Shown here: piece after piece, positions 1 through 31,423 of the stretch | Position numbering within the stretch: the stretch's first letter is position 1 | How the letters are laid out: the number at the start of each line of letters is the position of its first letter | Source of the DNA: Candidatus Nomurabacteria bacterium | Lineage (GTDB): Bacteria > Patescibacteriota > Minisyncoccia > Phycocordibacterales > UBA9973 | DNA length: 31,423 bases | Assembly: GCA_027327845.1 (NCBI GenBank) | Contig: DAHVYC010000001.1 | Coordinates: 1-31,423 of the forward strand | Reading direction: 5' to 3' | Program-made: the position numbers and the translations under genes | The notes under the pieces: model-generated | The model's database searches: none | What the model was told of the DNA's origin: nothing | Seen by the model: only the letters and a program-made list of their open reading frames with translations

Positions 1-720
1 ACGTCATTTTCCATGAGTAATCAAACTTCTCATGATATACAATATTCTTTCCTGTCATCAGCTTCTTCTCATCTTTTTGGTTGCATCTCCCTCCGTTCTA
101 AATCCCACTGCATCCTCAACCGCCAATATACCAAGGAAGAATACGAAGAACTGGTCCCTAAGATAATCAAGCACATGAACGATATGCCGTATATAGATAA
201 TAAAGGCAGAGTATATAGGTACGGAGAGTTCTTCCCTCCGGAATTATCACCCTTCTCTTACAACGAAACCATAGCCCAAGAGTACTTCCCACTAACCAAG
301 GAAGAAGCCCTAAAACAAGGCTACAAATGGAAAGAAAAAGAGACCAGAAACTACAAGATAGACATTAAAAATGAAGATATTCCCGATGATATCAAGGAAG
401 TAAGGGAAGATATAGTAAATAAGGTTATTGAATGTGCCCATTCGACAGGTTCAAATAAGGGAGAATGCAATGAACAATGCACTGAAGCCTTCAAAATCGT
501 TCCAGATGAGCTTTCCTTCTACCAAAGGATGAATTTACCACTACCCAGACTCTGTCCCAACTGCAGACACTACAACAGGTTAAAACAAAGAAATCCATTG
601 AAGCTCTGGCATAGACACTGCATGAAACCCGGCTGTCCTAACGAATTTGAAACCTCTTATGCACCAGAGAGGCCGGAGATCGTTTATTGTGAGACGTGTT
701 ACAATGCTGAGGTGTATTGA
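1..720 (+). CDS. Cys-rich zinc-ribbon protein of the CPR-type family, paralogue 1 (C-terminal part only; 5'-truncated by the window edge)
   Basis: The frame is open from base 1. It aligns by eye with the C-terminal ~235 aa of the ORFs at 25323 and 27087 (FGC..L....CILN+QY+KEEYE, GEFFP...SPF.YN, LPRLCPNCR, V.C..CY). Confidence 0.85.
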   Translation, partial: TSFSMSNQTSHDIQYSFLSSASSHLFGCISLRSKSHCILNRQYTKEEYEELVPKIIKHMNDMPYIDNKGRVYRYGEFFPPELSPFSYNETIAQEYFPLTKEEALKQGYKWKEKETRNYKIDIKNEDIPDDIKEVREDIVNKVIECAHSTGSNKGECNEQCTEAFKIVPDELSFYQRMNLPLPRLCPNCRHYNRLKQRNPLKLWHRHCMKPGCPNEFETSYAPERPEIVYCETCYNAEVY

Positions 721-1199
721 TGAAAAATATAAAAGAAAATATTTTAATATTGCATGATATAAGAAGCGTTACGAATGTTGGCGCGATGTTTCGCACAGCG
801 GACGCCGCCGGTATTGCCAAAATTTATTTGACTGGTTATACACCCACCCCCCTTGATCGTTTTGGTAAAATTCGTAGAGATTTGGCTAAGTCCGCTCTCG
901 GAGCTGAAGAATTTGTTCCATGGGAATTTAAAAAGAATGTTTTATCTTTAATCATAAATCTAAAAACATCGGGATTCCAAATTATAGCCGTGGAACAAGA
1001 TACTAAAGCTGTCGATTATAAGAAAATTAAATTGCGAGAAAAGAATGCTTTTATAATGGGCGCTGAAGTGGAAGGCATACCTAAAAATATCCTTAAAAAA
1101 TGCGATATAATAGCCGAAATACCTATGCGAGGCAAGAAAGAGTCATTAAACGTTTCTGTCGCTTGTGGAATAATATTGTTTCAAAAGATTGTAATTTAA
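720..1199 (+). CDS. TrmH/SpoU-family (SPOUT) RNA 2'-O-methyltransferase
   Basis: Motifs NVGAMFRTADAAG, MGAEVEGI and IPMRGKKESLNVSVA. The ATG at 720 overlaps the upstream stop (TGATG). Confidence 0.92.
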   Translation: MKNIKENILILHDIRSVTNVGAMFRTADAAGIAKIYLTGYTPTPLDRFGKIRRDLAKSALGAEEFVPWEFKKNVLSLIINLKTSGFQIIAVEQDTKAVDYKKIKLREKNAFIMGAEVEGIPKNILKKCDIIAEIPMRGKKESLNVSVACGIILFQKIVI

Positions 1200-1254
1200 A
1201 ATGTCCGCATAAAATTATGCGTGTTTTATAAAAAGTTATGCCAAGTAAGAGTTT

Positions 1255-2130
1255 TTACTTTTGATGGGAACTGCAAAAATGTGCGCTGCGGCCATTTATA
1301 ATTTTTCTCTTTATTATCCCCCCGCAACCTTTTTTCGAACATCTTTCGCCTGTTTTTCTATAAGCCTTGTGATGGTTTTGGAAACCTCCTTTTCTGCCGA
1401 ATATATTTATATAATCGGACATAGAATCTCCGCCTAAACTTATGCTTTTCTTTAGTATTTTATTCATCGAGGAAAACATTTTTTGAAACTCTATATCTTT
1501 CACATCTTTGGTTTTACGCTCAGGATGCACACCACTCTCCCAGAGGATTTCATCGGAATATATATTTCCAATACCGGATAAAAGTTTTTGGTCCATCAGC
1601 GCCGTTTTGATTTTAGTGTTTTGCCTTTTTTGCATAGCTTGCTTTAGTTTCTGCCAAGTGAAATTTTTATCCAGAGGTTCCGGACCGATGTCTTTCAAGT
1701 GTTTGGTGTCGTGCGCAGTTTTAGTCGGCAGGAGAGTTATTTTGCCGAATTTGCGTATATCTGAAAAAGCCAAGTAGTTTTTATTAGGGAAAATAAAAAT
1801 GGCGTGTACGAATTTGTCTCTATTATTAAAAAGTAAATGCCCCGTCATTTTCAGGTGTATCAAAATCGTTTTTTGTTGACTTGCCCCGCCAAGTTTCTGC
1901 GGAGGCGGGGACAGATTTATGAGAATATTTTTTGCCCGTCTTTCTATTGAAATTATTTTTTTACCCGATATTTCCTTTCTAAAATTTTTGAAATAGGACG
2001 GGTTAGCTATGGAATCCGCCTTGCGTTTATCTTTGGTTTTAAGATCGGTCCAAACGTCTTTTATGGTAAATCCCAAAATGGTCTTTTTAAGGCCGCGGAC
2101 CGTTGTTTCTACTTCTGGTAATTCTGGCAT
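1255..2130 (-). CDS. mutM: Formamidopyrimidine-DNA glycosylase (Fpg/MutM)
   Basis: N-terminal PELPEV, HLKMTG, H2TH motif GIGNIYSDE and a C-terminal CxxxxC..CxxxQ zinc-finger-like end. The start is placed at the Met before PELPEV (2130). Confidence 0.96.
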   Translation of the reverse strand: MPELPEVETTVRGLKKTILGFTIKDVWTDLKTKDKRKADSIANPSYFKNFRKEISGKKIISIERRAKNILINLSPPPQKLGGASQQKTILIHLKMTGHLLFNNRDKFVHAIFIFPNKNYLAFSDIRKFGKITLLPTKTAHDTKHLKDIGPEPLDKNFTWQKLKQAMQKRQNTKIKTALMDQKLLSGIGNIYSDEILWESGVHPERKTKDVKDIEFQKMFSSMNKILKKSISLGGDSMSDYINIFGRKGGFQNHHKAYRKTGERCSKKGCGGIIKRKIINGRSAHFCSSHQK

Positions 2131-2144
2131 GGTACAATTATACA
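2130..2144. promoter_or_regulatory. Overlapping divergent -10 boxes for mutM and the amidase gene
   Basis: TGgTACAAT on + (hexamer 2133-2138) and TATAAT on - (2137-2142), each 6 nt from its ATG. The intergenic gap is only 14 bp. Confidence 0.6.
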
Positions 2145-3002
2145 ATGATTCTTAAGAAGATTTTATTGGTTGTGTCTGTTCTACTTTTTTTTATACCATT
2201 TTTTGCTATGGCAAAAAATATTTCAAATACTCAAAAACCGGAAAAACCCTTTAAAATATTGCTTATTCCCGGACACGACAACGAGGTATGGGGAGCCGAA
2301 TATGGTAATAGGAAAGAAGCGGATATGAACCTGGTTTTAGCCACCAAAATATACAATATCTTAAAAGAGGATAAAAGATTTAAGGTTTTTATAACCAGAG
2401 ATGGTAATGGCTATACTAAAGATTTTTCAGATTACTTTTCAGCATACAAGGAAGATATAATCTCATTTGAAAAAAATGCCAAAGAGAAAATGGTCGGAAA
2501 CATAACCGATGGAAACTTTGTTCGTAAAAAAAATGCTCCGCATCATAGGGTAAGTAGCAACATAGCTTTAAGGTTGTATGGGTTCAATAAGTGGGCCAAT
2601 GAAAATAATATTGACGCTATGGTACACATTCACTTTAACGATTACCCGCGGGCTAATAATTGGGTGATAGGAAAGTATAAAGGATTTGTCATGTATATAC
2701 CGGATCAGCAACTTTCTAATTATAAAGGAAGCGAGTCATTGGCTAAGAAAATTTTCATGGAGTTGCATAAAAAGTACCCGATCAGCAATTTTCTTCCGGA
2801 AAAGAAGGGTATAGTTACTGACCAGCAACTTATCGCCATAGGTGCCAATGGCACGCTTGATGCTTCTGTTAGGTCCGTTCTTATAGAATATGGTTATATA
2901 TATGAGAAAATTTTTAGAAATAACAAAACCAGAAGCCAGTTCTATAAAGATGCTGCGAACCTGACAGTCAAAGGCCTGGAGAATTATTTTTTCGGAAAGT
3001 AA
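2145..3002 (+). CDS. N-acetylmuramoyl-L-alanine amidase (Amidase_3 family), secreted
   Basis: Signal-peptide-like N-terminus (MILKKILLVVSVLLFFIPFFAMA), PGH..E, HIHFN and VLIEYGY zinc-amidase motifs. Confidence 0.88.
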   Translation: MILKKILLVVSVLLFFIPFFAMAKNISNTQKPEKPFKILLIPGHDNEVWGAEYGNRKEADMNLVLATKIYNILKEDKRFKVFITRDGNGYTKDFSDYFSAYKEDIISFEKNAKEKMVGNITDGNFVRKKNAPHHRVSSNIALRLYGFNKWANENNIDAMVHIHFNDYPRANNWVIGKYKGFVMYIPDQQLSNYKGSESLAKKIFMELHKKYPISNFLPEKKGIVTDQQLIAIGANGTLDASVRSVLIEYGYIYEKIFRNNKTRSQFYKDAANLTVKGLENYFFGK

Positions 3003-3017
3003 AAATAAAGAAATATC

Positions 3018-3138
3018 AAAATTTATAAAGCAATCTATCTGGCGAAGCTTCGCCAGCGAACTGCTCGTCGCTCAAGAAAATAAAAAATGGGGTACCATTT
3101 TTATTTTCTAAGCTCCTGCGCAAGGCTTTCTAAATTTT
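3018..3138. repeat. Multi-hairpin palindromic element between convergent amidase and ruvA genes
   Basis: Outer 14-bp inverted repeat with 1 mismatch (3018-3031/3125-3138), a perfect 18-bp palindrome CTGGCGAAGCTTCGCCAG (3039-3056) and an AT-rich hairpin (3075-3109). Confidence 0.8.
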
Positions 3139-3146
3139 ATATTTCT

Positions 3147-3734
3147 TTATTTATTAGCTAGTATTTTTAGCGCTTCGCGTATTTTTGCATTCGTGTCAAA
3201 GGAAGATGAAACTTTTTTAATTGCTTCTCTTGCTTCACCTTGAGAATAACCCAAAGACTTTAATGCTTCCAGGGCGTCGAGTTCACCTTGAAGGGAAGTG
3301 CCTGTCTTTTCTTCTCCCATTTTATCTCTTAGCTCTATGATTATTTTTTCGGCAGTTTTTTTACCGATGCCGGAAATTTTCGTCAGATATGCCGTGTCTC
3401 CGGTTCCGATGGCTTTTTTCAATGTTTCAATAGAAGCAATGCCTAAGATACCAAGAGCTCCCTTGGGTCCAATACCGGAAACATTAATTAGCATTTCAAA
3501 GAATTCTAATTCTTGGTGATCAAGGAAACCATAAAGGTCAAATGCATCTTCTCGCACATGGGTATGAATCCAAAATGATGCTAATGCACCATTTTGTTCC
3601 GAGCTTTTACGAGGGGCAGAAAGTTTAGATAAAGTATCGGGTGATACGTTTATTTTATAACCAACTCCGCCGGTTTCTAGTATTATAAATTTATCTGTTT
3701 TTAGGGTTATTTTTCCTCTTAAACTGCCTATCAT
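3147..3734 (-). CDS. ruvA: Holliday junction branch migration protein RuvA
   Basis: MIGSLRG start, HTHVRED, HhH motifs VSGIGPKGA and ISGIGKKTAEKI, C-terminal ALKSLGY domain. Confidence 0.97.
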   Translation of the reverse strand: MIGSLRGKITLKTDKFIILETGGVGYKINVSPDTLSKLSAPRKSSEQNGALASFWIHTHVREDAFDLYGFLDHQELEFFEMLINVSGIGPKGALGILGIASIETLKKAIGTGDTAYLTKISGIGKKTAEKIIIELRDKMGEEKTGTSLQGELDALEALKSLGYSQGEAREAIKKVSSSFDTNAKIREALKILANK

Positions 3735-3788
3735 GGTTTAATAATACCATATTTGCCTTTTTTTGTGATTTTTGATAATGTTTGTCAT

Positions 3789-4040
3789 ATGCCAATAATA
3801 AAATCAGCTAAAAAAGCTATAAGAGTTTCAGCCAGGAAAAAGGCCGTCAATGACCGCAGGAGACATGCCATGAAAGATATGATAAAAAAGATAGAAAAGA
3901 CTTCCAAAAATGACAAGAAAGAAGCTCAAAAATTGTTAAACTCAGCCTTTGCCGCCATAGACAAAGCGGCAAAGAGAGGCGTTATTAAAAAGAATAATGC
4001 CGCCCGAAAAAAATCTCGCTTGTCGAGACTGGTAAAATAA
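3789..4040 (+). CDS. rpsT: 30S ribosomal protein S20
   Basis: MPIIKSAKKAIR...IDKAAKRGVIKKNNAARKKSRL; start placed at MPII. Confidence 0.96.
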   Translation: MPIIKSAKKAIRVSARKKAVNDRRRHAMKDMIKKIEKTSKNDKKEAQKLLNSAFAAIDKAAKRGVIKKNNAARKKSRLSRLVK

Positions 4041-4044
4041 TACA

Positions 4045-4848
4045 GTGTCTAAAATAATAGAAGTAAAAAATTTGAATAAAAAATTCGGCGATTTTACAGC
4101 CGTAAATGATATATCTTTTTCAGTAGAAAAAGGGAACATTTTTGCCTTTTTGGGTCCCAATGGAGCGGGTAAAACCACTACCATAAAAATGCTTACCACG
4201 TTGCTTCCGCCAACTAGTGGAAATGTAAAGGTGAATAATTTTGATCTAAACACCGATCGAGACGAAGTGCGTAAATCATTTGGCATAGTTTTCCAAGACC
4301 CGAGCTTGGATGACGATCTTACCGCTTATGAAAACATGAATTTTCATGCGGTTCTTTATGGAGTGCCGAAAGAAGAAAAAGAGGGAAGAATTGAAGAACT
4401 TCTTAGGTTAGTCGATTTATTGGATAGAAAAAATGATTATGTTAAAAATTATTCAGGCGGAATGAAGCGCAGACTTGAGATAGCGCGTTCTTTGATTCAC
4501 AACCCGGAGATAATATTTTTAGACGAGCCGACTGTTGGGCTCGATCCCCAGACACGCAACCATATCTGGTCTTACGTGGTCGATTTATCTAAGAGAAAAG
4601 GAGTTACTGTATTTTTGACTACTCACTATATGGAGGAAGCTGAAAAAATGGCGGACAAGATAGTCGTTATAGATCACGGGAAAATTATAGGTTCCGGTAC
4701 CTCGGACTCTCTTAAAAAGGATACTGGGGCAGAATCTTTAGAAGAAGCATTTTTAAAATTAACAGGTAGTGAAATCAGGCACGATGAGGCGGGTTCGTTG
4801 GATTCACTACGCACACATGCCAGAGTTTGGGGAAGAACTCGTCGTTAA
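4045..4848 (+). CDS. ABC-2 (DrrA-like) exporter ATP-binding subunit
   Basis: Walker A GPNGAGKT, signature YSGGMKRR, Walker B IIFLDEP, H-loop TTH; GTG start. Confidence 0.93.
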   Translation: MSKIIEVKNLNKKFGDFTAVNDISFSVEKGNIFAFLGPNGAGKTTTIKMLTTLLPPTSGNVKVNNFDLNTDRDEVRKSFGIVFQDPSLDDDLTAYENMNFHAVLYGVPKEEKEGRIEELLRLVDLLDRKNDYVKNYSGGMKRRLEIARSLIHNPEIIFLDEPTVGLDPQTRNHIWSYVVDLSKRKGVTVFLTTHYMEEAEKMADKIVVIDHGKIIGSGTSDSLKKDTGAESLEEAFLKLTGSEIRHDEAGSLDSLRTHARVWGRTRR

Positions 4849-4884
4849 TAAAGTTTTGACTGAACAAGAAATATAAGAAAATTT

Positions 4885-5631
4885 ATGAATACAGTATATA
4901 TATTGTGGCTACGACAATTGAAAAAATATTTAAGATCAACTCCCAGAATAATAGGATCTTTGGGTCAGCCCCTTCTTTTTCTGTTGGTGTTTGGCTTCGG
5001 CTTCGGTTCTATCTTTGCTAAGGCCGGGGAAGGAAGCTATATACAATTTTTAGTGCCGGGCATTGTGGCTATGGCCGTCATTTTTACTGCGATTTTTGGG
5101 GGAATAGAGCTTATATGGGATAGACAATTTGGATTTTTAAAAGAAACGATGGTGGCTCCTGTTTCCCGTTTCAATATAATGCTTGGCAGGACGATAGGCG
5201 GAGCGACGGTTTCGGTCATCCAAGGTATTGCAGTCCTTATAATCTCTTTCTTTGTCGGTTTTAAAATGCACAATCCTCTTATGATATTTCCGGCTTTGGT
5301 TTTTATGTTTTTAACGGCATTTTTTTTCACGGCTCTCGGCACATCTATTGCTTCGAGACTTATGGATATGCAAGCTTTTCCTATAATAATGAATTTTCTA
5401 GTAATGCCTCTTTTTTTCCTTTCCGGATCCATTTTCCCGCTTGAAAATGCCCCCAAGGCTCTACAGATTTTGAGTAAAGTTGATCCGCTTACCTATGGCA
5501 TAGATGGATTGCGTTATGTATTTGAAGGAGTATCAAGCTTAAACCCTTGGGCAGACTTAGTATACCTCTTAGGGTTTTCTATAATTGTGTTTTTAGTTGG
5601 CAGATTTTTATTTGAGAGAATGGAAGCCTAG
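4885..5631 (+). CDS. ABC-2 type transporter permease
   Basis: About 6 hydrophobic segments, DRQFGFLKETMVAPVSR and DPLTYGIDGLR motifs; follows the ATPase. Confidence 0.92.
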   Translation: MNTVYILWLRQLKKYLRSTPRIIGSLGQPLLFLLVFGFGFGSIFAKAGEGSYIQFLVPGIVAMAVIFTAIFGGIELIWDRQFGFLKETMVAPVSRFNIMLGRTIGGATVSVIQGIAVLIISFFVGFKMHNPLMIFPALVFMFLTAFFFTALGTSIASRLMDMQAFPIIMNFLVMPLFFLSGSIFPLENAPKALQILSKVDPLTYGIDGLRYVFEGVSSLNPWADLVYLLGFSIIVFLVGRFLFERMEA

Positions 5632-5632
5632 T

Positions 5633-8608
5633 TTAGTGATGACTTTTGTCTATAGAAGTAGCTACTGCAGTCCTAGGTCCATAGTATGCCTTTCTAGCCG
5701 TGAGTATTAGAAGCACCAAGAGAAGTATGAGAAGAAGCCATCCTATGAGGTTGTTGGGCAAGAAACTGTTCCCAAACAGGAGAGCCAAAGCTCCAAGCTG
5801 TCCGCTTTCCGTCCCACCCTCGATTGTATTTTTGGAATAAGCGAAGACCTCTTCCTGAGATCCCGTACTTGATACTGTATAGGCCATGTTTGCTGTCACG
5901 ACCGTTATCTTTCCAATCTGTGCGTCGGAAGTTACTTTTACCGATATCATTACGCTTCCTTCTTCTCCTGGATTAAGATTTCCTATATTTGACAATAATA
6001 TATTATTTAAGGAAGAAAATGATCCTCTACTTGCTTCTATGAATTCAAGTTCTTTGGGAATGTAAACTTGCAGAACCACATCACTCAGACTCTTTGAAGA
6101 AACGTTTTTGTAATTTACCACATACTGGATGACGTCTCCGCGTCTTATTGATTCGTTGTTCTTATTTATAGTCAAGAATACTAGAGAAGATTTTGATGTA
6201 CCGTTTGTTGTCGTTGTATTTGTCACGACGGTGGTGTTCCTGTAAACAGTATTTGTATTGGTGTTACTGTTAATATTTCCTCCGGAAGTGGTAAAGCTCA
6301 ATATATCTCCACGGGCGGTACCGTACTGGTTGGTAACCACCGCTCTATAATAATAGGTAGTATTCGGTGAGAGGTTGTATAGGTTTTCATAAAACGGATT
6401 TGATTGTGTGTTCCCTATATTTTTGTTTTCAGTGCTTCGGCCCAAACTACTTGTAGTACCATACTCGAAATATCCGGTAGTATATGCGGAGTTACTTACC
6501 AAACCCAGTCCGCTTATTCTAGCGCTATCGCTTCCTATACTGGTGGCGGAAGTAGTCACAGCTGTAGGCGCACAATTGCCGTAAGTACAGGTATTGGTAT
6601 TACTTCCGTAGTTGGTTGTTATGAATGTTAAAGTGTTTCCGTAAACGGTAGCACCGTTGCCTCCCAATGCGGCCGCTCGGAAATAGTAGACGGTGTTAGG
6701 AGTCAAGTTATAAAGGGTCTCGCTGAAGTTGCCCGCGTAAGTTCCTTGGCTCATTCTGTTTGTGGAAGTGTAAAGGAAACTATAATTTGTGCCCCATTCA
6801 AACCATCTCATGGCGTAAGAACCGTTAGGGTCTACGTACCCGTTTAGGATAGCGTAAGTATTACTTACTCCCGTGGCAGAATAGGTGGTGACCAAAGGTT
6901 GGTTGTTGTAGTTGAAATAGCAATTGTTATAACTGCAATAATTATTATTATAATTGTTTAAAGTTGTAAAACTCATCTGACTTCCGTATATTAGTTGTCC
7001 GTTATTTGCCTGGGCTACAGCTCTGTAATAGTATGTGGTGTTTGGAGAAAGGCCACTCAAATAATAGCTATAGGAAGTTCCAGTATTTGATCCGTAATTT
7101 ACCTGGCCGGTTTGATTTCCGTAATAAGAAGAAGTGCCCCATTCAAACCAGGCATATATATTTGATGTTCCACTGGAACTCAAATATCCGTTTAAGGTAG
7201 CATAATTCATGCCTAAATTTGTGGCTCCATTTGTGTTTACATTCAAAGTTGCGTTTTGTCCGCCGACATTTACCGTGACGGAATCAGTGGCAGACAATCC
7301 AGCATTATTGGAACAAGTTATGCTGTAAGTGGTCGTATTGTTCAATGATCCGGTGTAGAAATTTCCGGATAAATCTTTCGTACCCGCCCAATTATTTGCT
7401 CCTCCGTTTGCTGTACAGGAAGAGGCATTGGTGGAAGTCCAGTTTACATAAGTGGAACTTCCATAGTTTACATTAGTATTTGATGCGGATATTTTTACAG
7501 TTGGTGCAATATTTTGCTGTCCTACTGTTACCGTTGTGGTATCCGTCGTGCTTCCGCCCTCTCCGGTACAGGTGATGCTGTAAGTAGTCGTGGCGGTAGG
7601 GGAGACTGTTCGATATCCGGAAGTAGTATTGCTTGTGGTCCAGGTGGCATTACAGGAAGTGGCGCCGGAAGAATTCCAGGATAAGGTGGAGCTTCCGCCA
7701 TATTGTATATTGGAAGGATTGGCAATAAGGCTGACCGTCGGCGCTTGAGGGATATTTATTGAATTTACATTCACAGTTACAACATCACTGCTTGACCCGG
7801 AACTGTTGGAACAAGTGACATTGTAAGTAGTAGTGCTATAGAGCGATCCGGTGTAGAAACTTCCTGAAGTAGTGCTTTTTACCCCAGCCCATCCGTTTGC
7901 TCCTCCGCTTGCTACACAGGAAGTAGGATTGCCGGTAGTAGTCCATCGGACATAGGTGCTTCCTCCGGAAGTCAAATTATTATTATCTACTCTTAGTGTA
8001 ACAGTAGGGGAAGGATAAGATGCCACAGTGACGGTGGTGGAAGCATTGGCTGTTCCTCCAGCTCCGGTGCAAGTTATGTAGTATGTAGTAGTGGCAGTCG
8101 GATATACCAGAGCTGATCCGTTAGTAGCGTTATTCGTAGTCCAAGAAGAGTTGCAATAAGTAGTATTTGCGGATGACCAAGTGAGGGTGGAATTTCCACC
8201 GTATTGTATGCTGGCAGGATTGGCAGTCAAAGTGACCGTAGGAGTCTGAGTTATAGGGTGAGTCAATGTCGTGAAAGATTTTATTTCACCAGAGGCGACA
8301 CCGAATGTATTTGATGCTTTTGCTTGGTAGTAATAAGTGGTGCCTTCCGAAAGGCCGGTTAAAGTGAAGCTGTATTGAGAATTATAATTAAAAGTCTGAG
8401 ATGGGGTTCTGTTGCCCAATGAGCTACTGGTACCCCATTCAAACCAGGCTTCCGTCGGACTACCATTTGGCGTCACATATCCATAGATGGTGGCGCTGGT
8501 GTAGCTTACCACAGGACCCGGGACATATTGCGCATGCGCAAACGGAGCACTGAAAGCGAGCCCTAAAAAGACAAACAAACCCATTATTAATTTTATTTTT
8601 GTATTCAT
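5633..8608 (-). CDS. Large secreted, C-terminally anchored repeat surface protein (FN3-like and Ig/PKD-like repeats, DUF11-like domain)
   Basis: Signal peptide from MNTKIK (8608). Four AWFEWGT...L.P.TTYY(Y/F)RA-type repeats, two pairs of Thr/Ser-rich Ig-like repeats, a DUF11-like segment (GDVIQYVVNYKN) and a C-terminal TM helix followed by basic residues. Confidence 0.8.
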   Translation of the reverse strand: MNTKIKLIMGLFVFLGLAFSAPFAHAQYVPGPVVSYTSATIYGYVTPNGSPTEAWFEWGTSSSLGNRTPSQTFNYNSQYSFTLTGLSEGTTYYYQAKASNTFGVASGEIKSFTTLTHPITQTPTVTLTANPASIQYGGNSTLTWSSANTTYCNSSWTTNNATNGSALVYPTATTTYYITCTGAGGTANASTTVTVASYPSPTVTLRVDNNNLTSGGSTYVRWTTTGNPTSCVASGGANGWAGVKSTTSGSFYTGSLYSTTTYNVTCSNSSGSSSDVVTVNVNSINIPQAPTVSLIANPSNIQYGGSSTLSWNSSGATSCNATWTTSNTTSGYRTVSPTATTTYSITCTGEGGSTTDTTTVTVGQQNIAPTVKISASNTNVNYGSSTYVNWTSTNASSCTANGGANNWAGTKDLSGNFYTGSLNNTTTYSITCSNNAGLSATDSVTVNVGGQNATLNVNTNGATNLGMNYATLNGYLSSSGTSNIYAWFEWGTSSYYGNQTGQVNYGSNTGTSYSYYLSGLSPNTTYYYRAVAQANNGQLIYGSQMSFTTLNNYNNNYCSYNNCYFNYNNQPLVTTYSATGVSNTYAILNGYVDPNGSYAMRWFEWGTNYSFLYTSTNRMSQGTYAGNFSETLYNLTPNTVYYFRAAALGGNGATVYGNTLTFITTNYGSNTNTCTYGNCAPTAVTTSATSIGSDSARISGLGLVSNSAYTTGYFEYGTTSSLGRSTENKNIGNTQSNPFYENLYNLSPNTTYYYRAVVTNQYGTARGDILSFTTSGGNINSNTNTNTVYRNTTVVTNTTTTNGTSKSSLVFLTINKNNESIRRGDVIQYVVNYKNVSSKSLSDVVLQVYIPKELEFIEASRGSFSSLNNILLSNIGNLNPGEEGSVMISVKVTSDAQIGKITVVTANMAYTVSSTGSQEEVFAYSKNTIEGGTESGQLGALALLFGNSFLPNNLIGWLLLILLLVLLILTARKAYYGPRTAVATSIDKSHH

Positions 8609-8643
8609 ATATTTTTTAATTATTTTTTTAAAGTAAATCTCTT

Positions 8644-8715
8644 TACTCCCCAAAAACATAAAATATTTTATGGCTTTGGGGAGTAGGGAAGCGGAGATTT
8701 TTTCTCTCGCTTCCC
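8644..8715. repeat. Two abutting hairpins between the orphan secreted gene and the surface protein gene
   Basis: TACTCCCCAAA/TTTGGGGAGTA (8644-8685) is immediately followed by GGGAAGCG/CGCTTCCC (8686-8715). Confidence 0.7.
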
Positions 8716-8726
8716 CATCAAAACTT

Positions 8727-9548
8727 TTATCTGCCACCGCGCGGAGTGTAGGAACTTCTTGCTTGACCCTGAGAAGGTGTGTAGGTTCTTTGTTGGTAGT
8801 AAGAACCTGTAGAGTAACCGTTGTTGTAATTATTTCTTGTTACTCTACCTTCCACCATGGGAGGATCTCCGTTCGGACCCGTTATTACTGGTCCAGGAGG
8901 CCTGCCTATGATCCTTCGCTCTCGCATATAAGAATCGCGAGGACTATGAGGGTCATAGTACTGGGGTTGTTGTATTATAGGTTGAGGGCAAGAATATCCA
9001 ACATACCCATAACTTGCCCGAGGGTAGGATGCATAACCTACTGGGTCGTAGTAATAATTTTGACCCATTTGAGGAAAGAAACCAGAAAGATCAGAAGATT
9101 CAGAATTGTAAATAGTAGTAGAACTAATCGAAGGATTTTTTTGTTTTAACTCCTTTTTTAATTCTTCTATTTCTTTACTTAATCTGCTTAAAGAAGAGTC
9201 TGGTTTTTCTACTCTCGCTATTTTTTCTTCTTGCTTTTGTTGATTTTTTCCCCAAGCTACGAATTCACCCGTATTCCCACACTTGTATATACGGGTAATC
9301 TTGCCGGTTTTCTTGTTGAGGACGACAAGCTCGTTCTCTAACCAAGCAAATTTTACGCCCCCCACAACTTGCCCATGGAACACACCAGTGAATCTCACTG
9401 TGTCTTCATCTGCAGTTAGGGGTTTGAAATTTTTAAATGAAACAGCATGATAGGTTCGTTGGTTTTCGACAGTTGCTTCAAAACTATCGAAAGTTTGGGC
9501 CAATGTGTAGGTTCCCAAAAACAACATAAAAAATACTACTCTTTTCAC
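8727..9548 (-). CDS. Hypothetical secreted protein with a coiled coil and a low-complexity Y/P/G/Q/R-rich C-terminus
   Basis: 273-codon ORF with a GTG start preceded by GAGGTG, a signal-peptide-like N-terminus and its own sigma70-like promoter; no recognisable family motif. Confidence 0.65.
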   Translation of the reverse strand: MKRVVFFMLFLGTYTLAQTFDSFEATVENQRTYHAVSFKNFKPLTADEDTVRFTGVFHGQVVGGVKFAWLENELVVLNKKTGKITRIYKCGNTGEFVAWGKNQQKQEEKIARVEKPDSSLSRLSKEIEELKKELKQKNPSISSTTIYNSESSDLSGFFPQMGQNYYYDPVGYASYPRASYGYVGYSCPQPIIQQPQYYDPHSPRDSYMRERRIIGRPPGPVITGPNGDPPMVEGRVTRNNYNNGYSTGSYYQQRTYTPSQGQARSSYTPRGGR

Positions 9549-9597
9549 AGTGCACCTCGCTTATATTTATTTAAAAACAACGTTATTTTCTGCATTA

Positions 9598-9626
9598 AGC
9601 ATAGCATTTATAAGCAAAAAAGTCAA
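9598..9626 (-). promoter_or_regulatory. Sigma70-type promoter for the 8727-9548 gene
   Basis: TTGACT-N17-TATGCT with an extended -10 TG. Confidence 0.6.
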
Positions 9627-9648
9627 GGGATGGAGTGTATTCCTTGAC
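9616..9648 (-). terminator. Intrinsic terminator ending the MacAB-type operon
   Basis: GTCAAGG/CCTTGAC stem followed by T6 on the minus strand, about 30 nt after the stop at 9678. Confidence 0.6.
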
Positions 9649-9677
9649 CTTTTACTTTTTAGCGGAAATTTTGGTTT

Positions 9678-10145
9678 CTATTGCTGAGTTGGGACGCCCT
9701 GTCTTGCCATCGGCCTTATTTGTATCGACTTGGCACTGATGCTCCCGTCTTGATTGGCTGTTCCATTAATTGACACCTGAGATCCGACTGTTAAGTCATT
9801 AAGGGATCCGGAATCCATTTTTGAAATTGCAGTATTGGTGTCAAAAAATATTATTTTAGAACCGCTATCGCTCGTATTCGAAGAATTTCCGAAATCATTT
9901 AATTTTATAGTGACACTGTTGGCATCTTTTGAAATTATTTCTCCATTCAAAAATCCTCCGCCCGAAATTCTTCCTCCTCTTACACCGGGGGCATACTGTC
10001 CGTTCCTGTTTTGGATATTTGTACCGACTCCGTTCGTACTTGAAGCTACACTCCCGCTCTTTTCATAAACTGTTCCGGCGTAGAATGCACCCAAGAGAAG
10101 CGCTATGCCGGCGATTATTGAAACAATTTTTTTATTTTTATTCAT
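9678..10145 (-). CDS. Membrane-anchored DUF5666-like protein
   Basis: N-terminal TM, Gly/Arg-rich linker, GEIISKDANSVTIKL...L.VGSQVSING..NQDGSISAKSIQIRP beta domain; similar to the 13962-14468 product. Confidence 0.65.
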   Translation of the reverse strand: MNKNKKIVSIIAGIALLLGAFYAGTVYEKSGSVASSTNGVGTNIQNRNGQYAPGVRGGRISGGGFLNGEIISKDANSVTIKLNDFGNSSNTSDSGSKIIFFDTNTAISKMDSGSLNDLTVGSQVSINGTANQDGSISAKSIQIRPMARQGVPTQQ

Positions 10146-10179
10146 AAATTTTGTTTTTAACTAATAATTAATAATTTTT

Positions 10180-10251
10180 ACCCGCACACTTATTTTTATG
10201 ATGTATCAAAAGATGCATTGTATTCAATATTACAAGAATAAGTGTGCGGGT
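10180..10251. repeat. Inverted-repeat-bounded intergenic element
   Basis: Perfect 15-bp IR ACCCGCACACTTATT/AATAAGTGTGCGGGT (10180-10194/10237-10251) enclosing small hairpins. Confidence 0.8.
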
Positions 10252-11475
10252 TTATTCATAACGCAGAGCGTCTATCGGATTTAGATTGGCCGCTCTCTTG
10301 GCGGGGTAGTATCCGAATATTATTCCTATGCCTGCGGATACGCAGAAAGCGAGAATTATAGAAGAAAGAGAAACGGTTGTTTCCAAAATACCGAAATATG
10401 TCATTAAAAATGATATTAATAGACCCAGAACCACCCCCACGAATCCTCCCGAGAAAGTGAGGGTTATAGCTTCGACCAAGAACTGTTTGTTTATGTCTTT
10501 CTTTTTGGCACCGATTGCCTTTCTTAGTCCTATTTCCCTGGTGCGTTCCGTGACCGTAGTCAACATCATATTCATTATTCCTATTCCTCCAACAATAAGA
10601 GATATACCGGCAATGGCTGCAAGCAAAATCGTAAGCGTGCCCGTTATACTGGAAGCTGTGGCTATTATGTCCGCTTGATTAAACGTGCTGAAGTCTGCCT
10701 GGGTCGGATCGGATATATGATGTAAATTAAGTAAAAGACTTGTAATGTCGTTTTGAACTTGAGTAGTGGAGTTTGAATCTTGAGCAGAAACGCTGATAGT
10801 GGTCACATATTGATCACCTGAGAGAAAACGCTCCGCGGTGGTGATCGGGATAAATATTATATCGTCTTGATTAGAGAATCCGGATCCGCCTTTCGCTTTA
10901 GTCATGCCCACTATCTTAAAATCTTGCTGTTTGATTCTAATTGTCTGCCCTATGGGATCAGTACCTGCACCAAAAAGATCATCTCTTGCACTCGGACCGA
11001 TTACAGCTATCTTGGAAGCGCTTTCCACGTTCTGATCTGTTATGAAAGAACCCTCTTCTGCTTGCACATTTCTCACATCTCCATACGTGCTTGTGACTCC
11101 GGATACTTCCGTGTTTGTGTTCGTACCTAAGGCGGTGACTTGGTAACGCCCTGTCACTTCCGGAGCTACTGCTTTTACTGAAGCGACGTCCGAGGCTATG
11201 GCATTTGCGTCGGAAATTTTTAAAGATTTTGCTGACCCTCTTCCTGCAGATACCTGAAATCCCGGACCTCTCTGCGCACCTGGAGCCACTATTATCAAAT
11301 TCGAACCTATGGATTGGATACTTGATTCGATGGAGCTTTGGGCTCCTTGTCCGATGGCTGTCATGGCGATGACGGAAGCTATGCCTATGATAATACCGAG
11401 CATTGTAAGACCAGACCTCGCTTTATTGGCCGAGAGAGAAGAATATGTTTCATGTAATATGTCGGAGGTTTTCAT
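10252..11475 (-). CDS. MacB/FtsX-family ABC transporter permease
   Basis: RSGLTMLGIIIGIASVI, a large extracytoplasmic domain, VGGIGIMNMMLTTVTERTREIGLRKAIGA and the ALRYE end. Confidence 0.95.
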   Translation of the reverse strand: MKTSDILHETYSSLSANKARSGLTMLGIIIGIASVIAMTAIGQGAQSSIESSIQSIGSNLIIVAPGAQRGPGFQVSAGRGSAKSLKISDANAIASDVASVKAVAPEVTGRYQVTALGTNTNTEVSGVTSTYGDVRNVQAEEGSFITDQNVESASKIAVIGPSARDDLFGAGTDPIGQTIRIKQQDFKIVGMTKAKGGSGFSNQDDIIFIPITTAERFLSGDQYVTTISVSAQDSNSTTQVQNDITSLLLNLHHISDPTQADFSTFNQADIIATASSITGTLTILLAAIAGISLIVGGIGIMNMMLTTVTERTREIGLRKAIGAKKKDINKQFLVEAITLTFSGGFVGVVLGLLISFLMTYFGILETTVSLSSIILAFCVSAGIGIIFGYYPAKRAANLNPIDALRYE

Positions 11476-11510
11476 CCTATTAAAAATTTTAATTAATAAT
11501 TTCTATCTTT

Positions 11511-11540
11511 TATCCTGTTAGCTGAATTTTTAACAGGATA
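11511..11540. repeat. Short intergenic hairpin inside the MacAB-type operon
   Basis: Perfect 10-bp IR TATCCTGTTA/TAACAGGATA with a 10-nt loop. Confidence 0.6.
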
Positions 11541-11547
11541 GGTATAT

Positions 11548-12255
11548 TTATTTTTGATTGACGATTCTTTTTAAATGAGTAGTTCGGTCTTCTATTAATT
11601 TTCCGTCTTTTATAAAAAGGATTCTGTCTGCATGCTCGGCTATATCTTGTTCGTGGGTTATGAGCACTATGGTGCGTCCTAATTCTTTGTTTAATCTTTG
11701 AAAGGTTCCCAGCACTATTTCGCTTGTCTTTGAATCTAGGTTTCCGGTCGGTTCGTCTGCAAGTATGAGAGACGGTTCGTTTACCAGGGCCCTGGCTATG
11801 GCTACGCGCTGTATTTGTCCTCCAGAAAGCTGATTTGAAAGATTATGAAAATGTCCTTCATCCAGTCCGGCCAGAAGGAGTGATTTTCTGGCTTTTGCCT
11901 CTCTTTCTCCGGCATCTATACCCGAATAAACGAGTGGGAGCATTACATTACGGAGAACTGTGGTTCTGGGGAGTAAATTGAATGATTGGAATACAAATCC
12001 GATTTTATCTTTGCGTATGTCTGCAAGTTCATCGTCTGACAACGTAGAGACATTTTTCCCATCCAGAAAATATGTCCCGCTAGTCGGATTATCCAGAGCT
12101 CCTAGTATATGCATCAAGGTGGATTTTCCTGATCCAGAGGGCCCCATAATTGCCACGAATTCCCCGTCTTTGATCGAAAAGTCTATTCCTTTCAATGCTT
12201 CAAATAGGACGTCGCCTGTCTTATATGTTTTTGTTATCCCTCTGACTTCGATCAT
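11548..12255 (-). CDS. MacB/LolD-family ABC ATP-binding protein
   Basis: [39 protein letters not shown]. Confidence 0.95.
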
Positions 12256-12260
12256 AAAAG

Positions 12261-13958
12261 CTATCTTAAGACCCTTGCCGCATTATTTCTTCCACTTCCG
12301 CCTACCGCATTGATCAAGCTTGGTGCTGTGGAAGATGAGCTGGAAGAAACAATGGTTTTGACCACTATTTGATCACCCTCTTTTAGCCCGGATATTATTT
12401 CAGATAAAGTATCGTTTGAAGCGCCGACTTCTACGTCCTGATTTATTGGTGCTATGGACGATGGAGTTCCCTGTAATCCATCAGTGGAAGCCGGGAGGGG
12501 AGAAGAGAACATTTCTACATAGCTTATATTTCCGGATTTTTTTATTGCGCTGTTCGGAACAGTGAGCACATCTTGCTTTACATTGGTTATGATGTCGGCA
12601 GTTGCGCTCATACCCGGTTTTATTCTCGTATCGTCCGTATCGAAACTTATTTTGACATTATAATTGACTACCCCTTGGGAGACTGTCCCTATCGAATCTA
12701 CCTCGACTACCTTACCGGATATCGAAAGAAGTGGTATGGCATCGAACGATAAGGTCCCTTTTTCTCCTAAAGAGATTTTGGCTACATCGACTTCATTCAA
12801 GGAGATTACAGCCACTTTTTTCGAGGTTATAATGCTTCCCAGGGTTGTACCAGAGCTCGCATTATCTCCCTTTATCACCGGAATACTTGCCATTACTCCG
12901 GAGAAGGGTGCTCTGACATAATAATAAGACAAGTTTTGTTTTGCATCCGAGAGAGCATTTTCCTTTTGCTTGACGGCAAGTTCCGCGGATTGGATATCAA
13001 TATTTGAATTTGGAAAAGCATCTTTGCTGCTCGTTATATTTGTTTTTATTGTCAAAAGATTTGATAGATCAGTATTGGTCTTAGAAGTGTAATCACTCAG
13101 GGTGGCCTTGTGTGTGGTTATTATTGCAGGGGTATTATTTGGAGAGCGTTTCTGTATAGAACTATTTACGAAATCTATATAGTTGTTTGCGTTTTTTATG
13201 GCGGTCGAAATCAATTTTACCGTGTCATAAGTTTTTGATATTAAGGCCTCGATCGTTGCATTGTCGGAAGTTCTGGAGGCGGATTTATAACTATCGAAAT
13301 TGTCATTGTAAGCTTTGAGCGCTGCGTCATAAGAATCTATCAGATTTTGTTTATAGATTTTTACAGCATCGGCATCTTCCGCGATAACTTGCCCTTCATA
13401 CCAATTTATATTCCATTGCCCGGTGCTTTGACTTACGGTACTTGTAAAAAACATAGTATTGAGTCCGTTCATGATTCCGGGTAGATCGAGAAAGGTGTTG
13501 GAAACTGTATTGAAACCATCATCGTATGCCTTGGCCAGATCCGTATTTAAATTTGTGTCCGAATTTTGTATTTGGAGTTTTTGTAAAGATAAATTTGCAT
13601 TTTGTAAATTTATTTCAGCATCCCTTACCGCTTTTTGTGCATCCGTACTATCTATAGAGAAAAGCAACTTTCCTTCTTGTACGGAATCTCCCGGATTTAC
13701 GTATATGCCGGTTATAGTGCCGGATACTTCAGGTTTGATATCTATTTGACTGGAGGCTGATACCTGCCCTGTGCCGGATACAGAAGATATTATAGTGCCT
13801 TTTTCCACCAGAGCGGTCACATATCTTGTTTCCCCGGTGGTGCTCTTCATTTTTTTGTATCCCAAATATCCGCCAAATATTATTACCAGCGCCATAATTG
13901 AACTTATGACTTTGTGTAATAGGACATAAGTTTTTATTTTACTCCAATATTTTTCCAT
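12261..13958 (-). CDS. MacA-like membrane fusion/periplasmic adaptor protein with a long alpha-helical insert
   Basis: N-terminal TM, SGTGQV, lipoyl halves (IKPEVSGTIT / VRAPFSGV), NEVDVAKI, IKPGMSATADI and GL.EGD motifs. Confidence 0.9.
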   Translation of the reverse strand: MEKYWSKIKTYVLLHKVISSIMALVIIFGGYLGYKKMKSTTGETRYVTALVEKGTIISSVSGTGQVSASSQIDIKPEVSGTITGIYVNPGDSVQEGKLLFSIDSTDAQKAVRDAEINLQNANLSLQKLQIQNSDTNLNTDLAKAYDDGFNTVSNTFLDLPGIMNGLNTMFFTSTVSQSTGQWNINWYEGQVIAEDADAVKIYKQNLIDSYDAALKAYNDNFDSYKSASRTSDNATIEALISKTYDTVKLISTAIKNANNYIDFVNSSIQKRSPNNTPAIITTHKATLSDYTSKTNTDLSNLLTIKTNITSSKDAFPNSNIDIQSAELAVKQKENALSDAKQNLSYYYVRAPFSGVMASIPVIKGDNASSGTTLGSIITSKKVAVISLNEVDVAKISLGEKGTLSFDAIPLLSISGKVVEVDSIGTVSQGVVNYNVKISFDTDDTRIKPGMSATADIITNVKQDVLTVPNSAIKKSGNISYVEMFSSPLPASTDGLQGTPSSIAPINQDVEVGASNDTLSEIISGLKEGDQIVVKTIVSSSSSSTAPSLINAVGGSGRNNAARVLR

Positions 13959-13961
13959 ATA

Positions 13962-14468
13962 TTATTTTGTTGGTGCCGGTGTTTGGGATGCTGGAGGATT
14001 TTGAGAAGGCAGGCCAAAAGGCATTACTCTTATAAATTTCGCTTCTATCTGGCCCTGAGAATTTGGCGAACCTATTACCACCACATAATCATCTACCGAA
14101 AGACCGTTTTCATTTATAGTTGCCATTTGTTTTTGAATTTTTGTGTTGTTATCCATTATTACCACTTTCTCTGTATTGTCGCTTCCTTCCACTATTATGG
14201 AAGGCAATTCGATTTTTACTATTTTGCCGACTGCTCCGTGAGATACGGGAAAATTATCCCTTCCAAACATGAATCTGCCTGACCTCATACCAAAATTGCG
14301 TTCGTAATTTTCTCCCCAGGTTCGGCCGAAAGATGCCTTATGGAAACCGACGGAAATTCCGGCTGAAAATACGAGTACGGCAACGATAAGAGAACCGACA
14401 CCTATCAATATACCAGTCGAGACCTTTGAACTTAGAGCTTTTTTTATATCTTCGTAGATTTTTTTCAT
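13962..14468 (-). CDS. Membrane-anchored DUF5666-like protein
   Basis: TM segment, then GAVGKIVKIELPSIIVEG...LSVDDYVVVIGSPNSQGQIEAKFIRV, and a Pro/Gln-rich tail. Confidence 0.6.
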   Translation of the reverse strand: MKKIYEDIKKALSSKVSTGILIGVGSLIVAVLVFSAGISVGFHKASFGRTWGENYERNFGMRSGRFMFGRDNFPVSHGAVGKIVKIELPSIIVEGSDNTEKVVIMDNNTKIQKQMATINENGLSVDDYVVVIGSPNSQGQIEAKFIRVMPFGLPSQNPPASQTPAPTK

Positions 14469-14475
14469 GCTTTTT

Positions 14476-14910
14476 CTAAAGTGACATTATTAATAAAGTC
14501 CCGTTTCGACCGCCACTTAGTCGTATCGGATTTCTAATTTGTTTTGCCGCAAATCGTGCGAAAAGAATAAAGGCGAAAATGAGCGATAGAGAAGTAAGGA
14601 TGCTCATAGTAGGCAAAGATTCGGCGATAGAAAGGACTATATCTTTCCAATAGGATGCCATATTGTTGTTTGAAAAAGCCAATGACACATATTCGTAAAT
14701 TCCTGACGAAGAAAGGTCTTGCAATAGGACCTTTACAGCCGGCACAAGCCCGGCTAGGGAAGCTATTCCTGCTAGCGAAAAAATGAACATTTTGATGCGG
14801 GAAGATCTCTCTTTACGCACTGTAATGGTTCGCCAAATGTTCTCTGAGAGGTTTTCGTCCGTGTTCTCATAGGTTGCTTTTTTGAATAATTTTGTGAGTT
14901 CTTTTTCCAT
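14476..14910 (-). CDS. Putative two-TM anti-sigma factor
   Basis: Directly downstream of the ECF sigma gene; short cytoplasmic N-terminus (ENLSENIWRTI) followed by two hydrophobic helices. Function assigned from position. Confidence 0.6.
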   Translation of the reverse strand: MEKELTKLFKKATYENTDENLSENIWRTITVRKERSSRIKMFIFSLAGIASLAGLVPAVKVLLQDLSSSGIYEYVSLAFSNNNMASYWKDIVLSIAESLPTMSILTSLSLIFAFILFARFAAKQIRNPIRLSGGRNGTLLIMSL

Positions 14911-14923
14911 TGCCTTGCTATTA

Positions 14924-14950
14924 TACGTTTACAATATTAACTTTGGTGCA
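14924..14950 (-). promoter_or_regulatory. Candidate ECF-sigma promoter
   Basis: TGCACC-N17-CGTA, resembling the Bacillus SigW-type TGAAAC-N16-CGTA consensus. It overlaps a TATAAT that has no good sigma70 -35. Confidence 0.45.
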
Positions 14951-14990
14951 AAATTGGTTTTAGGGATTCCGGCAGACTAAATGACAAAAA

Positions 14991-15578
14991 TCACAAGTAA
15001 TCGGAAAACATTTTTCGGAGCATTATTATCGCCCGATAATGTTGATTTTTTACAGTATTTAGCGGTTTTTCCAAAACTCTGCCTATTTCCTCGAAAGTCA
15101 TTTCTTCTTGATAGTGTAAGAGTAGAACAGTTTTATAGTTTAGAGGAAGTTTTTCCAGTTTCTCTTTGAGTAAATCGAGATCTTGCATTTTCTCCATTAC
15201 CTCGTCGGGGAGCATGTTGTCGTCCGGTATATTTTCCGAGAACGATGTCGACTTTTCTTTTGAGCTCTCATTCTCTGTCTTTTCGATGTCGGAAAATAGA
15301 AAAACTTTTTTCTTTCTAAGAAAATCCATTGCACTGTTTTTGGCGATAGTGAAGATCCAGGTCTTGAAACTGGCCTTAGATGAATCAAATTTATGCAAGT
15401 TTTTCCATGCCTTGATGAAAGTTTCTTGGACTATATCCGGTGAATCATTTTTTCCGGCCAAATGCGCGACGAAGTTAAAAAGAGGGGAGGTATATTTATC
15501 GATAAGCATTTTGAATGCTTCTTCGTTTCCATCTTTGTATGAATTTATTATATTTTCATCCTTTTCTTCGAAATACAT
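14991..15578 (-). CDS. ECF-type RNA polymerase sigma-70 factor
   Basis: DIVQETFIKAWKNL, FKTWIFTIAKNSAMDFLRK (region 2) and EEMTFEEIGRVLEKPLNTVK (region 4). Confidence 0.95.
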   Translation of the reverse strand: MYFEEKDENIINSYKDGNEEAFKMLIDKYTSPLFNFVAHLAGKNDSPDIVQETFIKAWKNLHKFDSSKASFKTWIFTIAKNSAMDFLRKKKVFLFSDIEKTENESSKEKSTSFSENIPDDNMLPDEVMEKMQDLDLLKEKLEKLPLNYKTVLLLHYQEEMTFEEIGRVLEKPLNTVKNQHYRAIIMLRKMFSDYL

Positions 15579-15605
15579 TAGAGTTCAGTTATTTATAATA
15601 AAACC

Positions 15606-15821
15606 CTACTCCTTGAATATTTTTTCAGTTTTTAGCTTATTGAACGTTTTCTTGCTCAAGTTCTTTTTTAGGAAAGACAATGTCTTTTTTCTGCCCATGA
15701 GCCACATCATCCCCAAAATTATGAGAAGAGTGGTGCCCGGTACAGGCGTGGGGTAGAAAATCACGCCTGCGGCTATCATAGCCACACCTATTAGTTTATG
15801 AAAAGTGTCCAGTTTCTCCAT
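15606..15821 (-). CDS. Small membrane protein (PGPGW-like PTPVPG motif)
   Basis: 71 aa with a hydrophobic hairpin around PTPVPG and a basic tail; TGaTATAAT upstream. Confidence 0.55.
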   Translation of the reverse strand: MEKLDTFHKLIGVAMIAAGVIFYPTPVPGTTLLIILGMMWLMGRKKTLSFLKKNLSKKTFNKLKTEKIFKE

Positions 15822-15891
15822 TAGGGAATAATTATATCATGTATAAATGTTTCGGTTTATTTTCTCTTTTAACTTATGATAAAATATTTTT

Positions 15892-16722
15892 ATGCCTAAA
15901 ACAGCTTTAGTAGAATCTGGCGGGGGAATGGCGGCGTGTTATATCGCCGGAGTTACGTATGCGTTGGCTAAACATTTCAGAGATTTCAAGCCGGATATAG
16001 TAATAGGTGCGTCCGGTAGTTCAGGCACATTGTCTTATTATGTGGCCGGACAGCCGGAATCAATGAAAAGGATTTGGCTTAGTTTATTATCGGATAAAAA
16101 CTTTATCAATCCGCTCCGTGTTTGGCGCGTGATGAATATAGATTATCTGATAGATGAAGTATTAAAAAAACAAGAGCCACTTAATGCGGAGAAGATATAT
16201 CAGTCTGATATATCATATTTTATTCCGAGCACGAACCACAGAACAGGCAAATTAGAATATTTTTCCAATAAAACAGGAGATGATATTTTTGAGTCAATGA
16301 GAGCAAGTATGGCTTTGCCTATAGCTTTCAATAAATATATAAAAGTGAAACACAAAGAATATTGTGATTCATATATTTCCGCTTCAGTACATTTAAATAT
16401 AGAACAAGCCCTAAAGCTTGGTGCAGACAGAATAATAGTGGTGAGTGTTGAAGATGCACATCCCAGCAAACTTGTAAATTTATTTTATAATTTTTGGTTG
16501 AAACACCAAAGTAGGAAGTTTCTAAAGAATTATCATAAGGAAGAAAAAGAATCCTATGTTATTCCAGATAGTGTTGAAATAATACACATAAGCCCAAAAA
16601 ATAATCTAGAAGTTGGAACTTTTGGAAATAGTAAGGAATCTCTGCAAAAAGTTTTTGAGCAGGGATATAAGGATACGGTGAATAATGAAAGATTAAAGAG
16701 TATTCTTAGAGTTACACAATAA
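15892..16722 (+). CDS. Patatin-like phospholipase family protein
   Basis: ESGGG oxyanion loop, GASGS nucleophile elbow, ASMALP, and D-S-Y at the DGG position. Confidence 0.85.
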   Translation: MPKTALVESGGGMAACYIAGVTYALAKHFRDFKPDIVIGASGSSGTLSYYVAGQPESMKRIWLSLLSDKNFINPLRVWRVMNIDYLIDEVLKKQEPLNAEKIYQSDISYFIPSTNHRTGKLEYFSNKTGDDIFESMRASMALPIAFNKYIKVKHKEYCDSYISASVHLNIEQALKLGADRIIVVSVEDAHPSKLVNLFYNFWLKHQSRKFLKNYHKEEKESYVIPDSVEIIHISPKNNLEVGTFGNSKESLQKVFEQGYKDTVNNERLKSILRVTQ

Positions 16723-16743
16723 AGAAGCGCGGTGGCTACAAAT

Positions 16744-16869
16744 AATTTCTCGCCGTCGCTCGAAATTTTCGCAGCCCGCCCCTCGCTGTTTTGCGTGTTC
16801 GCAAAACATAGCTGCGGTCATCACAAAAGCGCGTATGCAATGCAGATTACATACTTGAAGCTTTTGTGA
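16744..16869. repeat. Multi-hairpin element abutting the 3' end of tRNA-Arg(GCG)
   Basis: TGTTTTGCG-TGTT-CGCAAAACA (16787-16808) and a 10-bp IR TCACAAAAGC/GCTTTTGTGA (16821-16830/16860-16869) overlapping the tRNA end. Confidence 0.7.
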
Positions 16870-16938
16870 CCCCGCCAGGAATCGAACCTGGATCACAAGA
16901 TCCGCAATCTTGCGTTCTATCCGTTGAACTACGGGGCC
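16867..16938 (-). tRNA. tRNA-Arg(GCG)
   Basis: Full cloverleaf: acceptor GGCCCCG/CGGGGTC, anticodon arm CAAGA-TTGCGGA-TCTTG, T-loop TTCGATT; no encoded CCA. Confidence 0.95.
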
Positions 16939-17001
16939 TTTACGCCAACTCCCAAAACAGAACTTCAGTTGAAGATTAGCATTTTTTCTGTGAATTTCAA
17001 A

Positions 17002-17469
17002 TTAGAAACCGAAATACTCCATTATTTTTTCGGAGACGTGCTCTTTTATTTCTTCTTCGGGCACATTGCCTGAGATCATAAAATCTTTTACTTGATCGGC
17101 AAGATTGGGATCTATAGGCATTGATATTATAGGCATGAAAGCTCTTTCCGACTTTATAAAGAGGGTCGGTTTTTCTGTGTCCTTTTTTACCCAGAATGCC
17201 TTGATGTTTTTATAGGGGAACAGTCTGTTTCTTATCTTGAGCCCTTTCTCATTCAATTCATAGAAAACCAGATCCGGTTTTTTAACCGCAAACATCACGA
17301 CCAGTATTCCTCCGATTATTAGAAATAGTCCGAAGAAAAAATTCCCATAAATAAATGAGGCGACAGAGCTTGCTACCACGATTATTCCAAGAGCCCAGAA
17401 CCAGTCATTGCCCCGATCTTTCTCTTCGTATTCTAGTGCGGTCCATTCTAGTTTTCCTCCCACATTCAT
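17002..17469 (-). CDS. Conserved CPR-type two-TM membrane protein with a C-terminal soluble domain
   Basis: EWTALEYEEKDRGNDWFW N-terminus, two TM helices, then YELNEKGLKI..LFPYKNIKAFW. Confidence 0.7.
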   Translation of the reverse strand: MNVGGKLEWTALEYEEKDRGNDWFWALGIIVVASSVASFIYGNFFFGLFLIIGGILVVMFAVKKPDLVFYELNEKGLKIRNRLFPYKNIKAFWVKKDTEKPTLFIKSERAFMPIISMPIDPNLADQVKDFMISGNVPEEEIKEHVSEKIMEYFGF

Positions 17470-17564
17470 ATCGTAATTATACCCCTATGCCGATTTTAAA
17501 TCCAGATTTAAGAAGTCGATAATAATAGCTTCCGAATTCAGAATATAATTGTTATGATAAAAAA

Positions 17565-20213
17565 ATGGAAAAGGTAAAGACACCCTGGTTTCTCCCTACT
17601 GAAGAAATATTCAGCAAGCTGGATACTGGACCGAAAGGATTAAACGAGACCGAAGCTCAAAAAAGGCTTGGTATTCAAGGCTTAAATGAGCTTAAAAAAA
17701 ACGGCGGTCTGAGCTTTCTTGAACTTGCCTTAAAGCAGTTCTTGAGCCCGCTCATATTTATTCTCATTTCCGCCGCTTTTTTAACGGCAATAATAAGGGA
17801 ATGGGTAAGTACATTTGTGATTCTTGGAGCTGTGTTGATCAATGCTGGCCTGGGGTTATACAGAGAATACAAGGCGGGGAATATATTGGAGAAATTAGTC
17901 ACTTATATAAAAGATCGATGCAGGGTCGTAAGAGATGGCAATGAGAAAGAGATAGAACCTTCTCTTTTGGTACCCGGAGATCTAATAAAGCTATCTTACG
18001 GTTCCAGAATTCCGGCTGACGCCAGAATTGTATCCTTAAATAATTTCAAGATTGACGAAGCGGTTTTGACCGGCGAGTCCGCACCGGAAGAAAAAAGTTT
18101 GGAGCCTGTAGAAGAGTCGGCCCTTTTGGCCGATAGGCCGAATATGGTATACGCAGGGACTATGGTCGTCGAAGGATTTGCCTCGGCGGTGGTTACCGAA
18201 ACCGGAGAAGATACGGAAATAGGAAAGATAGCGGAGATAGTGAGCAAAGCCAATAACGTGGCGACGCCGATACAAAAAGGCATCAGCGAACTTTCTTGGT
18301 ATATATTTGGCGTTACGATTCTCATTGTATCCGTGATTTTCTTCTTAGGGATCTTGCGCGGGGAAGATACGATAACGATGCTTGTTCTCTCGGCTGCAGT
18401 GGCAGTGGGAGCTGTGCCGGAATCTTTACCCATAGCGCTTACCATTATCCTTTCTGTCGGAGCGGAGAGGATAGCTTCAAAGAAAGGCATAGTTAAAAAA
18501 TTGGCTGCAGCCGAAACCCTGGGCTCCACGACTTTAGTGATAACGGATAAGACCGGAACTTTAACAGGCGCAGAGATGCAATTAGTGGATGTCAGTACGA
18601 CTGCTATGCTTCTTGCCGGCGAGGATTCTCAGAAAAAAGTATTGAGGCTCACAGATGAGCAAAAAGGATTGCTTCAGCTTGCGCTTTCTAACTTGGATTT
18701 GATTGTGCAAAATCCAGAGGCGGAGGAAAAAGATTGGAAGTTTGTAGGACATCCTTTTGAAGCTAACATCGCGAAAGTTTCCGCTATGCATGGGTTGTCT
18801 CTTCGCAAGCCCCTGCTTGAAGAGCACATTCTGTCTCTTCCTTTTAATTCTTCTCATAAATTCTCGGTAGCCAAAACGGCCAAAAATTTCATCATCATGG
18901 GTGCGCCGGATATTCTCTTGGAGAGATCCGATTTGGATAAAGAGAAATATTTAAAGATCGCTTCTTGGATAGAGAAAGCCAGCACTGAAGGCAAGAGACT
19001 TATAGCGCTCGGGACCTTAAGCGGTGATATGAATAAAAAAATTGTTCCGGATGAGATAAAAAACATTTCTTTTGCCGGCATACTATCTTTCTTCGATCCT
19101 ATTCGGGAAGGAGTGCCGAAAGCTATAAAAGATATAGAAACACATGGAGTAAGGGTAGTCATAGCGACCGGAGACCTAAAAGGCACAGCTATATCTGTGG
19201 CGAAGAGTTTGGGATGGGAGATAAAGGAAGGTGAAGTTCTTTCCGGAGAAGATATACGCTCCATATCCGACGAAGAATTGTCTTTAGTGCTTGATAATAT
19301 AAAAATATTTGCCCGGGTTACTCCGGAAGATAAATTAAGGATAGGCAATCTGTACAAGAAGAAAGGGGAAGTGGTCGCCATGACGGGAGACGGAGTGAAT
19401 GATTCTCCTGCGCTTAAATCCATGGATATAGGCATATCTTTGGGGTCCGGGAGCGATGTGGCGCAGAGTGCTTCCGACCTGGTATTGCTGGATAATAATT
19501 TTGAGACCATAAGTATGGCCATAGATGAAGGGAGGAAGATATTGGCGAACATAAGGAAAGCCTTCATTTATCTCATGTCCAATTCTTTGGATGAAGTGTT
19601 TGTGGTGGGAGGAAGTTTGATAGCGAATATAGCTTTACCCATCAATGCTCTGCAGATAATTTGGGTCAATCTCCTCACCGGGAGCTTGCCGGCTTTAGCC
19701 TTCGCCTATGACGAGAACCTGGATAAAGGCGCCGGTAAAAAATTCAAAGATAAAAAATTAATGACCTTAGAAGTAAAAATACTTTCTTTCGGATTAGGTA
19801 CTGTCACTTCATTGCTCATTTTTCTGCTTTATTATTTTCTTCTTCAGTACGGGATAGAGGTAAGCGTCGCGCGCTCCGTATTTTTCGTCTGTTTCTCAAT
19901 ATACATACTCGTAGTAGCGTTTTCCTTCAAAAGCTTATACAGACCCATTTGGAAATACAATCCATTCTCAAACAAAGAGCTTAATCTTGCCGTAGGTTTG
20001 GCCTTCGGTATTTTGATCGCCACGATGGGCTTGCCATTTTTGAGAAATCTTTTTGATATATCTCCGATGCCTTTATCTTTCTTGTGGCTGGTGGTAGCTT
20101 GGGCTGCCCTTAATTTATTCCTTGTGGAATTTGCAAAATGGCTTTTCAGACTAAGCGTCAGAAGAAAAAAGGGAAATAAATTTCTAGGATTTTATTTTGG
20201 TGTTAAATTTTGA
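17565..20213 (+). CDS. Cation-transporting P-type ATPase (P2-like)
   Basis: TGES, VPESLP, DKTGT phosphorylation site, DP.R, TGD, MTGDGVNDSPALK; about 10 TM segments. Confidence 0.96.
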   Translation: MEKVKTPWFLPTEEIFSKLDTGPKGLNETEAQKRLGIQGLNELKKNGGLSFLELALKQFLSPLIFILISAAFLTAIIREWVSTFVILGAVLINAGLGLYREYKAGNILEKLVTYIKDRCRVVRDGNEKEIEPSLLVPGDLIKLSYGSRIPADARIVSLNNFKIDEAVLTGESAPEEKSLEPVEESALLADRPNMVYAGTMVVEGFASAVVTETGEDTEIGKIAEIVSKANNVATPIQKGISELSWYIFGVTILIVSVIFFLGILRGEDTITMLVLSAAVAVGAVPESLPIALTIILSVGAERIASKKGIVKKLAAAETLGSTTLVITDKTGTLTGAEMQLVDVSTTAMLLAGEDSQKKVLRLTDEQKGLLQLALSNLDLIVQNPEAEEKDWKFVGHPFEANIAKVSAMHGLSLRKPLLEEHILSLPFNSSHKFSVAKTAKNFIIMGAPDILLERSDLDKEKYLKIASWIEKASTEGKRLIALGTLSGDMNKKIVPDEIKNISFAGILSFFDPIREGVPKAIKDIETHGVRVVIATGDLKGTAISVAKSLGWEIKEGEVLSGEDIRSISDEELSLVLDNIKIFARVTPEDKLRIGNLYKKKGEVVAMTGDGVNDSPALKSMDIGISLGSGSDVAQSASDLVLLDNNFETISMAIDEGRKILANIRKAFIYLMSNSLDEVFVVGGSLIANIALPINALQIIWVNLLTGSLPALAFAYDENLDKGAGKKFKDKKLMTLEVKILSFGLGTVTSLLIFLLYYFLLQYGIEVSVARSVFFVCFSIYILVVAFSFKSLYRPIWKYNPFSNKELNLAVGLAFGILIATMGLPFLRNLFDISPMPLSFLWLVVAWAALNLFLVEFAKWLFRLSVRRKKGNKFLGFYFGVKF

Positions 20214-20214
20214 T

Positions 20215-20405
20215 TGCGGAGGCGGTGAGACCATGGGTACATTTTTCTCCCTCGACTAAAAATGTTTTCGTCAAAACATTTTTGTCTGGTCACCGACTCA
20301 TGGATTTTTTCTGCTGAAAAAATCACATTCCGTCGTTCTCATCTCACACGCGAGCAAAGCAGTTTGCTCGCTCACCTCCGCAGTTTTTCACTGCGTTTCA
20401 AACTG
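20215..20405. repeat. Structured element downstream of tRNA-Ser, bounded by a 16-bp duplication of the tRNA 3' end
   Basis: TGCGGAGGCGGTGAGA occurs at 20215-20230 and 20404-20419. Internal hairpins include 20303-20324, 20350-20371 and 20376-20410. Confidence 0.85.
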
Positions 20406-20490
20406 CGGAGGCGGTGAGATTCGAACTCACGGTGCCTTGCGACACTCCGGTTTTCAAGACCGGTGCACTAAACCACTATGCGACGCCTCC
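20406..20490 (-). tRNA. tRNA-Ser(TGA)
   Basis: Acceptor GGAGGCG/CGCCTCC, discriminator G, anticodon arm CCGGT-CTTGAAA-ACCGG, long variable arm. Confidence 0.96.
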
Positions 20491-20493
20491 ATA

Positions 20494-20536
20494 TGAACTA
20501 AACCACTCACTGTGTAGCGAGATATGCAACACCTCC
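20494..20536 (-). repeat. Degenerate copy of the tRNA-Ser 5' end with an insertion, in the tRNA leader
   Basis: GGAGGTGTTGCATA matches tRNA nt 1-14 at 12/14; after a ~15-nt insert, AGTGGTTTAGTTCA matches the next tRNA segment at 13/14. Confidence 0.75.
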
Positions 20537-20545
20537 TTCTGCCTA

Positions 20546-20574
20546 ACCATACTTTATTTTATAGCTTTTTTCAA
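20546..20574 (-). promoter_or_regulatory. Sigma70-type promoter for tRNA-Ser
   Basis: TTGAAA-N17-TATGGT. Confidence 0.55.
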
Positions 20575-20588
20575 GTTATTTATTACAT

Positions 20589-20620
20589 CAAAAATACCCA
20601 GCGAGCGCTGGGTGTTTTTG
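20589..20620 (-). terminator. Intrinsic terminator after the DUF5652-like gene
   Basis: ACCCAGCG/CGCTGGGT stem flanked by A5 and T5 tracts, about 20 nt past the stop. Confidence 0.65.
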
Positions 20621-20640
20621 ATGGGTTATTTGATTTCTTC

Positions 20641-20898
20641 TTAGTTGCTTATATTTGATTTGGAGAAGATTGCTTTTACATCACTCCATTTCTTTTTTGA
20701 CACAAAGAAGATATAGATTATTTCTAAAATTCCTAAAGTATTTAAAACCAAAAGTGCCAAAAACCACCACTTTTGATTGTTTTTGGAGGCCGTCCACAAA
20801 GCACAGCCTTTCCAAAAAAGAACCCAAATAGCTAACACTCCTATTACTAATGGAGAAACCCCAAAACCATTTGCAAAAAACATGTTAAATTGTTGCAT
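20641..20898 (-). CDS. DUF5652-like small membrane protein
   Basis: WKGCALW.ASKNNQKWWFLALLVLNTLGILEIIYIFF motif. Start placed at MQQ (20898) after TGgTATAAT; the longer ORF start overlaps ruvX. Confidence 0.75.
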   Translation of the reverse strand: MQQFNMFFANGFGVSPLVIGVLAIWVLFWKGCALWTASKNNQKWWFLALLVLNTLGILEIIYIFFVSKKKWSDVKAIFSKSNISN

Positions 20899-20946
20899 AA
20901 TACCTATATTATACCAGATAAGGCCTTTCTGTGTTAATATCTCAAT

Positions 20947-21366
20947 ATGAAATGGATGGGTATAGATTATGGCACGAAAAATATAGGCATAGCCCTCTCG
21001 GACGATACGGGGAGAATCGCTTTTCCAAAAATGATAATACAAAATGATGGTTTTACGTTTGATAAAATTCTTAATTTACTTGAAGAAGAACAAGTGGGGA
21101 GCGTAGTGATAGGTGATTCCGTAAATTCAAAAGGCGAGAAGAATATTGTTTCCGAGAAGATAGATTTCTTTGTCTCCGAACTCAAAGACAAATGCGCCCT
21201 GCCCTTATACAGAGAAAAAGAGTTTTTCACTTCTGTGGAAGCAGCCGGCAGGAAAGGTAAGGATATAAGAACCGCAAGAAAAATTAAAACGGAAAGAAAA
21301 AAGAAAAATGACGCTTCGGCTGCCGCTTTGATATTGCAAAGATATTTAGATAAAATTAATAAATAA
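20947..21366 (+). CDS. ruvX: YqgF/RuvX family RNase H-like nuclease (putative Holliday junction resolvase / pre-16S rRNA nuclease)
   Basis: MGIDYGTKNIGIALSD, EFFTSVEA, DASAAALILQRYLD. Confidence 0.93.
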   Translation: MKWMGIDYGTKNIGIALSDDTGRIAFPKMIIQNDGFTFDKILNLLEEEQVGSVVIGDSVNSKGEKNIVSEKIDFFVSELKDKCALPLYREKEFFTSVEAAGRKGKDIRTARKIKTERKKKNDASAAALILQRYLDKINK

Positions 21367-21367
21367 A

Positions 21368-21697
21368 ATGATAAGCATAGATGATTTTAAAAAAATAGAA
21401 CTGGTTGTGGGCAAAATTTTATCAGCCGAGAAGGTTCCGGATACGGATAAGCTTTTGAAGCTTTCTGTCGATATGGCTGAAGAGAAACCGAGACAAATAA
21501 TATCCGGAATATCAGAATATTTTCCTGACTGCAGTGTTCTAGTAGGAAAGAAGTGCATGTTTGTGGCCAATTTAGAGCCCAGAACCATACGAGGCTTGGA
21601 AAGTCAGGGAATGATACTGGCCATTTCTACTGAGGACGGGAAATTTTCCCTTTTGGAGCCTAATGAAGAGATTCCAGAAGGCACCAAGGCAAGATAA
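21368..21697 (+). CDS. Stand-alone tRNA-binding OB-fold protein (MetRS C-terminal / Trbp111 / CsaA family)
   Basis: ISIDDFKKIELVVGKI, RQIISGI, VANLEPRTIRGLESQGMIL. Confidence 0.9.
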   Translation: MISIDDFKKIELVVGKILSAEKVPDTDKLLKLSVDMAEEKPRQIISGISEYFPDCSVLVGKKCMFVANLEPRTIRGLESQGMILAISTEDGKFSLLEPNEEIPEGTKAR

Positions 21698-21736
21698 CGT
21701 TTTGTTAAAAATTTTTCTAAAGGGTATAATATAAGC

Positions 21737-22819
21737 ATGTTAAGCGATTGGTATAACAGATTTTTCCCAGCGCCGAAACTCCTGGCGTTGCCTTCTTTCG
21801 GCTTGGATATATCGGATGAGTCTATAAAGTTCATAGAGCTTAAAAAGACCAGAAGAGGGATAGAAGTGAATCGTTTCGGAGAGAGAAAAATTCCGCCCGG
21901 TATAATAGAATCAGGAAAGATAAAAGACCCGAAAGGACTGGAAGAAGTTTTAATCTCTCTTCGCAAGAAAGACGGAGTGAAGTCTGTGCGAGTTTCTCTG
22001 CCGGAAGAGCAGGTTTATCTGTTTAATTTAAAGTTGGATAAAGCAGGACTGGAAAATATAAGAGAAAGCATAGAATTGTCTTTGGAAGAATATATACCCA
22101 TACAAGCGCAAGATGCCATATTCGACTACGAACTCTTGCAAGAAGACGAAAAAAGCTTGAAACTCCAAGTGGCGGCCATACCGAAGAATGTCATAGAAGG
22201 ATATTTGTCCGTTTTTAAGAATTCAATGGTGTCAGCACAATCCTTCGAACTTGAAGCCCAGGCCATAGCCAGGTGTGTCGTAAAGAAAGGGGATATGGAT
22301 ACTTATATGATCGTAGATTTCGGCAAGAAACGCACCGGGATATTCATAGTATCGAACGGCATCGTAATATTTACTTCGACTTTGGATGTCGGAGGAGTGA
22401 TGTTAACCGAGATGATACAAAAGAATTTCAAAATAAGTTTTGAAGAAGCAGAAAAGAGGAAAAGAGAATCTGGTCTTAAACGCAGTTCTTCAAATACGGA
22501 AGTGTTCTCCATACTCCTTAATGGAGTTTCCGTGTTGCGTGACGAGATATCAAAGCATTTTATCTATTGGCACACCCATAAGGACGAAGAGGGCAGAGAT
22601 AGACCTCCGATAAAGAAAATTATTTTATGCGGGGGAGATTCCAATCTGATAGGTCTTTCAGAATATTTCTCTGTCAGTATGAAAGTAAACGTAGAAATAG
22701 CCAATGTGTGGGTGAATATGATAAATACTAGGGAATTTGTCCCCGAAATGAATTTTGAACAGTCTTTAACATTCGCATCGGCTCTGGGCCTTGCGCTTCG
22801 AGATTTTGAATATGATTAA
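21737..22819 (+). CDS. pilM: Type IV pilus assembly protein PilM
   Basis: Actin-like fold motifs GLDISDESIK, VDFGKKRT and ILCGG; leads a pilMNO-like operon. Confidence 0.9.
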   Translation: MLSDWYNRFFPAPKLLALPSFGLDISDESIKFIELKKTRRGIEVNRFGERKIPPGIIESGKIKDPKGLEEVLISLRKKDGVKSVRVSLPEEQVYLFNLKLDKAGLENIRESIELSLEEYIPIQAQDAIFDYELLQEDEKSLKLQVAAIPKNVIEGYLSVFKNSMVSAQSFELEAQAIARCVVKKGDMDTYMIVDFGKKRTGIFIVSNGIVIFTSTLDVGGVMLTEMIQKNFKISFEEAEKRKRESGLKRSSSNTEVFSILLNGVSVLRDEISKHFIYWHTHKDEEGRDRPPIKKIILCGGDSNLIGLSEYFSVSMKVNVEIANVWVNMINTREFVPEMNFEQSLTFASALGLALRDFEYD

Positions 22820-23354
22820 TTTAATTCCAAACGAAGAAAAGAAAAAAATGACCAAGGAGTTTTACTTTAAACTTGTCTCCGTCGTTTTCATAATGACTGG
22901 AAGCTTTTTTCTGATCTTTTCTATTCTTCTCTTGCCGTCGTATTTTATGTCTTCCGTAAACAAGAAACTTATAAATCAAAAATTGGGTTTACAAAAGAAT
23001 GAAATATTGCCGGTCTCATATCAAAATACTCTTGATTCGGTGAGAGATTTAAAAAGTAAAATAAATTCAGTTGAAAATTCCGAGAAAAATAAATTTGTTT
23101 TTTCAACCCAAGTAATGAATGAAATTATCTTGAAAAAGCCTGCGGGTATAAAAATAATAGGCATTTCGTATGACAATATAGAAGGCTCAGGGAAGAAAGT
23201 AGACGTGAGTGGTATAGCACAAAGCAGAGAAGCGCTTCTGTTTTTCGGTAAAGTAATGCAAAACGATACCATGTTTTCAAATGTTAATTTGCCTATATCG
23301 AATTTTGTTAAAGGTTCCAATATAAGTTTTAATATGGATTTGACACCTTCTTAA
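22812..23354 (+). CDS. pilN: PilN-like type IV pilus assembly protein
   Basis: MINLIP start overlapping the pilM stop, a single TM, and a V.G.AQSREALLFF domain. Confidence 0.72.
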   Translation: MINLIPNEEKKKMTKEFYFKLVSVVFIMTGSFFLIFSILLLPSYFMSSVNKKLINQKLGLQKNEILPVSYQNTLDSVRDLKSKINSVENSEKNKFVFSTQVMNEIILKKPAGIKIIGISYDNIEGSGKKVDVSGIAQSREALLFFGKVMQNDTMFSNVNLPISNFVKGSNISFNMDLTPS

Positions 23355-23357
23355 AAT

Positions 23358-23903
23358 ATGCAATTTTTAATTCAAAAAAAATACTTGATCATATCCATAC
23401 TTATGTTTGCGGTTTCTCTTTTTGCTTTTTTGTTTCTCTATCAAGGGATAAAAAGCAATATAGGGGAGGTGCAAACTTTAAGTGAAAATTGGCAGACGGA
23501 AAATTTGCGCAGGGATAATGTGAAATCCCTTGCCAGTTTTTTGGAAACGTCTGCACCAGAGGTCTCTCAATTAGAGGGGCATTTTGTGCAAAAATCGGAC
23601 GTAGTACCATTCCTGGATGCAGTTGAAAATTTATCCAAGGAAACAAATGTGAAGATAGAAGTATCTTCCGTGAATGTTTCTCGAGATAATTCGTCTCTCA
23701 TGGTAGAAGTAAAAGCGCTCGGATCGTTTGGAGATATTTACAAATTCATTACTATGCTTGAGAATTTCCCTTACGAATTAGAATTTACCACTGCCGATGT
23801 GCAGAATACCAGTATTTACAGTACTTCGGCCGACAAGAATATAAGACCCTATAAATGGGTGGCCACCCTGGGTATAAAAGTTTTAAGTTTTTCTAATAAA
23901 TAA
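23358..23903 (+). CDS. pilO: PilO-like type IV pilus assembly protein
   Basis: N-terminal TM, coiled coil, GSFGDIYKFITMLENFPY; position after pilN. Confidence 0.68.
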   Translation: MQFLIQKKYLIISILMFAVSLFAFLFLYQGIKSNIGEVQTLSENWQTENLRRDNVKSLASFLETSAPEVSQLEGHFVQKSDVVPFLDAVENLSKETNVKIEVSSVNVSRDNSSLMVEVKALGSFGDIYKFITMLENFPYELEFTTADVQNTSIYSTSADKNIRPYKWVATLGIKVLSFSNK

Positions 23904-23908
23904 CTTGT

Positions 23909-24214
23909 ATGGACCTTAACTTTTTAAAAAAGAAGAAAAAATTTAAAAAAACTGAGTTAGGCAACAAACCTAATATTTATTGGAAGTATATTTTGCTTTC
24001 GACCGTTATTCTTGTTTTAGGCGCATTCGTTTTCGGTTTTATTCTCTTTTCGAGAGTGAACAACGGAGCTGATGTTTCTTCTGTGGAAATTCCGGCACAG
24101 GAAGCCGTAAAGGCGGATAGACTAGATAAAGTGTTACAATATTTTGCCGGACGAGAAAAAAGATCTATAGAAATTTTAAATTCTCCTTCGCCGATTATTG
24201 ACCCTTCTTTGTAA
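23909..24214 (+). CDS. Small single-TM protein at the pilP position
   Basis: Basic N-terminus, one TM and a DPS-ending tail; last gene of the pil cluster. Confidence 0.6.
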   Translation: MDLNFLKKKKKFKKTELGNKPNIYWKYILLSTVILVLGAFVFGFILFSRVNNGADVSSVEIPAQEAVKADRLDKVLQYFAGREKRSIEILNSPSPIIDPSL

Positions 24215-24249
24215 AAATGTTAATTTAAACTGTGGCAACGCCCAAACAT

Positions 24250-24322
24250 GCGCGGTTAGCTCAGTTGGTAGAGCATCCCGTTTACACCGGGAGGGTCAGG
24301 AGTTCGAGTCTCTTACCGCGCA
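24250..24322 (+). tRNA. tRNA-Val(TAC)
   Basis: Acceptor GCGCGGT/ACCGCGC, anticodon arm TCCCG-TTTACAC-CGGGA. Confidence 0.96.
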
Positions 24323-24335
24323 CATAGTACCTTTC

Positions 24336-24407
24336 GCCCCTGTAGTTAAATGGATATAACTGCGGACTTCTAAGCCGCTATTCGAGGTTCGATTCCTCGC
24401 GGGGGCA
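24336..24407 (+). tRNA. tRNA-Arg(TCT)
   Basis: Acceptor GCCCCTG/CGGGGGC, anticodon loop CTTCTAA with an A31-G39 mismatch, T-arm CGAGG-TTCGATT-CCTCG. Confidence 0.92.
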
Positions 24408-24473
24408 CAAAACTGAAAGTTTTGTGAGTCCATAATGCTACGGCGAGTCGAGAGCTGTGACCAAACTTATTTT

Positions 24474-25283
24474 ATGAAACTAAAAATTCTCTACGAAGAC
24501 AAGGACATTCTAGCTATTGATAAACCATCAGGAGTGATGGTACATGAAGATGGGAGAAGCAAGGAAGAAACAATAACAGATTGGGTAATTAAAAAATATC
24601 CGAAGTTAAAAGGAATAGGCGAGCCGGTGACTTTCAGCGGAGAAGAAATAGATCGCCCCGGCATAGTGCATAGGTTGGATAAAGAAACGTCCGGGGTTCT
24701 TCTGATTATGAAAACCAAAGAGGCCTTCGCTTATTTCAAAAAGCAATTTATGGATAGGAAGATAGAGAAGACTTACTACGCTATCGTCTCCGGTTTTGTA
24801 AAAAAAGATCATGAGATAATAAACAAACCCATAGGCAGGAGCCCGAAGGATTTTCGTCGTAGGCTCGCCGGGCGCGGAGCAAGGGGAGAGATGCGTGAAG
24901 CAATAACTAAATACAAAGTATTGAAAAGATTCGAGGCAAAGTGCATTCATTTTTCGGGTCGCTGTCTCCGCGTGCTCGCGGAGCGCTCACTCTCGGCCCG
25001 TCGGCCTGTGAGAGACCCGAAAAATGAATGCACTTTGCCTCTCTCTTATTTAGAGATCCATCCTAAAACAGGACGGACGCATCAAATCCGAGTGCATATG
25101 AAGTACATCAACCATCCGGTAGTCTGCGATTCTTTATATGACCCTAAGGGTGTTTGCCCCAAAGGACTCGACAGGCTTGCCCTACATGCTAAAAGCATTG
25201 AATTTAAAGGGTTAAATGGTAAAAAAATAAAAATTGAATCACTAATACCTAAAGAATTTGCTAAAATAGTAAAAGGGCAATAG
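24474..25283 (+). CDS. RluA/RluD-family pseudouridine synthase carrying an in-frame ~36-aa insertion
   Basis: IDKPSG, catalytic HRLDKETSG, GRTHQIRVH, LALHAKSI; start placed at MKLKILYED. Confidence 0.93.
   Translation: MKLKILYEDKDILAIDKPSGVMVHEDGRSKEETITDWVIKKYPKLKGIGEPVTFSGEEIDRPGIVHRLDKETSGVLLIMKTKEAFAYFKKQFMDRKIEKTYYAIVSGFVKKDHEIINKPIGRSPKDFRRRLAGRGARGEMREAITKYKVLKRFEAKCIHFSGRCLRVLAERSLSARRPVRDPKNECTLPLSYLEIHPKTGRTHQIRVHMKYINHPVVCDSLYDPKGVCPKGLDRLALHAKSIEFKGLNGKKIKIESLIPKEFAKIVKGQ
24933..25041. mobile_element. MITE/REP-like palindromic element inserted in frame in the RluA gene
   Basis: Perfect 28-bp terminal IR (24933-24960/25014-25041) enclosing a GC-rich core with a CTCCGCG-TGCT-CGCGGAG hairpin. 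Mobility is inferred. Confidence 0.75.
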
Positions 25284-25294
25284 GCTAAAATTCA

Positions 25295-25314
25295 ATCTAC
25301 GCTATAGCGTAGAT
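25295..25314. repeat. Perfect 20-bp palindrome upstream of the Cys-rich gene pair
   Basis: ATCTACGCTATAGCGTAGAT is its own reverse complement and ends 8 nt before the ATG at 25323. Confidence 0.8.
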
Positions 25315-25322
25315 GCAAAGAA

Positions 25323-31423: not shown

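What the first reader, a model, noticed from the sequence alone, without database searches (positions are those of the whole stretch)
24933..25041. 109-bp perfect-IR element translated in frame inside a pseudouridine synthase
Seen: a perfect 28-bp terminal inverted repeat (GAGGCAAAGTGCATTCATTTTTCGGGTC and its complement) encloses a GC-rich two-hairpin core. The ORF stays open and gains about 36 aa (AKCIHF...ECTLPL) between KVLKRFE and SYLEIHPKTGRTHQIRVH. Known: RluA/RluD enzymes have only a short turn here, and in-frame palindromic elements are known from Rickettsia (RPEs). Inference: this is a recent insertion of a non-autonomous element that the protein tolerates, or one removed from the RNA. 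A perfect IR suggests recent arrival or selection on the structure.
Basis: partly seen in the sequence, partly recalled or inferred. Interest (0 to 1): 0.8.

Follow-up and report, generated by a model that had tools for sequence, protein, structure and literature searches.

The report
Flippable in-frame palindrome inside RluA gene
The 109-bp palindrome in this pseudouridine-synthase gene is one copy of a large family of hairpin DNA repeats that sit in frame inside essential genes of ultra-small (CPR/Patescibacteria) bacteria. In a 99%-identical natural strain the same copy lies flipped end to end, so the one gene makes two different protein loops.

Summary
Window 24933-24960 and 25014-25041 are a perfect 28-bp inverted repeat around a GC-rich two-hairpin core, in frame in a PF00849 (RluA-type) ORF.

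- **Family:** the 61-nt core (24957-25017) belongs to a dispersed family. It has 4 copies in this genome (RluA, UvrB, RecG, Tgt), hits in 130 of 151 genomes of the genus, and a patchy presence in the order.
- **Position and frame:** 47 of 50 unique copies lie in long ORFs. All but this one use just two of the six possible frames, so the elements are translated, not spliced out.
- **Not a recent arrival:** many relatives carry a hairpin with homologous arms but other cores at the same RluA loop. About 40% of orthologues have only a 7-aa turn there.
- **In-place inversion (new here):** four independent assemblies of a ~99%-identical strain carry the element inverted in place. It differs from the window at 40 nt, but at only 2 nt from the window's reverse complement. 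That form encodes the family's usual peptide (GLSQADGPRVSAPRARGDSDP) instead of the window's rare one (GRCLRVLAERSLSARRPVRDP).
- **Maintenance:** pairing is 95% strict Watson-Crick, and G·U wobbles show no preference for the mRNA strand. This points to upkeep of the palindrome at the DNA level.

The closest known systems are the Rickettsia palindromic elements and recoding intragenic invertons.

The parts
24435..25283 (+). Host gene: RluA-family pseudouridine synthase (282 aa, or 269 aa from the second ATG), open across the element
   Evidence: PF00849, E = 4e-28. Orthologues are 57-74% identical in 36 of 40 genus genomes. AF2 model has mean pLDDT 85.6.
24933..24960 (.). Left arm of the perfect 28-bp inverted repeat; encodes EAKCIHFSG; outer part of stem P1
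   Evidence: The outer 10 nt (AGGCAAAGTG) are shared with the arm at the same site in a relative that carries a different core (L046).
25014..25041 (.). Right arm of the inverted repeat; encodes DPKNECTLP
   Evidence: The sister strain has one mismatch here, giving 27/28.
24961..25013 (.). 53-nt segment between the arms, found in opposite orientation in a ~99%-identical strain (invertible segment)
   Evidence: One search shows opposite-strand joints 24932>25041 and 24933>25042 in 3 runs from 2 studies. One search gives protein P0121; the element differs at 40 nt from the window but at 2 nt from its reverse complement, in 4 contigs.
24957..25017 (+). Conserved 61-nt 'type-1' core module (GGTCGCTGTCT...GAGAGACC), the family's signature
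   Evidence: (33 invariant columns in 26 copies).
24961..24986 (+). Hairpin 1: conserved base, variable 5-bp distal stem, TGCT loop
   Evidence: the 5 distal pairs show 2-11 two-sided changes each, and 99.6% of cells are paired.
24990..25012 (+). Hairpin 2: mostly invariant, with an apical pair that switches between C-G and U-A
   Evidence: pair 59:64 has 10 two-sided changes.

Best explanation
The 109-bp element is a resident copy of a selfish, non-autonomous DNA palindrome family of CPR/Patescibacteria. Each member has a long stem of variable sequence closing a strongly conserved 61-nt, two-hairpin, GC-rich core.

Copies land anywhere, but within genes they survive only in frame, in surface turns of proteins, where they are translated. 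In RluA the arms lengthen a beta-hairpin and the core forms a disordered tip.

The hairpin at this RluA loop is old. In this lineage its centre was replaced by the type-1 core.

Because the arms are inverted repeats, the segment between them can flip in place without changing length or frame. The flip could occur by RecA-type recombination between the arms or by template switching at the replication fork. The window shows the rare flipped state (peptide GRCLRVLAERSLSARRPVRDP). A sister strain shows the family's usual state (GLSQADGPRVSAPRARGDSDP).

Recurrent flipping, or conversion between the arms, also keeps them complementary. That would explain both the perfect repeat and the 'compensatory' changes.

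**Shown:** family membership, in-frame bias, the old occupied site, the inversion between strains, and the conserved fold.

**Inferred:** translation, the mechanism of inversion, the direction of the flip (window form derived), and the role of the core as the recognition module for spread.
For: - **Family:** 4 copies in the own genome, all in frame, in RluA, UvrB, RecG and Tgt. Covariance model R1 hits 130 of 151 genus genomes with 1-26 copies each, 23 of 151 genomes of the order, and gives only weak hits elsewhere in the class.
- **Frame bias:** of 50 unique copies, 47 lie in ORFs of 600 nt or more. 24 use the frame GSLSP..CETP, 22 use GVSQADGPRGSAP..DSDP, and only the window uses GRCL... Three copies are intergenic.
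- **Old site, swapped cores:** among 121 closest orthologues, 49 are empty, 19 have a type-2 core, 44 have other inserts and 4 have type 1. Arms at the RluA site are homologous between the window and relatives with type-2 cores.
- **Inversion:** P0121 equals the window protein except for one K>E change and the recoded core. Four contigs (one NCBI MAG, three ENA k141 assemblies) differ at 6 SNPs in 849 nt outside the element. Inside it they differ at 40 nt from the window but at 2 nt from its reverse complement. Logan contigs from 3 runs of 2 studies show the opposite-strand joints. The simulated flip stays open and gives exactly the observed peptide.
- **Both orientations elsewhere:** they also occur at orthologous UvrD (10/6), TsaD (3/4) and Tgt (1/6) sites in different species.
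- **Structure:** 94% of cells are paired against 78% in shuffles. There are 146 two-sided changes against 46 expected, and 0 of 500 shuffles reach this.
- **DNA-level upkeep:** 95% of pairs are strict Watson-Crick. G·U wobbles fall 23 on the mRNA sense strand and 24 on the antisense strand.
- **Conservation:** at orthologous sites the core is 88-100% identical, against 65-76% for the flanking conserved CDS and 58-83% for the arms.
- **Protein fit:** in the AF2 model, strands 144-161 and 179-197 flank residues 163-176, which have pLDDT below 50.
- **Recombination capacity:** RecA is present in 29 of 30 genus genomes.
- **Precedent:** hairpin-bounded small inversions by recombination are known from plastomes (PMC12928735).
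Against: - No transcript or peptide data exist, so translation of the insert is inferred from the frame statistics alone.
- The two orientations were seen in different strains (6 SNPs apart), not within one clone. Reversibility and rate are therefore unknown.
- The UvrB and Tgt copies are not flipped between the same strains.
- The very high conservation of unpaired core bases across more than 150 species is not explained by passive palindrome dynamics. It implies a sequence-specific partner that I could not identify.
- Core sequences cluster neither by genome nor by site (mean differences 6.4, 6.8 and 7.1). The history, whether vertical descent, conversion or re-insertion, is unresolved.
- The evidence for arm homology with relatives that carry type-2 cores is short (10 nt).
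Confidence: 0.75

Rival explanations
1. Programmed intragenic inverton. The element is a regulated, reversible DNA switch, flipped by a dedicated recombinase that recognises the conserved core. It gives the cell two RluA isoforms, and by extension two isoforms of UvrD, TsaD, Tgt and others, as adaptive phase variation.
For: - Both orientations exist in nature, are in frame and are free of stop codons.
- Both orientations recur at three other orthologous sites.
- The core is invariant at many unpaired positions, as a protein recognition site would be.
- The genome has two tyrosine recombinases, a resolvase fragment and a RAYT-like Y1 protein.
- Unitig breaks exactly at the arm ends in the probable source run could mean a mixed population.
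- Recoding intragenic invertons are a known kind (PMC10028968).
Against: - The arms, where crossover must occur to give the observed product, differ in sequence at every locus, unlike invertase sites.
- The orientations were seen only in different strains.
- Other copies are not flipped between those strains.
- The recoded segment is a disordered loop tip far from conserved motifs, so a functional difference is doubtful.
- Y1_Tnp presence does not track the element, and no core lies within about 1.5 kb of 13 Y1 genes.
Confidence: 0.12
2. One reading: a recent insertion of a MITE-like element into a previously empty RluA loop, with the perfect terminal repeat reflecting its youth.
For: - The repeat is a perfect 28/28.
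- The type-1 core at this site is rare among orthologues, 4 of 121.
- The core is near-identical to the UvrB copy in the same genome over 32 nt.
Against: - The site is occupied by hairpins with homologous arms in many relatives.
- The sister strain has 27/28 arms and the opposite orientation, so the perfect repeat post-dates the element's presence.
- No target-site duplication is evident beyond a possible TC dinucleotide.
- The arms are not conserved across copies as the terminal repeats of a MITE would be.
Confidence: 0.08
3. A structured RNA element with a host function, or an intron-like sequence removed from the mRNA. In this view the three-way junction is read at the RNA level.
For: - The fold is very stable and shows strong covariation.
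- The core is more conserved than the neighbouring CDS.
Against: - Copies occur equally in both orientations relative to the mRNA and are equally conserved in each.
- G·U wobbles show no preference for the sense strand, 23 against 24.
- Frame and stop-codon avoidance, with only two frames used, argue for translation.
- No Rfam family matches.
Confidence: 0.04
4. An assembly artefact: a mis-oriented or chimeric palindrome.
For: Palindromes shorter than the assembler's k-mer can be mis-oriented. The window orientation is held by a single contig in the protein collection.
Against: - Logan unitigs of the zero-SNP run contain the orientation-specific junction k-mers of the window form.
- The inverted form comes from k141 contigs longer than the element and from an NCBI MAG, and carries its own private SNPs.
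Confidence: 0.01

Closest known systems
Rickettsia palindromic elements (RPE families; Ogata et al. 2000, as summarised in PMC10969869)
   Same: Both are roughly 100-150-bp palindromic repeats dispersed through a reduced genome. Both are inserted in frame in many unrelated housekeeping genes, are translated as extra surface peptides, occupy the same sites in related species, and have no known transposase.
   Different: - The host phylum differs (CPR, not Alphaproteobacteria), and no sequence relation was tested or is expected.
- Here a short core is conserved while the long stem is free to vary but stays paired.
- Cores are exchangeable at one site.
- Only two reading frames are used.
- In-place inversion is documented.
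Recoding intragenic invertons (Chanin et al., 'Intragenic DNA inversions expand bacterial coding capacity', PMC10028968)
   Same: In both, a segment flanked by inverted repeats lies entirely within a CDS. It is found in both orientations in natural DNA, and inversion recodes a stretch of the protein without a stop codon.
   Different: - Those invertons are presumed invertase-driven and are seen as mixtures within clonal cultures.
- Here the orientations are fixed in different strains.
- The repeats are the stem of a mobile palindrome whose sequence differs at every locus, and no invertase is implicated.
Small hairpin-bounded inversions in plastid genomes (Kim & Lee 2005, as cited in PMC12928735)
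   Same: Segments of 5-50 bp flip between 11-24-bp inverted repeats that form stem-loops. The flip comes from recombination, without a dedicated enzyme, and recurs across lineages.
   Different: Those inversions lie in non-coding spacers of organelles. This one lies inside a bacterial coding sequence and belongs to a dispersed repeat family.
REP/REPIN elements with RAYT (Y1) transposases
   Same: Both are short GC-rich hairpin repeats in many copies. RAYT-like Y1_Tnp genes are present and multi-copy in this genus.
   Different: - REPs are extragenic and flank their RAYT gene.
- Here copies are mostly intragenic.
- Copies do not co-occur tightly with Y1 genes, and none lies next to one.

Membership tests
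RPE-like in-frame palindromic repeats (functional class) | Dispersed multi-copy repeat family within a genome or lineage | tested here: met
   4 copies in the own genome; 130 of 151 genus genomes, about 600 hits.
RPE-like in-frame palindromic repeats (functional class) | Palindromic, with a stable hairpin potential | tested here: met
   z = -11; 94% of cells paired, and 0 of 500 shuffles reach this.
RPE-like in-frame palindromic repeats (functional class) | Inserted in frame in unrelated protein-coding genes, with the ORF preserved | tested here: met
   47 of 50 copies lie in ORFs of 600 nt or more, in RluA, UvrB, UvrD/PcrA, RecG, Tgt, TsaD, LeuRS, KsgA and Fmt-like genes.
Rickettsia RPE families proper | Sequence homology to RPE-1..10 and occurrence in Rickettsiales | not tested
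   No RPE sequences were compared. The host is a Patescibacteria/Paceibacterota genome according to source names, so membership is not claimed.
Intragenic recoding inverton | Inverted repeats flank a segment that lies wholly inside one CDS | tested here: met
Intragenic recoding inverton | Both orientations observed in natural DNA, and both keep the frame | tested here: met
Intragenic recoding inverton | Both orientations coexist within one clonal population (reversible switching) | tested here: inconclusive
   Only contigs were available. In run X1 the unitigs break at the arm ends, which is compatible with a mixture but does not prove one.
Intragenic recoding inverton | Flipping by a site-specific invertase | not testable with these tools
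   Recombinase genes exist, but nothing links them to the element. The arms differ at every locus.
MITE | Terminal inverted repeats conserved among copies and matching an autonomous IS | tested here: not met
   Arms are 58-83% identical even at orthologous sites and unrelated between sites; the core, not the termini, is conserved.
MITE | Target-site duplication | tested here: not met
   No direct repeat flanks the element, apart from a possible TC on each side.
REP/REPIN-RAYT | Repeats are extragenic and flank or co-occur with a RAYT gene | tested here: not met
   94% of copies are intragenic. Y1_Tnp occurs in 109 of 151 genomes but is missing from several genomes rich in the element (G012, G013, G048, G062) and present in at least 11 of the 21 genomes that lack the element. 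No core was found in 13 Y1 loci.
Known structured RNA family (Rfam 15) | Match to a curated covariance model | tested here: not met
   Only tRNAs and noise at E up to 10.

The most novel reading that the evidence does not exclude
The type-1 elements, and sister families with other cores, may form a genome-wide set of self-maintaining invertible cassettes in CPR bacteria. In this reading, an as-yet unidentified factor recognises the invariant three-way-junction core. That factor could be one of the multi-copy RAYT-like Y1 proteins or a tyrosine recombinase. It would drive the spread of the elements, the exchange of cores between hairpins, and reversible flipping. Dozens of essential enzymes would then each exist in two or more loop isoforms within a population.
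Probability: 0.13. Interest if true: 0.85.

Novelty: new variant of a known kind. Interest (0 to 1): 0.62.

Why it matters
- **A second selfish-DNA-in-genes system.** CPR/Patescibacteria have tiny genomes with little room for selfish DNA. Yet they carry hundreds of structured palindromes inside their most conserved enzymes. This is a second, independent and much larger case of the 'selfish DNA in protein-coding genes' known from Rickettsia. Two literature searches found no description of it for this group.
- **Recoding without a dedicated switch.** Direct evidence that such an in-frame palindrome flips in place between near-identical natural strains links two fields, RPE-like elements and recoding intragenic inversions. 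It shows a simple route by which essential proteins gain alternative loop sequences.
- **A caution for RNA covariation.** The result offers a DNA-level explanation (flip or conversion between arms) for covariation that could otherwise be taken as proof of a functional RNA.
- **Practical consequences.** These elements inflate and vary protein lengths, can mislead orthology and annotation, and break short-read assemblies.

Tried and rejected
- **Rfam:** a scan at E up to 10 gave only two tRNAs and noise.
- **RNA runs:** no RNA holder is listed, so expression could not be examined.
- **Mixture in run X1:** in the laid contigs, unitig breaks at the arm ends are ambiguous, so I do not claim within-sample mixing.
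- **Simulated in-place inversion of all 48 copies**: the result depends on where the imperfect arms are cut. Many simulated flips give stops inside the arms. It was used only to see that a one-base arm asymmetry links the two common frames and that symmetric arms link GVSQ to GRCL.
- **RAYT-like Y1_Tnp as mobiliser:** the gene is present (C46:584-1219) and abundant in the genus, but it does not co-occur tightly with the element and is not adjacent to it.
- **Resolvase and tyrosine recombinase hits**: no link could be tested.
- **RecA:** not found in the 79%-complete own genome but present in 29 of 30 relatives.
- **Cluster look-up:** RecG is not in the collection, and the UvrB and Tgt cluster members show no flip.
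- **Arms as a back-to-front copy of host DNA:** rejected here. Empty alleles have only 15-21 nt at the site, so both arms are insert-borne.
- **Cores cluster by genome or by site:** not supported.
- **Ribozyme motifs:** by eye the junction does not fit the hammerhead consensus. Twister, pistol and hatchet were judged only from the absence of any Rfam match.

Full report
**1. Observation**

The sequence is as described. Window 24933-24960 and 25014-25041 form a perfect 28-bp inverted repeat, extending to 31 nt at 97%. No shuffle of the window gives such a pair. The 109-bp unit folds into a long stem closing two GC-rich hairpins, at -76.6 kcal/mol and z = -11. It is the most stable hairpin in the whole 561-kb, 39% GC genome.

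ORF 24435-25283 stays open through the element and is an RluA-type pseudouridine synthase (PF00849, E = 4e-28). Two tRNA genes lie just upstream.

**2. It is one member of a large family**

The central 61 nt (24957-25017) recur three more times in this genome. All three copies lie inside genes and in frame: UvrB, RecG and Tgt.

- *Alignment:* 26 copies from 16 genomes align without gaps. 33 columns are invariant, while the flanking stem differs in sequence at every locus.
- *Fold:* the consensus structure is a three-way junction: P1 (the arms), hairpin 1 and hairpin 2. It is strongly supported. 94% of cells are paired against 78% in shuffles and 37-49% when the partners are slid. There are 146 two-sided changes against 46 expected, and 0 of 500 shuffles reach the observed values.
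- *Distribution:* covariance model R1 finds the element in 130 of 151 genomes of the genus, 1-26 copies each and about 600 hits. These tallies include the genomes flagged unpublished (G075, G138); no specific claim rests on them. It also hits 23 of 151 genomes across the order, including 12 high-scoring copies in another family. Elsewhere in the class only weak hits appear.
- *Known RNA families:* Rfam has no matching family.
- *Host taxon:* source names of orthologous proteins place the host in Patescibacteria / Candidatus Paceibacterota.

**3. Translated, not spliced**

Of 50 unique copies, 47 lie in open frames of at least 600 nt. The hosts are UvrD/PcrA (two sites), Tgt (two sites), TsaD, RecG, UvrB, LeuRS, KsgA, Fmt-like genes and RluA. 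Three copies are intergenic, roughly the share expected from the genome's non-coding fraction.

By my reading of the sequence, the typical core has no stop codon in any of its six frames. Yet 24 copies use one frame (GSLSPRARGALPLGPSACETP) and 22 use one frame of the opposite strand (GVSQADGPRGSAPRARGDSDP). Only the window copy uses a third frame (GRCLRVLAERSLSARRPVRDP). One more RluA, from a 66%-identical protein (P0015), shares that third frame.

A preference for two benign peptides rich in Gly, Ser, Pro and Asp makes sense only if the insert is translated. This is an inference, because no RNA or protein data exist.

In the AF2 model (mean pLDDT 85.6), the residues encoded by the arms extend the native beta-hairpin (strands 144-161 and 179-197). 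The residues encoded by the core (163-176) have pLDDT below 50, so they form a floppy tip.

**4. The RluA site is old and its centre is exchangeable**

In 40 genus genomes the empty allele reads KRF-EDKKGNK-FTYLE, a loop of 15-21 nt. At least 12 genomes carry a 90-108-nt palindrome at exactly this place.

Among the 121 closest orthologues:

| Loop state | Count |
|---|---|
| Empty | 49 |
| 'Type-2' core (..SCALPRVRGGTLGD..) | 19 |
| Other inserts | 44 |
| Type-1 core | 4 |

The window's outer arm (AGGCAAAGTG / CACTTTGCCT; peptides AKC.. and ..TLP) is shared with relatives whose hairpin holds a type-2 core (L046, L048). The most economical reading is an old hairpin whose centre was replaced, not a fresh insertion. 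The homology evidence is short (10 nt), so I hold this reading with moderate confidence.

Some 'other' inserts (..ARGSQPVLGEGRSA..) look like the reverse strand of the type-2 core read in another frame. This rests on peptide similarity only.

**5. The element flips in place**

When contigs from four public runs were laid on the region, three runs from two studies joined 24932 to 25041 and 24933 to 25042 on opposite strands.

The 90%-identity protein cluster of the window's RluA has a second member, P0121. It is identical except for one K>E change and the core peptide, which reads GLSQADGPRVSAPRARGDSDP.

Its DNA comes from one NCBI MAG contig and three ENA k141 contigs. Outside the element it differs from the window at 6 of 849 nt. 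Inside the element it differs at 40 nt, but at only 2 nt from the window's reverse complement. Simulating the flip in the window gives exactly this protein.

The window's orientation is itself backed by orientation-specific 31-mers in the zero-SNP run. So two strains about 99% identical differ by an in-place inversion that recodes 19 of the 20 core-encoded residues.

Three points suggest the window's state is the derived one (inference):
- the sister strain has the family's usual frame;
- it has the consensus base in the core (GCGAGAG against the window's GTGAGAG);
- it has 27/28 arms, whereas the window's are perfect.

Both orientations also occur at the orthologous UvrD, TsaD and Tgt sites of different species. 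For one UvrD pair, the asymmetries of the arms travel with the core, so the whole element is inverted (my reading of the sequences). The UvrB and Tgt copies are not flipped between the two strains, so flipping is not frequent at every copy.

**6. How it most likely works**

Pairing is 95% strict Watson-Crick. G·U wobbles are rare and fall equally on the sense and antisense strands of the mRNA, 23 against 24. Copies are equally conserved in both orientations relative to the gene.

This argues against a structure read in the mRNA. It favours a palindrome maintained at the DNA level, by recombination between the arms (RecA is present in 29 of 30 genus genomes) or by template switching. Either process both inverts the centre and homogenises the arms. 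Enzyme-free, hairpin-bounded small inversions of this kind are known from plastid genomes (PMC12928735).

Such dynamics explain the perfect repeat and the two-sided 'compensatory' changes without invoking RNA function. They do not explain the near-invariance of the unpaired core bases. At orthologous sites the core is 88-100% identical, against 65-76% for the adjacent conserved CDS. That implies a sequence-specific partner, presumably the machinery that spreads the element.

I could not identify this partner. RAYT-like Y1 genes are present and multi-copy, but they neither co-occur tightly with the element nor lie next to it.

**7. Comparison with what is known, and novelty**

In function this is the CPR counterpart of the Rickettsia palindromic elements (PMC10969869). 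The flipped pair meets the descriptive definition of a recoding intragenic inverton (PMC10028968). Coexistence of both forms in one population and involvement of an invertase remain untested.

It fails the MITE criteria: the terminal repeats are not conserved and there is no target-site duplication. It also fails the REP/RAYT criteria: copies are intragenic and not linked to a RAYT gene.

Two literature searches found no description of such elements in CPR. Earlier notes of this scan report in-frame CPR palindromes in at least 255 genomes, including this same core in tgt, tsaD and uvrD of other genomes. None reports an inversion.

I rate the finding a new variant of a known kind. The new points are the modular structure (free stem, fixed core, exchangeable centres) and the documented in-place flip inside an essential gene.

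Noticed in passing
G000:C46:584-1219 (locus L109): A 211-aa RAYT-like Y1_Tnp protein (motifs YHVYNRG and NPNHFHFL). The family is multi-copy (1-14 copies) in 109 of 151 genomes of this tiny-genome genus, which is unusual for genomes of 0.5-0.9 Mb.
   Followed up: partly
RluA loop of relatives (L038-L049, L057, L064; proteins P0002-P0067): The same protein loop holds at least four different palindrome centres in different species: type 2 (SCALPRVRGGTLGD), SSSRLGIQDRSHA, LCVGKRPDLKNSKRSGLEE and SPSKGEGE-type hairpins. Some look like the opposite strand of another centre.
   Followed up: partly
G000:C57:2205-2430 and G000:C106:6031-6139: A second palindromic repeat family in the own genome (peptide KKFLSL.AYRQAGALG.IRTGDPRL). 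One copy lies just ahead of a DnaJ-like N-terminus inside a 1236-nt open frame.
   Followed up: no
G000:C88:482-584: A 103-nt hairpin (-54.5 kcal/mol) in frame in an MnmA-like ORF (after GADFVATGHYA). It has another core type.
   Followed up: no
G012:C4:47518-49401: RecA of a relative is a 739-aa open frame, and its Pfam match is split by about 1.1 kb. This is probably an intein or another large in-frame insertion.
   Followed up: no
window 24250-24322 and 24336-24407: Two tRNA genes (68 and 60 bits) lie directly upstream of the RluA gene. The 282-aa ORF start at 24435 lies only 27 nt after the second tRNA.
   Followed up: no
G000:C113:655-1155: A second RluA-family paralogue fragment, 55% identical over residues 1-154, in the same genome.
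   Followed up: no
L122:2410-2508 vs window 27114-27212: The 5' patch of the Cys-rich gene downstream of RluA matches its paralogue at 91% over 99 nt. This is the shared patch another first-reader note described.
   Followed up: no
L097 (G210, another family of the order): This genome has 12 high-scoring type-1 copies, including an intergenic one upstream of pcrA/uvrD and one at the usual UvrD site. Such near-identical cores in a different family suggest horizontal spread.
   Followed up: partly
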